Sequence record: PZ386974.1
Strand: one strand, 5' to 3'
Origin: a phage
Length of the DNA: 64,000 bases
In this document: in pieces, positions 1-64,000 of the stretch
Layout: the number at the start of each line of letters is the position of its first letter
How positions within the stretch are numbered: position 1 is the first letter of the stretch
The notes under the pieces: generated by a model
Database searches by the model: none
The model's input: only the letters and a program-made list of their open reading frames with translations
What the model was told of the DNA's origin: nothing
Program-made: the position numbers and the translations under genes

Positions 1-166
1 GTATACGGTCTTCGATAGATAAATTTCCGTCATTTTTAGGCATTTTAATTGACGTAACGTATGGTTCTAAACGGTTTTCTGCATAATATGGAAAAACGTC
101 TGTTACACGATAAGTAACTTCGATCATTTCCGTACCAAACAATTTCTGGATTAATTTATTCAACAT
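1..166 (-). CDS. hypothetical protein, 3' end beyond window start
   Basis: ATG at 166 on minus strand, open frame runs off left edge (55 codons seen); not in ORF track because under 60 aa. Confidence 0.3.
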   Translation of the reverse strand, partial: MLNKLIQKLFGTEMIEVTYRVTDVFPYYAENRLEPYVTSIKMPKNDGNLSIEDRI

Positions 167-353
167 GTTTCAACCCTTTAATAGGAGATAACTCTTTACC
201 CATACGTATGTCAGAAGTCCAATCAACCCATTGAACAGCATACGCTTCATTGATAATTCCAGCGGCGGTTTTAAATTCAGGGAGAACTTTAAAAATCACC
301 CCAGGAATTCCAACACCTTTTAATTGGACTGTTTGTGCTATTAAAAATTTCAT
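156..353 (-). CDS. hypothetical protein (65 aa)
   Basis: ORF track; co-oriented with neighbouring early genes. Confidence 0.4.
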   Translation of the reverse strand: MKFLIAQTVQLKGVGIPGVIFKVLPEFKTAAGIINEAYAVQWVDWTSDIRMGKELSPIKGLKHVE

Positions 354-407
354 ATTTTTCCACTTACTAAAGAAATCATTATACTCTAATCCGTCCTTGG
401 ATGTAAA

Positions 408-1022
408 CTACTTAATGAAATTAATTTCTACCGGATGAACAACAGGTTGAGCAGTGATATATTGAGTAATTGCTTTCATGACTAGAGCTTCAGAACCAGG
501 ATTTTTCTCAACGAATTCACGTGCTTGGTTATGAGCTTCAAGTTCACTTAGTAAACCACTTCGTTGACATCCACGGTCTTGAGTACCCTGTTCAGATAAA
601 AAGGCGACGATGTATTTTTCATCGTCATACGGTTTAGACGGTTGAGCAAATGTTCCTTTACTTCCAAAAGGAGAGTTATGACGCCACATCACGCCGTTAG
701 GAGTTTCAACCTTCGTATATTCGTGTGGGCCATTTTTCTTAGTTTCTTGATGTGGAACTTCATGGACCTTAGGGTTAGGACATTCAATAAAATGCTCATC
801 TAAATCAGTCGAGAATATTAAAGTAAAACAATTACTAAATTTACCAACACCTGCCTGATAAATTTTACCTTCAGACGTTCTAATTTCACAAACCGAGCCA
901 GCATCAGTAACTTCTAAAACTTCAAAAGGCTCGATAAGGTCATATGAGAACATGTTTTTAAGGCGTGGAGTAATATCCCCATTTTTAAAATTCATTTTAT
1001 AAAAAGTATTAACTTTAAACAT
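408..1022 (-). CDS. hypothetical protein (204 aa)
   Basis: ORF track; ATG start; followed by hairpin 1035..1050. Confidence 0.55.
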   Translation of the reverse strand: MFKVNTFYKMNFKNGDITPRLKNMFSYDLIEPFEVLEVTDAGSVCEIRTSEGKIYQAGVGKFSNCFTLIFSTDLDEHFIECPNPKVHEVPHQETKKNGPHEYTKVETPNGVMWRHNSPFGSKGTFAQPSKPYDDEKYIVAFLSEQGTQDRGCQRSGLLSELEAHNQAREFVEKNPGSEALVMKAITQYITAQPVVHPVEINFIK

Positions 1023-1034
1023 AATTTCCTCAAT

Positions 1035-1050
1035 GGGAGCCGAAGCTCCC
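1035..1050 (-). terminator. GC-rich hairpin GGGAGC-CGAA-GCUCCC (UUCG loop on the minus-strand transcript)
   Basis: Perfect 6-bp stem with tetraloop, 8 nt after stop of ORF 1058..1423; no strong U-run, so may be an RNA-stability hairpin rather than terminator. Confidence 0.45.
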
Positions 1051-1057
1051 AGTTAAA

Positions 1058-1423
1058 TTAGATATCAAATTCGTTAAGAACTACATCAAAGATTGCTTCG
1101 AGATGTTCAGGTTTAGCTCGGTTACTCAGGATATGACGAATCCAAGTTTTAACCAGAAGTTTACGATTAACACCATTCCAGCAAGGATGAGTACCTAAAT
1201 CACGTTGACGGAAATCATCATCTAATGCAATTTTGAAGTTGGAACCTTCCATTGTGATTGAAACCGTGATGCCATTTTCAAATCGCATATAAACATAATT
1301 AGGAGTCATATACTGCTCAATTTCACATACTGAACCATTTTTATGCTTCCACAAACAAACCATATCGATAGAACCAGCGATACCGTTAGAAACATATTTG
1401 CGTTCGAAGTTGGTGTAGTTCAT
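1058..1423 (-). CDS. hypothetical protein (121 aa)
   Basis: ORF track; ATG start; promoter-like element upstream. Confidence 0.55.
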   Translation of the reverse strand: MNYTNFERKYVSNGIAGSIDMVCLWKHKNGSVCEIEQYMTPNYVYMRFENGITVSITMEGSNFKIALDDDFRQRDLGTHPCWNGVNRKLLVKTWIRHILSNRAKPEHLEAIFDVVLNEFDI

Positions 1424-1464
1424 TTTATTCTCCAGATGTTTAAGTTGTTTGTTGGTACAGGTCT

Positions 1465-1493
1465 ATAATAACATAACCTGTACCAAAGTAAAC
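1465..1493 (-). promoter_or_regulatory. sigma70-type early promoter (-35 GTTTAC, 17-bp spacer, -10 TATTAT)
   Basis: Read on minus strand: GTTTAC at 1493..1488, TATTAT at 1470..1465, followed by conserved AGACCT box; embedded in inverted repeat ggtacagg/cctgtacc. Confidence 0.5.
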
Positions 1494-1497
1494 TGTT

Positions 1498-1866
1498 TTA
1501 TGCAACTTTAATCCAATTGTCTAAATTTAAAACACCTTTGGCTTTCATTTTTTCGATCAGGTTATCTGCTGTAATGCGTCCATTTTGATACCATGTAACA
1601 TCTTCAGAGTAACCAGTTTCTTCGTCAACATATGTTTCTGAACGAATTTTACCGGTAATAATAGTTTTTAATTCGTATGTGTCACCTGTGAAAAAGTTTG
1701 CTAACACAATTTTCCAAGAGAAATCATCTGAAGGACCTTCAGGGGTCATACAACTTACGATCTCAAATTGCTCTTTGTATAACATCCACTGGAATTCTTT
1801 AATTTCGATAGCTTTATAACCATCGTGGTCTTTACATTTGATGTATGAGTTCAGATTGATTTTCAT
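1498..1866 (-). CDS. hypothetical protein (122 aa)
   Basis: ORF track; ATG start. Confidence 0.55.
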   Translation of the reverse strand: MKINLNSYIKCKDHDGYKAIEIKEFQWMLYKEQFEIVSCMTPEGPSDDFSWKIVLANFFTGDTYELKTIITGKIRSETYVDEETGYSEDVTWYQNGRITADNLIEKMKAKGVLNLDNWIKVA

Positions 1867-1908
1867 TTTGTTCTCCAGGTTGTTTTATTGATTAGGTGGT
1901 ACAAGTCT

Positions 1909-1937
1909 ATAGTAACACATCCTACAGGAGAGTAAAC
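1909..1937 (-). promoter_or_regulatory. sigma70-type early promoter (-35 GTTTAC, 17 bp, -10 TACTAT)
   Basis: Minus-strand GTTTAC 1937..1932 and TACTAT 1914..1909 upstream of ORF 1498..1866. Confidence 0.5.
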
Positions 1938-1973
1938 ATCTTTTTAAACTTTTTCTGCCCTAAACGCACAAAA

Positions 1974-1989
1974 GGGAGCCGAAGCTCCC
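1974..1989 (-). terminator. intrinsic terminator hairpin GGGAGC-CGAA-GCUCCC plus U-run
   Basis: 6-bp GC stem, UUCG loop on minus transcript, A4 on plus strand just left of stem (U-run on the transcript); 5 nt after stop of ORF 1995..2174. Confidence 0.6.
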
Positions 1990-1994
1990 TAAAA

Positions 1995-2174
1995 TTATGC
2001 AACAACCTTTCCAAAACGAGAAGCATCATCTCGAAGAACTGCACGTGCTCTGCGCATGATCTTCTCAACTGTTTGATTAATACGAGAGTTCGACCCACGC
2101 TTGTATCCAGCGCGTTTAGAGGTACCATCAACTTTCTTTTCAACTGCTTTCTTTGCTTTAGCTTGTTTTGCCAT
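1995..2174 (-). CDS. small basic protein (59 aa, Lys/Arg-rich)
   Basis: Own translation: MAKQAKAKKAVEKKVDGTSKRAGYKRGSNSRINQTVEKIMRRARAVLRDDASRFGKVVA; ATG start, terminator immediately downstream; below ORF-track size cutoff. Confidence 0.4.
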   Translation of the reverse strand: MAKQAKAKKAVEKKVDGTSKRAGYKRGSNSRINQTVEKIMRRARAVLRDDASRFGKVVA

Positions 2175-2469
2175 TATAAATTCTCTTTAAATGAAAATGC
2201 AGGACTTATTGACATTGCCTGCGCAAGTCCTCAAGGGGAACATAGGTTTTGGATATTTAACGACAGGATAACCATAAACCCGTCATCATACCACCCACGA
2301 CTTAGACAGATAACCTTTTTCTGACGCGTGATAGTATAAAATACATTCAAGAGGTACACCGTAAAACTGCCGGGGTCTTAAAACTATAATGATTCGCAAA
2401 TCATTAATCAGACAGTTCGACGGCTCCTCGATTTTCTAGCCGCACTTAAGGTAGCGAATCACCTAAAAC

Positions 2470-2718
2470 TTATTTAAGGGTGATAACAAAATGACGTACT
2501 GCTTTACGAGCTGCAGAAGCCAAAGGCTTAGCGTATTTCAGTTCATCTTTTGCTTCCAGTTCAGAAGCCAAAGCTGCCTGTACCGGGTTCAGATGTTTGA
2601 AATATCGCAGGATTTCAAGAGCTTCGGCTTCAACATCAATAGATGCGCCATAGTTTTCGTGGCCGTTATTCCATGCGTTTCGTTGCAGTTCAAGAGCGTG
2701 TTGTAATTGTTTAATCAT
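2470..2718 (-). CDS. rIII: rIII-like lysis-inhibition accessory protein (82 aa)
   Basis: 82-aa ORF beside gene 31 on the same strand; size and position match T4 rIII as recalled. Confidence 0.5.
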   Translation of the reverse strand: MIKQLQHALELQRNAWNNGHENYGASIDVEAEALEILRYFKHLNPVQAALASELEAKDELKYAKPLASAARKAVRHFVITLK

Positions 2719-2834
2719 TTTAAATTCTCAATTCGAGATAATATTTAGTAGCCACGTTCGTCTGAATTTCACTTCCTTTCGACAAGTCTCTCAGTTGTAG
2801 GCTACCGCTTAGAAGAGTGTTCTCTTCATATAGT

Positions 2835-2842
2835 TATTTATA
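2835..2842 (-). promoter_or_regulatory. possible late promoter (TATAAATA on minus strand)
   Basis: Exact TATAAATA octamer just 3' of gene 31 stop, 117 nt upstream of the rIII ATG. Confidence 0.3.
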
Positions 2843-3175
2843 TCACTTATAAAGACACGGAATAGCTTTATAGTGGCATGTTACGAATTTCTGTTTAATT
2901 TCTTTAGGATGTTTAAGTCCCAAAGCCACAAATGGATGTGGAACATTTCGAATTTGTCCAACTGGTAGTGGAGTCAAATCACCGACTTCAACAAAACCTT
3001 CAGGAACATCAGGACCTACAGAATGAACTACACATAGTTCAGGAACTTCACCTTGAACACGTTTACCAATCACAAGTCCTGATTCGGTAACTTCTTCATC
3101 ACCTGCTTGAGCGGGTTCAGAAACCAGAATGACATATTCACCAACAGCACGAATTGGGAGTTGTACTTCAGACAT
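2843..3175 (-). CDS. 31: co-chaperonin gp31 (GroES analogue)
   Basis: 110-aa [31 protein letters not shown]..., near-identical to T4 gp31 as recalled; ATG start. Confidence 0.9.
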
Positions 3176-3232
3176 CTTATTTCCTTGTTGTTTGACGATA
3201 GATTAATAATACCATACTATTCGTAAAGCATA

Positions 3233-3541
3233 TTACATAAGAAGCAAACGTTCTACTGGAGTACCATCAACCGAAATTACTTTATCAAGGCGGAAAGAAC
3301 GCCACTGACCTAACTCGGTATCGAATGCTCGAACTGATTCACGAGGTTCAGAACGAACTTCTGTTGATGGGTTACTATTTTCATATTTGACTTCAAGTTC
3401 ATCGCGGGAGGCAAACATCGTACGAACATCACCGTTAGCCTTTTCAAATACAACACAATGAACGCCTACAGACAGAATAGTTTTAATACGTTCACGAAGA
3501 ACCATAGTTTCTCGTTCAGTTAAAATCATATTATTCACCAC
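3233..3541 (-). CDS. hypothetical protein (102 aa)
   Basis: ORF track; lies between cd and 31. Confidence 0.5.
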   Translation of the reverse strand: MVNNMILTERETMVLRERIKTILSVGVHCVVFEKANGDVRTMFASRDELEVKYENSNPSTEVRSEPRESVRAFDTELGQWRSFRLDKVISVDGTPVERLLLM

Positions 3542-4112
3542 AAAAGTTTCGGATTTGTTCCCAATTCAGAGAACGAAGATTATTACGAGAGTACTGAATT
3601 ACTTCAATACCGGCTTGTTTTAGAATTTCGGCCCAATTTTCAGGAGATCTGTCATATAATTCCGCGTATACAACCTTTTTAATACCTGACTGCGTAATAG
3701 CTTTAGTGCAATCAGGACACGGAGAAAGCGTAGTATATAACGTAGCACCTTCAATAGAATTACCTTTACGAGCTGCAAACAAAATTGCGTTCAGTTCCGC
3801 ATGGATTTCGTTATTAGCAGACCATGCACTATGAGCGGCCCGATGTTCTTTAGCCAAAACAAAATTATCCACCCGTCCAAATGCTGTAGTGCCTTCTTTA
3901 TGCCCAGCAACGATGACCGGGCTTGGTTTATTCTTCAACCAACCGTTTTCGGATGCATGTTCGCAACAGTTTGTACCACCTGAAGGAGAGCCATTATAAC
4001 CTGTAGAAATAATGCGTCCATCCTTTTCAATGACGGCACCAACTTTCCATGAACAACATTTTGATTCTTGAGAAATCAGATATGCAATCTGAAGGTATGT
4101 GCTAGCTTTCAT
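3531..4112 (-). CDS. cd: dCMP deaminase
   Basis: 193 aa; zinc-binding HAE and PCxxC motifs (HAELNAI...SPCPDC); size matches T4 Cd; ATG overlaps upstream stop (TAATG). Confidence 0.9.
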   Translation of the reverse strand: MKASTYLQIAYLISQESKCCSWKVGAVIEKDGRIISTGYNGSPSGGTNCCEHASENGWLKNKPSPVIVAGHKEGTTAFGRVDNFVLAKEHRAAHSAWSANNEIHAELNAILFAARKGNSIEGATLYTTLSPCPDCTKAITQSGIKKVVYAELYDRSPENWAEILKQAGIEVIQYSRNNLRSLNWEQIRNFCGE

Positions 4113-5104
4113 TATTGAACCTTATTAATATAAGTTAACAGCTCTTTAGTTTGTTCCCAACTGATGCACGCATCGGTAACGGAAACGCCATAGGACATAT
4201 TATCAGAAATTTTTTGATTTCCTTCATGTAGGAATGATTCTATCATAATTCCTTTGACCAAATCATTAGCTGCTAAATTTTTACCAATACCAATTTGATT
4301 GCTATAATGCCCATCAGCGTTTGCATGGCTACAGTCAACCATTACATAATGATTCAGACCTACTGCCCTTGCTTTGTTAGAAGCTTCTTGAATATCAGAA
4401 GAATGATAGTTCGGGCCGTTGGTCCCACCACGCAATACGATATGCGTATTCTGATTACCTTCAGCTTCAACAATGCCTACAGTACCATCGACGTCCATAC
4501 CCATATACCGATGAGGCCAGGCGGCACTATACATCGCGTCTGTAGCTACTTTAATAGAACCATTGGTTGCGTTCTTGAAGCCTACGCACATCGGTAGACC
4601 TGAAGCAATTTCACGATGTGTCTGACTTTCAGTCGTACGGGCGCCAATAGCAACCCATGAGAAAATACCAGAAAGATACTTAATCGTGAATGGGTCTAAT
4701 ACTTCAGTTGCTAATGGAAGTCCCATACGTAGAAGTTTACGACACAATGTTCGTGCAACTATAAGACCGTGGTTCATATCAAAACTTCCGTCAAGATATG
4801 GATCATTTACAAGACCTTTCCAACCTACGGTAGTTCGAGGCTTTTCAAAATAAACGCGCATCACTAACAGAACATTAGGAAGACGAGTTTGAAGTTCGGC
4901 CAGACGTTTGCCGTATTCAACAGCAGCAATAGGGTCATGAATTGAACAAGGACCTACAACAATAAGTTTGCGTGGGTCTTCACCGTTCATAATCGAATTA
5001 ACTTGTTCGCGATGAGAAGCCACTTGTGATGCGTAAGCTTCCGACAAAGGAATAATCTCAGCCAGTTCTTTTGGAGAAATAAGTTTTCCGACGACAGGTA
5101 ACAT
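4112..5104 (-). CDS. 3-deoxy-D-arabino-heptulosonate-7-phosphate (DAHP) synthase, AroG/F/H-like class I
   Basis: 330 aa; motifs VVGPCSIHD, FEKPRTTVGWKGL, IGARTTESQ, VMVDCSHAN collinear with E. coli AroG; ATG start. Confidence 0.85.
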   Translation of the reverse strand: MLPVVGKLISPKELAEIIPLSEAYASQVASHREQVNSIMNGEDPRKLIVVGPCSIHDPIAAVEYGKRLAELQTRLPNVLLVMRVYFEKPRTTVGWKGLVNDPYLDGSFDMNHGLIVARTLCRKLLRMGLPLATEVLDPFTIKYLSGIFSWVAIGARTTESQTHREIASGLPMCVGFKNATNGSIKVATDAMYSAAWPHRYMGMDVDGTVGIVEAEGNQNTHIVLRGGTNGPNYHSSDIQEASNKARAVGLNHYVMVDCSHANADGHYSNQIGIGKNLAANDLVKGIMIESFLHEGNQKISDNMSYGVSVTDACISWEQTKELLTYINKVQ

Positions 5105-5225
5105 AACAATCCTTAGGAGATATAAACAGATTCTGATTCAACAATACCTTTAACCGGACCACGCCAGGCTAAGTTGGTAGTGCTCAGATTTATGACCATT
5201 CTCGATAGTAATGAGATAGCTCTCA

Positions 5226-5462
5226 TTATAGTGTTCCATATACTCGAGTTGCTTCAACAAGACCATCACTGCCTAATTTAAGGCTAGTAATCTGGCCACC
5301 ATCTTTAGGATTAACGATTATGAGAAAAGAACGTGGAGATTCTTGAATAACTCGTAATGTTGCATCCTGGAAACGTTCAGACACTTTATTGATGAGTGCT
5401 TGAGCAAATTCTTTTACTTTAATCTGAAATTCGTGCACTGTAATTGGGTTTTCACTTAGCAT
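5226..5462 (-). CDS. hypothetical protein (78 aa)
   Basis: ORF track. Confidence 0.45.
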   Translation of the reverse strand: MLSENPITVHEFQIKVKEFAQALINKVSERFQDATLRVIQESPRSFLIIVNPKDGGQITSLKLGSDGLVEATRVYGTL

Positions 5463-5523
5463 TCTGTTTTCCTCATTGTGTTGGTAGAGTTATAGTATCA
5501 CAACTCTACCATGTTGTAAACCA

Positions 5524-5799
5524 TTAAATTGCTTTGCATTCAATTTTTTGTGTACCGAAATTGATATCACATTGGATAACTAAATCGCCGTCAAGATCAA
5601 ATACCACGATGACGTGTGCAGACCCAGGGAGAAGAGTAATAGCAATAGAATCTACTTGGTCTGGGAGCAAAGCATTGAGTACATGAGTTAGTTGAGCATG
5701 AACTCTGAGTTCGGCTGCATTATCAAGCACTTCAAACATATTATTAGCAATAATCTGACTGAAGACTACCTTTACAATTTCAGAATAAGTTGGGAACAT
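5524..5799 (-). CDS. hypothetical protein (91 aa)
   Basis: ORF track. Confidence 0.45.
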   Translation of the reverse strand: MFPTYSEIVKVVFSQIIANNMFEVLDNAAELRVHAQLTHVLNALLPDQVDSIAITLLPGSAHVIVVFDLDGDLVIQCDINFGTQKIECKAI

Positions 5800-5806
5800 A
5801 ATTACC

Positions 5807-6031
5807 TCAGTGTACAGTATTTACTTTAACTCGAACAACAAATCGCTCGGTCGGTTCACCTACAGGAACAAACTCTACATGATATTCGCCTTTGTAACGA
5901 GTATTCAGATCATTACGAATTCCTGCGAGTTTGTTGATTAATGTAGGACTCATATTAAGTCCCACTAGTTTACGAAGCATTTTGTATGCTTCATCTTCGA
6001 TTTCATGATGTTTATCGTACATAGTTTTCAT
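5807..6031 (-). CDS. hypothetical protein (74 aa)
   Basis: ORF track. Confidence 0.45.
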   Translation of the reverse strand: MKTMYDKHHEIEDEAYKMLRKLVGLNMSPTLINKLAGIRNDLNTRYKGEYHVEFVPVGEPTERFVVRVKVNTVH

Positions 6032-6202
6032 TTAACCATTCAATTGCCTGGTCGACGTTATCAAATATACCGCCGTCCAACCATTCTTCATGTTCATAGT
6101 CCAGCACATCAATACCGAACCGTCCATTTACTAAAGGCCATACTACAAACAAATATTCTTTATGCTGTTCGATGACCTCAATCACTTCATATAATCGTTT
6201 CA

Positions 6203-6203
<1 letters not shown>
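6012..6203 (-). CDS. hypothetical protein (63 aa)
   Basis: ORF track; start overlaps pseT stop. Confidence 0.45.
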
Positions 6204-7289
<1,086 letters not shown>

Positions 7290-7290
<1 letters not shown>

Positions 7291-7589
7291 TATTTGATTC
7301 CTAAGAAAGCTTCAAGAATACGAATGTTGAGTTCGCGCCGGTCTTTATTAATTTCAGCAACGTTTTTATTAATTGACGTACTTCTAACGTTTGAAGAAAT
7401 AAATTTAATCATATGACTTTTGAGTTGATGCAAATCCAACCCTTTTTCTTTAGCAGCTTTACGAAGAGCTTTACCTGCTTCATCTAGTGCTTTTGCCGCA
7501 TCTTTATCATAATTGCCAAGTGGCATTCCGCGGCAGATATCAATATACTCATCAGACCGTTTGATGTAATTCTCTAGTAATGTTTTCAT
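7290..7589 (-). CDS. hypothetical protein (99 aa)
   Basis: ORF track; ATG start; consensus promoter upstream. Confidence 0.5.
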
Positions 7590-7617
7590 TTAGATTTCCT
7601 CAATTATCCATAGGAGC

Positions 7618-7647
7618 ATTATACTCTGCTCCCGAGAGTTTGTAAAC
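7618..7647 (-). promoter_or_regulatory. sigma70-type early promoter (-35 GTTTAC, 18 bp, -10 TATAAT)
   Basis: Minus strand GTTTAC 7647..7642 and TATAAT 7623..7618; the -10 sits in the loop of inverted repeat ggagca/tgctcc. Confidence 0.55.
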
Positions 7648-7871
7648 TATTTTACTAAAGATTCAATATACTCATGAAGAGCTTTAGTCGCTACTGCCCA
7701 CTTATTCTGATATTCATTTTTCAGATTAGCACGAGACTGAACTAACAAGCGATCATTAGTCGGAGGCAAAGATTCTAATCGTTGAATCTGGCGTCCATAA
7801 ATCATAGCCGCCATTTCAGATTCATAGATAAGCCCTTTAATGTATTCATGCTGTTCTTTAGTCATTGGCAT
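7647..7871 (-). CDS. hypothetical protein (74 aa)
   Basis: ORF track. Confidence 0.45.
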   Translation of the reverse strand: MPMTKEQHEYIKGLIYESEMAAMIYGRQIQRLESLPPTNDRLLVQSRANLKNEYQNKWAVATKALHEYIESLVK

Positions 7872-8152
7872 TTTTCCTCTTTTAAACCACTACGATAATA
7901 ACATATCATAGTCTTCTGGTCGTGTACATATCTTTTTACGTCGTTTAACCAGATACGAAATTCTTGAGAGTCTTCAAATGGCATTCCGACCCACGGATTA
8001 CCATCAATAACCTTTACTTGCCATTTCTGGTTATATTCAGCAATAGATTCTGGCCATGGCGGATGTAAAGTTTCTTTAGGGCTTAAGGGCACATCCTGGG
8101 CACATCCGGCCAAAATGCCAATAGATAATACAACTGCGGTTAATTTAATCAT
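7862..8152 (-). CDS. outer-membrane spanin (lipoprotein, Rz1-like)
   Basis: 96 aa; signal peptide with lipobox LAGC; Pro/Trp-rich mature region; overlaps preceding i-spanin-like gene by 4 nt; position matches T4 pseT.2 as recalled. Confidence 0.55.
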   Translation of the reverse strand: MIKLTAVVLSIGILAGCAQDVPLSPKETLHPPWPESIAEYNQKWQVKVIDGNPWVGMPFEDSQEFRIWLNDVKRYVHDQKTMICYYRSGLKEEKCQ

Positions 8153-8505
8153 TCTGAGAGCTTCCTGAGGTCTTCTGCAAAGGAATCGAAGGACCTGTTG
8201 ATTTGTTTTTCGACCAATCCTGGCTTACTTGCCACCACGTTCTTCTTCTTCGAATCCTTACGGAGCTTTTCATTTTCGGCCTTAAGTTGGTCAACTAAAA
8301 CACGGTTCTTATAAGTCATTTCTTCGATTGACTGATATTGAACCTTGAAGTCGTCTAATACTTTAGCATTGTTTTTAGCGGTCTCTTTGACAGAAGCTAA
8401 TTCAGTATTCAACGAATCAACTTTGTTGTTTAAGACAACTATTGTTATCGTAGAAACTAGAGCAAAAGCTGCTACTATAGCATAAATCGGATTTACTTTA
8501 AGCAT
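8149..8505 (-). CDS. inner-membrane spanin (Rz-like)
   Basis: 118 aa; N-terminal TM segment then charged coiled-coil-like region; adjacent to lipoprotein ORF; position matches T4 pseT.3 as recalled. Confidence 0.55.
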   Translation of the reverse strand: MLKVNPIYAIVAAFALVSTITIVVLNNKVDSLNTELASVKETAKNNAKVLDDFKVQYQSIEEMTYKNRVLVDQLKAENEKLRKDSKKKNVVASKPGLVEKQINRSFDSFAEDLRKLSE

Positions 8506-8993
8506 GTTTTAATAATCTCAATGATTTCATCTCGGGATAATCCATTGATAAGAACGGTTTTCGGACCATCGCACTGGATTTTGTACGATTCAAACAATAC
8601 ACACAACTCTTCTGCTGTATGATACGGACTTGAGATTCCGAGACGGTTGAATTTGTCGGTAAGAGGGTCGCAAATAATGTAGAATTTTATACCTGAGATA
8701 TGTACGTTTGGTTGACTAATATTAATGAACACATTAGCGTCATATTTAGTCAAATTGTTTTGAAGAAATTCTACCATGGCATTAACTGCTTCCGGCATCG
8801 CTTCACGTTTCTCTTCGGTGTAACGTGTTGAATATTCCTTTTGCTTTAACTTCTTTTTAGCATTTTTCGCTAGAGTAACACGTAGGTCAGTAAGATAACC
8901 AACTGCACGGCCTTTCTTAAAGACCCTGATTCCGTCTGTAGAATCACCAAATGCTGCCACAACCATATCGTTAGTAATCAATTGCATATTCAT
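8493..8993 (-). CDS. alc: Alc-like protein (host transcription shut-off)
   Basis: Track ORF 8493..9056 trimmed to ATG at 8993 (SD GAGGAG 6 nt upstream) giving 166 aa; synteny rnlA-alc-pseT.3 as in T4; sequence homology not verified. Confidence 0.45.
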   Translation of the reverse strand: MNMQLITNDMVVAAFGDSTDGIRVFKKGRAVGYLTDLRVTLAKNAKKKLKQKEYSTRYTEEKREAMPEAVNAMVEFLQNNLTKYDANVFINISQPNVHISGIKFYIICDPLTDKFNRLGISSPYHTAEELCVLFESYKIQCDGPKTVLINGLSRDEIIEIIKTCLK

Positions 8994-9023
8994 AATTTTC
9001 TCCTCGTGTTGTTGATAAAAGCC

Positions 9024-9053
9024 ATAGTAACACCTTCCTTGGTGTTTGTAAAC
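9024..9053 (-). promoter_or_regulatory. sigma70-type early promoter (-35 GTTTAC, 18 bp, -10 TACTAT)
   Basis: Minus strand GTTTAC 9053..9048, TACTAT 9029..9024, upstream of the alc-like gene. Confidence 0.45.
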
Positions 9054-9055
9054 CA

Positions 9056-10189
<1,134 letters not shown>

Positions 10190-10205
10190 TCAGTTAGTTT
10201 TTTAA

Positions 10206-10235
10206 ATTGTACCACAATCCTTGTGGTATGTAAAC
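10206..10235 (-). promoter_or_regulatory. sigma70-type promoter (-35 GTTTAC, 18 bp, -10 TACAAT)
   Basis: Minus strand GTTTAC 10235..10230, TACAAT 10211..10206, upstream of rnlA; spacer contains palindrome ccacaa/ttgtgg. Confidence 0.45.
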
Positions 10236-10645
10236 TACTTTTTCTTATGTTGGATATTCCAAGGCGGGTTGAACTTTTTGATAAAAAGTGGTTCTTCAAG
10301 GTCCATTGTTGCGATGGTCATTGAACCAAGTTCGTTGGTGACTGAAAGGTCAAAACATTGGCGGGCCCAGAATTCAACCTTTTTGCCTTGCATTAAGGCA
10401 TCCAAAATCATAAGTGATTTTCTTGAATCTGAAGTCTGGTCTTTTCGATTTATGGCTGTTCGATAATAGTTAATGCGTTTCTTTAAATTCTTGGTTTTAC
10501 CAATATACACAAGTTCGTCATCTATAGCAATAGCGTATATGACATTTTTCTTATTAGGGACATCAACTGTTTTAATTGTTGCATCTTCTAATAGCTCCAA
10601 TTCTGTATATTTAATAAAGGAATATTCGGCGGCAATATCTTTCAT
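10235..10645 (-). CDS. denA: endonuclease II (GIY-YIG family)
   Basis: 136 aa; VIYAIAIDDELVYIGKTKNLKKRINYY GIY-YIG core; length and sequence match T4 DenA. Confidence 0.88.
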   Translation of the reverse strand: MKDIAAEYSFIKYTELELLEDATIKTVDVPNKKNVIYAIAIDDELVYIGKTKNLKKRINYYRTAINRKDQTSDSRKSLMILDALMQGKKVEFWARQCFDLSVTNELGSMTIATMDLEEPLFIKKFNPPWNIQHKKK

Positions 10646-10653
10646 AATAAAGT

Positions 10654-10667
10654 GGGACCGAAGTCCC
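10654..10667 (-). terminator. hairpin GGGAC-CGAA-GUCCC (UUCG loop on the minus-strand transcript)
   Basis: Between nrdB stop (10672) and denA start (10645); 5-bp GC stem, tetraloop. Confidence 0.4.
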
Positions 10668-10671
10668 GTCC

Positions 10672-11847
10672 TTAGAAATATTTTTTGTATGAATTGATTA
10701 CATTTTGGTCTACATCATTATCAATTTGTGCGACAAGATAAGAACTGATTTCAACTTCCTGAGGAGCTGCTTGAACTAAATCAGAGTTCAGATATTCACG
10801 AATCCAAGGATACGGATGCTTTGTCGGAGCATCAGTGATTGGGCATGGCAAACCACACTGTTTCATACGAGACACAGTCAAGTAATCAACAAAAGCACAC
10901 ATACTCTGTGTATTGATGCCTGGGCATGTACCGTCTTTAAAGAGGTGTGCAGCCCATTCCTTCTCTTGACTATTTACTTCCATAAAAATGTCAACTGCTT
11001 CTTGTTCACATTCTTTAGCAATTTGAACCCACTCATCACCGTCAGTACCAGATTGAAGTTGACGGATAATGTACTGAGTACCCTTGAGATGGAGTTGTTC
11101 GTCACGAGCAATGAACTTCATAATCTTTGCATTACCTTCCATAATTTCCATATTTTTATGGAAGTTGAAAGTACATGCAAATGATACGTAAAAACGAATA
11201 GCTTCTAAGGCGTTGATAACATGCAAACAGAGATAAAGAGACTTCATTAAATCACGCTTGGCGTTAAACATTATTTCTTCGTACATCTCAATATCATTCT
11301 GCTGGCATGAGCCTATTGAATACTCATAATTTTCCTTAGCATTTTCCCAATGACGAGTCTTGACTAGAACATCATCGTAATATTTACCTATTGATTCAGC
11401 TCGTTTCATGATTGCTTCGTCTAATACAATCTCATCAAATACCTTAGATGGGTCTGTATAAAGATTTCGCATAATATGAGTATACGAACGAGAGTGAATA
11501 GTTTCACTGAAAGTCCATGTTGCAACCCATGTATCTAATGAAGGGTCAGAAATCAGTGCCATAAGTACCGCAGATGGGGCCCTGCCTTGGATAGAATCTA
11601 ATAATGATTGATACTTAAGATTGTTTGTAAAGATGTCCTGTTGGAACTGAGGAAGCTTATTGAACTGCGCAGAGTCCAACATCAAGTTTACCTCTTCGGG
11701 GCGCCAGAAAAATGACAATTGCTTTTCGGTCAAATCTTCAAAAACTTTATGGCGTTGAATATCATAACGCGCAATACCAAGACCAGAACCAAAGAACATC
11801 GGTTCATTCAAAACATCGACTTGTTGTGTGTTAAAAACTGTACTCAT
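10672..11847 (-). CDS. nrdB: ribonucleotide reductase small (beta) subunit
   Basis: Ferritin-like RNR R2 fold with di-iron ligand motifs; track start 11859 is GTG, in-frame ATG at 11847 gives MSTVFNTQQ...; single uninterrupted ORF. Confidence 0.9.
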   Translation of the reverse strand: MSTVFNTQQVDVLNEPMFFGSGLGIARYDIQRHKVFEDLTEKQLSFFWRPEEVNLMLDSAQFNKLPQFQQDIFTNNLKYQSLLDSIQGRAPSAVLMALISDPSLDTWVATWTFSETIHSRSYTHIMRNLYTDPSKVFDEIVLDEAIMKRAESIGKYYDDVLVKTRHWENAKENYEYSIGSCQQNDIEMYEEIMFNAKRDLMKSLYLCLHVINALEAIRFYVSFACTFNFHKNMEIMEGNAKIMKFIARDEQLHLKGTQYIIRQLQSGTDGDEWVQIAKECEQEAVDIFMEVNSQEKEWAAHLFKDGTCPGINTQSMCAFVDYLTVSRMKQCGLPCPITDAPTKHPYPWIREYLNSDLVQAAPQEVEISSYLVAQIDNDVDQNVINSYKKYF

Positions 11848-11900
11848 TATATTTCTCACTTAGTTTTAACTCATCCATGAGTAAATTATAATCAAAAGTC

Positions 11901-14156
11901 TTAAAGCTTACAAGCAGAACAATCTTCAGCTTTAGGTGTTTCTAATTCATAGTCATCTGTACCCGACCCATCACGAGTGTTATGATAGTAGAGGTTTTTT
12001 CCGCCAAAGTACCAGAAGTAAAGCAGATCGTCAAGCATTACTGACATTGGCACTTTACCTTTCTCAAATACTGCAGGGTCATAGTAAGTATTAGCAGAAG
12101 CAGATTGGCACACCCATTTCAACATGATAGCAACTTGGGTCAAATAAGGTTTATTACCTTTCTTAGCAAGTTTCCACGCGTAGTCGTAAAGACTCATGTT
12201 ATGTTCGATATTAGGAACAACCTGTCGGAAGTTGCCTTCTTTAGATTCTTTAATACTTACTGGACCGCGCGGAGGCTCAATCCCGTTTGTAGAGTTCGAT
12301 ACTTGACTGCTTGACTCACAAGGCATGAGTGCAGACAACGTTGAGTTACGAATTCCATGTTCTTTGAGTTCAGCTCGAAGTTCTTCCCAGTCACAGACGT
12401 AGTTCGGGGCTGCGATTTGGTCAATCTTTTTATTGTACCAGTCGATAGGTAATTCGCCTCTAGACCATTTAGTGTCTGAATAATACTCGCAACGTCCTTT
12501 TTCTTTGGCGAGTTTGATTGAAGCTTTGATAAGGCCATATTGCAATCTCTCAAACAATTCATGAGTCAAATCGTTAGCGTCTTCATATGAAGCAAAGTTA
12601 GAAGCTAACCATGCAGCATAGTTCGTCACACCGACACCGAGGTTTCGACGCTTTTTAGCTTTTAAAGCTTCTGGAACCGGATAATCTTGATAGTCTAACA
12701 GGTTATCAAGTGCACGTACTTGTACTTCAGCAAGTTCATTAATTTTATCTTGGTCTTGCCAATCAAATTTATCTAATACAAAAGCAGATAATGTGCATAA
12801 ACCGATTTCAGCGTCAGGTCCATTCACATCATTAGTTGGAATAGCGATTTCACAACATAAGTTACTTTGACGAATTGGAGCTTTTTCACGAATAAATGGA
12901 GTGTAGTTATTCGTGTTATCAACAAACTGCGGATAAATTCGAGCAGTGCCAGAACGTTCAGTCATGAACAATTCAAAGAGTTCTAGTGCTTTGATTCTTT
13001 TCTTTCTGATTGTTGGGTCTTTTTCAGCTTTCTCATAAAGCTCACGGAATTTATCTTGATCTTCAAAGAACGAGTAGTATAGTTCGCCTGACATTTCGTG
13101 AGGGCTAAATAAAGTAATATAATCATTTTTGCCAAGGCGTTCCATCATGAGGTCATTAATCTGAATTCCATAGTCCATATGTCGAATACGGTTTTCATCC
13201 ACGCCTTTGTTATTTTTCAGAACTAATAGGTTCTCTACTTCTAAGTGCCACATCGGATAATACGCTGTAGCAGCACCGCCACGAATACCACCTTGAGAAC
13301 AAGATTTTACTGCAGTTTGGAAATGTTTCCAGAATGGAATAACACCTGTATGTCGAACTTCACCCATACCGATCTTAGAACCTTCTGCACGAAGCATACC
13401 AACGTTGATACCGATACCAGCTCGTTTAGAAATATATTCAATAATTGATGCTGAAGTTTTGTTAATAGATTTTAACGAATCACCGGCTTCAATAACTACA
13501 CAACTAGAGAACTGGCGAGTCGGAGTACGAGCACCTGCCATAATTGGGGTTGGCAATGAAACTTGATGAGTAGAAACGGCATCATAAAAACGAATAATAT
13601 GTTTCAAACGGTCATGAGTTTCGTTTTGGTGTAAGGCCATGCCAATAGCCATGATAGCAAACTGGGGAGTTTCATAAATCTTCCCAGTTGTTTTATCTTT
13701 AACTAGATATTTTTCTTTAAGCTGCATAGCACCAGCATAAGTCAGGTCAAAGTCTCGTCCATGTTTAATCTGTGAATCGAGATAAATGATTTCTTCTGCT
13801 GAATATTGAGACAACAGCTCAGGGTCATATTTGCCTTCATTAACACAATAAGAAATATGGTCGATAAAAGCAGGCGGTTCAAACTGCCCATATACATCTT
13901 TACGAAGTGCAAACATTAGCCCTTTGGCGGCGACATACTGATAATCAGGTTCTTCGACAGAAATCGAGTTAGCTGCAACTTTAATACAAATCTTCTGAAT
14001 ATCTTTGGTGCTCATCCCGTCAACAAGATGGGTCTTAATTTCTTCGTACAATTCATATGGGTCAATTTGTGTTCCTTCACATTGCCAAGTTAAGACTTGA
14101 ATAATTTTCTGTGCATCAAAATTTTGGGATACACCACTGCTCTTAGTTACTTGCAT
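11901..14156 (-). CDS. nrdA: ribonucleotide reductase large (alpha) subunit
   Basis: 751 aa class Ia RNR R1; ATG start; adjacent to nrdB. Confidence 0.93.
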   Translation of the reverse strand: MQVTKSSGVSQNFDAQKIIQVLTWQCEGTQIDPYELYEEIKTHLVDGMSTKDIQKICIKVAANSISVEEPDYQYVAAKGLMFALRKDVYGQFEPPAFIDHISYCVNEGKYDPELLSQYSAEEIIYLDSQIKHGRDFDLTYAGAMQLKEKYLVKDKTTGKIYETPQFAIMAIGMALHQNETHDRLKHIIRFYDAVSTHQVSLPTPIMAGARTPTRQFSSCVVIEAGDSLKSINKTSASIIEYISKRAGIGINVGMLRAEGSKIGMGEVRHTGVIPFWKHFQTAVKSCSQGGIRGGAATAYYPMWHLEVENLLVLKNNKGVDENRIRHMDYGIQINDLMMERLGKNDYITLFSPHEMSGELYYSFFEDQDKFRELYEKAEKDPTIRKKRIKALELFELFMTERSGTARIYPQFVDNTNNYTPFIREKAPIRQSNLCCEIAIPTNDVNGPDAEIGLCTLSAFVLDKFDWQDQDKINELAEVQVRALDNLLDYQDYPVPEALKAKKRRNLGVGVTNYAAWLASNFASYEDANDLTHELFERLQYGLIKASIKLAKEKGRCEYYSDTKWSRGELPIDWYNKKIDQIAAPNYVCDWEELRAELKEHGIRNSTLSALMPCESSSQVSNSTNGIEPPRGPVSIKESKEGNFRQVVPNIEHNMSLYDYAWKLAKKGNKPYLTQVAIMLKWVCQSASANTYYDPAVFEKGKVPMSVMLDDLLYFWYFGGKNLYYHNTRDGSGTDDYELETPKAEDCSACKL

Positions 14157-14243
14157 ATATTCCTCAGTATAGGTTGATAGACATTACTCCAAACGGGATA
14201 GTATTTATCCCGTTAATTTATTATACACCTTTAAACTGAAGCG

Positions 14244-14498
14244 TTAATTATCCTTAGCAATAATTTCTTCGTATTCTTTAGGTGTCAAGACTGTGATATT
14301 GAAATAAACCAACGGTTCTTTTTCCATACCGAATCCACCACAGAATTCACGATATTCATAAATTCGTTCATGTGAATAACAAATGAATCGTTCACCTTTA
14401 ACTGTGATTTCACTATTTGGTGAAGGGATATCCAGTTCACTTGGATTTTTCATTTCAAAAATTGTGGTGCCATATGAATTAATAAAACGTAAAATCAT
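14244..14498 (-). CDS. hypothetical protein (84 aa)
   Basis: ORF track; between nrdA and td. Confidence 0.5.
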   Translation of the reverse strand: MILRFINSYGTTIFEMKNPSELDIPSPNSEITVKGERFICYSHERIYEYREFCGGFGMEKEPLVYFNITVLTPKEYEEIIAKDN

Positions 14499-14499
14499 T

Positions 14500-16185
<1,686 letters not shown>

Positions 16186-16187
16186 AA

Positions 16188-16436
16188 TTATTTCCTCAGA
16201 TTTTTCTTAACAACTTTCCAATCAGCTTTAAACTGATCGACGTCAGAATGATAAATCCAGAATCCTGCACTTTCACCATCTTCGTAGAGTGGACATCCAT
16301 CACATTCTTCGTTCCAACCCATTTCGCGTAAAGCTTCTTCAGCTTGTTCAAGGAGTTCAGCGTCTTTACCAACAATGTTGAAGTACCATTTACCTCTAAC
16401 TTCAGAATCTTTGATGCTCTGGCGTTGCAATCTCAT
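16188..16436 (-). CDS. hypothetical protein (82 aa)
   Basis: Track ORF starts with GTG at 16451; in-frame ATG at 16436 has strong SD GAAGGAG. Confidence 0.5.
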   Translation of the reverse strand: MRLQRQSIKDSEVRGKWYFNIVGKDAELLEQAEEALREMGWNEECDGCPLYEDGESAGFWIYHSDVDQFKADWKVVKKNLRK

Positions 16437-16498
16437 TTTATTCTCCTTCACTTTTGATTTGATAGGGCTACTATAACATAACCCTATCTGATTGTATA

Positions 16499-16903
16499 CT
16501 ACTTTTTAAAAGTTTTTTGCAAAAGTTTGATGATTTCGTCGACGTTGGTTTCATCTACGATACAATGGATTTTTGTTACACCTAAAGTTATACCTTCGTT
16601 AGTAGGTTGAGGCTTTACTAAATCTACCTCAGTAAAGTACTCAATAAAGTATTTGAACTCGTCAGGATAAATCTCAAAATAAGTTTCAATTTCACCACCG
16701 GCAGAACATACAGTACCATCTTCCATAGTTACACTTACTACGTTTGACGTATCGCTATCATAATCAGGTTCCATTCCGTTTACAACAAAACTAGGCCCGT
16801 GGAGTTCAATCAATTTTAACATCTTAGCGTTATTATGTGGTGCTTCTTGAACAAAGTCGTCTTTAAATAAAGGGTTAATGATATAAGATTTTCCGATTTC
16901 CAT
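16499..16903 (-). CDS. hypothetical protein (134 aa)
   Basis: ORF track; ATG start; promoter upstream. Confidence 0.5.
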   Translation of the reverse strand: MEIGKSYIINPLFKDDFVQEAPHNNAKMLKLIELHGPSFVVNGMEPDYDSDTSNVVSVTMEDGTVCSAGGEIETYFEIYPDEFKYFIEYFTEVDLVKPQPTNEGITLGVTKIHCIVDETNVDEIIKLLQKTFKK

Positions 16904-16932
16904 TTTGATTTCCTCATGTTGTTGATATGACT

Positions 16933-16961
16933 ATACTAACACATCTAGTGAAGAAGTAAAC
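16933..16961 (-). promoter_or_regulatory. sigma70-type early promoter (-35 GTTTAC, 17 bp, -10 TAGTAT)
   Basis: Minus strand GTTTAC 16961..16956 and TAGTAT 16938..16933, between gene 32 terminator and next ORF. Confidence 0.45.
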
Positions 16962-16992
16962 AACTTTTTCGGTAATTTATAGATACTCAAAA

Positions 16993-17010
16993 GGGAGACC
17001 GAAGTCTCCC
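16993..17010 (-). terminator. intrinsic terminator GGGAGAC-CGAA-GUCUCCC plus U-run (gene 32 terminator)
   Basis: 7-bp stem, UUCG loop on transcript, A-run on plus strand left of stem; 6 nt after gene 32 stop. Confidence 0.65.
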
Positions 17011-17016
17011 GATTTA

Positions 17017-17919
17017 TTATAGACCAGCTAACAGGTCATCGAGGTCGCCATCATCAGAGGATGAGGTAGAGCTCATGAAGTCATCTTCAGTTTTTGCAGA
17101 ACTAAAGGCTTCCATGTCTTTATCAAAATCGTCAAGGTCAGAAGCAACTTTATCTGCAACAGAAGCTGCGGCAGCTGCTGCACCACCAAGAGCGGCAGTA
17201 CCAAGAACCTTAGCGAAAGATTCATTTAATTTTTCAAATGATTTGAACTGGTCTTTAGCCGTCAAAGTAGTAAGGTCTACCATCTGGTCATATAGTTCTT
17301 TCTGGAATGCTTCGTCATTAATACGAGGAATTTCAGACTGACCCAAGAATTTAGATTCGTCATAGTTGCTAAAACCGGAAACCTGCTTAGCTTTCAGAAC
17401 GAAGTTAGCACCTTCAAACGGACAAGTAACATCAACTGGAGTTTCACCCATTTCGGTATCAACTGCAATCATTGCATTGATTTTGTCCCAAATCTTTTTA
17501 CCGAAACGATATTTAAATACTTTACCTTCGTTATCTGGAGCTTGAGGATCTTTAACAACCAGAATATTAGCCCAATAAGAAGTTTTACGTTTCAGTTGAG
17601 AATATTCAGCTTTGTTGGTATTGTACAGGTCATTTTTACTAATGTACTGACATACAGGACAAGAGTCATAATCACCATGTGTAGAAGAGCAATTTTCAAT
17701 ATACCATTTACCATTTTTCTTGAAACCATGGTTAACAAGAATTGCAAATGGTAGTGCATCATCAGTTTTTGCTGGCAAGAAACGAATTACCGCTTGACCA
17801 TTACCGGATGCATCTAGCTTCAGCTTCCATTCGCCTTTATCTTCTGAAGAGAAACCTTTGTTACCATTCAGTTTAGCCATTTGAGCAGCGAGGTCAGCAG
17901 TAGATTTACGTTTAAACAT
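17017..17919 (-). CDS. 32: single-stranded DNA-binding protein gp32
   Basis: 300 aa; zinc-binding H..C..C..C region ([11 protein letters not shown]) and acidic Ser/Asp-rich C-tail; matches T4 gp32. Confidence 0.93.
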
Positions 17920-18037
17920 GGATTATTACCTTTTATTTAGATTATTTAATTTATTTACAGTTGGTTGCTACGACACTTATACCTCGTAGCTGGTATGATT
18001 TATTTATAAAGTAATTTTAACACACAAGAAATAAAGC

Positions 18038-18691
18038 TTAATACTTACATGATTTGATTGTTTCTATGAACAATTTCTTAGCAGCATTTCCATCGATTTG
18101 AAGTATTTTTCGATATGCCTTTAATTTGGTAGAATAATTTTGCCAGACTAAGTTATCGGTGAGTTCGTCGTGCTTATCTATAATATTCAAAAATGAATCT
18201 AACAACAAGAAGGTTTCAAATGAAATTACATTGCTTTGTAGCAATTTAAATATGTAGCTCGACTGAACTTTATTATTATAATCAAATATCTCTTGAAGCG
18301 CGCTAACTTCAACTTTCTTACTGAAATAGTAGATGTTACGTACATCTTCAGCAAACGTCTCCTTGGCTTGTTTGAGACGTCCAATATATTCCCTATAGAA
18401 AACTAATGCATCAGCGTCTGATATCTCACCAATCCATGCGTCTTGGTTAGCAACTAAGTTGCTTATGAATATCAAGGTGAGTTCCTTCAATTTATATTTC
18501 TCTGCTAGTTTTTCAAAGAAATATTTATCTCGGCGTTTTTGATACGCATTATCCGAAACACGCATGCACCAGTTATATTTGATTACGTCATACCGACCAT
18601 TAAAATGTTGTTTGCACATCAAGTATAGTTTGTATACCGATTTTCCGTTAATATAACGTTCTCCATCAGGAGGCATGCGTATTTTAATCAT
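18038..18691 (-). CDS. 59: helicase loader gp59
   Basis: 217 aa, same length and collinear with T4 gp59 as recalled. Confidence 0.88.
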   Translation of the reverse strand: MIKIRMPPDGERYINGKSVYKLYLMCKQHFNGRYDVIKYNWCMRVSDNAYQKRRDKYFFEKLAEKYKLKELTLIFISNLVANQDAWIGEISDADALVFYREYIGRLKQAKETFAEDVRNIYYFSKKVEVSALQEIFDYNNKVQSSYIFKLLQSNVISFETFLLLDSFLNIIDKHDELTDNLVWQNYSTKLKAYRKILQIDGNAAKKLFIETIKSCKY

Positions 18692-19026
18692 AATAAGAAA
18701 TCTAACGTATTAGTTTTTTCACCACGAGCAACTGATGGGCGAAGCATATTTTCGTCAATTGCTTCGCTTGTAATTTTTTCAACAATTCCTGTAGGAATAA
18801 ATTTAGCAAATTGTGTTTCTGGGATAGAATTTTCTTCCAAGAAAGCAGTTGTTGCTTCTAAATAAGACATACCAAATTGTTCAACCATGGATTCGATAAT
18901 GAATCCGTTTTCTTGTCGGTCAAGCAATTTAGCGATATCATCTTTATCGTGTTTTACTGCTAATTCTTGTTCAGATAAACCGGCCTCATCAACCGGTTTA
19001 ATATCACTTAGTGAAAACTGTGTCAT
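18688..19026 (-). CDS. 33: late transcription accessory protein gp33
   Basis: 112 aa, same length and collinear with T4 gp33 as recalled; ATGA overlap with gene 59. Confidence 0.8.
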   Translation of the reverse strand: MTQFSLSDIKPVDEAGLSEQELAVKHDKDDIAKLLDRQENGFIIESMVEQFGMSYLEATTAFLEENSIPETQFAKFIPTGIVEKITSEAIDENMLRPSVARGEKTNTLDFLL

Positions 19027-19273
19027 AAAGCTCGACTACCTCTTCGTTTTCAGCTTCAAATTGGTCACGAGCGTCTTTATGATAAAGAGCTAACAAACGA
19101 TTAAACATTTTTCCATCGACACCAAGCTCTTCTTTAGCACGAGTACGAATGTCTTTAATCAGTTCATTATAACCAGAAATTTTAAGTTTGTTATCGGAAG
19201 CTTCCTTGACTAGTTTAGCCAGTTCTTCACCATGCACATCTTGATTAAATTCAACTGCTTCTTTCTTAGCCAT
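19004..19273 (-). CDS. dsbA: dsDNA-binding protein DsbA
   Basis: Track ORF 19004..19291; ATG at 19273 has SD GAGGT and gives 89 aa as in T4 DsbA; the longer start would overlap rnh. Confidence 0.7.
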   Translation of the reverse strand: MAKKEAVEFNQDVHGEELAKLVKEASDNKLKISGYNELIKDIRTRAKEELGVDGKMFNRLLALYHKDARDQFEAENEEVVELYDTVFTK

Positions 19274-19280
19274 GTTTACC

Positions 19281-20198
19281 TCAGAATTCATTAATTACAC
19301 TTGTTAATTTAGAAAGGCCAGATTTTACAAAGTATGAATAAATCTTGCCTTTAGGTTGTTGTTTATATGAGTTATAATACTCTATAATGGTTGAAGCAAT
19401 ATTATCAGGGATATAATCAAAATCAATGAGAACCAAATTTTCTTGATACCGTTTATATTCTTCTGCACTTAATAATACTTCAGCTTGAGAACGGTCATTA
19501 GCAATTGCTTCAATAATTGATGTTTTCATGCTTGGAGTTCGTTCACCATCAACTCTGGTAAACCAGAAGTCGCCACGAACTCGAACAGATGCAACGCCGT
19601 CTTTACGGTCACCTTTAAGAATTTTAGTCATGCAATCAATTTCAGCAGAACCGTTCTTAATTTTAACCCATTTTTTCTGTGGTGGCGACCACTGTTTAAC
19701 GTTAGGATATTTGTGTAATTGTGTAAAGTCACCATCTGATGCAACAATACATACCTTATGACCAGCTAATGACAAATATTTAGTTAATACACCGATATGG
19801 TCGTCCGCTTCATACTTGTCAATATCCATTACAACGTATGGCATGTATTTCTTAATCTCATCAACAACTTGATGGAGTGCAGTAAAATATCCTTCCCAAT
19901 CCCACTTTGAAGCTTCACGATCGGTTTTACGATTTTTCTTGTAATAGTAAGCAAAGTCACGACGCCAATAACCTGAAGTAGCATTATCCATACACAATAC
20001 AAATTTTGTATAGCCTTGCTTACGGAACATCACTACGTTTTTACGAATTGAATTCAAGATTACATGTCGAACCATTGGAACAGTAATTTTATCACCGTCT
20101 TCAAAGTTGTTTAATGCGGCTGCCAACGCAATGTTACTAAAGTCGGCAAGTGCAATACCTTCTTTGTAATCTTCATCCAACATCATTTCTAAATCCAT
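19281..20198 (-). CDS. rnh: RNase H (5'-3' exonuclease, FEN-1 family)
   Basis: 305 aa, same length and collinear with T4 RNase H as recalled; ATG start. Confidence 0.9.
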   Translation of the reverse strand: MDLEMMLDEDYKEGIALADFSNIALAAALNNFEDGDKITVPMVRHVILNSIRKNVVMFRKQGYTKFVLCMDNATSGYWRRDFAYYYKKNRKTDREASKWDWEGYFTALHQVVDEIKKYMPYVVMDIDKYEADDHIGVLTKYLSLAGHKVCIVASDGDFTQLHKYPNVKQWSPPQKKWVKIKNGSAEIDCMTKILKGDRKDGVASVRVRGDFWFTRVDGERTPSMKTSIIEAIANDRSQAEVLLSAEEYKRYQENLVLIDFDYIPDNIASTIIEYYNSYKQQPKGKIYSYFVKSGLSKLTSVINEF

Positions 20199-20230
20199 AT
20201 GAACCTCTTGTTCAGTTAGTCAACTTGTCT

Positions 20231-20260
20231 ATAGTAACACACTCATTTGAAAGCGTAAAC
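20231..20260 (-). promoter_or_regulatory. sigma70-type promoter for rnh (-35 GTTTAC, 18 bp, -10 TACTAT)
   Basis: Minus strand GTTTAC 20260..20255, TACTAT 20236..20231, about 33 nt upstream of the rnh ATG. Confidence 0.5.
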
Positions 20261-20263
20261 TGG

Positions 20264-20271
20264 TATAAATA
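20264..20271 (+). promoter_or_regulatory. late promoter TATAAATA for gene 34
   Basis: Exact T4 late-promoter octamer on plus strand, 30 nt upstream of gene 34 ATG (20302). Confidence 0.6.
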
Positions 20272-20301
20272 AGTATTATTGAAACAATAAAGGAAAAACG
20301 A

Positions 20302-23300
20302 ATGGCCGACATCAAACGTAAGTTCAGAGCCGAAGACGGTCTGGACGCCGGTGGCGACAAGATTGTTAACGTAGCATTAGCCGACCGTACAGTAGGTACT
20401 GATGGCGTAAACGTTGACTTCCTGGTACAAGAAAACACCGTTCAAGTATATGATTCTACGCGTGGATATAACAAAGGATTTGTTGTTCTTTATGACAACC
20501 GTTTATATCAAGCAATAAATGATATCGTGTCTCCTTCCGGGGCATTTAACCTTTTACAATGGCGTGCAGTTCGTACCGATGCACAATGGATAACTGTAGC
20601 TTCTGGGACTTATCAACTTTCTTCAGGTGAATCGATTTCGGTTAACACCAGTGCCGGCAATGATATGGTTTTCACGTTGCCAAATGCGCCGGTTGATGGT
20701 GACACTATTGTTTTGGCTGATATTGGTGGAAGAACCGGGGCAGTTAAAGTACAGATTAACGCGTCTGTGCAGAGTATTTTAAACTTTAGAGGCGAACAAG
20801 TTCGTACAGTTTTAATGACGCGTCCGCGTTCACAACTAGTGTTTGTGTTTAGTAATCGTTTGTGGCAGATGTATATCATTGATTACGGTAAAGAATCAAT
20901 CACTGTTACACCTGCTACACCATATCAAGCGCAAGCAAACGATTTTATTGTTCTTCGTTTTACTAGTGCAGCACCAATCAACATTACACTTCCACGTAAT
21001 GCTAACAATGGTGATATAATCAGCCTAGTTGATTTAGATAAATTAAACCCACTGTATCATACGATTATTAAAACATTTGATGATACAACGTCTATTGGCG
21101 AAGTCGGGACTCATATCGTCGAAGGTAGAACTTCTTCTGACGCGTTTTTTGTTTTTGATGCTGCAAATAGTTTATGGCGTATATGGGAAGGCGACCAGAA
21201 ATCACGTCTTCGTATTATCCGTACAGATTCAAATATTCGCCCAAATGAAGAAGTTCTTATTTTTGGTACAAATAACGCTACAGCAGAAACTATTAACCTT
21301 ACGCTTCCTACAGGAATTTTGACCGGTGACACTGTTAAAATTTCAATGAACTACATGCGTAAAGGCCAAACAGTAAAAATTAAAGCTGCCGAAGGTGATA
21401 CAATTGCTTCTTCTGTCGCATTACTTCAGTTCCCTAAACGTTCTGAATATCCACCTGATACTCAATGGGTCTCTGTTACTGAACTAGAATTCAATGGCAC
21501 TACTTCATATGTTCCTGTATTAGAATTAGCGTATATCGAAGACACCGATTCTGACACTCATTATTGGGTTGTGCAACAGAATGTCCCTACAGTAGAACGT
21601 GTTGATGCCGGAACTGATGCTACACGAGCTCGTTTAGGTGTTATTGCTCTTGCTACTCAAGCGCAAGCAAATGCTGATTTAGAGAATACTCCAGCTAAAG
21701 AAGTGGCTATTACTCCTGAAACGTTGGCAAATCGTACAGCAACTGAAGCTCGACGTGGTATCGCTAAAATTGCTACAACAGCACAAGTTAACCAGAATTC
21801 CACAGCATCATTTGTGGACGATACTGTTGTTACGCCTAAAAAACTAAATGAGCGTACAGCAACTGAAACTCGTCGTGGTCTTGCTGAAATTGCTACTCAG
21901 ACTGAAACCGATGCTGGTCTTGATGACACAACGATTATTACACCTAAGAAATTGCAGGCACGTCAGGGTTCTGAAACACTATCTGGTATAGTTAAATATG
22001 TATCAACTACTTCTGCTACTCCGGCTGCATCTCGTGGAGCTGCAGGCACTAATGTTTATAATAAAGACACAACCACGTTAACTATTTCTCCTAAAGCCCT
22101 TGACCAATATAAAGCAACTTATGCTCAACAAGGTGCAGTAATTTTAGCTGTTGATAGTGAAGTAATTGCTGGTCAATCACAAGCAGGTTATTCTCATGCT
22201 GTAGTAACTCCTGAAACACTACATAAGAAAACTTCTACTGATGGACGTATTGGTTTAATTGAAATTGCTACGCAAGCAGAAACTAATGCTGGGACTGATT
22301 ATACGCGGGCAGTAACGCCTAAGACGTTAAATGATAGGAAAGCTACGGAAGGATTATCCGGCATAGCCGAACTTGCTACGCAAGTTGAATTTGATACTGG
22401 AACTGATGATACTCGTATCTCGACTCCACTGAAAATTAAAACTCATTTTGATTCTTCTGACCGTACCAGTGTTAATTCTGATTCCGGACTTATTGAAGAA
22501 GGAACCTTGTGGAACCATTATACTCTTGATATTTCTAAAGCAAATGAAACACAACGTGGTACACTTCGCGTAGCGACTCAGGCAGAATCTAATGCAGGAA
22601 CTTTAGATGATGTTCTTATTACTCCTAAAAAGCTTTTAGGGACTAAGTCCACTGAAACGTCTGAAGGTGTAATTAAGGTTGCTACTCGGGCTGAAACTGT
22701 AACAGGAACTTCTGCTAATACTGCTGTATCGCCTAAGAATTTAAAATGGATTGTCCAGAATGAACCAACATGGGCTGCTACTACGGCAATTCGTGGATTC
22801 GTTAAAACTTCATCCGGTTCTATTACATTCGTTGGTAATGATACAGTTGGTTCAACACAACCTTTAGAATCATATGAGAAAAATAGTTATGCGGTATCAC
22901 CATATGAATTAAACCGTGTACTTGCTAACTATTTGCCATTAAAAGCAAAAGCTGCTGACTCAAATTTATTAGATGGCCTAGATTCATCTCAGTTCATTCG
23001 TAGGGACATTGCACAGACGGTTAATGGTTCACTAACCTTAACCCAACAAACGAATCTGAGTGCCCCTCTTGTATCATCTAGTACTGCTACGTTTGGTGGT
23101 TCAGTTTCGGCAAATAGTACATTAACTATTTCTAATACTGGAACGGCAACTCGTCTGATTTTTGAGAAAGGACCTCAAACTGGAACTAACCCAGTGCAGA
23201 CGATGACTATCAGAGTTTGGGGAAATCAGTTTGGTGGCGGTTCAGATACAACACGTTCTACTGTATTTGAGGTTGGTGATGAAACATCTAATCACTTTTA

Positions 23301-24177
23301 TTCTCAACGTAATAAAGATGGGAATATAGCGTTTAGCATTAATGGCACTGTAATGCCAATAAACATTAACGCTTCCGGTTTGATGAATGTTAATGGCGTT
23401 GCAACATTCGGTCGTTCAGTTACTGCTAATGGCGAATTTATCAGTAAATCATCAAATGCTTTTAGAGCAATAAATGGAAATTACGGATTCTTTATTCGTA
23501 ATGCTGGTAATGACACTTATTTTATGCTCACTGCAGCTGGTGATCAGAACGGTGGATATAATGGATTACGTCCATTATCAATTAATAATCAATCCGGTCA
23601 AGTTACAATCGGTGAAAGCTTAATTATTGCCAAAGGTGTTACTATAAATTCAGGTGGTTTAACTGTTAACTCGAGAATTCGTTCTCAGGGTACTAAAACA
23701 TCTGATTTATATACCCGTGCACCAACATCTGATACTGTAGGATTCTGGTCAATCGATATTAACGATTCAGACACTTATAACCAGTTCCCAGGTTATTTTA
23801 AAATGGTTGAAAAAACTAATGAAGTGTCTGGACTTCCATACTTAGAACGTGGTGAAGAAGTTAAATCTCCTGGTACTTTGACTCAATTTGGCAATACTCT
23901 TGATTCACTTTACCAAGATTGGATTACTTATCCAACAACTCCAGACGCACGTACCACTCGCTGGACACGTACATGGCAGAAAACTAAAAATTCTTGGTCA
24001 AGTTTTGTTCAAGTATTTGATGGCGGAAACCCTCCTCAACCTTCTGATATTGGCGCTTTACCTTCTGATAATGCAACAATCGGAAACTTGACAATACGGG
24101 ATTTCTTAAGGATTGGTAATGTCCGCGTTATTCCAGACCCTGTGAATAAATCTGTTAAATTCGAGTGGATTGAATAA
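20302..24177 (+). CDS. 34: long tail fibre proximal subunit gp34
   Basis: 1291 aa; position at head of the fibre operon; extensive collinearity with T4 gp34 as recalled. Confidence 0.93.
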   Translation: MADIKRKFRAEDGLDAGGDKIVNVALADRTVGTDGVNVDFLVQENTVQVYDSTRGYNKGFVVLYDNRLYQAINDIVSPSGAFNLLQWRAVRTDAQWITVASGTYQLSSGESISVNTSAGNDMVFTLPNAPVDGDTIVLADIGGRTGAVKVQINASVQSILNFRGEQVRTVLMTRPRSQLVFVFSNRLWQMYIIDYGKESITVTPATPYQAQANDFIVLRFTSAAPINITLPRNANNGDIISLVDLDKLNPLYHTIIKTFDDTTSIGEVGTHIVEGRTSSDAFFVFDAANSLWRIWEGDQKSRLRIIRTDSNIRPNEEVLIFGTNNATAETINLTLPTGILTGDTVKISMNYMRKGQTVKIKAAEGDTIASSVALLQFPKRSEYPPDTQWVSVTELEFNGTTSYVPVLELAYIEDTDSDTHYWVVQQNVPTVERVDAGTDATRARLGVIALATQAQANADLENTPAKEVAITPETLANRTATEARRGIAKIATTAQVNQNSTASFVDDTVVTPKKLNERTATETRRGLAEIATQTETDAGLDDTTIITPKKLQARQGSETLSGIVKYVSTTSATPAASRGAAGTNVYNKDTTTLTISPKALDQYKATYAQQGAVILAVDSEVIAGQSQAGYSHAVVTPETLHKKTSTDGRIGLIEIATQAETNAGTDYTRAVTPKTLNDRKATEGLSGIAELATQVEFDTGTDDTRISTPLKIKTHFDSSDRTSVNSDSGLIEEGTLWNHYTLDISKANETQRGTLRVATQAESNAGTLDDVLITPKKLLGTKSTETSEGVIKVATRAETVTGTSANTAVSPKNLKWIVQNEPTWAATTAIRGFVKTSSGSITFVGNDTVGSTQPLESYEKNSYAVSPYELNRVLANYLPLKAKAADSNLLDGLDSSQFIRRDIAQTVNGSLTLTQQTNLSAPLVSSSTATFGGSVSANSTLTISNTGTATRLIFEKGPQTGTNPVQTMTIRVWGNQFGGGSDTTRSTVFEVGDETSNHFYSQRNKDGNIAFSINGTVMPININASGLMNVNGVATFGRSVTANGEFISKSSNAFRAINGNYGFFIRNAGNDTYFMLTAAGDQNGGYNGLRPLSINNQSGQVTIGESLIIAKGVTINSGGLTVNSRIRSQGTKTSDLYTRAPTSDTVGFWSIDINDSDTYNQFPGYFKMVEKTNEVSGLPYLERGEEVKSPGTLTQFGNTLDSLYQDWITYPTTPDARTTRWTRTWQKTKNSWSSFVQVFDGGNPPQPSDIGALPSDNATIGNLTIRDFLRIGNVRVIPDPVNKSVKFEWIE

Positions 24178-24185
24178 GAGGTATT

Positions 24186-25313
24186 ATGGAAAAATTTATG
24201 GCTAAGTTTGGACAAGGATACGTCCAAACGCCATTTTTATCGGAAAGCAATTCGGTACGATTTAAATTAAGCATAGCGGGCTCTTGTCCGCTATCAACAT
24301 CTCCTGCCTATATTAAGTTCCAAGATAATCCACTTGGGTCCCAGGTTTTTTCTGTTGGATTAAACGTTCGTGTAATAAATCCTACAACAGGTGCAGTAGT
24401 TGAATCTAAGTCATATAATTTCTCTACTGAAAACGACGCCACGTCAAGTGCATTTGTTACTTTCATGGACACATATGCTTCAAATTTTATATTTGCTCTT
24501 GTTACTAACGCTAAAACAAACTTTCCACCCGAAGTTCTTACATGGTTTAATAAAGCCGGAAGTTCTGCTATTCCATTAGCTCAACAAGTTTTAAATATAG
24601 TGGACATTTCTTATTCTGCGTTTTATATTTCTGGTAAGAATGCTATAGCACTAGAACATATTAAGTATAGTAATAAGAAAACTTCAACCGACTATAGTAC
24701 ACCACTTGATGTTGTGTACGACACGATCGATGATATTGGTGCTACCGGCTTCCCTAGACGTACGTACGAATCGACAGACACATTTTTATCTGCTGTTGGA
24801 GGTGCTAATAATGAAATTAAAAGGATGCCTACAACGTCCGTTATTACACCTCTCACTGGGTATAAATTGAAGCCTGGAGATTTCCTTTATATGAAATTCC
24901 AACTAATGGCCGATGCCGATTTGTTAGCACAAGGGACGACACGACTTTCTATTCGTTTCTTTAAATCTCCTTCTACTTCACCTATTTCATTTAAGGATAT
25001 AAACTTTGATGGGGCTGCAGGTGAATGGAAGATATATGAAGACTACATAGAAATTCCTGCTGGTGCTGACGGGTTCACGATTTATTGTTATCGTACAGCT
25101 CCAGTCGGGCAAGGTGGATTAAGAAACGTTATATTCACTGAAGTATCATGTAATGGAAGCGTTTCAAAACCTGCCGAGTTTGGTATAAATGGTATTCGTG
25201 TAAATTATGTTTCAGAATCTTTAAGTGCCCCAGACATAATGACATTACCTACTCAATCTTCAACCGATACTGGTAAGGTATTTGGTCAAGAATTTAAAGA
25301 AGCATCAGAATAA
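24186..25313 (+). CDS. 35: long tail fibre hinge protein gp35
   Basis: 375 aa ORF immediately after gene 34; size and order as in T4. Confidence 0.88.
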   Translation: MEKFMAKFGQGYVQTPFLSESNSVRFKLSIAGSCPLSTSPAYIKFQDNPLGSQVFSVGLNVRVINPTTGAVVESKSYNFSTENDATSSAFVTFMDTYASNFIFALVTNAKTNFPPEVLTWFNKAGSSAIPLAQQVLNIVDISYSAFYISGKNAIALEHIKYSNKKTSTDYSTPLDVVYDTIDDIGATGFPRRTYESTDTFLSAVGGANNEIKRMPTTSVITPLTGYKLKPGDFLYMKFQLMADADLLAQGTTRLSIRFFKSPSTSPISFKDINFDGAAGEWKIYEDYIEIPAGADGFTIYCYRTAPVGQGGLRNVIFTEVSCNGSVSKPAEFGINGIRVNYVSESLSAPDIMTLPTQSSTDTGKVFGQEFKEASE

Positions 25314-25318
25314 ATTTA

Positions 25319-25342
25319 GGGAGACTTCGGTCTCCCATTTTT
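25319..25342 (+). terminator. intrinsic terminator GGGAGAC-UUCG-GUCUCCC plus U-run
   Basis: 7-bp stem with UUCG tetraloop followed by ATTTTT; 5 nt after gene 35 stop. Confidence 0.65.
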
Positions 25343-25343
25343 G

Positions 25344-25351
25344 TATAAATA
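25344..25351 (+). promoter_or_regulatory. late promoter TATAAATA for gene 36
   Basis: Exact octamer 25 nt upstream of gene 36 ATG, immediately after the terminator hairpin. Confidence 0.6.
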
Positions 25352-25375
25352 TGGTATACATATAAGGAGACAACT

Positions 25376-26041
25376 ATGGCCGATTTAAAAGCTGGTAGTA
25401 CAACTGGCGGTGCTGTCATATGGCATCAAGGTAATTTCCCTTTAATGCCAGCAGGTGATGACGTCCTGTATAAAACGTTTAAACTCTATTCAGAATATAA
25501 TAAACCACAAGCTGCTGATAACGATTTCGTTTCTAAAGCTAATGGTGGTACGTATGCCGCTCGAGTAACATTTAATAATGGTGTGCAAGTACCTTATGCC
25601 GTAAATAACACAAATCAAAGTGGTATTTATCCTGGCAATGGCGATGCTGCTACTTTTGATACAGCAAATATTGATATTGTTTCATGGTATGGCATTGGTT
25701 TTAAATCATCACAAGGATCTGCAGGTAGAACTGTTGTTGTTAACACTCGTACTGGTGATATCAGCACTAAAGGTGGTATTTATGCAACTGGTCCTGTCCG
25801 TTCTAATGCTACTGCTCCGGTTGCAGCAAATGATCTCACAAGAAAAGATTATGTTGATGGACGAATAAATATTGTTACGGATAACGCAAATTCCCGTGTA
25901 TTGCGTAAAGGCGATACCATGACTGGTACTTTAACAGCACCAAACTTTTTCTCACAGAATCCGGCGTCTGAGGCTAATCATGTTCCTCGTTTCGACCAGA
26001 TTGTAATTAAAGATTCTGTTCAAGATTTCGGCTATTATTAA
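25376..26041 (+). CDS. 36: long tail fibre distal connector gp36
   Basis: 221 aa, same length as T4 gp36; operon position. Confidence 0.88.
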
Positions 26042-26049
26042 GAGGACTT

Positions 26050-29000
26050 ATGGCTACATTAAAACAGATACAATTTAAAAGAAGCAAAGTAGCAGGAGTT
26101 AATCCTACTGCAGCACAATTAGCCGAAGGCGAATTAGCGATAAACTTAAAAGATCGAACTCTTTTTACTAAAGATGACCTCGGTAATATTATTAGCCTAG
26201 GCTTTGCTAAGGGTGGGGATATTAACGGTAATGTAACTCAAAATGGTGATTATTTACAAAACGGCACATTTAACCTCAATGGAAATCAGTTTGTTTATGC
26301 AGGAAAATACATTGAATTTTTACCTAAAACCACTGGAAATGGCGCTTGGGCTAACCAACATTCGAATAAAGCCCCTATCTTTACAGATTTGAGTTCAACT
26401 ACTTCTATTTCAGAATACCACCCTTTGATTAAACAACGCTATAAAGATGGAACTTTTTCTGCTGGTACATTAGTAAACGAAGGTAGTTTTAAATTCCATT
26501 ATATTGATGAAACCGGGACTTCAAAATACTGGACTTTTAATCGAAACGGTAATTTTCAAGTTGATTCTGGAAGTTTATTAGTATCTAATGGATATTTAGT
26601 TACTCAAAGTAATATTGAAACTAAAGCTGGTTCTTTAATTGGTCCTAAAGTTATTACCAAAAATATCAATGTGAGCACTAAATCTTGGGGCACTAATATT
26701 GATACTGCATATGATTTAGTTTCATTACCGACTTGGCACTATACTCCAACCGAAACAGATTTGGATACTAATGGTATAAACTACCTTCGTAAATTCCGCG
26801 GACATGTTTCTTCTGCTATTTTCCATGAAGTTGCTGATGCTCGTTCAGGTAAACCACAGAATATTTCGTATTGGACGGGACGTAATGCTGAAGTTTATCA
26901 ATGGTCTTATACCACAGATGGGCGTATGTCTGTTGCTAATTCGATAGGTATAGGTCTTGCTGATGTTGGTGACCAAGGACGTTATCCATTGGTTTCGTTT
27001 GGTAAAGGTATTGCAATTGGTGACAATGATACTGGTATTAAATGGGTTCGTGACGGGGTTATCGATTTAGTTGCGAATGGTATTTCTGCCGGCACTATTC
27101 TTAATAACGGCATTAACAGTACTAAAAAATTGATGGTTGGTTATAGTCGAGATTCTGGTTCTACTTGGGATTACCCAAATAACAACCAAGCAATGTTTAC
27201 TGCGCGTACCGATGTTGATGGTAATAATAACGGTGACGGTCAGACTCATATTGGTTATAGCAGCAATGCCAAGATGTATCACTATTTCCGTGGCACTGGT
27301 CGTATGTCCGTTAGTATGGGCGATGGACTTCTTGTTGAGCCTGGCATTTTAGATATTAAAACTGGTTCAAATTCGTTAAATTTGCGTGCTGATGGTACCA
27401 TCGCTTCCGTTCAAACGTTAAAACTTAATAATGGATTATATTTTAATGGCGATGGAACTAATGCTTCTCTAGTTTTTAAAGCAGCTTCAGGTATTGATGG
27501 CACTAAGCAAATCATGTGGGAAGGCGGTACTCGAGCAGGTCAGAATAAGAGTTATGTAACGGCTAAAGCATGGGGTAATTCATTTAATGCCACTGGTGAT
27601 AAATCTCGTGAAACTGTATTTGAAGTTAGTGACGGGCATGGATACCATTTTTATTCTCAACGTGTAGCTCCTGCGCCTGGTTCTACCGTCGGACCTATTC
27701 AATTTCGAGTTAATGGTGGTTTATTAACTTCAGGTAGTATTGTTACTTCTGGTTCTATTACAACTGAATCTTCTTTAAGTGTTAATAATGGCATGTCAGT
27801 AAATGGACAAGCTAAATTCGGTGGAACTGCTGATGCATTAAGAATTTGGAATGCTGAATACGGTGCTATTTTCCGTCGTTCAGAGGCGGCATTGCATATT
27901 ATTCCAACTCCTAAAGATGCAGGTGAATCTGGCGGAATAAGTAATCTTCGCCCATTAAGTATCAGCCTTAATAATGGTATGGTGCAAATGCGTCATTCTG
28001 TCACGTTAGGTGACGATGGTGCTGGCGGTAATATGATTACAGTGGACAATGATAACAAACTTGTTGTTGTTACTAGTAATAGTCGCATTTCTCCTAATTT
28101 CAGAATGCAGATAGGTCAGTCGGCATACATTGATGCAGAATGTACTGATAGAGCACGTCCGGCCGGAGCGGGTTCTTTTGCTTCCCAAAATAATGAAAAT
28201 GTACGTGCGCCGTTCTATATGAATATTGATAGAACTGATACTAGTACATATGTTCCTATTTTGAAACAACGATATGTTCAAGGAAATAGCTGTTATTCTT
28301 TAGGAACTCTAATTAATGGTGGTAACTTTAGAGTTCATTATCATGAAGGTGGTGATAATGATTCGACGGGCCCTTTAATTAAGGACTTCGGGTGGGAATT
28401 CAATAGAACCGGTGATTTTATTTCCCCTGGTAAATTAGGCGCTGGTACGGTTCGTATTGGTACTGACGGTAACATCACAGGTGGTTCTGGTAATTTTGCC
28501 AACTTAAATAGTACAATTGAATCACTTAAAACTGATATTGTCTCAAGTTATCCAATTGGTGCTCCGATTCCATGGCCTACTGATACACCTCCTGAAGGTT
28601 ATGCCATAATGGAAGGTCAAACATTTGATGCTGGCTTGTATCCTAAGTTAGCTGCGGTGTATCCTTCCGGCTCTCTGCCTGATATGCGTGGTCAAACTAT
28701 CAAGGGTAAACCATCTGGGCGTGCTGTATTGAGTACAGAAGCAGACGGTGTTAAGTCACATAGCCATAGTGCAAGTGCATCAAGCACAGATTTGGGTACT
28801 AAGACCACTTCTAGTTTTGATTACGGTAGCAAAACGACTTCAAGCTTTGATTATGGTACTAAGACCAGTAATACCACTGGCAACCATAACCATACAGTGA
28901 GTGGTAATACTAGTTCCGCAGGAGCTCACCACCACGCGCGTTCAGGTCCTCAGGTACAAGGCGGCATACCCACTAGCGTATTCTATGATGGATACAATAG

Positions 29001-29304
29001 TGCTGGTCCAAACGGCAACGCTAAATTCACTGCAACCGTGAGCGGTGCTACTGCATCGTCGAATATGGCCAAAACTTCTTCAGACGGTGCCCACACCCAT
29101 AGTTGGTCAGGAACTACTAGCTCTACGGGTAACCACGCGCATACTGTAGGTATCGGTGCCCATAGCCATTCGGTCGGTATTGGTGCTCATACCCACACGG
29201 TAGCTATTGGTTCGCACGGTCATACTATCACTGTAAATAGTACAGGAAATACAGAAAACACAGTTAAAAACGTTGCTTTTAACTATATCGTTCGTTTAGC
29301 ATAA
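26050..29304 (+). CDS. 37: long tail fibre distal subunit gp37 (receptor-binding tip)
   Basis: 1084 aa; N-terminal region shares repeats with gp34; C-terminus has tandem [11 protein letters not shown] repeats and seven or more HxH boxes (HSHS, NHNH, AHHH, HTHS, NHAH, HSHS, HTHT, HGH). Confidence 0.92.
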
Positions 29305-29310
29305 GGAGAA

Positions 29311-29329
29311 GGGACCTCAGTCCCTTTTT
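29311..29329 (+). terminator. hairpin GGGAC-CUCA-GUCCC plus U5 between genes 37 and 38
   Basis: 5-bp stem, U-run; lies between the SD-like AAGGAG (29303..29308) and the gene 38 AUG. Confidence 0.55.
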
Positions 29330-29334
29330 ATAAT

Positions 29335-29886
29335 ATGAAACTCTATCATTATTATTTTGACACTAAAGAATTTTACAAAGAAGAAAATTATAAACCATTA
29401 AAAGGCGTAGGATTTCCGGCTCATTCGACACCAAAAAAACCTTTAGACCCTAAAGAAGGCTATGCTGTTATATTTGATGAACGCGAACAAGAATGGGTAT
29501 ATGTTGAAGACCATCGTGGAAAAACGGTATGGACTTATGATAAGCAAAAAATTGTTATTGACACTCCAGGTGCTCTTCAAAATGTTACTACAGAAGAACC
29601 TGGTGAATTTGACATTTGGACCGACGACGGGTGGAAGGAAGATGAAGCATATAAACGTGTAGTTCAACGTGATAAGAAAATTCATGAACTCTATAAATTA
29701 TTCAGTGTTTTAAGTTCTCTTATTGATGCAGAGGTTGCTAATAGAGAAGAAAAACGAAAATTTAAAGAGCTCAAAAAATTCTTTGCCCTTTTAGAAAAAC
29801 ATGAACATCTTGGCGGCGAATTCCCTAAATTCCCTGACCTTGAAAGCAAATCACTTGTTAAACGAATTATAAATATCTTTAAGTAA
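29335..29886 (+). CDS. 38: tail fibre assembly chaperone gp38 (T4-type)
   Basis: 183 aa, same length as T4 gp38 and collinear with it as recalled (MKLYHYYFDTKEFYKEENYKP...). Confidence 0.88.
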   Translation: MKLYHYYFDTKEFYKEENYKPLKGVGFPAHSTPKKPLDPKEGYAVIFDEREQEWVYVEDHRGKTVWTYDKQKIVIDTPGALQNVTTEEPGEFDIWTDDGWKEDEAYKRVVQRDKKIHELYKLFSVLSSLIDAEVANREEKRKFKELKKFFALLEKHEHLGGEFPKFPDLESKSLVKRIINIFK

Positions 29887-29895
29887 GGAGGTATT

Positions 29896-30555
29896 ATGGC
29901 AACACCAAAAGTGTCATTTTCGCCTAGTGATATTCTATTTGGGTTGCTAGATCGTATTTTCAAAGATAACGCTACTGGAAAGGTTTTAATGTCCCGAGTA
30001 GCGGTAATTATTCTTTTGTTCCTAATGGCACTAATATGGTACAAAGGAAGTATTTTGCTGGATTATTATGTAAGAGCTAAGTATGATACTTATACTGAAA
30101 TAATCCAAAAAGAACGAGCTTTACGTTTTGAATCTGCGGCTCTAGAACAACTGCAAATAGTTCATATCTCATCTGGTGCAGATTTTAGTGCTGTGTATTC
30201 TTTCAGACCTAAAAACTTAAATTATTTTGTCGACCTTATAGCTTATGAAGGCAAACTACCTAGCACAATTTCTGAAAAGTCCCTTGGCGGATTCCCGGTG
30301 GATAAAACGGCCAATGAATATATAATTCATTTAAGCGGCCGTCATTTCTCATCTAAATCAGAATTTGCATTTTTGCCTACAAAATCTAAGACTGCCGAAC
30401 TTTCTTATATGTATAGCTGTCCATACTTTAATTTGGATAACATCTATGCTGGAACTGTGACGATGTATTGGTATAAGGGGAATAATATACTTGAGGAGGA
30501 CCGCTTAGCGGCTATATGCAACCAAGCGGTCCGAATACTAGGAAGGGCTAAATAA
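29896..30555 (+). CDS. t: holin T
   Basis: 219 aa; single N-terminal TM helix and large periplasmic domain; matches T4 holin T; SD AAGGAGG upstream. Confidence 0.9.
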   Translation: MATPKVSFSPSDILFGLLDRIFKDNATGKVLMSRVAVIILLFLMALIWYKGSILLDYYVRAKYDTYTEIIQKERALRFESAALEQLQIVHISSGADFSAVYSFRPKNLNYFVDLIAYEGKLPSTISEKSLGGFPVDKTANEYIIHLSGRHFSSKSEFAFLPTKSKTAELSYMYSCPYFNLDNIYAGTVTMYWYKGNNILEEDRLAAICNQAVRILGRAK

Positions 30556-30828
30556 TTAGTTGTTAGAATACATCGCTAAATGACGATAAATATTTTCAAA
30601 ACCTTCATTGAATTCACTAATCAGTGTTTTCTTTTCTTCGGCAGTTAAATTTGTAATTAGTTTTCTAAAAGAATTCTGATTTAGCTGCCGACCATCTTTT
30701 TTAATTCCAATCTCATTCAAGAATCCGATGAAACTTGCTCGGTCTTCAACAATATCTTCCCTAGAGAATTTAATCAAAATAGAAGCAATAGTAATAATTT
30801 CACGTACGATTTCAATGTCTTTATTCAT
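30556..30828 (-). CDS. asiA: anti-sigma70 factor AsiA
   Basis: 90 aa, same length and collinear with T4 AsiA as recalled; convergent with t. Confidence 0.85.
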   Translation of the reverse strand: MNKDIEIVREIITIASILIKFSREDIVEDRASFIGFLNEIGIKKDGRQLNQNSFRKLITNLTAEEKKTLISEFNEGFENIYRHLAMYSNN

Positions 30829-30874
30829 AACGTTTTATTCATTCCACTTAGTTGATATGGATATAGTACCATTA

Positions 30875-31036
30875 TCAGTGTTGATTGTAAACGGCTTTTT
30901 CTACGCTTTTAACGTAATTGGTATAGTCTTCCTGTTCGTACGAGTGTAAGGCTAAGAACAGAGCTAATAATTCATTATAGACTAAAGCCTCACGCTCACG
31001 TTCGGCCTCTACTACGTTCTGAAGATTATGACTCAT
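30875..31036 (-). CDS. hypothetical small protein (53 aa from ATG 31036; 71 aa if track start 31090 is used)
   Basis: ORF track; SD AAGGA precedes the ATG at 31036. Confidence 0.35.
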   Translation of the reverse strand: MSHNLQNVVEAEREREALVYNELLALFLALHSYEQEDYTNYVKSVEKAVYNQH

Positions 31037-31412
31037 ATCGTTCCTTATAACTATCAATATAGTCCTGTATGTCGAAAAACGACATTTCATATTCTAGGGC
31101 GTTAAGAGCCCGTTCTTCAGTATAGTCAGAACCAAAGACGATAGTGATTTCGCCAGGCTTCATGTGATTGAAATCGACACTAAAAGGAATACGAGAACAT
31201 ACTTCGTCTGCCATATCTACGATAACACTACGACACACTTCTCGGTTAACCCGATAAAGCTCTGCAAGTTCTTCACATCGAATAACAAGTTCAGTGGCAG
31301 GATTTTCTTTGATTTTAGTAAGCATAGTCTTTACCCTTATGTTTTTGTTTACGTTTAGATTGAAGTTCTGATTTCTTTTTGTCCTTATGGACGGAAGCCT
31401 TATTGAAATCAT
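31026..31412 (-). CDS. hypothetical protein (128 aa)
   Basis: Track start 31424 is TTG; ATG at 31412 forms ATGA overlap with upstream ORF stop. Confidence 0.4.
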   Translation of the reverse strand: MISIRLPSIRTKRNQNFNLNVNKNIRVKTMLTKIKENPATELVIRCEELAELYRVNREVCRSVIVDMADEVCSRIPFSVDFNHMKPGEITIVFGSDYTEERALNALEYEMSFFDIQDYIDSYKERYES

Positions 31413-31627
31413 GTTTTGCCACAAGATTGTTCATAATGCTTTATAACCTCGTTTAAACATTTACTAGTGAAAGAAAACTTTTTAGCCACAGAACATTCGA
31501 TAATGTGCTCTTTCAAATCTTTAGAGTCGGTATAACCCATCTCAATAATAAAGTGGCGAATTAAAGCTTTATTCTTATCATTAACAGAATTAAAATAATC
31601 TGCTTTAGAATCAATTATTCTCATCAT
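31409..31627 (-). CDS. hypothetical protein (72 aa)
   Basis: ORF track. Confidence 0.45.
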   Translation of the reverse strand: MMRIIDSKADYFNSVNDKNKALIRHFIIEMGYTDSKDLKEHIIECSVAKKFSFTSKCLNEVIKHYEQSCGKT

Positions 31628-31892
31628 CTAATTTCCTTAATTGATATTGCAACGAGCTAATAATTTCTTCGTTCATTTTAATATACATGTCACGCAAGAA
31701 AGGTTTTAATCCATCACGAATAATTGCTAACGTATCACCTTTACATAAATTAACCAAATAAGGATGGTCTAAAGCGTCCCAACCAGGCTGATTAGCATAC
31801 ATACCATAGTTTTCTTCCATCATAGCATTCAGGCGTTTGATATGATTAATGTGGGCTTCAATAGCATCAATCTGGAGTTGTTTAAGATTCAT
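31611..31892 (-). CDS. hypothetical protein (93 aa)
   Basis: ORF track; lies in the asiA-motA interval where T4 carries arn; identity not established. Confidence 0.45.
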   Translation of the reverse strand: MNLKQLQIDAIEAHINHIKRLNAMMEENYGMYANQPGWDALDHPYLVNLCKGDTLAIIRDGLKPFLRDMYIKMNEEIISSLQYQLRKLDDENN

Positions 31893-32353
31893 TAGTAAAG
31901 GTCCTCAGAGTAAAGTTCTTTTTCATTACCACCACGTTCAATACGTACTTGTCCAGCGTAAGTTGCAATAATCATTGCTTCTTCACGTGTCCAGTAATTA
32001 CTATATTGGTCAATAAATCCTTGGTCATCATCACAAACTTGTTGAGTAACTAATTGAGGTTTAACTACATCTAAAACTTCTGCCATATCTTTAGAATAAT
32101 GGCGAGCACCTGGAATAATAAGAGTTCGTCCATCTTTTAATTTAAAACGATTAGCTGCACAGACAATTCGTCGTTGATACTTTTGGTTTTCATCCCAATA
32201 CAGAGTCTGCCAACAGATTTCAGGAACTTCATCTAAAACATTTTGTTCTGTATATTCACCGCCGTAAGAAGCTAATTTAGCAGCCAGACTTTCCGGAGTC
32301 TCACGCGACAAAGCTTTATCTAACAGAGCTAAACGTTCTTTAAAAGTTTTCAT
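31892..32353 (-). CDS. hypothetical protein (153 aa)
   Basis: ORF track. Confidence 0.5.
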
Positions 32354-32679
32354 TTAAACCATCCTTTAATACGTTGCCAAATAGATTTTTGTGCTTGTTT
32401 ATTTACACCAATCGAACGAATAACCGGTTGTGACTGCTGATATTCTTTATAATCTTCTTTATAGATTTCGTAAGCTGCATCAACAAATGAACTGATCGCT
32501 GCCATGTAGTTTTTACGAAGGCCAAATGGCGCGTCATTATTTTCACGAATAACCGTATATTGGCCTGCTTTAATCTTTACAATTGTCCCTAAATAAGCCC
32601 CGTGGTACCAAATATCCCATCCTTCTTGAGTAGGTTCTGCACATTTACGAAGTTCGTTAATAATATTCAGCTTATTCAT
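32350..32679 (-). CDS. hypothetical protein (109 aa)
   Basis: ORF track. Confidence 0.5.
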
Positions 32680-32689
32680 TATGTATTCC

Positions 32690-33322
32690 TCACAGTACGT
32701 TAGTTACAAGGGTAATGATTTCTTTGGACACATTAGGGAAGTCAATGTAAGTATATTTACCACCGATCTTAATCTTAACATCATTTTCAAGAGAAGTAAA
32801 CAGCTTTGATTCAGTTTCTGACATGTTGTATGCAAAGATTCTAAGAGAACCATCTCGACGAATTTCGATCTGACGAATACCTAGAACTCGTTTAGCGAAT
32901 CGAACTTCTAAGTTACTACGGTTTTCACCAATTTCTTTAACTTCAACTTTATCTTTAATATTTTCAAAAACAAAGTTTGCTAATTCATGCATTTCAGGAG
33001 TAACTCCACGTGCTTTTCTAGTGTTACGTTTCTGAAGAAGTTCTGGAGCATTTTCTTGGGCAAAGAGGTCTGCAGCTTTTTGGATAATATCCATTGCTTC
33101 GCCTGTTGCTACAAGTCCATCACCGGATTTTTCGACTAAACCTTTCTTAATCAATACACCAATGTTAGAGTTAACAACCGATGCATTGTATTCTGCTTCC
33201 AGAGCTTCACGGACATTGGCAGCAGTGGTGAAGTTGTTCTTAATGATATAAACCATTATTGCAGCAGTTTTTTCATTCAGAGCGTTTTCAGAAGCTTTGA
33301 TGATGTAAGTAACTTTAGACAT
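32690..33322 (-). CDS. motA: middle-transcription activator MotA
   Basis: 210 aa; collinear with T4 MotA as recalled (MSKVTYIIKAS..., VLIKKGLVEKSGDGL); ATG start. Confidence 0.85.
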   Translation of the reverse strand: MSKVTYIIKASENALNEKTAAIMVYIIKNNFTTAANVREALEAEYNASVVNSNIGVLIKKGLVEKSGDGLVATGEAMDIIQKAADLFAQENAPELLQKRNTRKARGVTPEMHELANFVFENIKDKVEVKEIGENRSNLEVRFAKRVLGIRQIEIRRDGSLRIFAYNMSETESKLFTSLENDVKIKIGGKYTYIDFPNVSKEIITLVTNVL

Positions 33323-33361
33323 TTTATTTCTCCAATTTGGGTGTTTTGTTTTGATAGGTCT

Positions 33362-33390
33362 ATACTATCATGTTTGAAGCAAAAGTAAAC
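33362..33390 (-). promoter_or_regulatory. sigma70-type early promoter for motA (-35 GTTTAC, 17 bp, -10 TAGTAT)
   Basis: Minus strand GTTTAC 33390..33385, TAGTAT 33367..33362; part of a 78-bp element duplicated at 33635..33712. Confidence 0.5.
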
Positions 33391-33427
33391 TTTATTTTGG
33401 GCTCTTTTTCAAAAGCCCTGGTAAAAT

Positions 33428-33643
33428 TTACAAACTCATTTCTTTAATAAGGCTAATAAGTTTTGCCTTTTTAGAACGAAGCTTTTCTAAATGATGTCCA
33501 TTTGAACCGCGAACCACTAAAGAATTGATTTCAACTTCTAAGAAATTTAATTCTTCAACAAGTGCTTTACGTGGAGCATTCATACCAGGTTTAACTTTAC
33601 CGAAACGAGTAGTTGTGTTTTGGGTTAATTTCATTTTAGACAT
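33428..33643 (-). CDS. hypothetical protein (71 aa, basic)
   Basis: ORF track; ATG start; shares promoter/leader/first three codons (MSK) with motA. Confidence 0.5.
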   Translation of the reverse strand: MSKMKLTQNTTTRFGKVKPGMNAPRKALVEELNFLEVEINSLVVRGSNGHHLEKLRSKKAKLISLIKEMSL

Positions 33644-33682
33644 TTTATTTCTCCAATTTGGTTGTTTTGTTTTGATAGGTCT

Positions 33683-33711
33683 ATACTATCATGTTTGAAG
33701 CAAAAGTAAAC
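33683..33711 (-). promoter_or_regulatory. sigma70-type early promoter (duplicate of the motA promoter)
   Basis: Minus strand GTTTAC 33711..33706, TAGTAT 33688..33683. Confidence 0.5.
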
Positions 33712-33736
33712 TGTTTTGTGAGAAAAATGCACAAAA

Positions 33737-33752
33737 GGGAGCCGAAGCTCCC
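33737..33752 (-). terminator. intrinsic terminator GGGAGC-CGAA-GCUCCC plus U-run
   Basis: Downstream of gene 52 stop; A4 on plus strand left of stem gives the U-run on the transcript. Confidence 0.6.
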
Positions 33753-33828
33753 TAATCATGTTTGTCCAACCAATACAGCCAAATCACTAGTACAGCTATT
33801 GCACCGAGAAATCCTAAGGCTAGGGCAC

Positions 33829-35154
33829 TCAAAGTGCCTCCAAGTCTTTAGTGTACTCGGTCACAACATCAGTAGACTTCCAATACTCATTTTCTTCTTT
33901 CTTAGCTTTAGCTTCTTCTGCTAGTTTACGTGCTTCGTCGGAAGTGATATGGAAGATGTTAAGACCTACCAGTTTATCGACATGTTCTTTATACATTTCG
34001 ATTTGTGCTAGCTCTTCAGTCAAAGCTTTACGAGTCTTGCCCTGAATCACAATTTCACCTGTAATAACTTTTTTGATGAAGTGTGCCTTAGCAAAAGCCA
34101 GTTTAAATGCTTTTTCAGATTCAAGGATTTTGTTGTCAATACGTTTCTGAACGTAAGTCTTACGGACTTCAACAAAATCTTTGATTAAGTCCACTACGTT
34201 ATCGTAGACAGCTAATTTACCCTTTTCATTAATCACTGTGATGTTTTGAGAACGGCGTTCGATGAGACTAAAATCTTTCATGATTTTTTCATGACGTAGC
34301 TCTTCATCATCAGGAAGCGAGTACTCTTTACGGAACTTCACTTTAAACCCAAAGCCGTGTTCACCACAATCATCTTCCCAAGAGATTAGACCTTTGTCTT
34401 CCAACGGGTCAAGAACCTTACTCACATACGTTTCACGGTCGAATTTATATGGGATTTCAGTTATCTGCATTTGAGTGCGAGATGTGAACTTATATGTTCC
34501 GTGAATCTCATAACGCCCATCAACTTCATGTACTTCACCACGGAATTCCGGGAATTCAACTTTTGGCTTAGTGACATTTTTACCTTGAAGAGCTTGTAAT
34601 ACAGCCTTTTTGACTGATTTAAAACTATGAGGCAGAATATTTGTTGCGTAACCGGTTGCAATACCAGAAACACCATTCAAAAGAACTGTCGGAATAATAG
34701 GAAGATAGAATTTTGGTGGAATGTGTTCTTTATCTTCATGAGCTGGAGCATATTCAGTATCTTTATATACGTTATAGAAATTTTTACTTACACGAGCAAA
34801 AATATAACGAGATGCTGCAGCTTTTTGGACTGTTCTAGAACCAAAGTTGCCTTGGCCATCTAACAGTGGATAGTTGTTGTTCCATGTGTTAGCCATCAAT
34901 GCACCTGCATCTTGTGCAGAAGATTCACCATGGTGATAACCTAAATCTGCAACACCACCTGCAATTGACGCAAGTTTATGAAATTTTTCTTTATTACCAC
35001 GAGCCAAATCTAACGCACGATGAACCACAAAACGTTGAACCGGCTTAAATCCATCAATCATGTTTGGGATTGCACGGTTTTCAACGGTGTACATCGCATA
35101 TGCTAAGGCTTCGTTATCAATAATACTTTTTAGATTACGAGAATTCAATTGCAT
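33829..35154 (-). CDS. 52: DNA topoisomerase II medium subunit gp52
   Basis: 441 aa; GyrA-like cleavage/religation core (active-site Tyr region); matches T4 gp52; ATG start. Confidence 0.93.
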   Translation of the reverse strand: MQLNSRNLKSIIDNEALAYAMYTVENRAIPNMIDGFKPVQRFVVHRALDLARGNKEKFHKLASIAGGVADLGYHHGESSAQDAGALMANTWNNNYPLLDGQGNFGSRTVQKAAASRYIFARVSKNFYNVYKDTEYAPAHEDKEHIPPKFYLPIIPTVLLNGVSGIATGYATNILPHSFKSVKKAVLQALQGKNVTKPKVEFPEFRGEVHEVDGRYEIHGTYKFTSRTQMQITEIPYKFDRETYVSKVLDPLEDKGLISWEDDCGEHGFGFKVKFRKEYSLPDDEELRHEKIMKDFSLIERRSQNITVINEKGKLAVYDNVVDLIKDFVEVRKTYVQKRIDNKILESEKAFKLAFAKAHFIKKVITGEIVIQGKTRKALTEELAQIEMYKEHVDKLVGLNIFHITSDEARKLAEEAKAKKEENEYWKSTDVVTEYTKDLEAL

Positions 35155-35158
35155 ATTT

Positions 35159-35299
35159 TCACCATATTAATGAACGAATAGCCATTATAACATCTGAAAT
35201 GAAAAGCACTACTTTGATTAGTCCAAACATCACACCATAGTACAGAACCGTAAGCAACAACAAGAGCCCGAAGGCTCCTGCTAAGATTTTCTTAATCAT
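35159..35299 (-). CDS. small hydrophobic protein (46 aa)
   Basis: Own translation MIKKILAGAFGLLLLLTVLYYGVMFGLIKVVLFISDVIMAIRSLIW; TAATG coupling to upstream ORF; TGA 4 nt before gene 52 ATG. Confidence 0.35.
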   Translation of the reverse strand: MIKKILAGAFGLLLLLTVLYYGVMFGLIKVVLFISDVIMAIRSLIW

Positions 35300-35445
35300 T
35301 ACTCGCCTTTTAATACGTTAAGAAGAGCTAAGACCGCTAAGGTACCTTGTGATACGGCCTGTTGAAATACTGTTGTTTCACCTGTAACTAAAGTGTTAAC
35401 GAATAAAAACGACCAACACAGCAATGCAATAATCCATGCTACCAT
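35299..35445 (-). CDS. small hydrophobic protein (48 aa)
   Basis: Own translation MVAWIIALLCWSFLFVNTLVTGETTVFQQAVSQGTLAVLALLNVLKGE; in the 52-ndd interval where T4 has ac and stp. Confidence 0.35.
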   Translation of the reverse strand: MVAWIIALLCWSFLFVNTLVTGETTVFQQAVSQGTLAVLALLNVLKGE

Positions 35446-35497
35446 TTTAATTACCTCAAAAATAAATTAAAGGCCTATTAAGCTAGGCCCGTATAAA

Positions 35498-35944
35498 TTA
35501 GTAACTCTGCAGAATGAATTTGAAATTATCTGCCAGAAGACGGTTCATTTCAGTGAGTGTTTGATATTCTGATGTATGGTTGCGAGTGAATGCCAGAGCC
35601 AATTGTCCTTTACCATAACCAGTAGTCAGTGGTTTCATGTTCTTAGCTGCAACAAAGATTACATCATATTCAATATTGTTAGTGCCCATGGTACGGGCTA
35701 GTTGCGAACGGCCTTGACGAATGTGAGAAAGAATTGCATCCAACCCTTGTTTAGAACGTTGACGTCCTACAAAGAATCGTGCTGCTACTTGTCGCCAATC
35801 AGATGAACCTTTAACAAAGAAGTAAAAACCTTCGCGAGAACGAAACTCTTTAGAAACTTCAGAACCGTATTCGCCATTACGAACTACTGCAACAACTTCA
35901 CCACCAACTGCCAGAAGGTCTTTACGAGTTAAATATTTGGACAT
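35498..35944 (-). CDS. ndd: nucleoid disruption protein Ndd
   Basis: 148 aa; position downstream of rIIB/denB and C-terminal ...[12 protein letters not shown] resemble T4 Ndd as recalled. Confidence 0.55.
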
Positions 35945-35988
35945 GCTAATTTCCTCAATTGATTAATGTTTTTGTAATCCATGAGAGC

Positions 35989-36018
35989 ATTATACTCTGC
36001 TCTCAAGAGTTTGTACAA
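35989..36018 (-). promoter_or_regulatory. sigma70-type early promoter for ndd (-35 TTGTAC, 18 bp, -10 TATAAT)
   Basis: Near-identical to the 7618..7647 element including hairpin gagagca/tgctctc around the -10. Confidence 0.5.
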
Positions 36019-36020
36019 TT

Positions 36021-36221
36021 TTATTCGGCTATATCAGAACGTTCAAAAAGCTCTTCAACAGTTAAACATTCAGTGTCATCTTCAATAAAGAATCGAGTCC
36101 AACACGTTGGGGCGATACAGTTATGAGTTTGTCCGGCGATAGAAGCTACACGAATAAGCTGCTGACCATTATTCAGAACAAATTTTTCACCAATTTCAAC
36201 ATCTTTAAAAAGCTTAGCCAT
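36021..36221 (-). CDS. hypothetical protein (66 aa)
   Basis: ORF track. Confidence 0.45.
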   Translation of the reverse strand: MAKLFKDVEIGEKFVLNNGQQLIRVASIAGQTHNCIAPTCWTRFFIEDDTECLTVEELFERSDIAE

Positions 36222-36471
36222 TTTGTGTTCCTCGTGTTTCAGTAGGACTACTATACCATAATCCTACCTTGATGTAAACAATTAAATTACATTAAAATAT
36301 GTTAAAGCCAACCATGTTCCAGTGAACGAACATGCGATGTAAAAACCCGTATCACAAATTGTTCTTAGTACAATAAGAAGTGCATTTTTCATAAGTACCT
36401 CAATACAATTGAAAATATTATACAAATCATAGGGATACTAAGCAACCATATTCCGATCCACATTTTAGAGC

Positions 36472-36735
36472 TCATATCTCAACTTCCGCGAGTTCCATAT
36501 ATCCTTTGTTGATAACCTCTTTAAGGTCTTTAGAAAGAATAACACTAAAATGGTCGTTCATATGCCCATTAACCAGACGAGTTATTTCGGCTTCAGATGA
36601 CATATAAGGCACGTCTGAGTCCCAATGAGATAGACCCAAATGGGTATAAATCATCCCTTCGTCATCTGCAGTGTTGTACATTGAAACAAATTCGCCTGTT
36701 ACTTTATGTTTTGCGTAGAAAAATTTAAATTTCAT
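36472..36735 (-). CDS. hypothetical protein (87 aa)
   Basis: ORF track. Confidence 0.45.
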   Translation of the reverse strand: MKFKFFYAKHKVTGEFVSMYNTADDEGMIYTHLGLSHWDSDVPYMSSEAEITRLVNGHMNDHFSVILSKDLKEVINKGYMELAEVEI

Positions 36736-36803
36736 GATGTTATCCTCTTTTAGATAGGACTACTATATCATAGTCCTACTTAGTTGTAAACACTTTTATG
36801 AAA

Positions 36804-37361
36804 TTAAAGTTGAAGATACCACCCGTTGTAGTTGCTCTTGCGGACGATTTTCTTTAGGTCTTCATGGTCTCCCACAAACTTTATAGAATAAGAGAAGACG
36901 TCAGGTGAGGTTTCTTTGGCATCTAATATAATAATGCAATCTGCGACTCGATGGTTCAAGAAGGGGCCTATATTGATTCCATTACCACCCGGATAATCAC
37001 CACTGTATCCTGTGGTAACCGAAATCCATTTAGAATCCATCTGATGTGTCTTGACTTCTACACGAATTCCACAATATTTGGGATGGGCTAACACGTCCCA
37101 TGCATACGTGTACGGGTCTTCTACATCTTCAATACCTTTATTAACATATCCGTCTAGCCAATTTGCTACTACATACTCTGCAAAGACCGCAACCTTACAA
37201 CGTCGAACTACATCTTCTTTGTTTTGGTCAGGATTTTGGCTCAGGGAATACCGAGCCGTGTCAGCAATCTTCACCTTCATTTCACTAGTCAAAAACTCAT
37301 TCGACAGGATAAATGTCGGAAGATTCTTCAGTCTCAACAGTCCCAAGTTCGTCTTTACCAT
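36804..37361 (-). CDS. denB: endonuclease IV (DenB)-like
   Basis: Track ORF 36804..37424; ATG at 37361 with SD AGAGG gives 185 aa, the length of T4 DenB; lies next to rIIB as in T4. Confidence 0.5.
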   Translation of the reverse strand: MVKTNLGLLRLKNLPTFILSNEFLTSEMKVKIADTARYSLSQNPDQNKEDVVRRCKVAVFAEYVVANWLDGYVNKGIEDVEDPYTYAWDVLAHPKYCGIRVEVKTHQMDSKWISVTTGYSGDYPGGNGINIGPFLNHRVADCIIILDAKETSPDVFSYSIKFVGDHEDLKKIVRKSNYNGWYLQL

Positions 37362-37584
37362 AGATACCTCTGATGTGTAGTTCGCCAAAATAAATGCGGT
37401 CACCTTCTTCAAGATATTCTGCATCTACAGGCGGAATTTCAATAACAACTTCGTCGCATTCTAACCAGCCGTAGTGTGCATCGCCGGGATGTTTTACCAA
37501 TTTAGCACAATAAACTGATTTACACTTATGATGACCACGAAGACTAGCAATTTTGGATTCTGATACGTCAAATGGATGAATCAT
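37297..37584 (-). CDS. hypothetical protein (96 aa)
   Basis: Track ORF 37297..37635 would span the terminator hairpin; ATG at 37584 lies downstream of it; overlaps the denB start in another frame. Confidence 0.35.
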   Translation of the reverse strand: MIHPFDVSESKIASLRGHHKCKSVYCAKLVKHPGDAHYGWLECDEVVIEIPPVDAEYLEEGDRIYFGELHIRGIYGKDELGTVETEESSDIYPVE

Positions 37585-37603
37585 AATTACCCCTAAAGAA
37601 AAA

Positions 37604-37619
37604 GGGGACCGAAGTCCCC
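37604..37619 (-). terminator. intrinsic terminator GGGGAC-CGAA-GUCCCC plus U-run
   Basis: 6-bp GC stem 6 nt after rIIB stop; A5 on plus strand left of stem. Confidence 0.65.
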
Positions 37620-37624
37620 AATTA

Positions 37625-38560
37625 TTATTCTGCAAACAATTCAGTAACGTCTGAAATTACTTCATAACGACATGTACGCATCTTAGCATCACCATAGTCA
37701 ACTGGGATGGACACAACATCACGTGGATGAACTTTAACCTTAACAACTTTATCTGAGCTAGAACCAAAGTAACGAATATATGATTTAGCACAAACATGTA
37801 GACCGCGAGAACAAGTTTGTGTATCATCGTCGTTAACTCGAGTACGAGGCATTGAAACAACTTTACCTGGGGAGTTATCAAATGTACCACTATAGCAGTC
37901 TAAATAGTCCTTACGAACTACTTTCCACGCATAGAAATGACCATCTTCAGTGATTTCAATATCGTTTGCAACCAAGAAGTCGAATAAACGTTGTACAGCT
38001 TTTTCGCTTGGGTTTTCTAACAGGTTTTCAAGGAATGGCAGATAGAATTTAAAGTCTTCACCTTTTTCCATGGAATCAATAATACGGTTAACCAGCCCTG
38101 AACGAATCTCTATACCTTGATAAAATAAACTACCACCTTCAATAGTAACATTACCATCAACAAACTTAGTAATAGCTTTCTTGACGTTAATAAGTTCGAC
38201 AGCTTTACTAAGGTTTCCTGCGACCAAATTAGCTTTAATTTCTTCAAAATTTGCATGACTTGATGGGGTCGCATTGTATGCTACGCGTCCTTCAATGATT
38301 GAGATAAATTTAGATGACGCGTTCCATACGATTTCTGGACGATGTCCGCCGATAATAGGTTCATCATTTTCTGGGACCTGTTCTTCGTCTTCAAATTCAG
38401 CTGCTTTCTCTTCAGCTTTAAAATTCTTAACAATCTTACGAAGAGTATCTGTTGAAATGTCGAAGTAATCGGCAATTTCTTTACGGGTCCATTTGCCTGA
38501 TTTGACCAGGTCGTAAGCTTCTAACTGTTCTTCTTGGGACAAGCATTTGATATTGTACAT
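37625..38560 (-). CDS. rIIB: rIIB protein
   Basis: 311 aa; long conserved C-terminal block (GGSLFYQ...TQTCSRGLHVC...RTCRYEV) as in T4 rIIB. Confidence 0.9.
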   Translation of the reverse strand: MYNIKCLSQEEQLEAYDLVKSGKWTRKEIADYFDISTDTLRKIVKNFKAEEKAAEFEDEEQVPENDEPIIGGHRPEIVWNASSKFISIIEGRVAYNATPSSHANFEEIKANLVAGNLSKAVELINVKKAITKFVDGNVTIEGGSLFYQGIEIRSGLVNRIIDSMEKGEDFKFYLPFLENLLENPSEKAVQRLFDFLVANDIEITEDGHFYAWKVVRKDYLDCYSGTFDNSPGKVVSMPRTRVNDDDTQTCSRGLHVCAKSYIRYFGSSSDKVVKVKVHPRDVVSIPVDYGDAKMRTCRYEVISDVTELFAE

Positions 38561-38569
38561 AATGTTTCC

Positions 38570-40783
38570 TTATTTGGCCGCTTCCACGGCCTTCATGAAT
38601 TTAACGATTTGAGCGACCTGTTCTTTAGAAAGAGTACCACGTCGTCCCATGTATTCTGACACAATATGATAATTGGTTTCAAATTCAATAACCATTTTAT
38701 CATCATTATCGTAAGCATTATCTTTAAGCTTATCGAAAATTTTAGCACACAATTCTAACTTCTTATTCAGATCTCTGTTAGTAGCACCTGAGAATCGATT
38801 CCATCCCCAACGATTATTTACTGTTGAAAGTTTTGCAAAATCTTTACTGATTTCTTTGTTCTTAGAGCTAAAATACTTACTAAGGAAGTTGAGCTCTTCA
38901 TTACGAGTAATATGATTCAAATAAGGCTGTGCTCTACGACTTGGTGATACATACTCATCATAATCTACTTTATCGATTAGCATAATATAGTCATTAATTG
39001 ATTTTTCAAACAAACATTCTACTTCACCAAGTTTACGAACTTTCTTAGCAATCTGTGGACGGACTACAGTGAACTCTTTAATACCTGACAAATCAGCAAT
39101 ACGGGTCAAGAAATTGGAGTCATAGTTCAACCAACCTTTATCTGCGTCAAGACATTCAGCATTAGAACGATTACGAACTATAGCATAACCTTGGATTTCA
39201 TCAGCTTCACTCGCCGGAATAAAGAGATCTTCTGATACCCAAACATCGTTTTCATTCTTAAAGAACCGATGAGCACTCGGGGATTTAGGACGAGGCCCAT
39301 TAGAACGAGTCTTGACTTCAATCCATGGCTTAACGATTTGTAAAAGCTCTGAAGTCTTGTACATGTTAATGTTGTCGCCATCAAAGATAACTTTAAGGCG
39401 TTCCAGAAGTTTCATTGCGTCTTCGTCTGTAGGGTCAACGAATAGTACGCTTTTACCAAAACCACGTGGGACTTTACCGGTTAATTTAACCTCGTCTTTA
39501 GACATTTCAATTGAATTAAGAGCTCGCATTAATGGAACACGTCCCTTAACGTCATCAATAACAATTTCAACGTTTTTAATGTTAATGCCAATCAGACTGT
39601 TAATTGAAATAGTTGCAGATGAGCTACCACTTTCACGAATACGACGAAGACGAGGGTCTTCAATGATATCGTATACGACGCCGAGATTACACCATTCGGG
39701 TCCCATTTTAAAACGTTTGTACAACTCAGAATAAGTTAGTTGTTCTTTAGAATATTTCAGAGATTCAATATTAGACCCAGCCTTTTCCATGTATTTGCGA
39801 GCGGTATAGCCAAGAGAATCAATTTCACGGAACACATGGCGCGGGTATTTACAATCAATCCATTTCTTAGAATCTTCAGCGAACAATTTAGCATCGATTT
39901 CTGCAACGCGTTTATGGATATTTGCTACTGTACGTTTATCAAATGACAATGCTTCACGAGACGGGGCTACATCTAGTTCACCCATAGGGAATTTAATATA
40001 AGCTGTAGTGCATCGCGTCATCATCCATGTTTGTTCTTTAATAACACTTCCGATTGGATATACAATACCACCATAAACAGCCATGATATTACCACGTTCA
40101 CCCCATGGAGCTTCCTTGGCCAAATATACATCGTCAAATTCAGGGAAGTATTTGATATCTTTAACACCGCGAACTTCTGCAATATCACCTAGAGGACGCA
40201 TAACATATGCAATTTCAGATGCGAACTTTTCAAAATCTTCTGGGTTAACCGGTACAACTACTTCTACACCCGTACGGTCATCAGGGCCCATCTTATCTAC
40301 GAAGGTTGGCTTAATCTGTGGACCACTGTCATCTTGATAAATTACATAACCACGAACTTCACCGTTGTGATAAGATGTAAGGTTAAACGTATCGGTATAT
40401 GCTAGTGGAGCTTTAGAGCCGAGTCCGAATCCACCAATGAAATCGTTACTCGATGTTTTAGTTGAAGCAAAATATGAGTTATAGATTCCTGGCTCTTCGT
40501 CATTACCTCGAATGGTGAAATCACTCATACCAGGACCAAAGTCTCGAACTACAAAACGCGGGTCTAAACGACCTGGAGCCTGAACAATAAACTTATCAGT
40601 GCAACCATTAAGAATTTGTCCATCGATACAGTTTGTGATTAATTCACGTACACAAGCCAATTCTTTGTTTGTATAAAGGTCATTAGACAAAATCTTATAA
40701 ACTTTGCTATTGCCTTGAATAGTAAATGCTGTGCTCTTACCGCCTGAACCAATAATCGTTTCTTTAGCCGTTTCAATAATCAT
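38570..40783 (-). CDS. rIIA: rIIA protein
   Basis: 737 aa; N-terminal GHKL-type ATPase-like region; adjacent to rIIB. Confidence 0.92.
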   Translation of the reverse strand: MIIETAKETIIGSGGKSTAFTIQGNSKVYKILSNDLYTNKELACVRELITNCIDGQILNGCTDKFIVQAPGRLDPRFVVRDFGPGMSDFTIRGNDEEPGIYNSYFASTKTSSNDFIGGFGLGSKAPLAYTDTFNLTSYHNGEVRGYVIYQDDSGPQIKPTFVDKMGPDDRTGVEVVVPVNPEDFEKFASEIAYVMRPLGDIAEVRGVKDIKYFPEFDDVYLAKEAPWGERGNIMAVYGGIVYPIGSVIKEQTWMMTRCTTAYIKFPMGELDVAPSREALSFDKRTVANIHKRVAEIDAKLFAEDSKKWIDCKYPRHVFREIDSLGYTARKYMEKAGSNIESLKYSKEQLTYSELYKRFKMGPEWCNLGVVYDIIEDPRLRRIRESGSSSATISINSLIGINIKNVEIVIDDVKGRVPLMRALNSIEMSKDEVKLTGKVPRGFGKSVLFVDPTDEDAMKLLERLKVIFDGDNINMYKTSELLQIVKPWIEVKTRSNGPRPKSPSAHRFFKNENDVWVSEDLFIPASEADEIQGYAIVRNRSNAECLDADKGWLNYDSNFLTRIADLSGIKEFTVVRPQIAKKVRKLGEVECLFEKSINDYIMLIDKVDYDEYVSPSRRAQPYLNHITRNEELNFLSKYFSSKNKEISKDFAKLSTVNNRWGWNRFSGATNRDLNKKLELCAKIFDKLKDNAYDNDDKMVIEFETNYHIVSEYMGRRGTLSKEQVAQIVKFMKAVEAAK

Positions 40784-40795
40784 ATTTTTCTCTCA

Positions 40796-40996
40796 TCACA
40801 AGTTACGTTTAAAAATTTCTGCTACTTCAAGAAGTTCTTCTTTAGTAGCTGTATCGGTTTGTATTTTATATCGAATTTCTTTAAAGCGTTCTTTAAAGGA
40901 CTCTGCTGACTCGATATCAAAAAATCTTTGGATAAGCCGGAATTCCCGGAGCACTGCTTTATCAAAAAGTTCCAAGTCCACGTTATATGTTCTCAT
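40796..40996 (-). CDS. hypothetical protein (66 aa)
   Basis: ORF track; immediately upstream of rIIA. Confidence 0.5.
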   Translation of the reverse strand: MRTYNVDLELFDKAVLREFRLIQRFFDIESAESFKERFKEIRYKIQTDTATKEELLEVAEIFKRNL

Positions 40997-41088
40997 AATA
41001 TTCTCTTCAGTAGATTCCTAGGGCACTATTACTAAAGACCATATAATCTATCATCTTATGTGTAATAGTGCCTCAGGCGATTCAGGAT

Positions 41089-42189
41089 TTACGCTGTGAA
41101 GATTTTATCCCACATCGCAACAACTGCATCTCGATTATACTTCTTCCATACTGCTTCAGCACGTTTAACTCGAGCTTCGTATGTGTCAGTGAATTCTAAT
41201 ACAGCTTTTGTGTAAAGCGCAACTACTTCTTTCTTAGGAGTAGAGGAATCAATTTCTACACGCACAGTATCTGGGTCATATTCGAATGTCGCGTGCGGAT
41301 AATCCTTAAAAACTAACTGGATTACAGGGACACCTTTAGAGATGGCTTCAATAGAACTATTCTCTACCGTACCTGTGTCAGGACACGTATTAATAAGTGC
41401 TTTAGCTGTTTTAAGACGTTCCATAATTTCACTGTGTGGAGCATCAATAATAACAGGATATTTAGCCGGTGGTGCCCATTTACTAGGACAGTATCCTACA
41501 CCATTTTCGCCTAGTGCTTTAATCGCTTCAAGAGCAACATCAGTACGACGCATTTTAGTGTCATAACGTTGTGCACTAATAATCAGATCAGTCGCCGGAA
41601 GAACTTCAGGTTTCTCATTCAAACAAATAACCGGATAATCTTCGGCTTCAAACAACGGATTTGCTCGCCAATAATCATAATCAATTTTGTCAGTCAGACC
41701 CGAAGTCATATAACAATATTTACGTTCAAATTCACGGAAGGCTTTAGTAGGAGCATAACTCTTACCACCATTCTTATGAATTTGAATAGTCTGGTCCCAA
41801 ATTTGAACAATGCCACGAGATACCGGTTCAAATGGTGTTGCCATAAAATTCTTATGAACTTTAGAGAGACCTGCGTCTTTAATTGCCTGAACGGTTAGTT
41901 TGGTCGGTTCCATTGTAACAACGAAATCATACTCATTAATGCCGGCTAGTTCAACAATCTTACGAGCCATAGTATAACTCATACCTAGACTGAATTTAGT
42001 CAGATGACCAACAGGATGATGATTAACTTTCCAATCACCAAATGTGTCATTATCAAAACCGATATAATCAATATCGGCACCGATGGACACAAGATATTTC
42101 AACACATTTAAATGTACTGCTTCAAGACCACCTTGTACACGTTCTGGGTTAAATGGGACTGCGCGAGATGGGATAAACATAACTTTCAT
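41089..42189 (-). CDS. GT-B fold glycosyltransferase (GT4-like)
   Basis: 366 aa; N-terminal MKVMFIP...GGLEAV and C-terminal E-x7-E-type motif TGTVENSSIEAISKGVPVI typical of retaining GT-B enzymes; ATG start. Confidence 0.7.
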   Translation of the reverse strand: MKVMFIPSRAVPFNPERVQGGLEAVHLNVLKYLVSIGADIDYIGFDNDTFGDWKVNHHPVGHLTKFSLGMSYTMARKIVELAGINEYDFVVTMEPTKLTVQAIKDAGLSKVHKNFMATPFEPVSRGIVQIWDQTIQIHKNGGKSYAPTKAFREFERKYCYMTSGLTDKIDYDYWRANPLFEAEDYPVICLNEKPEVLPATDLIISAQRYDTKMRRTDVALEAIKALGENGVGYCPSKWAPPAKYPVIIDAPHSEIMERLKTAKALINTCPDTGTVENSSIEAISKGVPVIQLVFKDYPHATFEYDPDTVRVEIDSSTPKKEVVALYTKAVLEFTDTYEARVKRAEAVWKKYNRDAVVAMWDKIFTA

Positions 42190-42215
42190 AATTAAGCCTT
42201 ATTAAAATTAAAATG

Positions 42216-42233
42216 AAGCTCCCGAAGGAGCTT
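42216..42233 (-). terminator. hairpin AAGCUCC-CGAA-GGAGCUU overlapping the gene 39 stop codon
   Basis: 7-bp stem, UUCG loop on transcript, between gene 39 and the glycosyltransferase gene. Confidence 0.45.
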
Positions 42234-44049
42234 AGGACATCCATTCTTTACGAAGTTCTGAATCATCACCCATCAACATTTCAAAGAGTTCTTTCCAATT
42301 TTCAGGAAGTTTAACTACGTCGTACACAGGGTTCTGAATCATTTCACGATATTCTGACTTTTCAAGGGAGCCTAATCCCTTGATGTATCGAATACTATGC
42401 TTAGGCAGTGTATATTTAACTTCTTCATACTCAGCTACAGTATAAAACCATTTTTGAGTTTTGCCAATTTGTGCAATAATTACAGGTGTTTTAACAAAGC
42501 GAATACGTCCTTGTTCAAACAATTCAGGCCAATTACTAAAGAAAGCAAGCAAAGCTGGATAAATGCTTCCAAGACCGTCATGATCGGCATCAGTCATAAT
42601 TGCAATATTACGATAGTTCGTATTCTCTGCCTTTTCACCAAGAATAAGACCTGTGATAGCACAGATATCAAAGAGCTCTTTGTTCTTCATCATATCAGCA
42701 TATGACATACCCCAGCTATTCATCACCTTACCACGTAATGGGAATCCACCATGTAGTTCACGGTCACGAACATCAATGAGATAACCAATTGCCGAATCAC
42801 CTTCTGTTAAGAACAATGTCGTATCTGCATCTTTACCACATTGGTTAGCTTTAATATGCTTATGAACCTTAGCTTTAGTTGCCTTTTTAGCTGCTTTAGT
42901 TTCTGCAGCCTTTTCTGCCGCCAATTTACGAGCTAATGCTGCTTCAACAATAGGCATAATCAAGGCTTCGTTTTTAAGAAGTGCCTGAGCAATTTTCTTA
43001 GCATCTAATTGGATATGATTACGAATATCACCATATGTTGACGTTAAACGTTCTTTAGTCTGAGAATCAAAACGCATGTTGCTCATGTCTCTAATAAACA
43101 TCAACATTGTGAGACATTCTTTAACACGAGCTTTAGTGACTTCAATACCCTTATATTTCTTTTTAATACCGGGCAAAAGATGTTCGCAGATATCATCCAT
43201 TACACATTCAACATGATGACCACCATTTTTAGTATGGATGTTATTCACATAAGTTAAATGACGGAAGCCATCTGGTGATGTTGTGAATGCTATAGAGACT
43301 TTATCATTTTCTTGAATGATGTTATCTTCGCCAAATTGTTTAGCAAATCGTTTAAAATTACCATCAACCTTTTTACCATTAAATGTGAACTTGATATCAG
43401 GATAAACGACTGCCAACGTTTGAAGTCGGTCTAAAGTAATATCTAAATAAACTTGAGATAAATTATGCTCTTCAAATGAAGAGAAATCAGGAGTGAAGAT
43501 TACTTTAGTGCCTTTACCTTTAGATTTCTTAGAAGACCATGATTTGTTTTCCATTCCGTTTGAACAGTTAACAGTGATTTCATTTTCGCCATCTGACGTG
43601 ATGCCTGTAAACAACGTAGAGAAGATATTAGTTAAACTACTCCCGACGCCGTTCATACCACCAGTCTTGCGTTCAGAGTCATCACCAAAGTTACCACCGG
43701 CCTTTGGAATAGTCCAGGCTGCTACAGGCCCAGGAATTTGTTCACCTGTTTGGTCTGTAACTAAACCTTGAGGAATACCACGTCCGTTATCTTCCACCGA
43801 AACTTGATTATTTTTAATTTGCACATCAATTTTATTTGCAAACTTAAATGATGTACGAATAGCTTCATCAACCGAGTTGTCAATAATCTCATCGATTAAT
43901 TTAACCAGACCAGGAACATATTCAACTTGCTGATATTTACCAAACAAAAAACGCTCATGTGCTTCTTTGGCCGAAGAACCAATATACATACCACTGCGTT
44001 TCTTAATATGTTCTACATCTGACAATACCTTAATTTCATTTTTAATCAT
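42232..44049 (-). CDS. 39: DNA topoisomerase II large subunit gp39 (single ORF covering the T4 gene 39 + gene 60 equivalent)
   Basis: 605 aa uninterrupted; GHKL ATPase (Bergerat) motifs in the N-terminal half and a TOPRIM region at the C-terminus; ATG start. Confidence 0.92.
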   Translation of the reverse strand: MIKNEIKVLSDVEHIKKRSGMYIGSSAKEAHERFLFGKYQQVEYVPGLVKLIDEIIDNSVDEAIRTSFKFANKIDVQIKNNQVSVEDNGRGIPQGLVTDQTGEQIPGPVAAWTIPKAGGNFGDDSERKTGGMNGVGSSLTNIFSTLFTGITSDGENEITVNCSNGMENKSWSSKKSKGKGTKVIFTPDFSSFEEHNLSQVYLDITLDRLQTLAVVYPDIKFTFNGKKVDGNFKRFAKQFGEDNIIQENDKVSIAFTTSPDGFRHLTYVNNIHTKNGGHHVECVMDDICEHLLPGIKKKYKGIEVTKARVKECLTMLMFIRDMSNMRFDSQTKERLTSTYGDIRNHIQLDAKKIAQALLKNEALIMPIVEAALARKLAAEKAAETKAAKKATKAKVHKHIKANQCGKDADTTLFLTEGDSAIGYLIDVRDRELHGGFPLRGKVMNSWGMSYADMMKNKELFDICAITGLILGEKAENTNYRNIAIMTDADHDGLGSIYPALLAFFSNWPELFEQGRIRFVKTPVIIAQIGKTQKWFYTVAEYEEVKYTLPKHSIRYIKGLGSLEKSEYREMIQNPVYDVVKLPENWKELFEMLMGDDSELRKEWMS

Positions 44050-44100
44050 GTTGTCTCCTCGTTATGAAGGTATTCTATCATCCGAAATCTAAAGCAAAAA

Positions 44101-44112
44101 GGGCCGAAGCCC
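44101..44112 (-). terminator. hairpin GGGC-CGAA-GCCC flanked by A5/T-rich runs
   Basis: Between ORF 44113..44535 stop and gene 39 start. Confidence 0.45.
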
Positions 44113-44535
44113 TTATTTAAATTTAATTTTCTGAAGTGCATCAATTGCAGCCAAACGCCCTTGTTCACTTTTAACTGTAATGACCACATCGCCTGATACG
44201 ATCACCGAACCATCAACAAATTCTATAGAGCCTTTTTTGAAATCGACAGCTGTATCTGGTTCCGGAACTTCTTCAAAGAATTTAAATTCTGCACCATAAA
44301 GCAGAATATCACCTTGCATACTAATGATTGTACGTCCAGGTCCATCGGTTTCAGCGGCAATCATTGAAACACCGTAACCAATCATCTCTTCTACAATAAA
44401 ATCTCTTGATAATAAAACTGTATGCAGAGTAGTGTTAAGACGTTTACCAGTTGTATTAAGAATTCTCAAGAAATTATCTTCTTGACCTTTGATAATACGA
44501 TATTTCTTACCAACTTCAAAACCTTTAAAAGCCAT
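44113..44535 (-). CDS. hypothetical protein (140 aa)
   Basis: ORF track; ATG start; occupies the slot upstream of gene 39 where T4 has goF/39.x. Confidence 0.5.
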   Translation of the reverse strand: MAFKGFEVGKKYRIIKGQEDNFLRILNTTGKRLNTTLHTVLLSRDFIVEEMIGYGVSMIAAETDGPGRTIISMQGDILLYGAEFKFFEEVPEPDTAVDFKKGSIEFVDGSVIVSGDVVITVKSEQGRLAAIDALQKIKFK

Positions 44536-44537
44536 AA

Positions 44538-44717
44538 TTAACCCTTCTTAAGTAAGTCGTAAAAACCACCGTTCACATGTTTAGGAGCAGAAACCCGACG
44601 AGTAGACAGACGATGACATTCAGGGCAAACATCGTTTTCTCGTTCAGAAATCCTTTTAATTTTTTCATATTCATGGCCACAATCTTCAGATTGGCATTTA
44701 TAGTCGTATAACGGCAT
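44538..44717 (-). CDS. FmdB-family zinc-ribbon protein (59 aa)
   Basis: Own translation [41 protein letters not shown]...; CxxxxC...CxxC pattern; TAATG coupling upstream. Confidence 0.45.
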   Translation of the reverse strand: MPLYDYKCQSEDCGHEYEKIKRISERENDVCPECHRLSTRRVSAPKHVNGGFYDLLKKG

Positions 44718-45130
44718 TATTGTTCCTTAAAGTGAGCTTTCAACATTTGATACAAAGACCATGCCTGGTCATTATTTTCGATAGTAATCGTCATCACAGG
44801 AAATTCAGACAATTCGTCAAGTTCACCAGAATCTTGCTCTTCGGACGCTTGATATGGATTTCCAACTTCGTCAAAGAACTCTGCTTCATTCGTGGAGAGC
44901 CAGATAAAGTTTTCATCAAGGATATCACCACCTGTTGCGTATCCAACCATGCCAGTAGATGTCACAATTTTAGTAGGACGACCAAGATGGTCAACATCTA
45001 ATACTTTAAATGGTTCCATGCCAAGACGTCGTGCATAAATCCCATTATCAGTGTGGTCTTTAATAAACTCTTCTTGGGCACGTTTATCTATGAACTGATA
45101 CCATTTATTAACTTCAAATTTATTAGCCAT
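44717..45130 (-). CDS. hypothetical acidic protein (137 aa)
   Basis: Track start 45148 is TTG; ATG at 45130 forms TAATG overlap with upstream stop. Confidence 0.5.
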
Positions 45131-45357
45131 TAGTAAGTTTCCTTCCAATAAGTTGTGCCGTTTTCAGTGATTTCACGGAAGATACCATAGATAGGCATTT
45201 CATCGCCGAGTTTTTCGTAAACGTAAACCACTTCGGTGTAGCATAAAAATTCGGTCCAGTTTTTCTGTACAACAACTAAATCAGGATTAAACAGAACATC
45301 TTCAAACTCATCAATGTTTGAATCAGTAGTTACGTTTTTAATGATTTGACGTTTCAT
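45130..45357 (-). CDS. hypothetical protein (75 aa)
   Basis: Track ORF 45130..45402; ATG at 45357 has strong SD AGAGGAG and lies downstream of the promoter box. Confidence 0.4.
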
Positions 45358-45385
45358 AATATTCTCCTCTTGTTTTGATAGGTCT

Positions 45386-45414
45386 ATAGTATCATAGGCC
45401 ATAGTTGTTGTACA
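45386..45414 (-). promoter_or_regulatory. sigma70-type early promoter (-35 TGTACA, 17 bp, -10 TACTAT)
   Basis: Carries the conserved TACTATAGACCTATCAA box seen at other early promoters. Confidence 0.4.
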
Positions 45415-45939
45415 TCATTTTAGCAAAATAAAATCAACTTGTTCTGCCAATGAACGTCTAAACATTAATTGACAACTTCCGAGGATGAAATCAGGTGCTT
45501 CATAGACAGCGATGTAGTATCCTTTAGCTTTCAAGAGTTCAACATCCACCTGGTCATCAAACCATGCATAAACCGCGTCAACACTTTCAAATCCAAAATA
45601 GAACCCTTGAGCCCAATCTTCACTCAATTCAAATGTGTGCTCAATTCTATGGTATCTTAAGATATTTTGTTCAAGGAGTTTGTCTTCATTTACTGTAGGA
45701 CGATTAGGGACATTATAGTTGTCGCCGTGATGGTAGAAGTTACCTGAGATTATTCCGTGTTTATCAAGGAACTCCCATGTTTCTTCAGAGTTGTCGGTGC
45801 CAGACCAACCGTATGGCGAGCGAGGTTCTTTATTCCAAGAGGTTTCCCAAATTCTGACGGCTTTACCGTCTTCGATAGCAATTCCTGGTAATGATTCACG
45901 TTGAGTACAAAAACTACGTTCTACGCGGTAAACTAACAT
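45415..45939 (-). CDS. hypothetical protein (174 aa)
   Basis: ORF track. Confidence 0.5.
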   Translation of the reverse strand: MLVYRVERSFCTQRESLPGIAIEDGKAVRIWETSWNKEPRSPYGWSGTDNSEETWEFLDKHGIISGNFYHHGDNYNVPNRPTVNEDKLLEQNILRYHRIEHTFELSEDWAQGFYFGFESVDAVYAWFDDQVDVELLKAKGYYIAVYEAPDFILGSCQLMFRRSLAEQVDFILLK

Positions 45940-45998
45940 ATTATTCTCCTCTGGTTGATAGGTCTATAATACCAAAACCAGAGGAGAAGTAAACAACT

Positions 45999-46418
45999 TT
46001 ATGCGAAAGCCGCTGGGCTATATTTTTTAATTTGGAATTCAGGAACTACCATGAACTGTCCAGCAAAAACAATATTGTAGAGCTTGACGCCATCTTCTAT
46101 CCAACGGTCGCTAATAAATCCGGCGATTTGCTTAGTTTTCCATGGCGTTCCATCAGTTGCCGCAGCAATAGTGAATTCATGGTCTTTTTCAACAGAAACT
46201 GATCTGCATAGTCCCCATTTGAACGCACGTTCTTCTGGCTCAATGAACTGGCTTGAGACGTAGCCAATATTACCATTGGCATCACGAACTTTAACTTGGT
46301 TACGACCAAAAACCGGATCACTCACAGAAAGAACTTCAACCAACTTCCCGGCAACTTTAGAGCGAGAAGCAACAGATACATATACGTAATCACCTGTAGA
46401 GAGATTTACAATATTCAT
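45999..46418 (-). CDS. hypothetical protein, paralog family member A (139 aa)
   Basis: Shares N-terminal SVASRSKVAGKLVEV and C-terminal GFISDRWIEDGVKLYNIVF blocks with the next two ORFs. Confidence 0.55.
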   Translation of the reverse strand: MNIVNLSTGDYVYVSVASRSKVAGKLVEVLSVSDPVFGRNQVKVRDANGNIGYVSSQFIEPEERAFKWGLCRSVSVEKDHEFTIAAATDGTPWKTKQIAGFISDRWIEDGVKLYNIVFAGQFMVVPEFQIKKYSPAAFA

Positions 46419-46427
46419 AATAATTCC

Positions 46428-46892
46428 TTAAGCTTTACGAGGAGACACATAGCGAGTGATTTCAGATTCTTTAACAACTCGGAAGTCACCTAAGAATACG
46501 ATATTGTATAACTTTTCACCATCTTCAACCCATTGGTCACTAATGAAGCCACACATAGTATCAGTTTTGCTTGGATAACCGTATTCATCGATGAAGTCAA
46601 ATTCTTTATCGGTTATAAATTCAACGCCTTTGCAAAGGGCCCATTTGAACTGTGTAGTAGGCTCAACGATATCGCTTGAAGCAAAGTGGGCACTTACACG
46701 AGTTTCCAAGAATTTAGGACTTACATAGGCGAACTGAGTTTCAGTTTTTCCAGAACTAGGAATGATTCGAACTTTAACTTCTTTAATACGTCCCATGCCA
46801 TTTGTGCGAAGTCCGACAACTTCAACCAGACGACCTGCGGCTTTAGAACGGGATGCAGTTGATACACGCTTAATTTCACCAATATTAATCAT
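46428..46892 (-). CDS. hypothetical protein, paralog family member B (154 aa)
   Basis: Track ORF 46428..46955; ATG at 46892 gives an N-terminus MINIGEIKRVSTASRSKAAGRLVEV aligned with paralog A. Confidence 0.55.
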   Translation of the reverse strand: MINIGEIKRVSTASRSKAAGRLVEVVGLRTNGMGRIKEVKVRIIPSSGKTETQFAYVSPKFLETRVSAHFASSDIVEPTTQFKWALCKGVEFITDKEFDFIDEYGYPSKTDTMCGFISDQWVEDGEKLYNIVFLGDFRVVKESEITRYVSPRKA

Positions 46893-46954
46893 ATTTTTTC
46901 TCTCTTTGTTTAAATTGAATTCATTATACTCCATCCATCCTTGGATGTACAACA

Positions 46955-47449
46955 TTAATTTAGAATATTAACCATAGCACTACGTGGAACTACACTAAAA
47001 TCACCTGCATGAACAACGTTCAGAAGTTCAACACCGTCTTCAATCCACTGATCAGTTACCCATCCACTCACTGGACCTGCGAACGGACGTCGAATTGAAA
47101 CAGCTTTACACAACAAATCAGTAGGCTCAATAGGCTTAATCAGAGTACCGTACATACAAGCGATATCCATATCAATACAGATGTCTTTAACGGGTTCTAC
47201 TTCTTCAATCAACAGTTCAAAGTCAGTGCTTGGAATGGCGGTAGTAGAAATTGTACCGTGTGAATTTTTAATTTCTAAGAATAACCAAGGGCCTTCAGCT
47301 TGTTTGATGAAGTTAACAATAGTGAAACTATTACCTTGAGTGGCACCTAAAATTTCACAAAACTTTTCATAAGCTCGCACTGAAGCACCGTACCAGTTGA
47401 TTTGTTTTTCGTCTTTCATGATGTAAGTAGCCGTAGTATTGATGTTCAT
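46955..47449 (-). CDS. hypothetical protein, paralog family member C (164 aa)
   Basis: C-terminal block GWVTDQWIEDGVELLNVVHAGDF homologous to paralogs A/B; sits in the dexA-proximal slot where T4 has motB/dexA.x. Confidence 0.55.
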   Translation of the reverse strand: MNINTTATYIMKDEKQINWYGASVRAYEKFCEILGATQGNSFTIVNFIKQAEGPWLFLEIKNSHGTISTTAIPSTDFELLIEEVEPVKDICIDMDIACMYGTLIKPIEPTDLLCKAVSIRRPFAGPVSGWVTDQWIEDGVELLNVVHAGDFSVVPRSAMVNILN

Positions 47450-47515
47450 AATGTTTTTCCTGTTTGGTTAAGATAGAAAGATTATACTCCAACCATCCTT
47501 GGTTGTAAACTGATT

Positions 47516-48193
47516 TTATCGCTGTTTTACACTTAACGGGTCAGGATTCTCAGGGACATCTTCAAGGCCAAGCGCATAACGCTGAGCATATTTTAACATC
47601 AAAATATCTTTAGCACAATCATGAATACTATCATGAGCAACGAATCCTTTTAGCGTACCCATCGGTAATGGACACATACTTAATCCTCGTGTCAACGAGT
47701 AAGCTTCGATTGCCGTACGAATATCACGTTGAGCCCAGAATTTAACCGGTTCTAATTTATCAGTATCAATCTCTGGTTCAAGAACACCTTCATCACGATA
47801 GAGGTCACGAATCAAATCGACCAAGATCGGGAAGTCAAAGCTCATACCGCGGCACCACATCTGTGATTTCCATTGGTCAACTTTATTAGCTCGACAATAA
47901 TCTAAAAAGATTTTAATGCCTTCAAGCGTAGTGACATCGTCTTCAGACGGAGCCAAGTTTTTACGCGCTTCAGCCGATTGTTCTTTCCACCATTTCATAG
48001 TGGATTTAGCGAAAACTCGCTTCCCTTTCTGAGAAGCTAAATTAAATTTAATTCGCTTACCTCGTTGAACAAGTTCTTCAAATGATTCAACAACTTCAGG
48101 GTCGGAATTATATGCAATAACCGCAAGGTCAATAACAGCCGCTTTTGATGTATTGCCGAATGTTTCAAAATCTATAATAACATCAGTGCTCAT
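47516..48193 (-). CDS. dexA: exonuclease A (DEDD 3'-5' exonuclease)
   Basis: 225 aa; N-terminal IIDFETFG Exo I motif and C-terminal H-x4-D; size and position match T4 DexA. Confidence 0.85.
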   Translation of the reverse strand: MSTDVIIDFETFGNTSKAAVIDLAVIAYNSDPEVVESFEELVQRGKRIKFNLASQKGKRVFAKSTMKWWKEQSAEARKNLAPSEDDVTTLEGIKIFLDYCRANKVDQWKSQMWCRGMSFDFPILVDLIRDLYRDEGVLEPEIDTDKLEPVKFWAQRDIRTAIEAYSLTRGLSMCPLPMGTLKGFVAHDSIHDCAKDILMLKYAQRYALGLEDVPENPDPLSVKQR

Positions 48194-48202
48194 AATTTTC
48201 TC

Positions 48203-49516
48203 TCAAATAAAATGGACGTCAAACCGGCCACGAGTTGTGCCGACATACAATAACTGTTTAGCTAATTCCGAATCAGCATAATGGATACACGGTGTATAAA
48301 CAAAGGCCGTGTCAACAGACATACCCTGGGCCTTATGGAAGGTTGATACTGGTAGTGCCTTCACCTTAGTGAACATACGTTTAGCATCCCAGAATTCGCT
48401 CCATGGAGCTTTACCACCTTTATTCCAGAATTTGTATGTTTCTGCGGCCTTAGCCAAAAACAAATTGAATTTATAAAGCTCTTCTTCTGAAGAAATAACC
48501 TTTATATCTTCGCGGATGTATTCTTCATCATCCCCATATGTTTCTACTGTAAGATTCCAGTATCGTATCATATATTCGCCTGAAACACCACGTGCTTTAA
48601 CGAATGTAGACGTTTCTACAGCATCTCGAATACGAACGAATTGCCCGTTATTGAAAAGCATTTCGGTCATATTTTTACAATCTAGCTTATATGTCTTAGT
48701 AAATGGCTCTTGTAGAACAATGACTTCGTCTTTAATAAATGGTTTTTCTGTTTCAAGAAGTTTTCGGCGAATAATTGAATTTAACTTGTCCACCGACTTA
48801 TTTGTGAATGCCATCATTCGATTTTCGAAAAGGTCTTCAGGAGTTTTAACGACATTAAAATAGTTCGTCATATACGATTTAAGGTCTGTATATCCATGAA
48901 CACCATGCCCGTCAACTACTTTATCGTAAATCCATTTGCCATTACGAATATCAGTCGCAACATCAATAATTGGTGCATTGCTACGTTTAACTTCTGTAAG
49001 GTTGCATTGCACGAAGTCTTTGTGAGTGAAGAAAGGACTTAGATACGCAGTTGATTCGCCTGGATCTACCGGACGAATCTGGCATCGGTCGCCGATTCCA
49101 ATTACTGTACACCATTTAGGGATACTAGCTAACATTATTTTAAACAGAGAACGGTCGCACATTGACGCTTCATCAAATAACAGTACACGACACAAGGCTA
49201 AGTCGGGAACCTTTTTCTGTTCAAACAATACGTTTTCTTCGTATGTAGTTGGGTTGATTTTAAGAATGCTATGAATAGTCGATGCTTCTTGACCAGCAAG
49301 TTTGCTTAGAACCTTTTTAGCAGCATGTGTAGGGGCTGCTAAAATAATGCCTGATTCTCCGGCAGAAATAAGAGCTTCAACGATGAATCTAGTAAGGGTT
49401 GTTTTACCTGTACCAGCAGGCCCATTAATAGTTACGTGATGTTTCTTTTCTTTAATAGCTTTCATAACAACGTTGAAGGCGTTTTTCTGGCCTTCAGTCA
49501 AATCATCAAATGTCAT
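48203..49516 (-). CDS. dda: Dda DNA helicase (SF1B)
   Basis: 437 aa; Walker A GPAGTGKTT, Walker B LFDEASM; collinear with T4 Dda as recalled. Confidence 0.92.
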   Translation of the reverse strand: MTFDDLTEGQKNAFNVVMKAIKEKKHHVTINGPAGTGKTTLTRFIVEALISAGESGIILAAPTHAAKKVLSKLAGQEASTIHSILKINPTTYEENVLFEQKKVPDLALCRVLLFDEASMCDRSLFKIMLASIPKWCTVIGIGDRCQIRPVDPGESTAYLSPFFTHKDFVQCNLTEVKRSNAPIIDVATDIRNGKWIYDKVVDGHGVHGYTDLKSYMTNYFNVVKTPEDLFENRMMAFTNKSVDKLNSIIRRKLLETEKPFIKDEVIVLQEPFTKTYKLDCKNMTEMLFNNGQFVRIRDAVETSTFVKARGVSGEYMIRYWNLTVETYGDDEEYIREDIKVISSEEELYKFNLFLAKAAETYKFWNKGGKAPWSEFWDAKRMFTKVKALPVSTFHKAQGMSVDTAFVYTPCIHYADSELAKQLLYVGTTRGRFDVHFI

Positions 49517-49824
49517 CGTAAAGTCCCTGCAATTGGAATACTAACAATACGGCCTGTGTCCAGGATTCGTTGATACAATCTTTGCGTCTCCGCATCTAGT
49601 TTAATGTGTTTCATTTCGAGCTTATTAAACCAGAACTTACGCGGAGTTTCGACCATTCTTAGAACTCCCATTTTTAAATCTGTTTTATACTGTGTTTTCA
49701 AAGTATCGAAAACTTTATCTGCAATATCCTTTCTAAAAAATACTGCAGGACGATGCTCATCAAGTGGAACCGGGACAGTAAATCCTTCCATATCTCGATA
49801 AACTATTGCATATACATAAACCAT
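49513..49824 (-). CDS. hypothetical protein (103 aa)
   Basis: ORF track; ATGA overlap with dda. Confidence 0.5.
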   Translation of the reverse strand: MVYVYAIVYRDMEGFTVPVPLDEHRPAVFFRKDIADKVFDTLKTQYKTDLKMGVLRMVETPRKFWFNKLEMKHIKLDAETQRLYQRILDTGRIVSIPIAGTLR

Positions 49825-49826
49825 AA

Positions 49827-50573
49827 TTAACCTTTAATCAGTTGGAATAATGATGCGCTAAGTGGTAGGCCACGTTTCAATTTTAATTTACCAATGAAAC
49901 CAATCTTTTCAAAACGTTGCAGACCTTGGATAACTTTATCATATGTATCGAAAAGCGATTCAGCGTCAGTTAATTTAGTTTTAGTTTTCCAGTCAGAGCC
50001 TTTAAGAAGAACATTGAGTTTAGTAAGTTCATGGCCTTCTGCTTGATGTGAGCCATTAATGCGTGCTTTCAAAGCAACAATTCTAAGTTTAGATTCGTTA
50101 GATAAAGGTTGATTTTTCATCATGTTCGCCATATGCTTAACACGATTTTCACGTTTTGCTCGGATTTTTAAAATAGTGCCATAAACCTTTTTAATTTGGG
50201 CCCATTTCTTCTCGTCGAGATTAAGTTTCTCTACTTTACGGGCAGAAGGATTAGCGATACGTCTTGCAATGGCATCACGTTTCTCAATAAGTTCTTCTAA
50301 TGTTAAATCAGAACGAGCCGTGTTATATTTTTTCTTAACTGGGATGACATTACCTTTAATGTAGCCTATATCATTATTAAAACGTTCTAAGGATAATTTC
50401 TCACCTTCAACAGAGTTATTAAAAGATTCACCTGAGTAAGCGCAGACCTTTTGATCAAGAATGTTTTTAAGGTAATTAAAGTCTAAGTTAAAATCCTTAG
50501 AGCGTCTCTTCGCAGAAGCTCTGGTGTGGTCAAGACGACGATTGATTTTGTTAATTTTATTATTTGATAACAT
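49827..50573 (-). CDS. srd: Srd-like protein
   Basis: 248 aa basic protein between dda and the mod genes; size and position match T4 Srd; homology not verified. Confidence 0.5.
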   Translation of the reverse strand: MLSNNKINKINRRLDHTRASAKRRSKDFNLDFNYLKNILDQKVCAYSGESFNNSVEGEKLSLERFNNDIGYIKGNVIPVKKKYNTARSDLTLEELIEKRDAIARRIANPSARKVEKLNLDEKKWAQIKKVYGTILKIRAKRENRVKHMANMMKNQPLSNESKLRIVALKARINGSHQAEGHELTKLNVLLKGSDWKTKTKLTDAESLFDTYDKVIQGLQRFEKIGFIGKLKLKRGLPLSASLFQLIKG

Positions 50574-50725
50574 AATATTTTCCTCTGTCTTACGGACGTT
50601 AGGTCATTTAGCTGATAGGTCTATAATATCATGCCCTCAGGTAGTGTACACTCTTTTTTCGTAAAATGCTTTAATTTTTTATGTGTTATAATGGTTCTGA
50701 GTTCCATCCGGTTATTCCAATCCAG

Positions 50726-51334
50726 TCAGTAACTGACAATAGACAGATTCCAAATTGTATAACGTCCATCTTGAATAATAGAATCTACACGCAGTGTAGT
50801 CCCTATAGGGAGCATAAATTCACATTCGTCAGATATAAGTCTAGCATTAGACCGTCTTGTCGCTTCAGGGAAAGCTCCATTGAACTCACAAGATGGCGCA
50901 GCCAGAATCATGTTAAGCATATGTTCACGGAAGTTGAAAGCAAATGATGCATCTTTGATGCAGAACATATTAAATGTTCCATAAAAATTATATGAAGCGA
51001 AGTTACGTGCTACACCAAACACCGGACTAAAGCTCATTACTCTGTCAAATTTAATAATACTACCAATGCCTTTATCATCAAGTGTGGCCATAGTTTTCTT
51101 AGAGATTCCACGATACATTGTCTCAGGAACAGAAGACGTCCAATTTCTACGAACGATTGAACTTAACTCCTGTTGAATACAGTCTGGCTTGTTTTCCATA
51201 CACTGCCAAAGGATGCTTTGTTCATTATCGTTGAATTGACTATCAATTTCGTACTGCAATACATCTTGATATTCGGGGTTTTGAGCACGACGAACCATTT
51301 CTTCAATTTCACACTCGTTATACGGCATAAACAT
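50726..51334 (-). CDS. modA: ADP-ribosyltransferase (ModA-like)
   Basis: 202 aa; R-S-ExE signature (YRG..., SFS, ECE); paralog of the next gene; A/B assignment by order only. Confidence 0.6.
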   Translation of the reverse strand: MFMPYNECEIEEMVRRAQNPEYQDVLQYEIDSQFNDNEQSILWQCMENKPDCIQQELSSIVRRNWTSSVPETMYRGISKKTMATLDDKGIGSIIKFDRVMSFSPVFGVARNFASYNFYGTFNMFCIKDASFAFNFREHMLNMILAAPSCEFNGAFPEATRRSNARLISDECEFMLPIGTTLRVDSIIQDGRYTIWNLSIVSY

Positions 51335-51362
51335 TTAGGTTTCTCCTCTGGTTGATAGGTCT

Positions 51363-51391
51363 ATAGTATCATCGTCCTTGTTGTTTGTACA
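51363..51391 (-). promoter_or_regulatory. sigma70-type early promoter (-35 TGTACA, 17 bp, -10 TACTAT)
   Basis: Conserved TACTATAGACCTATCAACC box directly upstream of the modA-like SD/ATG. Confidence 0.45.
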
Positions 51392-51973
51392 CTAAAAATT
51401 CAACATTTTCAAATGAATGATTTTGTATAATCGAGATAAAGGGTCATATTCTAAGTCTTCAATTTCAACAATCTCAAATCTAGAGATACCTGAGACCATG
51501 TACTCTTGTTCAGATTCAATCATATCTAGGACGTCAACACGCTTTTCTTCCATAACATGCTTAGGGTTCTTTCCGGCGAGTACAATGTTAACCATGTTTT
51601 GGTAGTAATCAAAAATGAATGGAGCATTCCTGAGACTAAGAATAGTGTACGTCTGATATTCCCAACTCCCAGAGAATTGACGAGCTGTACTGAAATCAGT
51701 TGTGAACGATGTTACTCGTCCAGGAGACCAATGGCATCCAACAGAAAGAAGTGAAAGACGTTCTACTTCTTCTGGAGTTACACCACGGTAGAGTTCTACT
51801 GGTACTGTAGAAGTCATATGCTTACGAACAAGATGGTCTAATTCATAGTGGAAATCCGGGTCTTCCTTAGAATCGGTGCAAGCCCAGAGAATGTTTTGTT
51901 CTTGGCGGGTGAATTTGCTATCAATCAGATTTGTTAGGTATTCACGTTCTTGAAGTTCAGATTGACATGTCAT
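51392..51973 (-). CDS. modB: ADP-ribosyltransferase (ModB-like)
   Basis: 193 aa; R-S-ExE signature (YRG..., SFT, EQE); paralogous to the preceding gene. Confidence 0.6.
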   Translation of the reverse strand: MTCQSELQEREYLTNLIDSKFTRQEQNILWACTDSKEDPDFHYELDHLVRKHMTSTVPVELYRGVTPEEVERLSLLSVGCHWSPGRVTSFTTDFSTARQFSGSWEYQTYTILSLRNAPFIFDYYQNMVNIVLAGKNPKHVMEEKRVDVLDMIESEQEYMVSGISRFEIVEIEDLEYDPLSRLYKIIHLKMLNF

Positions 51974-52189
51974 GATAGACCTCCATTTAAAGATAAGCCT
52001 ATCATAACACGAGAGGAGGGAATGTAAACTACTTTTTAAGCTTTCCTACTAAAGGTCCATCAGGGCCAGGTTGTTCTAACATGAATAACGATGCTTTAAA
52101 AAGCAATGTCAACCCTTTCACCATTCGATACCATGTCTCAAAGTCTTTTTCCTTGATTTCTAGTAAGAATTTCTCTTTCAATTTCTCTT

Positions 52190-52378
52190 TCATTTCCAAG
52201 GACTCCATGGTGGAGGGTCATCATAATAAGAGGCGAGGTCTTTCAGGACATCTAATGGTAAACTAAAGCCATGACGCTGTATAATACTATCTAGTTCATC
52301 AACAAGTTCACTACGATGCACTTTAGGAGCCTCAACTTCAGGCTCGTCAAACATACTCATAAGGTCCATATTATTCAC
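52190..52378 (-). CDS. hypothetical protein (62 aa)
   Basis: ORF track. Confidence 0.4.
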   Translation of the reverse strand: MNNMDLMSMFDEPEVEAPKVHRSELVDELDSIIQRHGFSLPLDVLKDLASYYDDPPPWSPWK

Positions 52379-52835
52379 CTAAATAAAAACTAGCAGGTTC
52401 AGAGAATGTTTCTAGTGCTACACCTTTTGTCTTAAAAAATTTCCAAATAGCTCGTTGCAAATGGATTAAATCTGCTAATGATGTAATAAAGTATTTTTTG
52501 GCAAAATACGTATGGTCTCGCTTTTCAAACAGGTCTAAACGCTTTTCAGGATTCACATAAACCGCATTTTCTGTGGATTCATACCCTAAGTCCTTTATGC
52601 CTTCTTCAAGACTAAACGGAGAATTTTTAGAACGAGTAATAGCTCCAACTCGCTCTACACGAATTTTGTAACCTTTAGGAATCTGCAATTTGCAGAATTC
52701 TTCTACGATATATTGCGGATTATTTAGACTTTTGTTAATGAGAATAGCTATTTCTAGTGGAGTCTTATCTTCTACTGGTATATGTTTAAACGACTTGGCT
52801 TCAAGCAAGTACATTTTAAATAACATAGCATCCAT
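52371..52835 (-). CDS. hypothetical protein (154 aa)
   Basis: ORF track. Confidence 0.5.
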   Translation of the reverse strand: MDAMLFKMYLLEAKSFKHIPVEDKTPLEIAILINKSLNNPQYIVEEFCKLQIPKGYKIRVERVGAITRSKNSPFSLEEGIKDLGYESTENAVYVNPEKRLDLFEKRDHTYFAKKYFITSLADLIHLQRAIWKFFKTKGVALETFSEPASFYLGE

Positions 52836-53041
52836 TATAATTTCCTCGATGGTTCACCCATATAAAGTTTTACAATACGTTCGCCTTCATCTTCGACGAG
52901 CTTTTCTTCATGTTTCTGGAATTCTTTAGCCATATTCTCTTCAAGAACATCCAGCCAATCTTCTGGACCGACACCATAGTCCCAGCTTTTAAACCATTTA
53001 ACTATCTTGTTCATTCGCAGCTCCCTGAGCTTGAACCACAA
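52835..53041 (-). CDS. hypothetical protein (68 aa)
   Basis: ORF track. Confidence 0.45.
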   Translation of the reverse strand: MWFKLRELRMNKIVKWFKSWDYGVGPEDWLDVLEENMAKEFQKHEEKLVEDEGERIVKLYMGEPSRKL

Positions 53042-53259
53042 TCAGAATAACTTGACCCAGAATCACCAGGCCAAGACGATACGTATGAATGATTATAACT
53101 TGAAGAGCTTGAAGCATTAATCTGTTTTGTTTTTGGACGAACAACTTCTTCCATCATTCCGTCACCAATGTATTCCCAACTTTTTTCGTGTGTATCAGGA
53201 ATAGGCATCATACCTTCGCCTGGTTTAACAGCAAATAACTTCTTCAGTATCGTAAGCAT
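53011..53259 (-). CDS. hypothetical protein with Ser/Cys-rich C-terminus (82 aa)
   Basis: Track ORF 53011..53331 overlaps the next ORF; ATG at 53259 has SD GAGGA. Confidence 0.35.
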   Translation of the reverse strand: MLTILKKLFAVKPGEGMMPIPDTHEKSWEYIGDGMMEEVVRPKTKQINASSSSSYNHSYVSSWPGDSGSSYSDCGSSSGSCE

Positions 53260-53452
53260 TAATTGTTCCTCGAACAAAACGAACACCACCATCATCCCAG
53301 CGGATTTCGGCATTAAATTTGATGTCTTCACCGTCCATCATGAAAGAATGTACCACAACATCATCATAGTATCCAAGACCGTACTTTAATGAAACTTCTT
53401 GAGCAATCAAAGCGCCTAATGTGTTATTAGGTTTAATCCAACGATTTAACAT
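53225..53452 (-). CDS. hypothetical protein (75 aa)
   Basis: ORF track. Confidence 0.45.
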   Translation of the reverse strand: MLNRWIKPNNTLGALIAQEVSLKYGLGYYDDVVVHSFMMDGEDIKFNAEIRWDDGGVRFVRGTINAYDTEEVICC

Positions 53453-53525
53453 ATTGTTCTCCTCTTGAGTAAGTAAGAATATCTTAACACAGTTTTTAGT
53501 GGTTGTAAACTCTAGAAACGAAAAA

Positions 53526-53545
53526 AGGAATCCCGAAGGATTCCT
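53526..53545 (-). terminator. intrinsic terminator AGGAAUCC-CGAA-GGAUUCCU plus U-run (after soc)
   Basis: 8-bp stem, A6 on plus strand left of stem; 9 nt after soc stop. Confidence 0.65.
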
Positions 53546-53553
53546 TAAATTAT

Positions 53554-53790
53554 TTAACCACTTACTGGTGTAGGGGTAAACATTGCAGCGTTCTTAGTTT
53601 TCCAAGTTGCTGCGTCAGAAACGACATCAGAATAAGCTGCCTTTTCTGACGGAAAGATTTGGTAATGGGAATCTGCAATTCGATGTTCGTTTGAATAAAT
53701 CTCAAACGGTACAGAAACTTCCATACCTTTAACTTCTTTACCTTCACCAGCTGGACGTGTAAAGGTTTTGATATTAACGTAACCACCCAT
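53554..53790 (-). CDS. soc: small outer capsid protein Soc
   Basis: 78 aa; GYVNIKTF...HYQIFPSEKAAYS matches T4 Soc as recalled; late promoter upstream. Confidence 0.8.
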   Translation of the reverse strand: MGGYVNIKTFTRPAGEGKEVKGMEVSVPFEIYSNEHRIADSHYQIFPSEKAAYSDVVSDAATWKTKNAAMFTPTPVSG

Positions 53791-53821
53791 AATTAACTCC
53801 TTTGTTGTTTAATTACAGGTG

Positions 53822-53829
53822 TATTTATA
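53822..53829 (-). promoter_or_regulatory. late promoter TATAAATA for soc
   Basis: Exact octamer on minus strand about 32 nt upstream of soc ATG, in the 56-soc intergenic gap. Confidence 0.55.
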
Positions 53830-53835
53830 ACTTAA

Positions 53836-54357
53836 TTAGTAACCATTATCCTGGCGTTCAAAGTTGTGTTGGTTTTTCAAGTAGTAAAGTTTAAAGATTT
53901 CTTCAGCAGTAAGACCAAGACCTTGGAACATATTCAGAACAAAGTGGAGGATATCAATCATTTCAAATTTAATTTCAAGCTGGTCTTCAGGAGACAGTTC
54001 ATCGATACGACGATTTCGATATTCAGCATGTTGTGCCTTCCACGGCTTCCATACACTGCTGGCGGCTTTTTCACCATTGCTCATACCACCAAGTGAAGTC
54101 AGCAGTTCACGAAATTCATCATCAATATAATCTTTCTGATTACGCAGCCAATCAACAACATCACCAGCAGTGGCCAATTCATCAGGATGTTTGTTATGTT
54201 CAGGCTTGTCATTTGCCAGACGAACCTGTAAAGATTTCTGCATATCAAGCATTACCTGCAGTGGGTCTTTATCTTCGTGAATCAGAGCATTAAAATAAGC
54301 TTCTTCTGCTTTATCAACACCAGAAATAAGTTGTGAACATTCGTTAAAGTGTGCCAT
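53836..54357 (-). CDS. 56: dCTP pyrophosphatase gp56 (MazG-like)
   Basis: Track start 54372 is TTG; ATG at 54357 with SD AAGGA gives 173 aa MAHFNECSQL...; matches T4 gp56 as recalled. Confidence 0.85.
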   Translation of the reverse strand: MAHFNECSQLISGVDKAEEAYFNALIHEDKDPLQVMLDMQKSLQVRLANDKPEHNKHPDELATAGDVVDWLRNQKDYIDDEFRELLTSLGGMSNGEKAASSVWKPWKAQHAEYRNRRIDELSPEDQLEIKFEMIDILHFVLNMFQGLGLTAEEIFKLYYLKNQHNFERQDNGY

Positions 54358-54445
54358 TATTTTTCCTTTCAATTCAGTATAAGAGAGTTAATTCTAACAT
54401 TAATTTTATAAAGCGTAATAAATAATAGGTAACTAAGGAGATATT

Positions 54446-54643
54446 ATGTTTAAACTTCCATCGTTAATCAACGCTATTAAAGGCAATAAAAAGAAAACTG
54501 CTATCGCTGCAATAGTTGTAGGTGGCATTATTTCATGGAACTTCGGGATTGCACCATTGTTAGTTGCCCATGGTATTATAGTTCCTTCTGTTCCATTGGA
54601 TACTGTAGTTGATTTGGCCTTTGCTATTATAGGGCTTGTTTAA
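54446..54643 (+). CDS. small membrane protein (65 aa, two predicted TM segments)
   Basis: Plus-strand ORF with strong SD AAGGAG 5 nt before ATG; stop overlaps the gene 61 stop convergently. Confidence 0.5.
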   Translation: MFKLPSLINAIKGNKKKTAIAAIVVGGIISWNFGIAPLLVAHGIIVPSVPLDTVVDLAFAIIGLV

Positions 54644-55662
54644 ATCTTCGAATAACGAGATAATCTCATTTTAGCATGCAACCCACTTGAAATATTCTGT
54701 TTCATATATTCTAAAATTTCTTGTGGTGTTGCATTTTCTTTCATTACCATATCATTCACATCCTTTGATCTCCATGGAGCTCGATCCCAGAACATGACAC
54801 GTTCGCCTGCATCAACTAATCGCTTCATGCGAGCTATAGTATCCGGATGCCTAGGTTCATTATCCATTACCCATACCCGACGCTCTTTAAATGGTACCAC
54901 ATCTAAATCTATTGAGCCGCCTGTAATAGCGATTGCGTTGGGTATGAATAAACTATCAATAGGACCTTCCATTACCCAGACGTCCCCTTCCTTAACACGT
55001 TCAACACCATAAATTTTTGTTGCAGACTCAAACGCTTTAATAGTGATATATTTCTGAGGAGCATCTTTACGAAGTGCACGTCCTTGGAACGACTCTGCCT
55101 TCCCATCTTTATTAAAAATAGGAATCACTAAACGCGGTTCAGGAATCTCTTTCTTATACGTACCCGGTTGAATCTTGTTGACCAATTTAGGCCATTCTAA
55201 TGTGAACCATAATCTGTTCCATGATTCTTTAGGAATGCATCGAGACTTAACATATTTCACAATAGGATGCTCTTCAGGCAGCTTGTCCAGACGAGAACAA
55301 GACGGCAAAGAATTTATAGTCTTTTTCTCCGGTTCTGGTTTATGTTCAGGAACCTTTTCAATCTTTGGTTCCATTCTAGCTTTTTCTTTACGAACTTCCA
55401 TTAGATACTCACGATAAAGCTCTTCATCATACTCTTTTAAGTATCCGGAAATTGTATTGTGGTATTGACAGTTATAGCAATGTACATTACCAGGAGTACC
55501 GCCATAATACCACCCGCGAGCTTTCATTGCATCTGTCTGGGAGTCGCCACAAACTGGACATCGAAACGTTAATTTAAATGTGCTTGAATTATTGATTTGT
55601 CTAAAACGAGGGAGGTGAGAAAACGCACGATAAGCAAATTCATTATCTATCCATTCAGCCAT
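54640..55662 (-). CDS. 61: DNA primase gp61
   Basis: 340 aa; N-terminal zinc ribbon CPVCGDS...CYNC and TOPRIM core; matches T4 gp61; ATG start. Confidence 0.9.
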   Translation of the reverse strand: MAEWIDNEFAYRAFSHLPRFRQINNSSTFKLTFRCPVCGDSQTDAMKARGWYYGGTPGNVHCYNCQYHNTISGYLKEYDEELYREYLMEVRKEKARMEPKIEKVPEHKPEPEKKTINSLPSCSRLDKLPEEHPIVKYVKSRCIPKESWNRLWFTLEWPKLVNKIQPGTYKKEIPEPRLVIPIFNKDGKAESFQGRALRKDAPQKYITIKAFESATKIYGVERVKEGDVWVMEGPIDSLFIPNAIAITGGSIDLDVVPFKERRVWVMDNEPRHPDTIARMKRLVDAGERVMFWDRAPWRSKDVNDMVMKENATPQEILEYMKQNISSGLHAKMRLSRYSKI

Positions 55663-55701
55663 AGTATTCTCCAGAGGCCTTAAATTAATAAGGCCATCTT
55701 A

Positions 55702-56196
55702 TCACAACTTATTAATATTTACTTTAATTCGCTTTCTTTTCTTGGAAGGAATTTGTTCTGGACCTTTATTTACGACTGCACCCGTAGTTGTTCCTGATGC
55801 AATAGCTTGAGGACTGCCGCCTGAATCACCAGCAACCATATCCTCAAATAAAGGGAGTTCTTTAAATATTTCTTTCTGTTGTTCTTCCGTAATGTTATAG
55901 CGTGAAGCTACAGCACTCCAAGCAGACATCATTGATGCCATTCCATTAAGACCTGGAACAGTGCTCATCATTCGCTTCATTGAACGAACTGAAGCATGAA
56001 AAGGTGTATACGCCGCTTTTTCTTCGGGAGTAGAAGGACGTTTAAGAACACTTCCACGTTCATCGATGATTTTGGCTTCGTATGCTTTCCATTCGGTAAA
56101 AGGTTTTTGCATTAGTCGAATAAACTTATATGCATAAACAGAATCTATTGCAGTGTTAATAATACCCATAGGTACCTCCTGAGTATATTTAATCAA
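55702..56196 (-). CDS. hypothetical protein (164 aa)
   Basis: ORF track; 61-proximal ORF of the 41-61 interval. Confidence 0.5.
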   Translation of the reverse strand: MIKYTQEVPMGIINTAIDSVYAYKFIRLMQKPFTEWKAYEAKIIDERGSVLKRPSTPEEKAAYTPFHASVRSMKRMMSTVPGLNGMASMMSAWSAVASRYNITEEQQKEIFKELPLFEDMVAGDSGGSPQAIASGTTTGAVVNKGPEQIPSKKRKRIKVNINKL

Positions 56197-56386
56197 TTAC
56201 AAAGATTGCTTTGGCACCATTTATATCTGTGACTTCATATGTAGTGCCTTCATACTGTGGAATATTCCAAATTACACCATCATTAGCTTTTACGCTAATA
56301 TGGTATTGGTGTTTTGAAACAACTTCATAATCTTCAAAACTTGTAAAAACACTAATTTTAGAACCAGTGCAAATTGCAGTAGTCAT
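56189..56386 (-). CDS. hypothetical protein (65 aa)
   Basis: ORF track. Confidence 0.45.
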   Translation of the reverse strand: MTTAICTGSKISVFTSFEDYEVVSKHQYHISVKANDGVIWNIPQYEGTTYEVTDINGAKAIFVID

Positions 56387-56387
56387 T

Positions 56388-57047
56388 TTAACCTCGATTC
56401 ATAAATGCATTAAATATTTGGTCATCAACAGAAATTTCTAATTCGACTTCAATTGCTTCAGCCTTTTCTTCAGGTGGTAATTCGTATCCACACACTACAA
56501 TTTTTTCATCGATATCAAAATATACAGAAGCAATACGATTAATGTTATTTTCAGTTAAGTCCAAATCAACATCAACGTCTTTTTGGCCTACACTTAGAGG
56601 ATAACTAATACGGGTTATTTTATTATCTTTAACAAAGAGTCCACCAACATACTCTGTACTACGTTTGAAGTCTACACGTTTCCGAATTGAAAGATATGAT
56701 ACATCTTTACCGTGAGCTCGGCTCATAGGACATAATGAATAACTAGAATAAGAGATGTCAAATCCTACACCTTCAATATGAGCCAACGCGTCATGATTAA
56801 ACCAATTATAATCATATGCCAAATCCATTATATTGTAATATGTGAAAGGCACAGGATTAACATCATATGTTGTACCTTTAAAATCTGCCCAGGCAACGAT
56901 TTCGTTATCTTTAACAATTACAAAAATTACACCGAGATGGTATCCGTTATTATTTTCATTAGGCGTTATATTATAACATTGTGCATTAGGAAATTTACCA
57001 TATTTAAATGGTGCGTTTTTGTGCATATAATAAATCATATTATTCAC
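56388..57047 (-). CDS. hypothetical protein (219 aa)
   Basis: ORF track. Confidence 0.5.
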   Translation of the reverse strand: MNNMIYYMHKNAPFKYGKFPNAQCYNITPNENNNGYHLGVIFVIVKDNEIVAWADFKGTTYDVNPVPFTYYNIMDLAYDYNWFNHDALAHIEGVGFDISYSSYSLCPMSRAHGKDVSYLSIRKRVDFKRSTEYVGGLFVKDNKITRISYPLSVGQKDVDVDLDLTENNINRIASVYFDIDEKIVVCGYELPPEEKAEAIEVELEISVDDQIFNAFMNRG

Positions 57048-57333
57048 CTGTGATTTCGGTTACGATATCTTTGTTATCGAAATTAGGGTCACAATACAAG
57101 ACATAGTTGTACTGCATGATACCACCAGACTTAAGTTGTTCAACAACTTTATTAACCATATTAGGACGGTCTCGTTTAGTGATGTTCATGATATCAGAGA
57201 AGATTTGTTGTTCAACATCTTCTTGATTTGCAGTCATTGACCACTCACAGAGGTCTTTATCATAACCTGCCGTAACTGGAGCCGGTGTACATGATACTGC
57301 AAGTAAGATTGCTGCCAATGATAACTTTTTCAT
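57040..57333 (-). CDS. sp: Spackle-like periplasmic protein (superinfection exclusion / lysozyme inhibitor)
   Basis: 97 aa; signal peptide, mature region GYDKDLCEWSMTA...GGIMQYNYVLYCD resembles T4 Sp (61.3) as recalled. Confidence 0.6.
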   Translation of the reverse strand: MKKLSLAAILLAVSCTPAPVTAGYDKDLCEWSMTANQEDVEQQIFSDIMNITKRDRPNMVNKVVEQLKSGGIMQYNYVLYCDPNFDNKDIVTEITGE

Positions 57334-57396
57334 TTTAACTCCTTAGTTGATTTGATAGGACTACTATACTATAGTCCATCTATAATGTAAACAAGT

Positions 57397-57645
57397 TTAT
57401 TCTTTTTCGCGAATAATAATTACTTGTTGAGGCTGCTGAGCAGATTTCTTTTCGGCAACGATAGACCAAATTAAAGTTCCAATCCAACCAACCATCGTCC
57501 AGTTAAAGAGTAAAGATACAAAGAAGATTGCTGTTGTGCTTTTTGTGCCACGAATAAGTGCGATTATCCAAGGCAACATGTAAATGATGATTGAACCAAT
57601 ACCTGCGATTAAAACTGCTACTGAACTAGCTACGAATAATTCCAT
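57397..57645 (-). CDS. small integral membrane protein (82 aa)
   Basis: Two hydrophobic helices (VAVLIAGIGSIIIYMLPWIIALI; AIFFVSLLFNWTMVGWIGTLIWSIV) and charged C-tail. Confidence 0.5.
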   Translation of the reverse strand: MELFVASSVAVLIAGIGSIIIYMLPWIIALIRGTKSTTAIFFVSLLFNWTMVGWIGTLIWSIVAEKKSAQQPQQVIIIREKE

Positions 57646-57706
57646 GTTAATTTCCTCTTGATTTGTTATGTTTATAGTATCTTATTTTAACTTTGGTGTA
57701 AACCAA

Positions 57707-58075
57707 TTAGTTAAATTTGTTTAAACGTTCAATACACTGGATGTAGTTATTCGCTATTTGTTTCTGGGTAGGCTCTTTACCGGTTGTTTCAACATAGCGA
57801 ATGAATGCGATTTCAGTAGCCTGTAAGCAATGTTCTTTAACGCGTTGTTCTTTTGACAATGCTACAGTATCAGAGTCACGATACCGTTGAGCATGAGCAT
57901 CAGCTTGAATCATTCGATTACCTACAGTAACCGGGTCTTCCACTTCAACTTTAGGTTGGTCATACTGTTTAACATTCGGATTGTAAATCAATTGGCCAAC
58001 GTTATTAGGGATAAAGCCATGGGCACCACATCCGGTTAATCCGAATACCATTGCTAAAGCGATTAATTTTTTCAT
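57707..58075 (-). CDS. predicted lipoprotein (122 aa)
   Basis: Signal peptide with lipobox LTGC (MKKLIALAMVFGLTGC). Confidence 0.55.
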   Translation of the reverse strand: MKKLIALAMVFGLTGCGAHGFIPNNVGQLIYNPNVKQYDQPKVEVEDPVTVGNRMIQADAHAQRYRDSDTVALSKEQRVKEHCLQATEIAFIRYVETTGKEPTQKQIANNYIQCIERLNKFN

Positions 58076-58146
58076 TTCAATTTCCTCTGTAGTTGATAGA
58101 AAGATAGTAACACAGTATGCGGTGCTTGTAAACAGTTTATTTAAAA

Positions 58147-58335
58147 TTATCGAAAATCTGCTTCGAAAACTTTCTCGTCATTAACAAATGCTTTAACCAG
58201 TGCACTGTTCACTTCAGCAAGTTGTACCGTAACCCACTCGATTTCTTCGCGATCACCTGATAACATGATATCTTTAGTGAACATCTCACCGCTTTTAAAC
58301 CAGCCAATAAAAGTAACTTTAGTTAATTTGCTCAT
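58147..58335 (-). CDS. hypothetical protein (62 aa)
   Basis: ORF track; size and location compatible with a dmd-like gene, not verified. Confidence 0.4.
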   Translation of the reverse strand: MSKLTKVTFIGWFKSGEMFTKDIMLSGDREEIEWVTVQLAEVNSALVKAFVNDEKVFEADFR

Positions 58336-58649
58336 ATTTCCTCACAGAATGCCCATTCAGCATGATAAACTGTAGCACCTTTAGTATCATTCATTTGAAC
58401 TACATCTACCGGAGAAATTACTCGATAGAGACGTGGTTCACCTCCATAAGAGCGTGCTGCTCGTCCTGCATAAATCTTTGCTAAACCGATATCTTCAGTA
58501 AAGAATACACGATCCAAGTTTTTCTTACGTCCAGTTTCAGACAGAACTCCTGTTTCCTCAGGAGGACAAAGCATGTTTTCGATGTTAGCTGAACTACTTG
58601 AACCGTGATAAAAAATCTTAAATTCTGCTTTACAATCGATGGTTTTCAT
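58332..58649 (-). CDS. hypothetical protein (105 aa)
   Basis: ORF track. Confidence 0.5.
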   Translation of the reverse strand: MKTIDCKAEFKIFYHGSSSSANIENMLCPPEETGVLSETGRKKNLDRVFFTEDIGLAKIYAGRAARSYGGEPRLYRVISPVDVVQMNDTKGATVYHAEWAFCEEI

Positions 58650-58704
58650 TTTGTTCTCCAGTAGTTGATAGGTCTATAATAACACAACTACTGGAGAAGT
58701 AAAC

Positions 58705-59079
58705 TTAAAAATGTAATTTAGATACATCTGCGTTGATTTCACTTTGGTTTGCGTCATATGCAATTAAACGAACCGCTTTAGATGGGTCATTCAATGCATA
58801 GAAATGATGGAACATTGCTCGAACGATATCACCATTTACGAGTTCTACCTGGATAGGAGAACCTTTTTCGAGTTGGAAATGTTCATAAGCTTTGATGGTT
58901 CGCAGATAATCAAGTTTTTGATTTCCGGCTCCAACGATTTGTACGATACGTTTGCCCATGTTTTCCATACGAGATACAATAGATTTAGGAGCAAGAATAA
59001 CGTAGGTTGCCAGCGGAGAAACTACTTCAACAGTTGTGTTTTCGGTGATTGCAGTAAAAATTGCTTGAGACATATTCAT
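58705..59079 (-). CDS. hypothetical protein (124 aa)
   Basis: ORF track; ATG start. Confidence 0.5.
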   Translation of the reverse strand: MNMSQAIFTAITENTTVEVVSPLATYVILAPKSIVSRMENMGKRIVQIVGAGNQKLDYLRTIKAYEHFQLEKGSPIQVELVNGDIVRAMFHHFYALNDPSKAVRLIAYDANQSEINADVSKLHF

Positions 59080-59142
59080 AATGTTTTCCTCTTGGTTGGT
59101 GTAAGTACATCATATCATGCCTAGAGGAAGATGTAAACCCCG

Positions 59143-59164
59143 AAAGGAGACCGAAGTCTCCTTT
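59143..59164 (-). terminator. intrinsic terminator AAAGGAGAC-CGAA-GUCUCCUUU (after gene 41)
   Basis: 9-bp stem with UUCG loop on transcript, 4 nt after gene 41 stop. Confidence 0.6.
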
Positions 59165-59167
59165 TTA

Positions 59168-60610
59168 TTAAAATTTTAACTCATTGGCTAAGCTATCTAG
59201 GTCAGCACGTGTTGCTTTGGCTTTACCTACGCGTTCCGTACGATTCACCTCTGCCTGACGCATCTGAGCACCTGCGTTTTCATTTACTGTGTTAGGTGTG
59301 TTCATGCCTTCTTGCTCAATCTCGATCCATTTCTGGTTGCCTTTACGTACACCCATCAGGAATTTATTCCACTTATTCTTATCACCATATCGTGATTTTA
59401 TTTGTTTGATAAGTTGTTGTTCAGCTTGTGCAAGTTCTTCGGTTTCAATTACGGCCAACATGAAATCTGCCGTTGCTGGTAAACCTGCTGATTCTGCGAT
59501 ATCACTCATGTTCATGTCTGAAGCATCCCATGCTGCACGTCCTACTTGAGCTGCAGTCCATAGAACTGTTTCAGATTCTACTGCTAATGCACGAAGTTCT
59601 TCTGCGATAGCTTTAACTAATGTGTAGCTATTTTCAGTGTAAACTCTGATACGACAAGACCCACAAATACCTAAGTAATCAACCATGATTACAGACGGCA
59701 CAAAGTTCTTCTTAAGTTTTAACTCATTAAGCAATGCACGAAATGTATTAGCATTAGCTCCACCAGTAGGATACTGTTTAACTACTAAACGTCCTAATGT
59801 GGATTTTGAACGCCATTTTTCCATCTTGGCTTTATATTCAGCATAAGATACGTTACCATCATCGATATCATCGAGTGATACGTCAAGCATGTTTGCATCT
59901 ATACGCTTAGCACAAACTTCTTCAGCCATTTCCATGGAAATATAAAGAACATTATGACCTGTTTGAAGATAATCTGCAGCAAGTGAACAAAGGCCTAAAG
60001 ATTTACCAACGTTAACACCGGCCATTAAAACATTCAGTGTACCGGTTTCAGCACCACCTTTAGTGATTTTATTCAGAATGTTTAATTTGAACGGGACCTT
60101 ACGTGCTTTATTTAGATAAGAAAGCCAGCGTGCTTCGTAGTCTTCCATCCAGTCATGTCCAACATAACTATCAAACGAAATTGAAAGTGCTTGACGCATA
60201 ATATCAGGAATAGCTCCTACGTCAGGCATTTTCTTGTTACGTTGTTCTGGAGGTAGTTCAGCATTAGACTGAATCTCAATGATTTTGGATGTAGCATTAT
60301 ACATCGCTTTTTGCTGGACATATTTCTCAGTTTCTTTAACCAACCATTCATGGTCTTCAGGAGTATCAGCCAATTTTTCAATTAGGTCTGAAGTTCCTTT
60401 ATATTCTGCTTCAGTTAAAGAACTATTATCTAAAGCCACCTTTAATGCATTGATAGATGGCATTGCATTATATTCGTTAACGTGGCTCTTTATAATTTTA
60501 AAGACGTTTTTTGCCGGTCCACGCTCAAAATACTCAGAATCCATATAAGGCCAGACCTTAGAAAAATAAGCCTGGTCATATACTAGATGAGACAAAATAA
60601 TTTCTACCAC
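59168..60610 (-). CDS. 41: replicative DNA helicase gp41 (DnaB-like)
   Basis: 480 aa; Walker A GVNVGKS and RecA-like core; GTG start with SD AAGGAG. Confidence 0.92.
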   Translation of the reverse strand: MVEIILSHLVYDQAYFSKVWPYMDSEYFERGPAKNVFKIIKSHVNEYNAMPSINALKVALDNSSLTEAEYKGTSDLIEKLADTPEDHEWLVKETEKYVQQKAMYNATSKIIEIQSNAELPPEQRNKKMPDVGAIPDIMRQALSISFDSYVGHDWMEDYEARWLSYLNKARKVPFKLNILNKITKGGAETGTLNVLMAGVNVGKSLGLCSLAADYLQTGHNVLYISMEMAEEVCAKRIDANMLDVSLDDIDDGNVSYAEYKAKMEKWRSKSTLGRLVVKQYPTGGANANTFRALLNELKLKKNFVPSVIMVDYLGICGSCRIRVYTENSYTLVKAIAEELRALAVESETVLWTAAQVGRAAWDASDMNMSDIAESAGLPATADFMLAVIETEELAQAEQQLIKQIKSRYGDKNKWNKFLMGVRKGNQKWIEIEQEGMNTPNTVNENAGAQMRQAEVNRTERVGKAKATRADLDSLANELKF

Positions 60611-60619
60611 GATAACTCC

Positions 60620-60961
60620 TTAAAAGAATTTAAATTTTTTCTTGGTCCGTTCATTAAAAGCTTGTTGTACTTGCATTGTAACACATTTTTCAACATGTGG
60701 TGCAAGTTCTGCTTTTCTGTCCTGATCAAGAACTGCAAAGTCCATTACGATTTTACCATCAACCCAGTCTAGTTTTGTAATATAGACTATATGATGGGAA
60801 CCGTCTTCAAGTGTAATCAGAATCTCTTGAATGACATTTTCCATTGCTGAACGGACAATTTTAAGAGATTCATTAAACACTCGTTCTTTGCGAATGTCTT
60901 CCCCTTCCGAAGAAGGGGATTCATCAACGATTTCTAGATTTAAATCATCGAGATTATTCAT
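60620..60961 (-). CDS. 40: gp40-like protein (head vertex assembly chaperone in T4)
   Basis: Track start 60982 is TTG; ATG at 60961 overlaps the uvsX 3' end; assignment rests on the uvsX-40-41 order. Confidence 0.45.
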   Translation of the reverse strand: MNNLDDLNLEIVDESPSSEGEDIRKERVFNESLKIVRSAMENVIQEILITLEDGSHHIVYITKLDWVDGKIVMDFAVLDQDRKAELAPHVEKCVTMQVQQAFNERTKKKFKFF

Positions 60962-62126
60962 CGAAATCTTCCATTTCGTCAAGGTCGTTTTCTATATCTG
61001 CTGCAGATGGAGCATCAGAAGTTTTAACCGGAACTTTAGTTGTTGCTTTGCAATTAATAAGGTCGTTAACAGCGTCATCAACTTCTTTAATAGAAGAGAT
61101 AGCACCTAGTTTATATTTAGTTTCAATTGCATCTCGGAAAGGTTTGTGTTTAAACAAAGGTCCCCAGAATTCTACACAATCAGTAGCTTTAGCACGCCAT
61201 GATTTTTCTTCACGAATCATTTCACCTGTTTCTTCGTCAAGGAATTCACGAGCATACCAACCGGCTTTAGGCTTAACTACAAAACCAATTTCAGTTGCCA
61301 TTTCTAACAAGCCACTGAATGGGTCAATACCGCCATCAAAATTAACCGTGATTGGGAAAGTAGATTTCTCTTTAACTGTACGAGATTTTTCTGCTTTCAA
61401 CGTGAAGTCATAACCGGTCAATTCTGTACCTTCTTTAACCTGACGTTTAGAGATAAAGAATACAGTGTTAGCAGAGTAAAGAATACCTGTACCACCACCC
61501 ATAATCTCTTTAGGATACAATCCGCCGATTTCCATTGCTGTATGGTTGATTGCAACACACGGAATATCTTTAATAGTCAGATAAGGAGTCACAATGCGGA
61601 ACAGAGATTTAAGTGCCTTAGCACGAGACATATCACCTACAACTTTCTCGTTCAACGCATCTTCGGTTTCTTTCTTAGATGCAGTATTACCAATCGAGTC
61701 AATAAAGATAATAACTTTATCACCGCGTTCAATAGCATCAAGCTGATTAGTCATATCAACTTTAAGTTGTTCGACAGATTGAATCGGAGTATGAACTACA
61801 CGGTCTAAATCAACACCCATTGAACGAAAATAAGATTCTGAAGCACCAAATTCCGAATCATAGAACAAACAAATTGCATCTTTATATTTCTTCATATATG
61901 CTGCAACCATGGTCAGTCCAAACAATGTTTTAAAATGTTTAGAAGGAGCAGCAAAAATAGTTAAGCCTGATTGCAACCCGGCATTCAGTGCACCACCTAA
62001 TGCAATATTCAACATCGGAATACGAGTAGGGACTTCATCACGATTATTAAACAGCTTAGACTTAGTCAAGTCTGCAGTCATTTTAGAAGTAGAAGCTTTA
62101 ATCAGACGAGATTTTAAATCAGACAT
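60954..62126 (-). CDS. uvsX: UvsX recombinase (RecA/Rad51 family)
   Basis: 390 aa; Walker A/B and collinearity with T4 UvsX as recalled; ATG start. Confidence 0.92.
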   Translation of the reverse strand: MSDLKSRLIKASTSKMTADLTKSKLFNNRDEVPTRIPMLNIALGGALNAGLQSGLTIFAAPSKHFKTLFGLTMVAAYMKKYKDAICLFYDSEFGASESYFRSMGVDLDRVVHTPIQSVEQLKVDMTNQLDAIERGDKVIIFIDSIGNTASKKETEDALNEKVVGDMSRAKALKSLFRIVTPYLTIKDIPCVAINHTAMEIGGLYPKEIMGGGTGILYSANTVFFISKRQVKEGTELTGYDFTLKAEKSRTVKEKSTFPITVNFDGGIDPFSGLLEMATEIGFVVKPKAGWYAREFLDEETGEMIREEKSWRAKATDCVEFWGPLFKHKPFRDAIETKYKLGAISSIKEVDDAVNDLINCKATTKVPVKTSDAPSAADIENDLDEMEDFDE

Positions 62127-62224
62127 TGTATTTTTCCATAGGCATCATTATATTTTACTCATGTTTAAAAGATAAGACGATTATATACTAAGGGTTATAC
62201 AGCATTTAAAACTTTAAATGGCTC

Positions 62225-62773
62225 TTAACGAGCCCATTTGATGATTTCTGTAATCAAACCATTACGTTCGCTTGCATTAAATCCTATAACTTTGTTAGCA
62301 CCATCATGATTAAGTAATTGATACGTTTGGATTTTGTTATGAATTGCAAACTCTTCAAAATGTGAAATGACTGTATTAAAACCGAATGAAGACAAAGTAA
62401 TAAGGTCGTCTTCAAAACTTTCAGTCATTTCGTTACGTGTTAAAATAATTGTGAACACATCATGGTTTTGGCAAAGACGAACATAATCCTGTTCATAAAC
62501 ATCAAGAACCGAGTCCGCATCTTGTCGAATACGTCCATAAACCCAGTTACTAATATATCCACGGTCTAACAGATAAATCTTAGTAGGGTCTAAATAATTC
62601 AACATCGTTTCGAAACAGCCAACTTCATTTCGAGACTTAACATCGAAACGTCCATCAACCGTTCGTTTAGGGAAATCAATCTTTACATATCTTTCACTAA
62701 TTTCCATTATGTCATTAATGAAAGTTGTTTTACCAGCATTATCCGGGCCATCTACTAAAATAATTTTAGCCAT
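62225..62773 (-). CDS. P-loop NTPase / nucleotide kinase-like protein (182 aa)
   Basis: Walker A at N-terminus (ILVDGPDNAGKTTF), Walker B-like YLLDRG; ATG start. Confidence 0.55.
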   Translation of the reverse strand: MAKIILVDGPDNAGKTTFINDIMEISERYVKIDFPKRTVDGRFDVKSRNEVGCFETMLNYLDPTKIYLLDRGYISNWVYGRIRQDADSVLDVYEQDYVRLCQNHDVFTIILTRNEMTESFEDDLITLSSFGFNTVISHFEEFAIHNKIQTYQLLNHDGANKVIGFNASERNGLITEIIKWAR

Positions 62774-62774
62774 T

Positions 62775-63674
62775 TTATTCCTCGATTACGACATCTTCGT
62801 ATTTAGGTATATTATACGGCGAAGAAATTAAAGCATTAAAGTAGATGAACTCACCAAGACCTGGATGGAATACTTCTTCAGGATTTTCGAAATATTGAAT
62901 CTTCGGACGTCCTTTAAGAATTTGATAGTACTCAGTTTTAGTTGGTTTAAAAATTCGAATCAGCGCTTCTTCAGGATACTTATTTCTGTCGAAGCTATTA
63001 TTTGGATCGGTTATATAAAGCGGTTGGCCTAATTGAATTGCACATTCAACCACTTGTTCAAAACGATAGCATGGGTCACTAATTCGAAATGGATGAAAAA
63101 TACCATCTAGATGAATAGGAGCCAAATCACCTACAAGACGCTGCATGATGGAAGGACGTATAACTTTCTGCGTTACGATAATCTTATTACCATCTGCACC
63201 TGCGTTAACCAGCACTTCTTTTTGACGTTCATTCAACACAGTAGTTTGAAGTGAACGATTAACAGACAACATGTCGGTTTTTAAGAATTCATCAATATAA
63301 AAACGTGGTTTATTAGGGTCTGCAGTGATATTGAAATTGAATTCTACGTCAAAAGCGCCATCATATCCAGTGATATCTGTGATTAGAAAATCACAATCAT
63401 AATAAGCAATTAATGAATCAACCACAAATTCATTTTCAGACCAGAAATATTTACGAGTGTTATACGCGTTATCTTTATACCATAATGGAACAAACTTAAA
63501 TTCTGGGAAAAGACGTTCACATTCTTTAATATCAGATGCATTACGTGGATATGTAATCACATCGCCTGGATTAGCACGGTGCAAATGAAGTTGGAAGTTG
63601 CCATCCTTAAGGATAGCATACTGTCCAGTTTCATAAGACCGCATACTCAAAATAGGTACGCGGAAAATAGCCAT
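62775..63674 (-). CDS. hypothetical protein (299 aa), possible nucleotide-sugar transferase
   Basis: ORF track; hydrophobic stretch followed by DCD (LIAYYDCDFLITD) resembling a GT-A DxD motif; weak evidence. Confidence 0.5.
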   Translation of the reverse strand: MAIFRVPILSMRSYETGQYAILKDGNFQLHLHRANPGDVITYPRNASDIKECERLFPEFKFVPLWYKDNAYNTRKYFWSENEFVVDSLIAYYDCDFLITDITGYDGAFDVEFNFNITADPNKPRFYIDEFLKTDMLSVNRSLQTTVLNERQKEVLVNAGADGNKIIVTQKVIRPSIMQRLVGDLAPIHLDGIFHPFRISDPCYRFEQVVECAIQLGQPLYITDPNNSFDRNKYPEEALIRIFKPTKTEYYQILKGRPKIQYFENPEEVFHPGLGEFIYFNALISSPYNIPKYEDVVIEE

Positions 63675-64000
63675 TAGTCAAGAAATCCTTTAACATAATC
63701 AAAATCACGTTCAAACACATGGGCACTTACCATGGTATGAGTATAATCACCAACTTCTACACCACATTCGTTAGCGATATAATGAAGTAATTTTCCTTGG
63801 AGATAAAAATCCAACTGCATAACAACAGCACAGTTCTGAGAACGCATATGACAGTGGGTATAAAGCTTACCATCGCGAATATAATAAGTCACTGAGTCAG
63901 TACATGGATATTCAAGCGTTTCGTCCGAATCAAGCAAAGCCTGATCAGAACTTTCTAGAATTTGGAACACAACTCTTCGAGAGTTAGGCTTCTCTTTAAG
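63674..64000 (-). CDS. 42: thymidylate-synthase-family enzyme, gene 42 (dCMP hydroxymethylase)-like, 5' end beyond window
   Basis: Frame open to the right edge (track start is an internal GTG); C-terminal domain with YPCTDSVTYYIRD and MRSQN resembles the catalytic-Cys region of dCMP hydroxymethylase. Confidence 0.5.
   Translation of the reverse strand, partial: LKEKPNSRRVVFQILESSDQALLDSDETLEYPCTDSVTYYIRDGKLYTHCHMRSQNCAVVMQLDFYLQGKLLHYIANECGVEVGDYTHTMVSAHVFERDFDYVKGFLD

Follow-up and report, generated by a model that had tools for sequence, protein, structure and literature searches.

A phage genome of the genus Mosigvirus (record PZ386974.1, of which a stretch of 64,000 nucleotides was analyzed and is called the window here) carries a DAHP synthase gene between pseT and cd. 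We consider it probable, at roughly 0.6, that this gene provides an early-expressed, catalytically active DAHP synthase that escapes feedback inhibition by Phe, Tyr and Trp, its activity, insensitivity and timing being predictions from the sequence. The substitutions that define the phage clade all map to the inhibitor pocket or its immediate surroundings, at positions targeted by engineers to make AroG and AroF feedback-resistant. The gene itself is already known: about 140 near-identical phage genomes carry an annotation for it, and its PHROGs entry is that of an auxiliary metabolic gene, which is also the function proposed for it in the original prediction.

The gene and its locus

The window belongs to an RB69-like Mosigvirus, with 98.8% identity to phage moskry over 3.4 kb. 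An origin from T4 or another Tequatrovirus was rejected: the identity to Mosigvirus genomes is 95–99%, and the match of T4 is limited to the part of the query with gene 31. The comparison with T4 made in the original prediction was thus right about T4 itself, whose pseT-cd interval holds only cd.1 to cd.5 and no DAHP synthase, but T4 is not the type of phage to which this genome belongs.

The features of the locus are listed in Table 1. An N-terminal extension of the DAHP synthase ORF is impossible because its ATG is the first start codon past the upstream in-frame stop. An AAGGA ribosome-binding site lies 7 nt 5' of this ATG. At the other end of the gene, the expected TAATG overlap with cd is indeed seen, and it implies translational coupling of DAHP synthase with cd. 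The neighborhood consists of nucleotide-metabolism genes (cd, nrdAB, td, frd). The GC content of the DAHP synthase gene is slightly raised (0.42–0.45 vs 0.37–0.39 in the flanks). In moskry, no shikimate, chorismate or folate-branch genes are annotated beyond the usual td and frd.

Table 1. Features of the pseT-cd interval in the window
Feature	Coordinates	Strand	Remarks
DAHP synthase ORF (3-deoxy-7-phosphoheptulonate synthase, type I-alpha)	4112..5104	-	330 aa, ATG start; from ORF list and profiles
TAATG overlap of DAHP synthase stop and cd start	4110..4114	-	from sequence
cd (dCMP deaminase)	3531..4112	-	193 aa; directly downstream of DAHP synthase, shared transcription unit
pseT	6203..7102	-	upstream of DAHP synthase, with four small ORFs between
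Mini-ORF	5116..5226	-	36 aa; between cd.2 and DAHP synthase; belongs to the 1.1-kb present/absent cassette
cd.2 homolog (phrog_1504)	5226..5462	-	78 aa; first gene past the early promoter, upstream of the cassette
Early-promoter ortholog, GTTTACA-17-TGTGATACTAT	5492..5520	-	cd.3-cd.2 spacer; aligns with annotated T4 early promoter Pe133295
Imperfect direct repeat TAGCT(T/C)TCATTAT, proximal copy	4103..4116	.	one edge of the 1114-bp cassette
Imperfect direct repeat TAGCT(T/C)TCATTAT, distal copy	5216..5229	.	other edge; cd.2-cd junction in empty-site genomes

Family, fold and active site

Profile searches bore out the assignment to class I DAHP synthases. The protein matches Pfam DAHP_synth_1 (PF00793; E=5.2e-75, 252 bits), the NCBIfam equivalog TIGR00034 for aroFGH (427.7 bits vs a cut-off of 173.2) and PRK12755 (455 bits vs a cut-off of 343). 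It falls short of the isozyme-specific NCBIfam models (AroG NF006723, 363 vs a cut-off of 568; AroH NF009396, 386 vs 463). The translation contains all four motifs that had been quoted for it: LIVVGPCSIHDP, YFEKPRTTVGWKGL, AIGARTTESQ and VMVDCSHAN.

The alignment of catalytic and metal-binding positions revealed no loss, all 14 residues being intact in the window protein and invariant in 24/24 phage-clade homologs. They comprise the metal ligands C53, H260, E289 and D311 (AroG Cys61, His268, Glu302 and Asp326) and the PEP/E4P binding residues R83, K88, P89, R90, T91 (KPRT motif), G154, A155, R156, K177 and R225 (AroG R92, K97, P98, R99, T100, G163, A164, R165, K186 and R234). The AF2 model (pLDDT 93.1) is a (beta/alpha)8 barrel with an inserted b6a/b6b hairpin, whose strands span residues 198–203 and 209–214. 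In a Foldseek comparison with solved DAH7PS structures it gave TM 0.96 and rmsd 1.4 A to 4HSO, 1KFL and 8E0X (N. meningitidis, E. coli). By family, the ORF is an intact type I-alpha DAHP synthase (EC 2.5.1.54) with predicted catalytic activity.

Collinearity with the Phe-sensitive E. coli AroG (PDB 1KFL, 1QR7) holds at 47% identity and TM 0.96. The Tyr-sensitive AroF (PDB 6AGM/6AGL) is closer, with 51% identity over the full length, and its chain 6AGM is the closest solved one (E=5e-105); AroH follows with 44%. Features in common with AroF are the barrel with its b6a/b6b hairpin, every residue for catalysis and for metal, PEP and E4P binding, and Gly at AroF position 212; like AroF, the phage protein also has no counterpart of the Arg that forms the tetramer salt bridge in AroG. 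It differs from AroF in length, lacking 26 residues (about 9 at the N-terminus, 5 and 3 in two internal loops, and the C-terminal tail), in its place in the tree, outside all bacterial AroF with 100% bootstrap support, and in being encoded by a lytic-phage gene behind a phage early promoter.

A KDO8P synthase was also considered and rejected: no KdsA model matched at E<=0.01 in NCBIfam, the sole other match being a B. subtilis-type DAHPS model (E=0.004), and the DAHPS equivalog was passed by a wide margin. More generally, it is very improbable that the gene encodes something other than a functional DAHP synthase, i.e., a KDO8P-synthase-like enzyme for another 3-deoxy sugar acid, or that it is a decaying passenger. 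PF00793 does cover KDO8P synthases too, the phiC120 paper links the domain with lipopolysaccharide (PMC8022965), and some Mosigvirus phages can dispense with the gene. However, the profile scores, the intact KPRT motif for the E4P phosphate and the complete set of metal ligands argue against another activity. Evidence against decay comes from dN/dS of 0.15–0.24 between genera, indicative of purifying selection, and from an ORF that is intact in 213/213 phage records with a query coverage of at least 80%.

The regulatory site

In an unbiased search, 330 columns were scanned for positions at least 90% conserved within the phage group and within the bacterial group, yet different between the two. 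Only six were found: AroG P150>I, Q151>K, D155>G, S180>P, F209>Y and T223>A, which are I141, K142, G146, P171, Y200 and A214 in the numbering of the window protein (the first five correspond to AroF P151, Q152, D156, S181 and F210). P150, Q151, S180 and F209 are documented inhibitor-pocket residues, D155 stabilizes the pocket and T223 adjoins it. The canonical residues at the first five positions are kept in about 95 bacterial homologs, and P-Q-S-F in 79/80 bacterial genomes from many phyla. Within IMG/VR, the six-residue signature IKGPYA is confined to Straboviridae loci, and it is at least 96% conserved across phage genera with 55–77% overall identity. The suggestion that the enzyme perhaps escapes host feedback inhibition thus gains in-silico support, since the sole residues that systematically separate the phage clade from bacterial proteins are in or beside the inhibitor pocket.

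In the bacterial enzymes, Q151/Q152 and S180/S181 touch the main chain of bound Phe/Tyr, and a salt bridge from D155 stabilizes the inhibitor site; in AroG, feedback resistance is complete with P150L and is also conferred by S180F and F209A/S (PMC9529685). The phage enzyme is naturally substituted at the very positions of the feedback-resistant AroG variants (P150L, S180F, F209A, Q151 mutants). Unlike in those variants, its residues I, K, P and Y are not the laboratory ones and are joined by D155G, T223A and an N-terminal truncation, and the resistance is a predicted one.

The allosteric machinery of type I-alpha enzymes consists of the N-terminal extension and the beta-hairpin (PMC4735112). 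The extension is 6–10 residues shorter in the phage clade: 9–13 residues precede AroG position 20 (11 in the window protein) vs 17–54 in bacteria, and those aligned with AroG D6/D7 are absent. For AroF N8K, nothing was found in the literature searched. The N-terminus of AroG also helps dimer formation, so its shortening could affect assembly and not just regulation.

Some observations stand against a simple loss of feedback. The b6a/b6b hairpin is still present in the AF2 model, its conservation not relaxed relative to bacteria (entropy ratio 0.85 vs 0.81 overall), and I-K-G-P-Y-A is nearly invariant across 55–98% identity. Residues of a pocket without function would perhaps be expected to vary, so a ligand may still bind at the site, or the site may have a part in the dimer interface. 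It could be that the regulatory site was retuned rather than lost, the conserved pocket and hairpin binding another effector. This could be an anionic or phage-specific metabolite (a nucleotide or a folate-pathway intermediate) or chorismate/prephenate, which would tie shikimate entry to the metabolic state of the phage. The conservation of the six residues and of the hairpin is consistent with this, as are the location among nucleotide-metabolism genes and the replacement Q151>K, which puts a positive charge where the main chain of the inhibitor is normally contacted. We nevertheless regard such retuning as unlikely: the sequence names no candidate ligand, Pro at 180 and the shortened N-terminus take away two elements that normally close the pocket, and the conservation could equally reflect packing at the tight-dimer interface.

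An ordinary feedback-sensitive isozyme would be of use to the phage as added dosage, replacing host AroF/G/H that are no longer made after infection; the pocket changes would then do no more than alter which of Phe, Tyr and Trp is preferred. In favor of this, the phage protein retains the overall architecture with its hairpin as well as Gly at the AroF G212 / AroG S211 position, a residue associated with Tyr-type specificity in the enzymes of yeast and Neisseria. Such an isozyme is quite unlikely, however. Q151 and S180 bind the inhibitor main chain in AroG as well as AroF, and their conservation is independent of specificity (PMC9529685; 79/80 bacteria), but the phage protein has neither. P150 is replaced as well, and P150L alone abolishes AroG inhibition; the N-terminal residues aligned with AroG 6–7 are absent.

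Escape from aromatic feedback remains our preferred reading of the pocket. We give somewhat better than even chances to the broader proposal that the DAHP synthases of Straboviridae form a natural, previously undescribed type I-alpha subclass, with an allosteric site rebuilt through I-K-G-P-Y-A and a truncated N-terminus, that is either permanently "on" or under a non-aromatic, phage-relevant effector.

Distribution and ancestry

DAHP synthases at least 95% identical to that of the window, annotated as aroF, AroG or DAHP synthase, are present in 140 phage records. The protein is the same as PHROG 5045 (E=3.2e-182, residues 1–330 matching profile positions 8–337 of 341) and as the "phospho-2-dehydro-3-deoxyheptonate aldolase" of GenBank entries for Mosigvirus, Kanagawavirus, Winklervirus, Bragavirus and Klebsiella T4-like phages, which have it at the same pseT-cd locus. 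Copies that are 100% identical occur in phages such as Shf125875, O157 typing phages 3/6/13, phiC120 and p000v. The window gene is a further copy of a catalogued, uncharacterized phage auxiliary metabolic gene, with no difference from PHROG 5045. Two genome papers mention the gene in passing (PMC8022965 and PMC11845039), and there is no mention of it in PMC6563131. In the literature searched on phage DAHP synthases we found such passing mentions alone, and no assay, knockout, expression or phenotype study of any member.

The same interval holds the gene in four or more further lineages of Straboviridae. The phage copies group together as a single clade in 100/100 bootstraps, and the sister group of this clade includes enterobacterial AroF. 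The best cellular relative is 52–55% identical (at most about 55% among 5.8 billion proteins and at most 52% in 185,579 species genomes). These data would be best explained by a single, old, Straboviridae-specific clade descending from an AroF-like ancestor. Recent capture from an E. coli host was rejected in view of the low identities to AroF, AroG and AroH, the distance to any cellular protein and the barely raised GC content. Other low-identity matches labeled as phage are mostly unusable as independent examples: the "Acinetobacter phage MD-2021a" contigs carry bacterial housekeeping genes, and the fecal "Bacteriophage sp." records are unverified fragments.

A natural DAH7PS insensitive to aromatic amino acids through loss of allosteric elements is known in PhzC of P. 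aeruginosa, which serves phenazine synthesis and is a precedent for special-purpose shikimate flux through an insensitive enzyme (PMC6435475). Unlike the phage protein, PhzC is a type IIB enzyme that omits helices a2a/a2b, and it is cellular rather than viral.

Expression and proposed role

The assignment to an early locus agrees with the position of the gene behind an ortholog of the T4 early promoter Pe133295 that precedes the DAHP synthase start by about 390 nt. No dedicated promoter was found directly upstream of the gene, a general sigma-70 scan giving 15 hits vs a shuffled expectation of 13.8. Judging from these sites, DAHP synthase would be expressed early from the promoter in the cd.3-cd.2 spacer, in a unit comprising cd.2, the mini-ORF, DAHP synthase and cd, and its translation would be coupled to that of dCMP deaminase.

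The product would be a metal-dependent type I-alpha enzyme condensing PEP with erythrose-4-phosphate. Its catalytic barrel appears untouched and its allosteric apparatus rebuilt, with an N-terminus shorter by about 6–10 residues and the residues that hold the inhibitor main chain replaced. Because of this rebuilding, Phe, Tyr and Trp are predicted not to shut off the phage enzyme. Carbon would then keep entering the shikimate pathway during infection, even with host aroF/G/H repressed, untranscribed or feedback-inhibited, and surviving host enzymes would carry it to chorismate. The chorismate products that help the phage may be aromatic amino acids, possibly also pABA/folate and quinones.

Alternatively, the drain itself could be the useful effect. 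Consumption of E4P and PEP would pull the non-oxidative pentose-phosphate equilibria toward pentose phosphates for nucleotides, or lower PEP-dependent sugar uptake, the aromatics being incidental. The gene is co-transcribed and translationally coupled with that of dCMP deaminase inside a nucleotide-precursor cluster, and a deregulated enzyme would be a constitutive sink. Cyanophage genes thought to redirect the pentose-phosphate pathway offer an analogy. We consider a drain improbable as the sole benefit; the idea is purely inferential, and it is compatible with our preferred reading rather than an alternative that excludes it.

If the feedback-insensitive enzyme is real, it would show clearly that a lytic coliphage can override the allosteric control of a host biosynthetic pathway, and would offer a ready-made natural feedback-resistant DAHP synthase for strains producing aromatic compounds. 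A new subclass would represent a viral device that overrides host shikimate/chorismate control, possibly supplying pABA/folate for hydroxymethyl-dCMP and dTMP synthesis.

The cassette and empty sites

The DAHP synthase gene and the mini-ORF lie in a 1114-bp cassette that is absent from phage moha, RB69 and others. The expectation that the gene is not universal in T-even references was correct, with both T4 and RB69 lacking it. The rarity implied in the original prediction did not hold: the gene is present in 140 records, and the site is empty in 11 Mosigvirus records. T4 and about 7% of Mosigvirus records manage without DAHP synthase, so any benefit of it is conditional. Isogenic phages that naturally differ in the presence of the 1.1-kb cassette exist within one species (for example moskry and moha), which would make a fitness test easy.

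T4 cd.1 and the 36-aa mini-ORF were considered as decayed remnants of the synthase, but neither has similarity to it. The start of the mini-ORF (ATGAGAGCTA) is a copy of the cd start and overlaps the cd.2 stop, again as TAATG, and its C-terminal half matches phrog_15876, a family of unknown function.

Gene identity and genomic context

T4 was rejected as the source of the window: the 3.4-kb stretch around the DAHP synthase gene matches Mosigvirus (RB69-like) genomes at 95-99% identity, among them moskry, JS09, Shf125875 and phiC120, and T4-type phages match this query only at its gene 31 end. The ORF tool starts every ORF at the first start codon following a stop, so the N-terminus of the synthase cannot be extended upstream. 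An AAGGA ribosome-binding site precedes the start by 7 nt. The original prediction placed a tightly coupled DAHP synthase where T4 has only small cd.x ORFs. Indeed, the TAA stop of the synthase overlaps the ATG of cd as TAATG, all four quoted motifs are found in the translation, and the cd-pseT interval of T4 holds cd.1 to cd.5. No relationship was found between T4 cd.1 and the synthase.

Features of the window and of homologue loci (positions refer to the sequence named)
Sequence	Position	Strand	Feature	Remarks
Window	3531..4112	-	cd, dCMP deaminase	193 aa; next ORF after synthase
Window	4112..5104	-	DAHP synthase	330 aa, ATG start
Window	about 4109 to 5222		Present/absent block	1114 bp
Window	4280-4308	+	Sigma-70-like site	10/12, TG extension, TTTACC-17-TATAAT
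Window	4430-4447	+	Weak terminator-like hairpin
Window	5116-5226	-	36-aa mini-ORF	MRAISLLSRMVINLSTTNLAWRGPVKGIVESESVYIS; inside the block; start copies the cd start codon region
Window	5492-5520	-	Early-promoter orthologue	GTTTACA-17-TGTGATACTAT; cd.3-cd.2 spacer
Window	6203..7102	-	pseT	Upstream of synthase
Window	6486-6510	-	MotA-box-like site	Inside pseT
Window	3206-3230, 8479-8504, 19374-19398, 22517-22542	-	MotA-box-like sites	Examples of pattern matches
L142	2980-5013	+	Giant-virus fusion protein	IMG/VR contig
L113	2956-4002	+	DAHP synthase	IMGVR_UViG_3300028829_003504
L009	2899-4062	+	DAHP synthase homologue	Aeromonas phage HJ05, OQ594355.1
L011	1193-1390		Inconsistently annotated gene	dCMP deaminase/pseT naming
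L012	3997-4545, 1279-2178		Inconsistently annotated genes	dCMP deaminase/pseT naming

A sigma-70-like site lies antisense within the synthase gene, with a hairpin ~120 nt downstream of it. This site could be due to chance, because sigma-70-like promoters around the synthase show no excess over shuffled sequence.

The synthase matches Pfam DAHP_synth_1 (E=5.2e-75) and the NCBIfam models TIGR00034 (aroFGH equivalog, 427.7 bits against a cut-off of 173) and PRK12755 (455 bits against 343), scoring under the cut-offs of the AroG- and AroH-specific models. No KDO8P-synthase model is among its NCBIfam matches. By sequence, the nearest solved chain belongs to E. coli AroF (6AGM/6AGL, E=5e-105); identity to the E. 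coli K-12 enzymes is 51% for AroF, 47% for AroG and 44% for AroH. An AlphaFold2 model, built from 56 aligned sequences, has high confidence (pLDDT 93.1, pTM 0.92) and superposes on structures of DAH7PS from N. meningitidis and E. coli with a TM-score of 0.96 and an rmsd of 1.4 A. From the structures of Shumilin et al. we take the metal-, PEP- and E4P-binding residues to be C61, R92, K97, P98, R99, T100, G163, A164, R165, K186, R234, H268, E302 and D326 (AroG numbering). All 14 are kept in the synthase and are invariant across all phage and bacterial homologues examined. Profile matches, similarity to AroF, fold and these residues together identify the protein as a genuine type I-alpha DAHP synthase whose active site is intact.

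The inhibitor site of the phage enzymes

In type I-alpha enzymes, Phe, Tyr or Trp binds in a pocket at the tight-dimer interface and causes inhibition. The Straboviridae enzymes (the phage clade) have 9-13 residues before AroG position 20, versus at least 17 in every bacterial sequence, and have no residues aligning to AroG D6/D7, presumably part of the neighbouring subunit's contribution to the pocket. We compared 24 phage-clade and 98 bacterial sequences over all 330 aligned columns, looking for positions where each set is at least 90% conserved but for a different residue. Only six columns pass: AroG 150 (P>I), 151 (Q>K), 155 (D>G), 180 (S>P), 209 (F>Y) and 223 (T>A). Positions 150 to 209 are all known from the literature as residues of the pocket or as stabilising it, and 223 belongs to the hairpin, two residues past V221. 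P150L and D146N make AroG fully feedback-resistant, and S180F, L175D, L179A, F209A/S and V221A are further resistant variants; Q151 (AroF Q152) and S180 (AroF S181) touch the main chain of the bound inhibitor, and the D155 salt bridge stabilises the site (PMC9529685).

The residues P-Q-S-F are kept in 79 of 80 bacterial genomes from many phyla. Among 80 IMG/VR loci, the phage signature IKGPYA occurs only in the ten Straboviridae loci, and almost all giant-virus loci have the canonical pocket residues. The active site is unaltered in the phage clade and the hairpin is kept, as seen in the synthase model. Our well-supported prediction is that every member of the clade is a natural variant of the AroF family, altered at the feedback site; a specific, easily testable claim of this kind is what is added to a catalogued gene.

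That the synthase is an ordinary feedback-sensitive isozyme is quite unlikely, as the loss of Q151, S180 and P150 is hard to reconcile with it. The pocket may instead have been retuned to bind another effector; the new residues are nearly invariant and conservation of the hairpin is not relaxed, but we consider this unlikely too. Our preferred reading, to which we give a probability of about 0.6, is that an active enzyme made early in infection, with its pocket closed to Phe, Tyr and Trp, keeps the shikimate pathway fed. Host transcription stops after infection and the leftover AroG and AroF are still feedback-controlled; the deregulated phage synthase would keep PEP and E4P entering the pathway via surviving host enzymes. 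Candidate products of the chorismate are aromatic amino acids for virion protein, pABA and folate for the phage's heavy one-carbon demand (td, frd, hydroxymethylase), and quinones. A precedent is PhzC of P. aeruginosa, a naturally unregulated DAH7PS serving a special flux (PMC6435475). A drain of PEP and E4P towards pentose phosphates would be compatible with this reading, though we give it a slim chance.

Expression context

The cd.3-cd.2 spacer aligns nearly base for base with the annotated T4 early promoter Pe133295 (GTTTAC...TGTGATA(C/T)TAT); the window and T4 are otherwise too diverged here for a megablast match. The synthase is the third reading frame after this promoter, following cd.2 and the mini-ORF. 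Matches to the MotA-box middle-promoter pattern TGCTTNA-N11-13-TANNNT number 14 in the window, where shuffles give an expectation of 3.5; most are minus-strand sites upstream of early or middle genes. The synthase lies within a 20-kb region that is the standard T-even nucleotide-precursor cluster (cd, pseT, alc, rnlA, nrdB, nrdA, td, frd, gene 32). By homology, these features make early or middle expression of the synthase likely.

Conservation and origin of the locus

The order pseT, small ORFs, synthase, zero to two small ORFs or homing endonucleases, cd, 31.x, 31, rIII is common to Kanagawavirus (PEi20, Entb_45), Winklervirus (Serratia X20), Klebsiella phage EI and Bragavirus (Proteus PM2), whose synthases are 59-77% identical to the window copy. 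Mosigvirus is polymorphic: 140 records have the gene, and cd.2 directly abuts cd in 11 (two of RB69, moha, JK36, JK42, five of vB_Eco_mar005P1, ECO111 5-P). Moskry, which has it, and moha, which lacks it, are one species. The present/absent block is edged by an imperfect direct repeat, TAGCT(T/C)TCATTAT, comprising the TAATG junction and the first cd codons; this geometry fits short-homology recombination, by either deletion or insertion. The mini-ORF between cd.2 and the synthase matches phrog_15876 (41 aa, unknown function) over its 17 C-terminal residues (E=2e-7) and appears in the annotation of phage AV112 as a CDS of 41 aa.

In a search of 5.8 billion proteins, the first 23 hits and one more are phage or phage-like (319-343 aa, 55-98% identity), and bacterial enzymes (341-388 aa) come next at no more than 55%. 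One genome each from 185,579 species gave no match above 52%. In a neighbour-joining tree of 76 sequences the phage clade appears in 100 of 100 bootstraps, with a sister group that includes enterobacterial AroF. Between genera, dN/dS is 0.15-0.24; within Mosigvirus it is 0.22-0.44. Identities, tree and dN/dS rule out a recent pick-up from a host and mark the gene as an old, single acquisition under purifying selection. A decaying gene, or one for a different enzyme, is very improbable, being contradicted by dN/dS, the NCBIfam models and the catalytic-residue alignment.

Other viral DAHP synthases

Among giant-virus MAG contigs (IMG/VR GVMAG), many encode canonical type I-alpha DAHP synthases. 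At least 13 of these proteins, 630-680 aa long, are putative fusions; the one whose domains were checked, L142, joins DAHP_synth_1 to prephenate dehydratase, the entry and Phe-branch enzymes in one chain (the others are L148, L151, L160, L162, L165, L168-L170, L173, L176, L177 and L180). L113 (grouped with L114), a 261.8 kb viral contig, encodes a synthase with the pocket P-N-H-P-Y-S. The L113 enzyme has intact catalytic residues and, at just 49% identity, has S180>P and F209>Y in common with the Straboviridae clade; its neighbours are a eukaryotic-type topoisomerase I and thymidylate kinase. In HJ05 (79 kb), a 38%-identical homologue annotated as hypothetical keeps all catalytic residues and has A-H at 150/151, P at 180 and V at 209, which may represent independent pocket remodelling in a phage. 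The pockets of L113 and HJ05 suggest that such alterations may recur in virus-borne copies.

Annotation of the gene and its relatives

Both the observation and the interpretation in the original prediction are correct; RB69-like and related phages carry the gene widely, and databases already list it. Of the 213 phage records in which tblastn finds it, 140 reach at least 95% identity; its annotation varies between phospho-2-dehydro-3-deoxyheptonate aldolase, aroF, AroG and DAHP synthetase. It belongs to PHROGs family 5045 (E=3e-182; "moron, auxiliary metabolic gene and host takeover"). The phiC120 genome paper names the domain in passing (PMC8022965), and the authors of a Klebsiella-phage paper class the copy in Kanagawavirus as an auxiliary metabolic gene, which they guess to supply aromatic amino acids (PMC11845039). 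No experimental work on the gene was found in the literature searched.

Two records of "Acinetobacter phage MD-2021a" (CAKLQH020000056.1 and CAKLQH020000043.1; L095, L096) contain clpA, cobS, bioH, fadH and two ordinary aroF genes, and seem to be pieces of bacterial chromosome that were given a phage name. Gene names are inconsistent among relatives: for dCMP deaminase, Shigella phage phi25-307 has "riboflavin biosynthesis protein RibD" and Enterobacter phage Entb_45 has "tRNA-specific adenosine deaminase", and pseT of Entb_45 is labelled "AAA family ATPase".

Follow-up and report, generated by a model that had tools for sequence, protein, structure and literature searches.

The window analysed here is a 64,000-nucleotide stretch of phage DNA (PZ386974.1) that carries a long tail fibre cluster in the order 34-35-36-37-38-t, as in T4, with members of the gp36 and holin T families flanking genes 37 and 38. 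Gene 37 (26050..29304, plus strand) is an ORF of 1084 codons plus a stop codon that codes for the distal half-fibre of the long tail fibre. Gene 38 follows on the same strand (29335..29886) and codes for a T4-type tail-fibre assembly chaperone of 183 amino acids that matches the Pfam family Caudo_TAP. Between the two genes, the sequence can be read as a hairpin, GGGAC-CTCA-GTCCC, followed by TTTTT (29311..29329, plus strand). A simple terminator scan did not list this hairpin; records of related phages annotate a 'terminator' at the matching position.

Over its full length, gp37 is 52% identical to T4 gp37. The original prediction placed the ORF about 58 residues beyond the length of the T4 protein, and the comparison gives exactly this excess (1084 versus 1026 aa). 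From the DMRG motif to the C-terminus the window protein has 207 aa and T4 gp37 has 170, a difference of 37 residues that is composed of steps of +10, +15, +3 and +9, and the remaining 21 residues reflect net indels farther upstream. Segment-wise comparison with relatives reveals that known alleles are combined in gp37 as a mosaic. This holds for the shaft upstream of the tip, where residues 61-480 share 95% identity with phi25-307 and residues 661-831 just 27% with p000v. The best full-length DNA match to gene 37 is 91%, and the exact 1084-aa protein was not found in a collection of 15 billion proteins. The exact gp38 protein occurs in Mosigvirus records such as vB_EcoM_G53.

A T4-type receptor-binding module at the end of gp37

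The region 28740-29304 is very likely to code for the C-terminal receptor-binding module, comprising a D10 collar and a D11 needle, of a T4-type gp37 from a Mosigvirus-like phage. We place the probability of this assignment, which is made from sequence comparison, at about 0.85. The main evidence is a phmmer match (E 1.3e-90) between gp37 residues 807-1084 and chain residues 2-242 of PDB 2XGF, the crystallised fragment of T4 gp37 (residues 785-1026). Domain limits published for D10 and D11 of T4 (PMC6957217; Islam et al. 2019) were carried over to the window protein through pairwise alignment.

The first part of the D10 collar domain aligns to 2XGF and occupies 28543..28755 (plus strand, as for all parts of the module; residues 832-902, T4 811-881), and residues 837-884 match the phage tail collar family Collar (PF07484, E 9e-11). 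The descending strand of the D11 stem follows at 28756..28935 (residues 903-962, T4 882-931 plus 10 aa) and carries HxH boxes at residues 904, 946 and 960. Next is the tip or head subdomain (28936..29073, residues 963-1008), the predicted receptor-contact surface, which has 46 aa versus 28 in T4 (932-959). The ascending strand of the stem (29074..29250, residues 1009-1067, T4 960-1009 plus 9 aa) adds HxH boxes at 1015, 1029, 1038, 1047 and 1056. The chain then returns to the collar with the C-terminal part of D10 (29251..29301, residues 1068-1084). These last 17 residues, which end in NYIVRLA, fall in columns that are invariant across the family, and they are 94% identical to T4 and 100% identical to p000v, JS09 and phi25-307. 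Taken as a whole, the C-terminus differs from that of T4 gp37; identity between the two would have refuted the original prediction.

The last 188 residues of gp37 (897-1084, approximately nucleotides 28738..29304) contain all of the tandem repeats and HxH boxes that the original prediction listed for the final ~190 residues, including AHHHA, AHTHS, NHAHT, AHSHS, AHTHT and SHGHT. The predicted start at 28740 falls 2 nucleotides into codon 897, which is of no consequence. The eight HxH boxes are divided between the descending (three) and ascending (five) strands. Such a number would not be expected from composition, given that 20000 shuffles of this segment, which has 17 His in 188 aa, averaged 1.4 HxH, peaked at 7 and never attained 8. 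The same prediction had likened the region to the metal-coordinating fibre tip of T4, and this comparison is borne out by the homology to 2XGF and by the correspondence of the HxH boxes to the iron-binding motifs of the needle.

The D11 domain of T4 has seven HxH boxes and seven irons (PMC6957217; PMC11705849). By homology to that domain, the tip of the window protein would be a trimeric fold in which each chain descends, builds the distal tip subdomain and returns upward, such that three chains would form a six-stranded antiparallel stem. Each triplet of HxH boxes would coordinate a single metal ion (iron in the case of T4), and folding would depend on the neighbouring gp38 chaperone. Relative to T4, the stem appears to have one more rung, formed by a 10-aa unit going down and a 9-aa HxH-V-G-I-G unit going up. 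We therefore predict eight metal sites rather than the seven of T4, and we infer a stem approximately 3 nm longer. For the last 290 residues, AlphaFold2 run on the monomer with a 29-sequence alignment gave a model with a pLDDT of 49.7 and a pTM of 0.18, which is uninformative for an obligate intertwined trimer. Homology and covariation are therefore the basis for predicting an eighth metal site and the pairing of the additional units between strands.

In the arrangement that predominates in the T4 superfamily (PMC3157838), exemplified by T2, T6 and S16, gp37 has its C-terminus removed or capped, and host recognition falls to gp38 as a separate adhesin. A gp38 of this type, expected to be some 260 aa long, would contain hypervariable segments as well as glycine-rich motifs, whereas the protein encoded in the window has 183 aa, equal in length to T4 gp38 and 68% identical to it, and matches Caudo_TAP and no adhesin family. 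Its identity is 96-97% to the gp38 proteins of p000v, JS09 and phi25-307 and 66% to that of Bas44. In addition, gp37 retains the full D10/D11 module through to its conserved terminus, and Pfam reports only Collar for gp37, with no S74 peptidase-type C-terminus. A system of the T2, T6 and S16 type is rejected because gp38 is of the chaperone type, and we consider it scarcely credible for this phage. Since gp38 is not such an adhesin, gp37 itself should carry the adhesin, which agrees with the roles originally proposed for the two proteins.

The gp37 tip is of an already known kind, and its layout and exact tip subdomain are present in sequenced phages. It resembles the T4 gp37 tip in its collar domain, in a stem lined with HxH boxes and in its conserved C-terminus, and the setting agrees as well, with a gp38 chaperone gene next door and the same order of genes. 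The Mosigvirus p000v (AYN56436.1), JS09 and phi25-307 share the 207-aa layout (42,14,55,14,9,9,9), and the 214-aa tail of the window protein also matches phiEC1 without gaps. Identity over the tail is 97.7% for p000v and phiEC1, 95.8% for JS09 and 93.5% for phi25-307. The BASEL phages Bas44 (AdolfPortmann, QXV75360.1) and Bas41 (FriedrichZschokke), which unlike the window phage belong to the genus Tequatrovirus, match the same tail gap-free at 88% identity. For Bas44, whose gp37 is annotated as 'long tail fiber distal subunit with adhesin domain' and lies beside a gp38 chaperonin, we confirmed directly that the layout and repeat number are those of the window. The tip is a common variant, for which the sequence predicts a somewhat longer metal-stapled shaft and an end knob unlike that of T4. 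For the window itself this has little significance, as the adhesin has been studied in depth, the allele is routine, and experimental characterisation exists for phages that share its layout.

Tandem repeats and paired modules of the stem

The descending strand of the stem includes three tandem 10-aa units (28798..28887, plus strand), of which two are full copies of DYG-xKTTSSF and one is degenerate. Only two such units, a full one and a degenerate one, occur in T4. At the DNA level the repeat spans 3 x 30 nucleotides (28789-28878) in a register slightly shifted from that of the protein units, and its second and third copies are 73% and 70% identical to the first.

A second repeat of 3 x 27 nucleotides (29140-29220), with copies 78% and 67% identical to the first, is located in the ascending strand. 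It was not singled out by the original prediction, and TRF too reports it (29146-29211). Relative to T4, this strand has one additional 9-aa His box (a term that we did not find in the literature searched), with the sequence HTVGIGAHS.

It had been proposed that the copy number of the 10-aa repeat changes host range. In this scenario the number of units would vary readily, by slippage or unequal crossing-over, and alter the recognition of the receptor, and there are some observations in its favour. One unit separates T4 from the window phage, and the count of stem rungs among natural homologues ranges from one to six. Laboratory host-range mutants of T4 have reportedly arisen via duplications within gp37 (Tetart et al. 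1996, J Mol Biol 258:726; cited in PMC3157838 and PMC5221442), in a study whose title states that duplicating a small domain of gp37 expands the host range of T4, and some effect of the repeat on host range is therefore conceivable.

However, the sequences of the repeat copies argue against such variability. Paralogous copies of the 30-nucleotide repeat are only 60-73% identical in DNA, with mostly synonymous differences, whereas the identity between orthologous copies is 93-100% for p000v, JS09 and phi25-307 and 73-83% for Bas44. All four of these relatives, which were checked directly, have the same 207-aa layout and repeat number. Moreover, in a tblastn search with the 214-aa tail, nearly all of the best 60 of 300 matching records aligned gap-free at 88-98% identity. 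Judged from these comparisons, the duplication is old and fixed, and the region is not a variable repeat. A slippage-prone repeat of the labile contingency type, for which near-identical DNA copies and a copy number that varies between close relatives would be anticipated, is rejected because the copies have diverged and are orthologously conserved.

A broader comparison, covering 166 distinct complete homologous tips with about 12 distinct layouts, reveals a strict relationship between the two strands. When n9 is the number of 9-aa His-box intervals in a tip, the first two HxH boxes are spaced by d1 = 12 + 10 x n9 residues in 165 of the 166 tips, a fraction that overstates the number of independent events because the homologues are related by descent. 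Spacings of 22, 32, 42, 52, 62 and 72 residues were seen with one, two, three, four, five and six intervals, respectively. The tip is preceded and followed by equal numbers of 14-aa HxH modules in every case (166/166). The interval that spans it is unconstrained and ranges from 32 to 70 residues in the same set. By these sequence criteria, the repeat behaves like a structural module for length.

The same rule is obeyed by side tail fibres from E. coli prophages, lambdoid ones among them (the lambda Stf / ORF314 family), a group that has been described as the 'T4- and lambda-based RBP family' (PMC9659904). These proteins share the last ~215-aa module, with its conserved flanks and variable tip. 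In them the module is carried on unrelated and much shorter N-terminal fibres that are served by Tfa-type chaperones, and many have two rungs or lack the 14-aa modules.

A tentative proposal, which we regard as possible but doubtful, is that in the T4 gp37 / lambda Stf tip family the stem serves as a modular ruler whose length changes only through obligately paired modules. One kind of module would consist of a 10-aa His-free descending unit together with a 9-aa ascending His box, and the other would consist of one 14-aa HxH unit per strand. Under this reading, gp37 of the window would be an example with three rungs and one 14-aa module. If the proposal is correct, the length of the stem might suit the depth of the surface layer, such as O-antigen or capsule, that the tip must cross. 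Since no one-sided change was seen, changes in length would occur through exchange of whole D11 cassettes and not by slippage. The strict pairing also yields, as a by-product, a design rule for lengthening, shortening or grafting tips, namely that both partners should be changed together.

The pairing also bears on the proposal that copy number determines host range. The unit count tracks the His-box count on the opposite strand in 165/166 tips, and therefore one-sided change is not seen in nature. Furthermore, T4, AV117, AV118 and Bas44, which have two or three rungs and very different tips, all use OmpC, and the mapped specificity mutations sit in the tip subdomain and not in the stem where the repeat is located. 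The emphasis on repeat copy number was probably misplaced, and we consider its role as a host-range determinant in its own right to be quite improbable.

The tip subdomain and the predicted receptor

Specificity most likely resides in the tip subdomain (residues 963-1008) and not in the repeat, and it is the tip that would touch the receptor. All receptor-contact mutations of T4 map to this subdomain (PMC5221442, PMC6957217), and a host-range substitution in Bas44, A978D, also lies within it (PMC12421954). The position of A978D aligns with G971 of the window protein, inside the tip. The subdomain is 100% identical to that of p000v, 91% identical to that of JS09 and 73% identical to that of Bas44. 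Relative to T4 it is unrelated (15% identity) and 18 aa larger, and the mapped receptor-contact residues of T4 (T939, V941, G943, Y949, Y953 and A955) are unconserved. This larger and unrelated tip, which the original prediction did not single out, is the real difference from T4 where specificity is concerned.

The primary receptor is most likely the porin OmpC, and after contact with OmpC the short tail fibres would bind the LPS core. OmpC is the primary receptor of both Bas41 and Bas44 (BASEL S5 table), which share the layout and tip family of the window protein and whose tips are 73% identical to its own, and Bas44 is strictly porin-dependent (PMC12421954). In a large screen, OmpC was assigned to 17 Straboviridae phages, every one of which has a Gp37 C-terminal adhesin domain, with tips that are highly variable. 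AV117 and AV118 were considered as further proxies. They are OmpC-dependent and have the same three-rung stem, but their tips are different and shorter, and thus our prediction of OmpC rests on Bas41, Bas44 and the class-wide association.

Alternatively, the primary receptor bound by the tip might be a sugar of the LPS core or an outer-membrane protein other than OmpC. The low identity of the tip subdomain to T4 is compatible with this possibility, as is the fact that the function-critical residues of T4, the histidines excepted, cannot be aligned with confidence. There are also precedents, in that LPS glucose is used by the family members phiNP ORF6 and, on E. coli B, T4, and AV116 and AV122 are possibly LPS-dependent. 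Even Bas44, the closest phage with a measured receptor, has a tip just 73% identical to that of the window. However, this same phage is strictly porin-dependent, Bas41 and Bas44 are scored as OmpC-dependent with 88% identity over the 214-aa tail, and the assignment of OmpC in the screen extended to all 17 phages in spite of their tip variation. A receptor other than OmpC is therefore unlikely.

For practical use, OmpC would be taken as the predicted primary receptor and the LPS core as the target of the short fibres, and residues 963-1008 constitute the segment for swaps or mutations in host-range engineering.

The gp37 locus and its receptor-binding module

The gp37 gene (26050..29304, + strand) is an ORF of 1084 aa that codes for the distal half-fibre of the long tail fibre. 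Its neighbours are gp34 (20302..24177), gp35 (24186..25313), and gp36 (25376..26041; Pfam Phage_T4_gp36), with a 183-aa protein (29335..29886) directly after gp37, followed by holin T (29896..30555). This gene order is that of T4. The 183-aa protein is 68% identical and equal in length to the T4 gp38 chaperone and matches Caudo_TAP, in agreement with the original prediction that it is a T4-type chaperone. Mosigvirus genomes, HX01, PNJ-6, SHSML-52-1 and AV110 among them, are 94-96% identical to the window over 24 kb, and none of the database records searched is identical to it.

The C-terminal 278 residues of gp37 align with the crystallised T4 tip (PDB 2XGF, E 1.3e-90), and the identification as a T4-type fibre tip was right. 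The last 188 residues also read as originally described: SHSHS, then a 35-residue stretch, then AHHH, AHTHS, NHAHT, AHSHS, AHTHT and SHGHT. The eight HxH motifs (residues 904, 946, 960, 1015, 1029, 1038, 1047 and 1056) account for all but one of the 17 histidines in this region, and 20000 shuffles of the same residues gave a mean of 1.4 motifs and a maximum of 7. In the AHHH box, an ordinary HxH, the middle position happens to be filled by His. The closest relatives carry HQH or HRH where the third His box (residues 960-962, window 28927..28935) reads HHH; T4 carries HSH. The extra histidine occupies a variable middle position directly ahead of the tip.

Domain limits were carried over via alignments from T4, where the D10 collar spans 811-881 and 1010-1026, the D11 stem 882-931 and 960-1009, and the D11 tip 932-959 (Islam et al. 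2019, PMC6957217). In the window protein, the collar begins with residues 832-902 (window 28543-28755) and is followed by the descending stem (903-962; 28756-28935), the tip (963-1008; 28936-29073), the ascending stem (1009-1067; 29074-29250), and the C-terminal part of the collar (1068-1084; 29251-29301). The protein was expected to be about 58 residues longer than its T4 counterpart, and the difference is exactly 58; the receptor-binding module is 37 residues longer. Relative to T4, the descending stem gains 10 residues in the form of a second 10-aa unit, the ascending stem gains 9 as an additional His box (HTVGIGAHS), and the tip has 46 residues rather than 28 (+18). The spacings between successive HxH motifs, or layout, are (42,14,55,14,9,9,9) in the window and (32,14,37,14,9,9) in T4.

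T4 D11 contains seven HxH motifs and its needle holds seven iron atoms along its length (PMC6957217; PMC11705849), or one HxH triplet per metal. By this analogy, the boxes are probable metal-binding motifs, as originally read, and the eight motifs of the window needle would provide eight metal sites.

Pairing of modules in the stem

A total of 266 homologues were gathered from a word-indexed search (120) and from cluster representatives in a full HMMER scan (150), a few of which overlapped with the first set. These yielded 166 distinct complete tips, for which spacings between successive HxH motifs were recorded. On the descending strand, the distance between the first two HxH motifs (d1) follows the rule 12 + 10 x n9 in 165 of 166 tips, n9 being the count of 9-residue intervals that separate the C-terminal His boxes of the ascending strand. 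The tips are related by descent rather than independent events and represent about 12 different layouts, all compliant with the rule. One tip has a d1 of 22 with n9 of 1, 85 have 32 with 2, 71 have 41-42 with 3, five have 52 with 4, one has 62 with 5, and two have 72-73 with 6. The lone exception has lost one HxH. In addition, all 166 have equal numbers of 14-residue HxH modules on either side of the tip (0/0 in 79, 1/1 in 85 and 2/2 in 2), and the HxH interval that spans the tip ranges freely between 32 and 70 residues.

By these regularities, one half of a stem rung is supplied by the 10-aa FDYG unit and the other by a 9-aa His box of the return strand. If an extended strand advances about 3.3 A per residue, each rung would lengthen the stem by about 3 nm. 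No statement of the paired-module rule was found in the literature searched, a scope outside which the original structure paper lies, and this family-wide rule may be the sole part of the analysis of greater worth.

Extreme stem variants (homologues P0112, P0220, P0131 and P0232) all keep the pairing rule. Six or five 10+9 rungs occur in some of them, together with three extra SSFDY-STKTTN-xPDLG-type units, and one has a single rung yet two 14+14 modules. The database names of seven proteins that carry the tip (P0043, P0046, P0047, P0050, P0056, P0057 and P0061) are terminase large subunit, short-chain fatty acid transporter, tape measure protein or ClpP-like protease; fused or mis-named ORFs on E. 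coli prophage contigs are the probable explanation.

Repeat copy number, tip and receptor

At the DNA level, the 10-aa units form a 30-nt repeat of three copies (28789-28878), of which the later two share 73% and 70% identity with the first; mutual identities are 60-73% and the differences are mostly synonymous. A 27-nt repeat, also of three units (29140-29220; 78% and 67%), had not been singled out previously. Each 30-nt copy matches its orthologue at 93-100% identity in the Mosigvirus relatives p000v, JS09 and phi25-307 and at 73-83% in the Tequatrovirus phage Bas44, and all four share the layout of the window. The 60 best tblastn matches to the 214-aa tail are nearly all gap-free, at 88-98% identity. 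The diverged copies, orthologue identity, constant layout and gap-free matches rule out a labile repeat copy number, and the duplication of the 10-aa unit is old and fixed.

The original prediction proposed that repeat copy number alters host range. The comparative data do not support the proposal, as copy number is fixed among relatives and specificity mutations map to the tip. Such an effect is unlikely but may exist, given that Tetart et al. 1996 reportedly saw host range expand through duplications within gp37. The C-terminus differs from that of T4, with 61% identity in the stem strands and 15% in the tip. The corresponding values for stem and tip are 93-98% and 100% in p000v, 94-96% and 91% in JS09, 91-96% and 84% in phi25-307, and 91-93% and 73% in Bas44.

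All mapped receptor mutations of T4 lie within the tip subdomain (PMC5221442, PMC6957217); the Nik, Nib and Arl mutants affect T939, V941, G943, Y953 and A955 (PMC5221442), and an alanine scan covered 929-959 (PMC6957217). The BASEL phages Bas41 and Bas44, which have the layout of the window, are listed in the BASEL S5 table as dependent on OmpC, and their terminal receptor is given there as the deep LPS core. Unlike T4, Bas44 depends strictly on porin, and its adaptation to OmpK36 variants yielded gp37 A978D (PMC12421954). This residue aligns with G971 of the window, inside a 15-residue stretch inserted relative to T4. Phages AV117 and AV118, whose OmpC dependence was shown by experiment (PMC10844046), have a three-rung stem like that of the window and different, shorter tips. 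A 2026 preprint found Gp37 C-terminal adhesin domains, with extensive tip-subdomain variation, in 17 of 17 OmpC-assigned Straboviridae phages. Taken together, these analogies point to OmpC as the likely primary receptor of the window phage and to the tip, not the stem repeat, as the part that probably decides which OmpC variants the phage recognises. Naming gp37 itself as the adhesin was correct.

Mosaic origin and neighbouring features

The gp37 tip finding is already known. By sequence, the tip belongs to the T4 gp37/lambda Stf tip family (PMC9659904), all of whose sequence-testable defining features are present. Its layout and exact tip are in GenBank already, and in BASEL the Bas44 protein bears the annotation 'long tail fiber distal subunit with adhesin domain'. 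The full-length protein is a new mosaic: residues 61-480 match phi25-307 at 95% identity and p000v and JS09 at 38-69%, residues 661-831 match JS09, Bas44 and phi25-307 at 87% and p000v at 27%, and the tip equals that of p000v. A 15-billion-protein collection did not contain the exact gp37 protein, and the exact gp38 protein was found there in several Mosigvirus phages. Such a mosaic reflects the recombinational shuffling that is usual for fibre genes (PMC3157838).

The 30-nt gap between genes 37 and 38 carries a hairpin visible by eye (GGGAC-CTCA-GTCCC followed by TTTTT; 29311..29329). In several related phage records the site carries a terminator annotation, and a simple consensus terminator scan did not list it. 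ARAGORN identified zero tRNA genes in the whole 64 kb. Residues 58-129 of the gp35 hinge protein match Pfam ILEI (interleukin-like EMT inducer, PF15711; E 7.9e-7), a family unexpected for a phage fibre hinge, with a score of 29.9 bits that is barely over the 27-bit cutoff. Finally, residues 483-653 of the gp37 shaft (window 27496..28008) match solved gp34 structures from the proximal half-fibre (PDB 5NXF and 4UXE, E ~1e-14), and this segment is a repeat module common to both half-fibres.

Follow-up and report, generated by a model that had tools for sequence, protein, structure and literature searches.

A hairpin predicted between a stop-overlapping Shine-Dalgarno sequence and the start codon of gene 38 in a T4-like phage: a probable ortholog of the T4 split ribosome-binding site

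In this T4-like phage, gene 38 has a ribosome-binding site that is, with a probability that we put at about 0.8, orthologous to the split (non-contiguous) site known from T4 gene 38, in which a hairpin lying between the Shine-Dalgarno (SD) sequence and the start codon restores the spacing between them. Such an arrangement of gene 38 is already known from T4, and the findings given here leave known principles unchanged. Here we analyzed the junction of genes 37 and 38 in the window, which is the whole stretch of 64,000 nucleotides of phage DNA under study, together with the same junction in related phages and a second junction of similar layout.

The phage of the window is T4-like and belongs to the Mosigvirus/Tequatrovirus group, with approximately 95% identity to HX01, PNJ-6 and JS09 over 20 kb. 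The gene order 36-37-38-t-asiA is the same as in T4. The last 300 residues of the gene 37 product matched the Pfam Collar domain, and records of relatives name this gene long tail fiber distal subunit, while the protein encoded downstream of gene 38 is the T holin (Pfam Phage_holin_T). The plus strand at the junction, read directly from the sequence, is gca-TAA-GGAG-AA-GGGAC-CTCA-GTCCC-TTTTT-ATAAT-ATG, and its parts are as follows.

26050..29304, plus strand: gene 37, distal long-tail-fibre subunit, open reading frame of 1084 aa with the stop codon TAA at 29302-29304.
29302..29308, plus strand: SD sequence UAAGGAG, overlapping the gene 37 stop, with 7 contiguous pairs to the 3' end of 16S rRNA; AAGGAG is at 29303-29308.
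29306..29329, plus strand: 10-bp stem of the minimum free energy (MFE) fold of the free RNA, in which 29306-29315 are paired with 29320-29329.
29309..29326, plus strand: 7-bp hairpin AAGGGAC / GUCCCUU, obtained by constrained folding with the SD kept single-stranded, abutting the SD.
29311..29324, plus strand: core hairpin with arms GGGAC (29311-29315) and GUCCC (29320-29324) and a 4-nt loop CUCA (29316-29319).
29325..29334, plus strand: A/U-rich spacer from the hairpin to the AUG, a U5 tract (29325-29329) followed by AUAAU, as read from the sequence.
29335..29886, plus strand: gene 38, T4-type tail-fibre assembly chaperone, open reading frame of 183 aa with AUG at 29335-29337 and a Pfam Caudo_TAP match.

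The positions that an earlier note on this DNA had given for AAGGAG, for the hairpin arms and for the AUG at 29335 were all correct when the sequence was read again. The start of gene 38 is unambiguous because no in-frame ATG, GTG or TTG occurs between the TAA at 29302 and the ATG at 29335; an alternative start codon was ruled out by this and by the alignment of the protein with T4 gp38, which begins at residue 1. The linear spacer from the last G of AAGGAG to the A of the ATG is exactly 26 nt, and no GGAG, GAGG or AGGA was present at 3–13 nt before the AUG. We thus agree with the earlier claim that the SD of gene 38 is too far away for a linear ribosome-binding site, no SD being found at the canonical spacing, and predictors of ribosome-binding strength that assume a linear spacer would rate this gene as untranslatable.

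The folding of the junction was examined with the SD both free to pair and kept open. The 5-bp core hairpin by itself has a predicted energy of -6.6 kcal/mol, whereas the 37 nt from 29301 to 29337 reached an MFE of -13.4 kcal/mol (z = -3.05), and an equally good fold was obtained in 4 of 200 shuffled sequences. According to this prediction the hairpin of the earlier note needs correction, for the stem of the free RNA is longer and takes in three bases of the SD: it reaches through AA/UU into the last three SD bases, where G-U and A-U pairs join GAG to UUU, and the unpaired probability in free RNA is 0.09 for G29306, 0.03 for A29307 and 0.01 for G29308. With three SD bases paired in the predicted stem, initiation could be weakened by the structure instead of being promoted. 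Freeing the SD from the free-RNA fold costs 3.6 kcal/mol by constrained folding; the duplex of UAAGGAG with GAUCACCUCCUUA at the 3' end of 16S rRNA is computed at -9.3 kcal/mol, which outweighs the cost of opening, and capture of the SD is therefore still feasible.

When the SD was kept open, what was left of the stem was a 7-bp hairpin with -9.8 kcal/mol and with gaps of 0 nt between SD and hairpin and 8 nt between hairpin and AUG. This predicted hairpin is contained entirely in the stretch from SD to AUG and leaves a spacing within the functional range, since the distance from GGAG to AUG is 5–8 nt in 17 of the 23 window genes that are preceded by GGAG. The proposal that folding would restore normal SD-AUG spacing is in this way upheld by the predicted structure.

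On these grounds initiation may be pictured as follows. The late 36-37-38 mRNA would carry UAAGGAG across the stop codon of gene 37, and a 30S subunit would pair with its 7 bases, peeling the three weak G-U and A-U pairs off the foot of the stem so that the 7-bp hairpin at 29309-29326 is left. This hairpin would begin directly after the SD and loop out 18 nt, and the AUG at 29335 would then lie about 8 nt from the SD, a normal spacing in this genome, from which gene 38 would be translated. By analogy with T4 genes 38 and 25, we infer that a hairpin folded between SD and P site would be tolerated by the ribosome and that translation of gene 38 would depend on the hairpin.

The arrangement is rare within the window. 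Among 94 crude gene calls a near SD, defined as a 4-nt core at 3–13 nt, was present in 57, and gene 38 was the sole case without a near SD that has an SD of at least 5 nt at 14–40 nt. For all 2569 ATGs of both strands, AGGAG at 14–40 nt without a near SD was found at 32, and only two of the 2569 had in addition an intervening GC-rich hairpin, one of them being gene 38; when the list of SD motifs was relaxed, three ATGs qualified, namely those of gene 38, of a 39-aa antisense open reading frame and of denA. The other cases of far-upstream GGAG in the window were set aside, each having either a nearer normal SD or its GGAG within a hairpin stem.

The comparison drew on the junctions of 18 phage records, to which 4 metagenome or IMG/VR loci were added. 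IMG/VR supplied two relatives only (by protein search and by an anchor 19-mer), and a metagenome scan with the 16-mer CGTTTAGCWTAAGGAG returned 120 DNA stretches, nearly all of them chance matches, with true 37/38 junctions at 2 further loci only (L093 and L111). The collection gave 13 distinct junction variants, the window's and 12 others, from Tequatrovirus, Mosigvirus and Gaprivervirus. The exact junction of the window was absent from 50,697 phage records, the nearest agreeing at 53 of 55 bases, and a search of 28800-30000 against Rfam with a permissive cut-off brought up nothing beyond sub-threshold snoRNA/lncRNA noise, with no curated family on the element.

UAAGGAG is identical in all 13 variants and overlaps the stop codon of gene 37 in each. 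Within the stem, the columns that vary do so only by substitutions that preserve pairing, and the others are invariant: 83 of 83 cells are standard pairs, against 26–78% when the 3' partners were slid, and the pair 29314/29321 is A-U in 6 variants, G-C in 5 and G-U in 1. A covariation score as high as the observed one was reached in 3 of 500 shuffles. The loops are UUCG, UUCU, UUAU, UUAG and CUCA, three of the four loop positions being variable. Read from this alignment, the stem is kept by compensatory change, at one covarying pair in closely related phages. The phage G53 offers a close comparison, as its gp38 protein is identical to that of the window and the 30 non-coding bases between gene 37 stop and ATG differ at 3 positions, all within the hairpin: 29314 (G-U in G53, A-U in the window) and the loop bases 29316 and 29319.

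When UAAGGAG was forced to be single-stranded, the hairpin abutted the SD in all 13 variants, and the folded spacer was 6–9 nt against a linear spacer of 22–27 nt. The constancy of the folded spacing, as given by thermodynamic prediction, is the most specific evidence for bridging, and it lends modest but clean comparative support to the old T4 proposal. A chance origin of the gene 38 arrangement was ruled out by its rarity in the window together with its conservation in relatives.

The hairpin is also found where no bridging is called for. RB69, AR1, JS10, Shf125875 and the Klebsiella phage Matisse have an unrelated, T2-type gene 38 and nevertheless the same kind of hairpin after gene 37 (GGGGC-UUCG-GCCCC; in Shf125875 GGGCC-UUCG-GGCCC), and in these T2-type junctions the SD (GGAGG or AGGAG) lies downstream of the hairpin at normal spacing. 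In the Citrobacter phage Moon, whose gp38 is a distant T4-type protein (36% identity), the SD is likewise downstream of the hairpin. A stem that persists even where the SD follows it does not, by its conservation and covariation alone, prove bridging; its retention at junctions with and without a split ribosome-binding site indicates a second function. The phages with the SD placed after the hairpin show a role of the hairpin's own. Judging from these junction sequences, a further function apart from bridging is probable for the hairpin and could be leaky termination or attenuation, protection of the 3' end of the gene 37 message, or uncoupling, and the same comparison points to a hairpin at 37/38 that is older than the split site.

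The earlier note had also taken the hairpin for the terminator after gene 37. Its shape is that of a terminator, as GGGAC-CUCA-GUCCC is directly followed by UUUUU, a GC stem-loop and a U-tract. The claim does not hold for the ending of a transcription unit, as the gap from hairpin to AUG is only 10 nt and leaves no room for a promoter before gene 38. The exact T4 late-promoter motifs flanking gene 38 are these.

25344..25351, plus strand: TATAAATA, before gene 36, the nearest exact motif upstream of gene 38 and the presumed source of the 36-37-38 transcript.
29868-29875, plus strand: TATAAATA, the next exact motif, before the holin gene t.

Between 25344 and 29868 the plus strand holds only matches with 1 mismatch, for example TGTAAATA at 29232, all of them upstream of the hairpin. 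As the 10-nt gap cannot hold a promoter, every gene 38 message must read through the hairpin; expression of gene 38 needs this read-through, and termination is therefore partial or leaky at most.

A weaker form of the same idea is that hairpin and U5 are chiefly a leaky intrinsic terminator, i.e. an attenuator, which lowers the gene 38 message relative to that of gp37, the far SD being a by-product of a terminator squeezed into the junction. This is compatible with a split ribosome-binding site, and we consider it possible though rather doubtful. It draws on the five GC-rich pairs followed directly by UUUUUAUAAU, on hairpins of like build at 37604-37619, 33737-33752 and 44100-44113 on the minus strand, each of which lies behind a stop codon and has U4-5 after it, and on the terminators predicted at the homologous hairpin by the annotators of G2469 and G53. 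It would also accord with the conservation of the hairpin after gene 37 wherever the SD lies, and with T4-type gp38 being a chaperone and not a part of the virion (record annotation). Against it, the exact TATAAATA motif at only 25344 and 29868 means that termination must be incomplete, and no U-tract follows the same hairpin in T4 (UUCUAAAU), RB69 (UUGGAGGU) and Moon (UCUGAGGA). The tract is present in junctions of Mosigvirus type, absent also from those of VR7 type and R5505 type and from AR1 and JS10, and lacking in most Tequatrovirus and Gaprivervirus versions. The MFE fold furthermore pairs the U-tract with the A/G-rich 5' flank; compared with intrinsic terminators, the stem of the window is short and its U-tract is predicted to be paired in this manner. 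A terminator scan of the window did not list the gene 38 hairpin, probably since its stem extends through the U-tract, and a literature search gave no usable mapped T4 terminators or RNA 3' ends after gene 37.

It is unlikely that the hairpin is only an RNA-stability element, a generic T-even intercistronic hairpin of the C(UUCG)G type that blocks 3'-5' exonucleases and protects the gene 37 message, or marks a processing boundary, with no positive role in the initiation of gene 38. Eight intergenic GC-rich tetraloop hairpins are found in the window, the loop being UUCG in 7 of the 8 with that of gene 38 as the exception, and in 6 of the 8, gene 38's included, no more than 8 nt separate the hairpin from the preceding stop codon; hairpins with UUCG tetraloops were first noted in T4 mRNA (PMC4371310), and the hairpin of the junction is retained where the SD lies downstream. 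Such an element would however leave unexplained why the GGAG behind the stop codon is invariant, why the gene 38 AUG has no SD near it and why the folded spacing stays at 6–9 nt despite varying linear spacing.

A further explanation, which appears quite unlikely to us, is the coupling of termination and reinitiation: the SD overlapping the stop would retain the ribosome that has finished gene 37, and the hairpin, refolding after the ribosome had melted it, would deliver the AUG to the retained 30S/70S, so that translation of gene 38 would depend on translation of gene 37 and not on free 30S binding. The SD overlaps the upstream stop in 13 of 13 variants of the 37/38 junction and also at nrdB/denA in 6 genera, and, with the 5' arm beginning 6 nt past the stop codon, the known footprint of the ribosome implies that this arm would have to be unwound when a ribosome stands there. 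The observations made here nonetheless fit free 30S binding equally, the distance from gene 37 stop to gene 38 AUG varies from 29 to 34 nt among the variants, and PMC3014915 and PMC7297116 describe a hairpin that joins SD and start, with no mention of coupling. Initiation independent of the SD, with the A/U-rich UUUUUAUAAU recruiting the ribosome through protein S1 and AAGGAG being irrelevant, is very improbable: the 10 nt directly 5' of the AUG are indeed all A or U (10 of 10) and T4 has CUAAAU, but the non-coding GGAG is invariant in 13 of 13 variants whereas the A/U-rich spacer itself is variable.

The split ribosome-binding site proposed for gene 38 has a counterpart within the window. After the stop codon of nrdB, on the minus strand at 10674-10643, the sequence is TAAGGA-C-GGGAC-TTCG-GTCCC-ACTTTATT-ATG, and the gene that follows nrdB encodes a 136-aa GIY-YIG protein (denA). 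The solved chain of T4 EndoII aligns from the M of this denA ATG. T4 itself has TAAGGAG-TGGGCC-GCAA-GGCCCA-TTTTATT-ATG at nrdB/denA, with a stem sequence unlike that of the window, and the layout is kept in four further genera. From its sequence layout we take nrdB/denA to be a second split site in the window; a literature search found no published split ribosome-binding site of denA. The phage is mosaic in this respect, for its nrdB/denA is 100% identical to that of vB_EQ1, yet the 37/38 junction of vB_EQ1 differs and is T4-type.

As a speculation to which we give little weight, a stop-overlapping SD with an abutting hairpin may recur in T-even phages as a 'hand-off' module, seen at 37/38 and nrdB/denA, in which the hairpin would be the older part and the split ribosome-binding site secondary, arising once the SD fell 5' of it; the module would couple upstream termination to dosed downstream initiation rather than merely shorten the spacer. 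The split layout also misleads gene callers and annotators: in KP869104 the start of gene 38 was called at an ATG inside the hairpin loop, and the RefSeq start of T4 denA is annotated as a GTG inside the hairpin.

Among known systems, lambda is related to the junction through its proteins. Over its last approximately 100 nt, as far as the stop codon, gene 37 is about 75% identical to lambda stf, and lambda Tfa has 32% identity to gp38. The lambda orf-314 (stf) ends at 21973, where orf-194 (tfa) starts, without an intergenic spacer; because the two open reading frames abut, a hairpin could not fit between them.

In T4 mRNA, where UUCG tetraloop hairpins were first noted (Tuerk et al. 1988, according to PMC4371310), intercistronic C(UUCG)G hairpins have the same short GC stem and tetraloop directly after a stop codon. 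Most relatives of the window element carry such a UUCG loop with a C-G closing pair, whereas the copy in the window has lost it and has CUCA in place of the extra-stable UUCG.

T4 genes 38 and 25 have been termed noncontiguous or split ribosome-binding sites (PMC7297116). At the T4 26-25 junction, which holds the 'accommodated' ribosome-binding site of gene 25, a hairpin between SD and AUG cuts the spacing of this gene from 27 to 11 nt; hairpin-destabilising mutations lower initiation, and the gene 25 case was confirmed by reporter and DMS data (Nivinskas et al. 1999; Malys & Nivinskas 2009, as summarised in PMC3014915). The hairpin of gene 25 is intercistronic and conserved among close T-even phages (PMC3014915), and that of the window is likewise intercistronic. 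The T4 gene 25 hairpin belongs to a different gene with unrelated sequence, gene 25 not being in the window, and it is supported by reporter and DMS probing, whereas the window element is known from sequence and predicted fold.

The closest likeness is to T4 gene 38 itself, for which the SD-hairpin-AUG arrangement was reported (PMC3014915; PMC7297116); the case is credited to Gold 1988, its positive effect being worded as 'suggested' (PMC7297116), and the direct tests found in the literature consulted are those on gene 25. The resemblance pointed out in the earlier note is confirmed here by the orthologous 37/38 locus, the same layout and a gp38 that is 68% identical to that of T4. The two junctions share UAAGGAG over the stop codon of gene 37, a GC-rich tetraloop hairpin abutting the SD and a short A/U-rich tail, T4 having TAAGGAG-AGGGGC-TTCG-GCCCTT-CTAAAT-ATG with a spacer of 22 nt against 26 nt in the window. 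The stem of the window is GGGAC/GUCCC with two extra A-U pairs, that of T4 (A)GGGGC/GCCCU(U); the loop is CUCA against the extra-stable UUCG of T4, and the U5 tract after the stem is present in the window and absent in T4 (TTCTAAAT). When folded, the spacing is predicted to be 8 nt in the window and 6 nt in T4 by constrained folding (5 nt in PMC3014915).

A second junction resembling the split ribosome-binding site of gene 38 was found between nrdB and denA, the latter encoding a GIY-YIG endonuclease of 136 aa. The Shine-Dalgarno (SD) sequence of denA overlaps the stop codon of nrdB in the window, and its spacer to the AUG is 23 nt in linear form but 9 nt once folded. The layout recurs in T4, where the stem sequence differs, and is also kept in four genera besides; a literature search for a split ribosome-binding site of denA found no paper describing it. 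The two copies are as follows.

Window 10643-10674, minus strand: nrdB/denA split-site look-alike, TAAGGA-C-GGGAC-TTCG-GTCCC-ACTTTATT-ATG
T4 NC_000866 (L143) 1626-1660, minus strand: nrdB/denA counterpart, stem-loop TGGGCC-GCAA-GGCCCA

The hairpins at both junctions have probably led to misannotated starts, namely that of denA in the T4 RefSeq record and that of gene 38 in KP869104. The RefSeq denA CDS begins at a GTG within the hairpin and gives 144 aa, and the alignment of the solved EndoII chain begins at the ATG downstream of this GTG. In KP869104 the gene 38 CDS starts at an ATG which arises in the hairpin loop (TTATG).

Maintenance of the hairpin after gene 37 does not depend on splitting of the ribosome-binding site, because a conserved hairpin follows the stop codon of gene 37 in phages whose gp38 is a T2-type adhesin (RB69, L144 8350-8392, and four further phages, L145, L146, L147 and L148) and also in Citrobacter phage Moon (L154 212-253), and in all of these the SD of gene 38 lies 3′ of the hairpin at normal spacing.

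None of 50,697 phage records shares the hairpin loop CUCA of the window's own gene 37/38 junction, and the best match to the junction among them covers 53 of 55 bases. The gp38 protein of phage G53 is 100% identical to that of the window, and over the 30 non-coding bases from the gene 37 stop to the ATG the two phages differ only at 29314, 29316 and 29319, all within the hairpin. The gene 37 stop and the gene 38 ATG share a reading frame at a distance of 33 nt (window 29302-29337); in T4 they lie 29 nt apart, so the shared frame is not conserved and probably has no significance.

Among the window's intergenic hairpins of this build, only that of gene 38 lacks a UUCG loop. Six intergenic hairpins with a C(UUCG)G tetraloop were also observed on the minus strand, four of them 0-8 nt past a stop codon.

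44113-44100, minus strand: hairpin, followed by U4-5
42231-42218, minus strand: hairpin, intergenic
37619-37604, minus strand: hairpin, followed by U4-5
35277-35264, minus strand: hairpin, intergenic
33752-33737, minus strand: hairpin, followed by U4-5
1050-1035, minus strand: hairpin, followed by GAGG at normal spacing and AUG

Judged by sequence identity, the window phage is mosaic, with different nearest relatives at the two junctions. Phages vB_EQ1 and MRostami-2023e match the nrdB/denA region (window 10540-10790) at 100% identity; at the 37/38 junction (window 29200-29480) vB_EQ1 shows just 89% identity and carries the T4-type junction, and the nearest match is Mosigvirus mar005P1 (98%).

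Two genes annotated in T4 as joins over introns bearing I-TevI and I-TevIII are each one uninterrupted ORF here, and both T4 introns are therefore absent from this phage.

Window 14503-15360, minus strand: thymidylate synthase, 286 aa
Window 10675-11847, minus strand: NrdB, 391 aa

Over its final ~100 nt (window 29205-29304), gene 37 shares 75% identity with the end of lambda stf (orf-314; L019 21874-21973), and this similarity ends at the stop codon. In lambda, however, the end of stf and the start of tfa both fall at record position 21973, abutting without a hairpin, and the hairpin-bearing spacer is thus specific to the T-even lineage.

Follow-up and report, generated by a model that had tools for sequence, protein, structure and literature searches.

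Two adjacent genes of a T-even phage, motA and a 71-aa gene immediately upstream of it, begin with almost the same promoter, leader and start codon. Are the two copies kept alike so that two proteins are made together, or is their likeness left behind by recombination? We examined this question in a stretch of 64,000 nt of phage DNA (sequence record PZ386974.1), referred to here as the window, whose coordinates are used throughout. The window belongs to a Mosigvirus, an RB69-like T-even phage, and the 2.6 kb round the repeats is 98–99.4% identical to vB_EQ1, PHB12, HX01, APCEc01 and others.

Gene order between gene 52 and motA

The 71-aa gene, orf71, is the cargo of a cassette site flanked by two conserved genes, 52 and motA; the adjoining arn.x/ndd.x region is variable. 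The reading frames of the locus are listed below in the order of transcription.

33829–35154, minus strand: gene 52, medium subunit of topoisomerase II, 441-aa ORF, the upstream neighbour of the cassette
33752–33832, minus strand: 26-aa hydrophobic ORF (MSALALGFLGAIAVLVIWLYWLDKHD); its TTG start overlaps the stop of gene 52, GGAGG precedes the start, and its stop codon lies within the terminator stem
33428–33643, minus strand: orf71, the 71-aa cassette cargo, starts MSK
32690–33322, minus strand: motA, activator of middle-mode transcription, 210 aa, starts MSK

Gene 52 was recognized by Pfam DNA_topoisoIV (8.2e-78) and by the annotation of its relatives as gp52, and motA by Pfam MotA_activ (2.4e-39) together with MotCF and PHROG 1345. 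The 26-aa ORF is an annotated CDS in HX01 and corresponds in position to T4 motA.1, itself a hydrophobic ORF of 49 aa. A further ORF of 42 aa (33631–33759, minus strand) spans the terminator and promoter of copy B and is listed as a hypothetical protein in NHEP11 and vB_EQ1; here regulatory DNA has almost certainly been miscalled as a gene.

The product of orf71 matched PHROG 6200 (2.8e-40), which is annotated as of unknown function, and had no matches in Pfam, NCBIfam or PADLOC. A single-sequence AF2 model (pLDDT 80) shows a basic, disordered tail at the N-terminus followed by a helical hairpin (residues 23–45 and 50–70), and a structure search of BFVD with this model returned the protein's own family as the sole significant match. 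Weak PDB matches were all to uL23 (phmmer E = 0.44–0.56). We rejected a uL23-like ribosomal protein as the identity of orf71: the similarity was lost with the family profile, and Pfam Ribosomal_L23 gave no match at E ≤ 10.

We found orf71 in 94 phage records from three genera, a count that includes GenBank/RefSeq duplicates. In 76 of them the identity is at least 95% (Mosigvirus), in one it is 88%, and in 17 it is 60–80%, the last set containing the Dhakaviruses JS98, IME08, VR5 and Bp7 and two Salmonella phages. Each record holds exactly one copy, and the earlier proposal that the repeats could amplify the 71-aa gene found no amplified form among them. The orf71 of ECCR664 (701–916 of the extracted locus) has a frameshifted C-terminus ending in KLRSKRQNLLALLKK and a length of 68 aa; the gene may be decaying in this phage.

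Two predicted early-promoter units

Each of the two genes is preceded by one copy of the repeat.

33635–33720, minus strand: repeat copy B, early promoter/leader/start unit of orf71; -35 GTTTAC at 33711–33706, TGn and -10 TAGTAT at 33688–33683, SD GGAG at 33654–33651, ATG at 33643–33641
33314–33399, minus strand: repeat copy A, early promoter/leader/start unit of motA; -35 at 33390–33385, -10 at 33367–33362, SD GGAG at 33333–33330, ATG at 33322–33320

Re-alignment of 33314–33391 with 33635–33712 reproduced the reported near-identity, 77 of 78 nt, the sole mismatch being G at 33341 against T at 33662 (plus strand). The similarity extends in register to 82 of 86 nt (95%) over 33314–33399 and 33635–33720, and the copies are spaced 321 bp from start to start. 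Read on the minus strand, both consist of GTTTAC, a 17-nt spacer ending in TGA, TAGTAT, the leader, GGAG, 7 nt and ATGTCTAAA, as had been described, and both ORFs (motA, 33322..32690; the 71-aa ORF, 33643..33428) do begin MSK (ATG TCT AAA). The description of two early-promoter/leader/start-codon units, one before motA and one before the gene upstream of it, is thus supported.

The early-promoter consensus of T4 and RB69 has GTTTAC at -36 to -31 and an A-rich sequence at -40 to -44 (PMC1524935); T4 early promoters are of the UP/-35/TGn/-10 type, with A at -11 and T at -7 in the -10 hexamer (PMC1524935, PMC2988021). Copies A and B, as predicted promoters, contain every element of this type, and both have A-rich sequence at -37 to -47. 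The leaders are A-rich and predicted to be unstructured, to an equal degree in the two copies. MotA of T4 is an early product (PMC2988021). From these sequences and what is known of T4, both genes should be immediate-early products, each made from its own promoter.

In order to count early promoters in the window we used a dedicated pattern, GTTTAC-N16-18-TANNNT. It occurs 25 times against 3.0 ± 1.7 expected, an 8-fold enrichment, and 24 of the 25 sites are on the minus strand. GTTTAC/TAGTAT falls short of the threshold of a generic sigma-70 scan, which therefore flagged neither repeat promoter. The spacer of the repeat pair recurs at none of the other 23 sites in the window. Since other early promoters in the window share only 60–83% similarity with the pair over about 50 nt, an identity of 77/78 stands above the background of the promoter family. 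Each half of the repeat unit occurs exactly twice in the 64-kb window with up to 3 mismatches allowed, and shuffled sequences predict no occurrence. Another repeat family, five copies of a 44-nt coding repeat (61–89% identical, spaced 108–375 nt), lies at 21733–22577 and presumably represents a repeated peptide motif in a structural gene.

Stem-loops of the two units

A stem-loop lies at the upstream side of each unit.

33722–33753, minus strand: upstream unit's stem-loop, following gene 52; GGGAGC-UUCG-GCUCCC with the U-tract UUUUGUGCAUUUUU after it; -15.5 kcal/mol, z = -3.8 (RNA fold)
33399–33418, minus strand: downstream unit's stem-loop, which separates the stop of orf71 from copy A; GGGCUUUU-GAAA-AAGAGCCC, 8 bp with a GNRA loop; -12.3 kcal/mol, z = -3.6

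The first of these is a predicted intrinsic terminator of gene 52, and the annotations of SA79RD, PhAPEC2 and ATK47 list it as a terminator. A hairpin with a U-tract after gene 52 is retained, with different stems, in Dhakavirus and in T4 and Salmonella phage Manna. The second hairpin has no U-tract; it is followed by a AAAAUAAA stretch and then by the promoter, leader and start of motA. Dhakavirus and Manna retain it as GAGCUCUU-GAAA-AAGAGCUC. Across the genera one pair changes from G-C through G.U (VR5) to A-U, a compensatory series, and another from U.G to C-G. Such a hairpin would only attenuate transcription, and because it lacks a U-tract motA may also be transcribed from the upstream promoter. 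A search of the region against Rfam gave matches at chance level only, far below gathering scores.

The loop of the gene 52 terminator (33736–33753) was found in two orientations among near-identical genomes, GGGAGC-TTCG-GCTCCC and GGGAGC-CGAA-GCTCCC, when the same site was compared in RB69, PhAPEC2, LF82-2 and UGJNEcP1. T4 and Manna differ likewise, with GCC-GA-GGC and GCC-TC-GGC. The whole terminator palindrome appears to have been inverted, turning the UUCG tetraloop into CGAA in the mRNA.

Occupied and empty sites

The gene 52–motA locus was found at 95% identity or more in about 155 Mosigvirus records, again including GenBank/RefSeq duplicates, and orf71 in about 77, so that roughly half are without the gene. 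We typed 21 of the about 155 loci base by base (13 occupied, 8 empty); IMG/VR scans contributed 4 loci. The sequenced empty sites are those of RB69, AV112, mar005P1, mogra, phiC120, p000y and two IMG/VR contigs, each with one unit. The expectation that the repeats act as a recombination substrate and that relatives carry deletion variants was borne out: such variants are abundant, include RB69 itself, and are shorter by exactly one 321-bp period. Both states occur within one species (APCEc01, occupied; p000y and mar005P1, empty), and occupied and empty genomes are interspersed when they are ordered by the similarity of either flank.

Two leader haplotypes are found in Mosigvirus. The B haplotype, CAAAACAAAACAACCAAATTGGAG, always precedes orf71, and the A haplotype, CAAAACAAATACTAATTTGGAG, precedes motA in 9 of the 13 occupied genomes sampled. 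Empty sites have a single chimeric unit, of which there are two junction classes. In RB69 the gene 52 flank and a B-like spacer are joined to an A leader (40/40). In the other seven a B-type leader is fused to motA, with AV112 and phiC120 matching the B leader at 42 of 42 positions. The two types of chimera therefore place the exchange point either in the promoter core or in the 24–25 nt (AAA)TTGGAGAAATAAAATGTCTAAA stretch. Within Mosigvirus any one event may have been a deletion or an insertion.

Probable conversion of the motA unit

The closest genome, vB_EQ1, has a copy B identical to that of the window, while its copy A has a TATTAT -10 and an A-type leader. Only 9 differences separate the two genomes in 1536 aligned nt, and 6 of these fall within one short segment of copy A.

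33336–33365, minus strand: conversion tract of copy A in its minimal extent, covering the leader from the -10 G onward; the motA leader is overwritten with an orf71-type leader

At 5 of the 6 positions copy A has the base found in copy B of the window itself. This pattern is the signature of a conversion tract, putatively 30–78 nt long, running from the orf71 unit to the motA unit. The patch could instead have come by allelic recombination with a co-infecting phage bearing a B-type motA leader; the best-matching donor is the window's own copy B. The converted state is also present in a minority of the other occupied genomes, namely NHEP11, NHEP10, PHB12, UGJNEcP1/2 and EP02SG.

The three remaining differences between the window and vB_EQ1 cluster within 16 nt of motA coding sequence (32894–32909), and the rest of the 1536 nt is without differences. 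vB_EQ1, NHEP11, PHB12 and SA79RD share the other allele at these three substitutions, which may mark a second small recombination patch.

Concerted change of the two copies was also observed outside Mosigvirus, with TTATGC in both copies of VR5 and TTCTGC in both copies of JS98. The match between the copies of one genome forms a gradient. In Manna the promoters agree at 21/33 positions; in JS98 the promoters agree at 29/29 and the leaders at 29/42, in HX01 at 27/29 and 37/42, and in the window at 29/29 and 41/42. The shared block of Mosigvirus reaches into the first three codons, so that the products of orf71 and motA both start with MSK; in Dhakavirus the orf71 product starts with MNK.

Gain of the cassette in Salmonella phage Manna

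The gene 52 and motA of Manna are 97% identical to those of T4, and its terminator and upstream promoter 87%. Its orf71 is 95–97% identical to that of Dhakavirus (JS98/VR5), and its hairpin and downstream promoter 88–91%. The sequence changes from T4-type to Dhakavirus-type in the SD/ATG of the upstream unit, and back in the promoter core/leader of the downstream unit. These positions mean that a backbone of T4 type received one period at the promoter/leader units. We rejected the view of T4 as a deletion derivative of a Manna-like ancestor, since a Dhakavirus-like cassette in a backbone 97% like T4 represents a gain in Manna.

Probable recombination between units

Composite units of this general kind are known as PeSLs (promoter-early stem-loops), for which Arbiol et al. 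(2010; PMC2839356) gave the definition and a recombination model; the sequence-only reading had not identified the cassette as one of this type. We consider it very probable that PeSL-type units bracket orf71, that recombination between the units drives loss and gain of the gene, conversion and transfer between genera, and that the near-identity of the copies is a by-product of this traffic and not a regulatory design. In each composite unit a stem-loop would come first, then a strong sigma-70 early promoter of T4 type, an A-rich leader without structure, GGAG and finally the start codon. Two such units would flank a one-gene ORFan cassette inserted at the gene 52–motA junction. Through their homology the units would be open to the highly active recombination system of T-even phages, with three outcomes, all of them documented by the sequence comparisons. 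A crossover between units would remove or insert exactly one 321-bp period and leave one chimeric unit. Gene conversion would homogenise the units; a tract of 30–78 nt would have supplied the motA unit with a -10 and leader of orf71 type, and this would therefore be the source of the 77/78 identity. Between genera, the units would act as the junctions for horizontal transfer of the cassette.

The chief alternative is a regulatory one, in which selection keeps the copies identical to ensure simultaneous synthesis of MotA and the 71-aa protein in equal amounts, perhaps because the two act together, recombination being incidental. The sequence-only reading took identical signals to imply strict co-regulation. 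Core promoter, leader, GGAG and start codon are indeed common to the two units, and the leaders are equally unstructured. Both units also contain GGAGAAAUAAA, which resembles a RegB/S1 target and matches 9 of the 11 positions of the consensus (positions 7 and 8 deviate); the target itself is the 11-nt single-stranded GGAGRAYARAA (PMC1702504). In T4, motA is a good RegB substrate, and cutting of its mRNA in the SD shuts off translation (PMC1702504, PMC2988021). The orf71 and motA mRNAs may, from their sequences, be candidate RegB targets.

Strict co-regulation is nevertheless an overstatement. The repeat begins about 8 nt upstream of the -35, and the UP-element regions, which matter for T4-type early promoters (PMC2988021), are unlike between the copies. 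The leaders of the two genes differ in 9/13 of the occupied Mosigvirus genomes sampled (37/42 in HX01); the near-identity is therefore a recent conversion state of this phage, not a functional requirement. About half of the Mosigviruses, RB69 among them, do without orf71, and the hairpin between the genes is of the kind without a U-tract. Dhakavirus copies share the promoter core only, and those of Manna share little. Neutral SNPs that are lineage-specific and yet common to both copies point to conversion and not to selection. On this evidence we regard regulatory design as an improbable explanation of the repeat.

We think it very unlikely that all exchange took place between allelic sites of co-infecting phages, with the units serving as conserved landmarks and not as exchange partners. 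T-even phages do recombine pervasively, such exchange would account for the interspersion of occupied and empty genomes by flank similarity, and the Manna cassette could stem from a double crossover with a Dhakavirus. But the fusion of an orf71-type leader to motA in empty genomes is a junction that only non-allelic exchange between units gives, the 30-nt patch of the window is closer to its own copy B than to any sampled empty-site allele, and the two junctions of Manna join T4-type to Dhakavirus-type sequence within non-allelic units. A one-off recent tandem duplication of the motA promoter, or an assembly artefact, without wider evolutionary meaning would fit copies 321 bp apart that agree at 77/78, but comparative data already refute it, as 94 independently sequenced records from three genera have orf71 bracketed by two units, the flanks and leaders of the two units are distinct and orthologous across genera, and a conserved coding gene lies between them.

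Recombination between PeSL-type units, the explanation that we favour, would make the locus a clean natural case of PeSL-mediated modular shuffling, with junctions at base level for loss and gain, conversion and transfer between genera. The promoter concerned is that of motA, an essential and well-studied regulator, in phages of the RB69 group, which is widely used in phage therapy collections. The 321-bp PCR polymorphism at motA offers a simple measure of recombination between repeats of about 80 nt, the motA leaders constitute a natural allelic series, and orf71 is flagged as a predicted immediate-early accessory gene that half of the genus can dispense with. The cassette reveals no new mechanism.

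A broader reading joins these points, and we put it forward tentatively, as a possibility that we would not yet back. The motA regulatory region might be a hot exchange point at which an ORFan cassette hops between T-even genera via early promoter/leader units, while intragenomic conversion repeatedly rewrites the motA -10, its 5′ leader and even the first codons of its neighbour; orf71 could then encode a factor for takeover of the host, made immediate-early and with its expression coupled to that of MotA. If motA were such a point, isolates would carry interchangeable motA leaders, possibly differing in MotA dosage or RegB sensitivity.

Other PeSL-like sequences were noticed elsewhere in the window. 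At 1865–1992 (minus strand) a terminator hairpin, GGGAGCTTCGGCTCCCTTTTGTGC, 86% identical over 42 nt to 33714–33755, stands before a GTTTAC early promoter, GGAG and ATG; together they make up a third PeSL-like unit, which could pair with those at motA. Early promoters at 45937–45994 and 58647–58704 (also 16904–16961 and 51334–51391) have an inverted repeat, TTCTCCTCTGGTT...AACCAGAGGAGAA, round the -10/-35. They correspond to the PeSL subclass whose stem-loop and promoter overlap, and the best two copies are 83% identical over 58 nt.

Comparison with known systems

Deletions between short direct repeats in T4 are known from the classical rII deletion studies. As in those, the empty sites described here lack exactly one repeat period with the intervening DNA, the crossover lying inside shared sequence. 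They differ in that the repeats at motA are functional regulatory units of 78–86 nt, that the polymorphism is natural and widespread, and that horizontal gain occurs too. Integron cassettes are also single promoter-proximal ORFs that come and go as units at one defined site, with a circular intermediate proposed. Unlike them, the motA locus has no integrase and no attC/attI, would depend on general homologous recombination, and holds a cassette that carries its own promoter.

In T4 too, an early promoter of GTTTAC type lies between the gene 52/motA.1 terminator and motA, with GGAG followed by an A-rich tract. In contrast to the window T4 has a single unit, with a promoter and leader of another sequence type. 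This unit is orthologous to the upstream unit of Manna (promoter 27/30, leader 38/49).

The closest counterpart is the PeSL cassette, known in the T4-type phages RB49/phi1, PST/T4 and nt-1/KVP40 (PMC2839356, PMC4122927). As judged from sequence, the motA locus combines in one composite an early promoter of sigma-70 type with an AT-rich region upstream, a stable stem-loop, and an SD and start codon at the 3′ end. The units flank an ORFan of unknown function that is present in some genomes and absent from close relatives, which have a single chimeric unit, and they are points of exchange between otherwise unrelated sequence. The stem-loop of a PeSL serves as terminator or attenuator, PeSLs prefer hyperplastic regions, and encapsidated mini-circles form by exchange between neighbouring PeSLs (PMC2839356). 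In comparison with published PeSLs, the motA locus adjoins an essential regulator between conserved genes and not a classic hyperplastic region, and its stem-loops lie upstream of the -35 and not within the promoter. Its cassette is found in Mosigvirus, Dhakavirus and one Tequatrovirus, and it shows a discrete conversion tract, with the first three codons overwritten. Comeau et al. (2014; PMC4122927) make no mention of the motA locus or of RB69. By these features we place the locus within the already described kind of PeSL cassette.

Follow-up and report, generated by a model that had tools for sequence, protein, structure and literature searches.

The interval between rIIA.1 and gene 39 in the phage genome studied here raises a question of function: it is occupied by the gene for a putative glycosyltransferase, and one would like to know which sugar this enzyme transfers, and onto what. 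The window, by which we mean the whole 64,000-nucleotide stretch of DNA that was analysed (sequence record PZ386974.1), contains in this interval an ORF of 366 aa which starts with ATG and has the N-terminus MKVMFIPSRAVPFNPERVQGGLEAV. The original prediction had read the ORF as a GT-B enzyme in a slot which in T4 is filled by gene 60 and a homing endonuclease, and had described gene 39 as a single fused ORF. The position of the ORF and the description of its surroundings were upheld: the T4 record has 60, 60.1 and mobA between rIIA.1 and 39, and the gene 39 product of the window spans both the gp39 and the gp60 parts. It matches PHROG 543 over residues 1-605 and PHROG 7229 over residues 452-605, contains the Pfam GyrB, HATPase and Toprim domains and is 95.7% identical to RB69 gp39. 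The focal ORF itself is not a chance frame, as it matches PHROG 8302 end to end, has family members in 212 phage records and has a 98%-identical orthologue which has been crystallised. The features discussed are listed in Table 1.

Table 1. Features of the glycosyltransferase slot and genes of the arabinosylation pathway in the window.
Feature	Coordinates	Strand	Evidence and remarks
rIIA.1	40796..40996	minus	Pfam PF24210 T4_RIIA1, E 2e-30; 100% identity with RB69 rIIA.1
Focal glycosyltransferase gene	41089..42189	minus	366-aa GT-B glycosyltransferase; orthologue of RB69 ORF003c/gp3 and the HY126 glycosyltransferase
Hairpin AAGCTCC-TTCG-GGAGCTT	42216..42233	minus	Terminator-like scan and sequence; overlaps the gene 39 stop codon
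Gene 39	42232..44049	minus	Topoisomerase II large subunit, 605 aa, unsplit; upstream boundary of the slot
gp56 dCTPase	53839..54357	minus	97.7% identity with RB69 gp56; pathway gene in PMC13326640 Table 1
Thymidylate-kinase-like nucleotide kinase (RB69 gp45 orthologue)	62225..62773	minus	98.9% to p045; part of the modification cluster; role from PMC13326640 Table 1
Proposed first (base-proximal, alpha) arabinosyltransferase, gp46:47 orthologue, 299 aa	62775..63674	minus	RB69 p046 and p047, 99-100%
5-hydroxy-dCMP synthase, C-terminal part (RB69 gp48 orthologue)	63674..64000	minus	p048 residues 135-238, 100%

On the coding strand rIIA.1 forms the downstream boundary of the slot, with rIIA and rIIB coming next. 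Upstream, the UUCG-tetraloop hairpin at the end of gene 39 is followed by a T-rich stretch and then by the glycosyltransferase gene's own ribosome-binding site (AAGG, 8 nt before the ATG); the hairpin may act as an attenuator or may stabilise the RNA. Between the glycosyltransferase gene and rIIA.1 is a 92-nt spacer containing an inverted repeat of 11 bp, GGCACTATTAC ... GTAATAGTGCC, whose loop measures approximately 30 nt (about 41017-41068, minus strand), and some public records annotate a terminator in this spacer. Just past rIIB lies a gene for a DenB-like endonuclease IV (36804-37424, minus strand; PHROG 1360, E 2e-88). T4 DenB cuts cytosine-containing DNA, so a gene of this kind suits a phage genome without unmodified cytosine.

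The locus shares 98-99% nucleotide identity with approximately 150 Mosigvirus phages of Escherichia and Shigella, and the window is collinear with positions 1-25823 of RB69 at an identity of 95-98%. The focal glycosyltransferase is 98.9% identical to RB69 ORF003c (RB69p003, NP_861693.1) across all 366 residues, and full-length membership of the family of RB69 gp3 and the HY126 glycosyltransferase is also evident from PHROG 8302, its sole match in PHROGs, which covers residues 1-366 of 366 with an E-value of 8e-223 and is annotated as being of unknown function. One record, that of Shigella phage JK45 (MK962757.1; L004:1501-3104), has a full-length glycosyltransferase gene followed by a 411-nt ORF which repeats part of it, the result of a partial tandem duplication or of faulty assembly; this record is filed under Tequatrovirus, yet its glycosyltransferase locus is Mosigvirus-like.

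That the protein is a glycosyltransferase of the GT-B type is borne out by the structure of its orthologue and by the company which that structure keeps. Two PDB entries, 9iqz and 9ir0, are about 98% identical to the focal protein; they were released on 2025-07-16 under the titles 'phage HY126 glycosyltransferase' and the same 'with UDP', so that nucleotide binding can be read, by proxy, from an entry title. The HY126 enzyme is reportedly the subject of a paper by He et al., Nat Chem Biol 2026, which is said to use an 'Afh' naming scheme. The focal protein has two Rossmann-like alpha/beta domains, a central cleft and a C-terminal helix which crosses back, and its remaining structural neighbours are all GT-B nucleotide-sugar transferases. 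Of the 35 solved structures nearest to it, most are of retaining GT-B enzymes (GT4/GT5/GT20), and the substrates of the closest are lipids, LPS, small thiols, pterins, glycans and other small molecules, not DNA. An AF2 model built on a 6-sequence alignment had a pLDDT of 61, an unreliable N-terminal domain and a TM of 0.70 to the crystal structure, and was superseded by a run on a 12-sequence alignment.

At the level of sequence profiles the family is almost invisible. Pfam returned no families at E<=1 for the focal protein and NCBIfam returned none, there is no precomputed Pfam domain on any of its homologues, and a search of the family profile against PDB sequences gave no chain at E<=10 besides the orthologue. 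Among 1.84 billion cluster representatives, scanned exhaustively with HMMER, only 12 proteins were recovered, which indicates a very small family. Placement by sequence profiles alone therefore fails, and the structure, together with hhalign to a bridging sequence, is needed. The bridge is a borderline relative, P0015, to which the family profile aligns over its full length (hhalign probability 98.2%, E 4e-14), and which itself lies above the Pfam cut-off for Glyco_transf_4 (31.9 vs 28.5 bits) and just below that for Glycos_transf_1 (24.5 vs 26.4). The sole link of the focal glycosyltransferase to CAZy GT4 and the Pfam Glyco_transf_4 and Glycos_transf_1 profiles is thus the indirect one, through P0015; the focal protein itself does not match these profiles.

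The same tools were turned on the proposal that the gene might be a T4 agt or bgt relocated to a new slot. The 12-sequence family profile gave a hhalign probability of 0.3% to each of T4 a-gt and b-gt, figures which come from a shallow profile set against single-sequence targets, and a displaced agt/bgt was rejected on these values together with the structural-neighbour comparison, so that of this part of the original prediction only the shared fold remains. With deeper profiles, Thomas et al. (2018; PMC6024577) obtained a HHpred match of ORF003c to 1XV5 which was weaker than its matches to GT4 enzymes. The focal protein is a GT-B enzyme at the far fringe of the GT4-like group, and not a displaced agt/bgt. 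An origin as a diverged duplicate of the first arabinosyltransferase of the window was likewise rejected (BLASTP E 1.6, hhalign probability 0.1%).

The C-terminal motif, reproduced here as residues 272-290 (TGTVENSSIEAISKGVPVI), had been labelled E-x7-E in the original prediction, a label that needs correcting: the glutamates present are E276 and E281, which form E-x4-E (G273-T-V-E276-N-S-S-I-E281), and the only literal E-x7-E of the protein, at residues 86-94, is in the N-terminal domain and unrelated. Alignment with P0015 places G273 opposite the first Glu of its canonical E-TFGISNF-E, and E281 opposite the second. Throughout the family the position of the first E-x7-E glutamate is thus taken by an invariant glycine, with an invariant glutamate three residues later; among 12 family members of 35-44% identity, G273, T274, E276, S279, E281, A282, G286, P288 and V289 are all invariant, as are G20-G21, Q207-R208-x-D210 and R214. 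The second glutamate and the R...R pair match what we take to be the usual GT4 donor-binding pattern. On family invariance and motif position, residues R208, D210, R214, E276 and E281 are candidate donor-site residues and would be those which contact the donor, and the displaced first carboxylate is, as far as the alignment can tell, a peculiarity of this family.

The chemistry into which such an enzyme might fit has been worked out largely in RB69. Thomas et al. (2018; PMC6024577) reported arabinose in RB69 DNA and, using a custom HMM and HHpred, proposed ORF003c as the arabinosyltransferase; it was the sole convincing GT-B candidate in RB69, and the product was thought to be arabinosyl-hmC. 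Lee et al. (2026; PMC13326640) found instead that RB69 cytosines are 5-hydroxycytosine, not hydroxymethylcytosine, and carry one or two D-arabinofuranoses, the disaccharide being beta-D-Araf-(1->3)-alpha-D-Araf, ether-linked to C5. According to the same study, 5-hydroxy-dCMP is made by gp48, a flavin-dependent thymidylate-synthase homologue; UDP-Araf is made via an arabinose-5-phosphate isomerase, a bifunctional kinase/uridylyltransferase and a phosphatase; and gp46:47 is the first transferase, its split in the RB69 reference being a sequencing error, whilst gp3 is named 'beta-arabinosyltransferase 2', explicitly as a proposal. Lee et al. (PMC13326640) also reported that the mono-arabinosylated phage Thanatos has a single glycosyltransferase, of the gp46:47 type, that in vitro gp76 and gp77 of phage DLP3, used jointly and with UDP-Araf as donor, put a third arabinose on RB69 DNA, and that the individual DLP3 glycosyltransferases are inactive on un-arabinosylated 5hoC DNA. 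In the Mosigvirus NicPhage, which is 98.5% identical to the focal locus, the ratio of mono- to di-arabinosyl-dC is 1:4 (2026 paper), and a secondary source states of another Mosigvirus, Bas46, that deletion of an Aat sensitised the phage to a defence system. In the literature surveyed, which lies outside the two papers where a direct test is most to be expected (He et al., Nat Chem Biol 2026; Mahler et al., Cell Host Microbe 2025), no direct assay of RB69 gp3, the HY126 glycosyltransferase or the focal protein was found.

In the window the glycosyltransferase gene is accompanied by much of this pathway, namely the synthase (in part), the first transferase, the kinase and the dCTPase (Table 1). 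The synthase gene extends beyond the window end, and the UDP-arabinose genes would lie just past it, judging from the 95-98% collinearity with RB69. The orthologue of RB69 ORF046c and ORF047c is one uninterrupted ORF, and the intactness of this 299-aa protein lends independent weight to the published view that a sequencing error divided the gene in the RB69 reference. The substrate chemistry of this clade is that of arabinosyl-5-hydroxycytosine and not that of glycosyl-hmC.

The distribution of the two transferase families bears on what the focal enzyme does. By tblastn, the focal family is found in 212 phage records, which comprise one-copy Mosigviruses, 55 records of Acinetobacter T4-like phages and one Tegunavirus record; in the Acinetobacter phages, two copies were present in each of ten records listed. 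The Tegunavirus-labelled record holds a distant member (<60% identity), and is the only match outside the Mosigvirus and Acinetobacter phages. For the first-transferase family the count is 349 records, including phages of Klebsiella, Enterobacter, Serratia, Proteus, Yersinia, Erwinia and Kosakonia, and in these phages, as well as in approximately 40 further Escherichia phages, tblastn found no member of the focal family. The two families keep step where both occur, with 156 close Mosigvirus matches for the focal transferase vs 154 for the first, and 55 vs 57 Acinetobacter records; the phyletic comparison as a whole used genus-level counts and sampled rows rather than a full per-genome table. 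When the number of focal-family copies is set against published sugar counts, phages with none carry one sugar (Thanatos), those with one copy carry two (RB69, NicPhage) and that with two carries three (DLP3), and it thus appears that the copy number of this family sets the length of the arabinose chain, from one to three sugars.

Gene order points the same way. In Acinetobacter phage Maestro two paralogues, 078 and 077, which are 44% and 42% identical to the focal glycosyltransferase, lie inside the arabinosylation operon, in the order isomerase, bifunctional kinase/uridylyltransferase, phosphatase, 5hodCMP synthase, first glycosyltransferase, kinase, 078, 077; DLP3 gp77 and gp76 correspond to 078 and 077 by gene order alone. 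Taken together, the dose pattern and the operon association fit a chain-extending role, and disfavour both a first-step role and one away from DNA.

The contexts of the distant members are a separate matter. Two of these are on contigs too short to inform, and the third, P0009 (39% identical; L006:9001-10140, Logan SRR34261890_53613), lies within a virion-structural block made up of Peptidase_M23, a gp13-like protein, a 1622-aa protein, DPBB_1, the glycosyltransferase and DUF4815, with a terminase farther on and no arabinosylation genes within 9 kb. This branch might have another acceptor, or the gene might merely have been scattered. For the assignment of the Mosigvirus gene these contexts are neutral, as they neither support nor undermine it.

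We therefore consider it likely that the focal glycosyltransferase is the chain-extending DNA arabinosyltransferase of the Mosigviruses, and that it makes beta-D-Araf-(1->3)-alpha-D-Araf-5-hydroxy-dC. The original prediction had offered a DNA-modifying transferase as one option, and this survives in altered form: the phyletic and operon evidence favours DNA arabinosylation, whilst the agt/bgt origin attached to it has fallen away. In this pathway gp56 destroys dCTP, which leaves the modified cytosine nucleotide as the sole form to enter DNA; gp48 hydroxylates dCMP to 5-hydroxy-dCMP, which is then phosphorylated and incorporated instead of C; and gp46:47 would attach alpha-D-arabinofuranose to the 5-oxygen. 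The C-terminal Rossmann domain of the focal enzyme would bind UDP-D-arabinofuranose, its N-terminal domain would present O3 of the base-proximal alpha-arabinose on duplex DNA, and the enzyme, probably acting alone, would move a second arabinofuranose to the O3 of the first, on double-stranded DNA and after replication. The bigger glycan may then screen the phage genome more effectively, by steric hindrance, from defences that target DNA.

The linkages have a consequence for mechanism. In the Mosigviruses the first transferase makes a linkage that is alpha to the base and the second one that is beta to the first sugar, and since the linkages are opposite and presumably drawn from one pool of UDP-D-Araf, the pair has to consist of one retaining and one inverting enzyme; the pathway literature surveyed, outside which He et al. 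2026 falls, does not state in which anomeric form the UDP-D-Araf donor occurs. It is tempting to take the focal enzyme as the inverting one, though its neighbours are mostly retaining, and to see in the change at G273/E276 the signature of a GT4-like scaffold adapted to inverting furanosyl transfer with a sugar on DNA as acceptor; however, we regard this suggestion as tentative and, on balance, doubtful.

Three other readings of the focal enzyme were weighed. The proposal of 2018 would make it the first, base-proximal arabinosyltransferase, acting on the modified cytosine itself, and it is true that the protein is genuinely of the GT-B type, with an orthologue whose structure has been solved with UDP, and that ORF003c was the one convincing GT-B candidate of RB69 at that time (Thomas et al., 2018; PMC6024577). 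However, gp46:47, which is intact in the window, was then overlooked because the sequencing error had split it; the focal family is absent from many phages that have both the 5hodCMP synthase cluster and a transferase of the gp46:47 type; the one glycosyltransferase of mono-arabinosylated Thanatos is of this type; the copies of the focal family (0, 1 or 2) track the number of extra sugars; and the DLP3 enzymes, taken singly, do not act on un-arabinosylated 5hoC DNA. A first-step role is therefore unlikely. The behaviour of DLP3 raises a different thought, that the focal enzyme extends the chain only in a complex, with the first transferase or some other phage factor, and is inactive by itself: gp76 and gp77 are inactive singly and active together, they belong to a cluster that in Maestro holds both focal-family paralogues, and the chains of PDB 9iqz run at least to H, making eight or more, which is compatible with oligomerisation. 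The number of chains in a crystal is, however, no evidence of a functional complex, the single family copy of the Mosigviruses leaves the enzyme without a paralogous partner, and the first transferase is unrelated in sequence, and we hold an obligate complex to be very unlikely.

Chain extension by the focal enzyme on DNA must also be set against the idea that its acceptor is not DNA at all but LPS, some other glycan of the envelope or a protein of phage or host, which the original prediction had named as its second option. Lipids, LPS, small thiols, pterins and glycans are the substrates of the nearest structural neighbours, the distant member P0009 sits among virion genes, and the net charge of the protein is slightly acidic; its pI of 6.3 is not basic but, as a crude indicator of DNA binding, uninformative. 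Against this, the distribution of the family is nested inside that of the DNA-arabinosylating phages, its members in the Acinetobacter phages are within the arabinosylation operon, homologues lengthen the sugar chain on DNA in vitro, and the disaccharide of RB69 and NicPhage needs a second transferase, for which no other candidate has been reported. An acceptor other than DNA is, on this evidence, hardly credible for the Mosigvirus enzyme.

The gene, its structure and its proposed role have already been published (2018, 2025 and 2026), and the value of the present locus is mainly that a glycosyltransferase which escapes Pfam and NCBIfam could be recognised from the bare sequence. In RB69-type T-even phages every cytosine is replaced by 5-hydroxycytosine with one or two arabinofuranoses, a modification which blocks many restriction enzymes and CRISPR effectors. 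The gene is thus a useful marker for the state of phage DNA modification, and predicts sensitivity to modification-dependent defences (GmrSD/BrxU) and behaviour in sequencing and in phage therapy.

Compared with known systems, the nearest likeness is that to RB69 gp3, which is of equal length, occupies the same rIIA.1/39 slot, has the same accompanying pathway genes and differs by no more than 4 amino acids; to judge from their sequences, the two are for all practical purposes one gene. Nor is there any difference of substance from the HY126 glycosyltransferase (9iqz, apo; 9ir0, UDP complex). The paralogue pair of Maestro and DLP3 belongs to the same family, with 42-44% full-length identity in the case of Maestro and all motif residues invariant. 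However, the Acinetobacter-phage pair is present as tandem copies in the operon, whereas the Mosigviruses have one copy 20 kb away, and the DLP3 enzymes form an obligate pair responsible for the third sugar (beta-1,5), the second sugar (beta-1,3) being the one proposed for the Mosigvirus enzyme. The bacterial retaining GT4-type enzymes (BshA, PimA/PimB', WaaG/WaaB, MshA, tll1591 and sucrose-phosphate synthase) share 10-15% identity with the focal protein, from which they differ in that its proposed activity involves a furanose pentose as donor, a DNA-linked acceptor and a beta-linked product, and for these reasons a retaining mechanism is not assured for it. T4 alpha-glucosyltransferase (GT72, 1xv5/1y6f) and beta-glucosyltransferase (GT63) are likewise phage GT-B enzymes which transfer from a UDP-sugar onto a modified cytosine in DNA, and they have in common with the focal enzyme their action after replication and their purpose, escape from host nucleases; the T4 enzymes, however, work with 5-hydroxymethylcytosine and UDP-glucose, whereas in the RB69 clade, according to the literature, the base is 5-hydroxycytosine and the sugar D-arabinofuranose.
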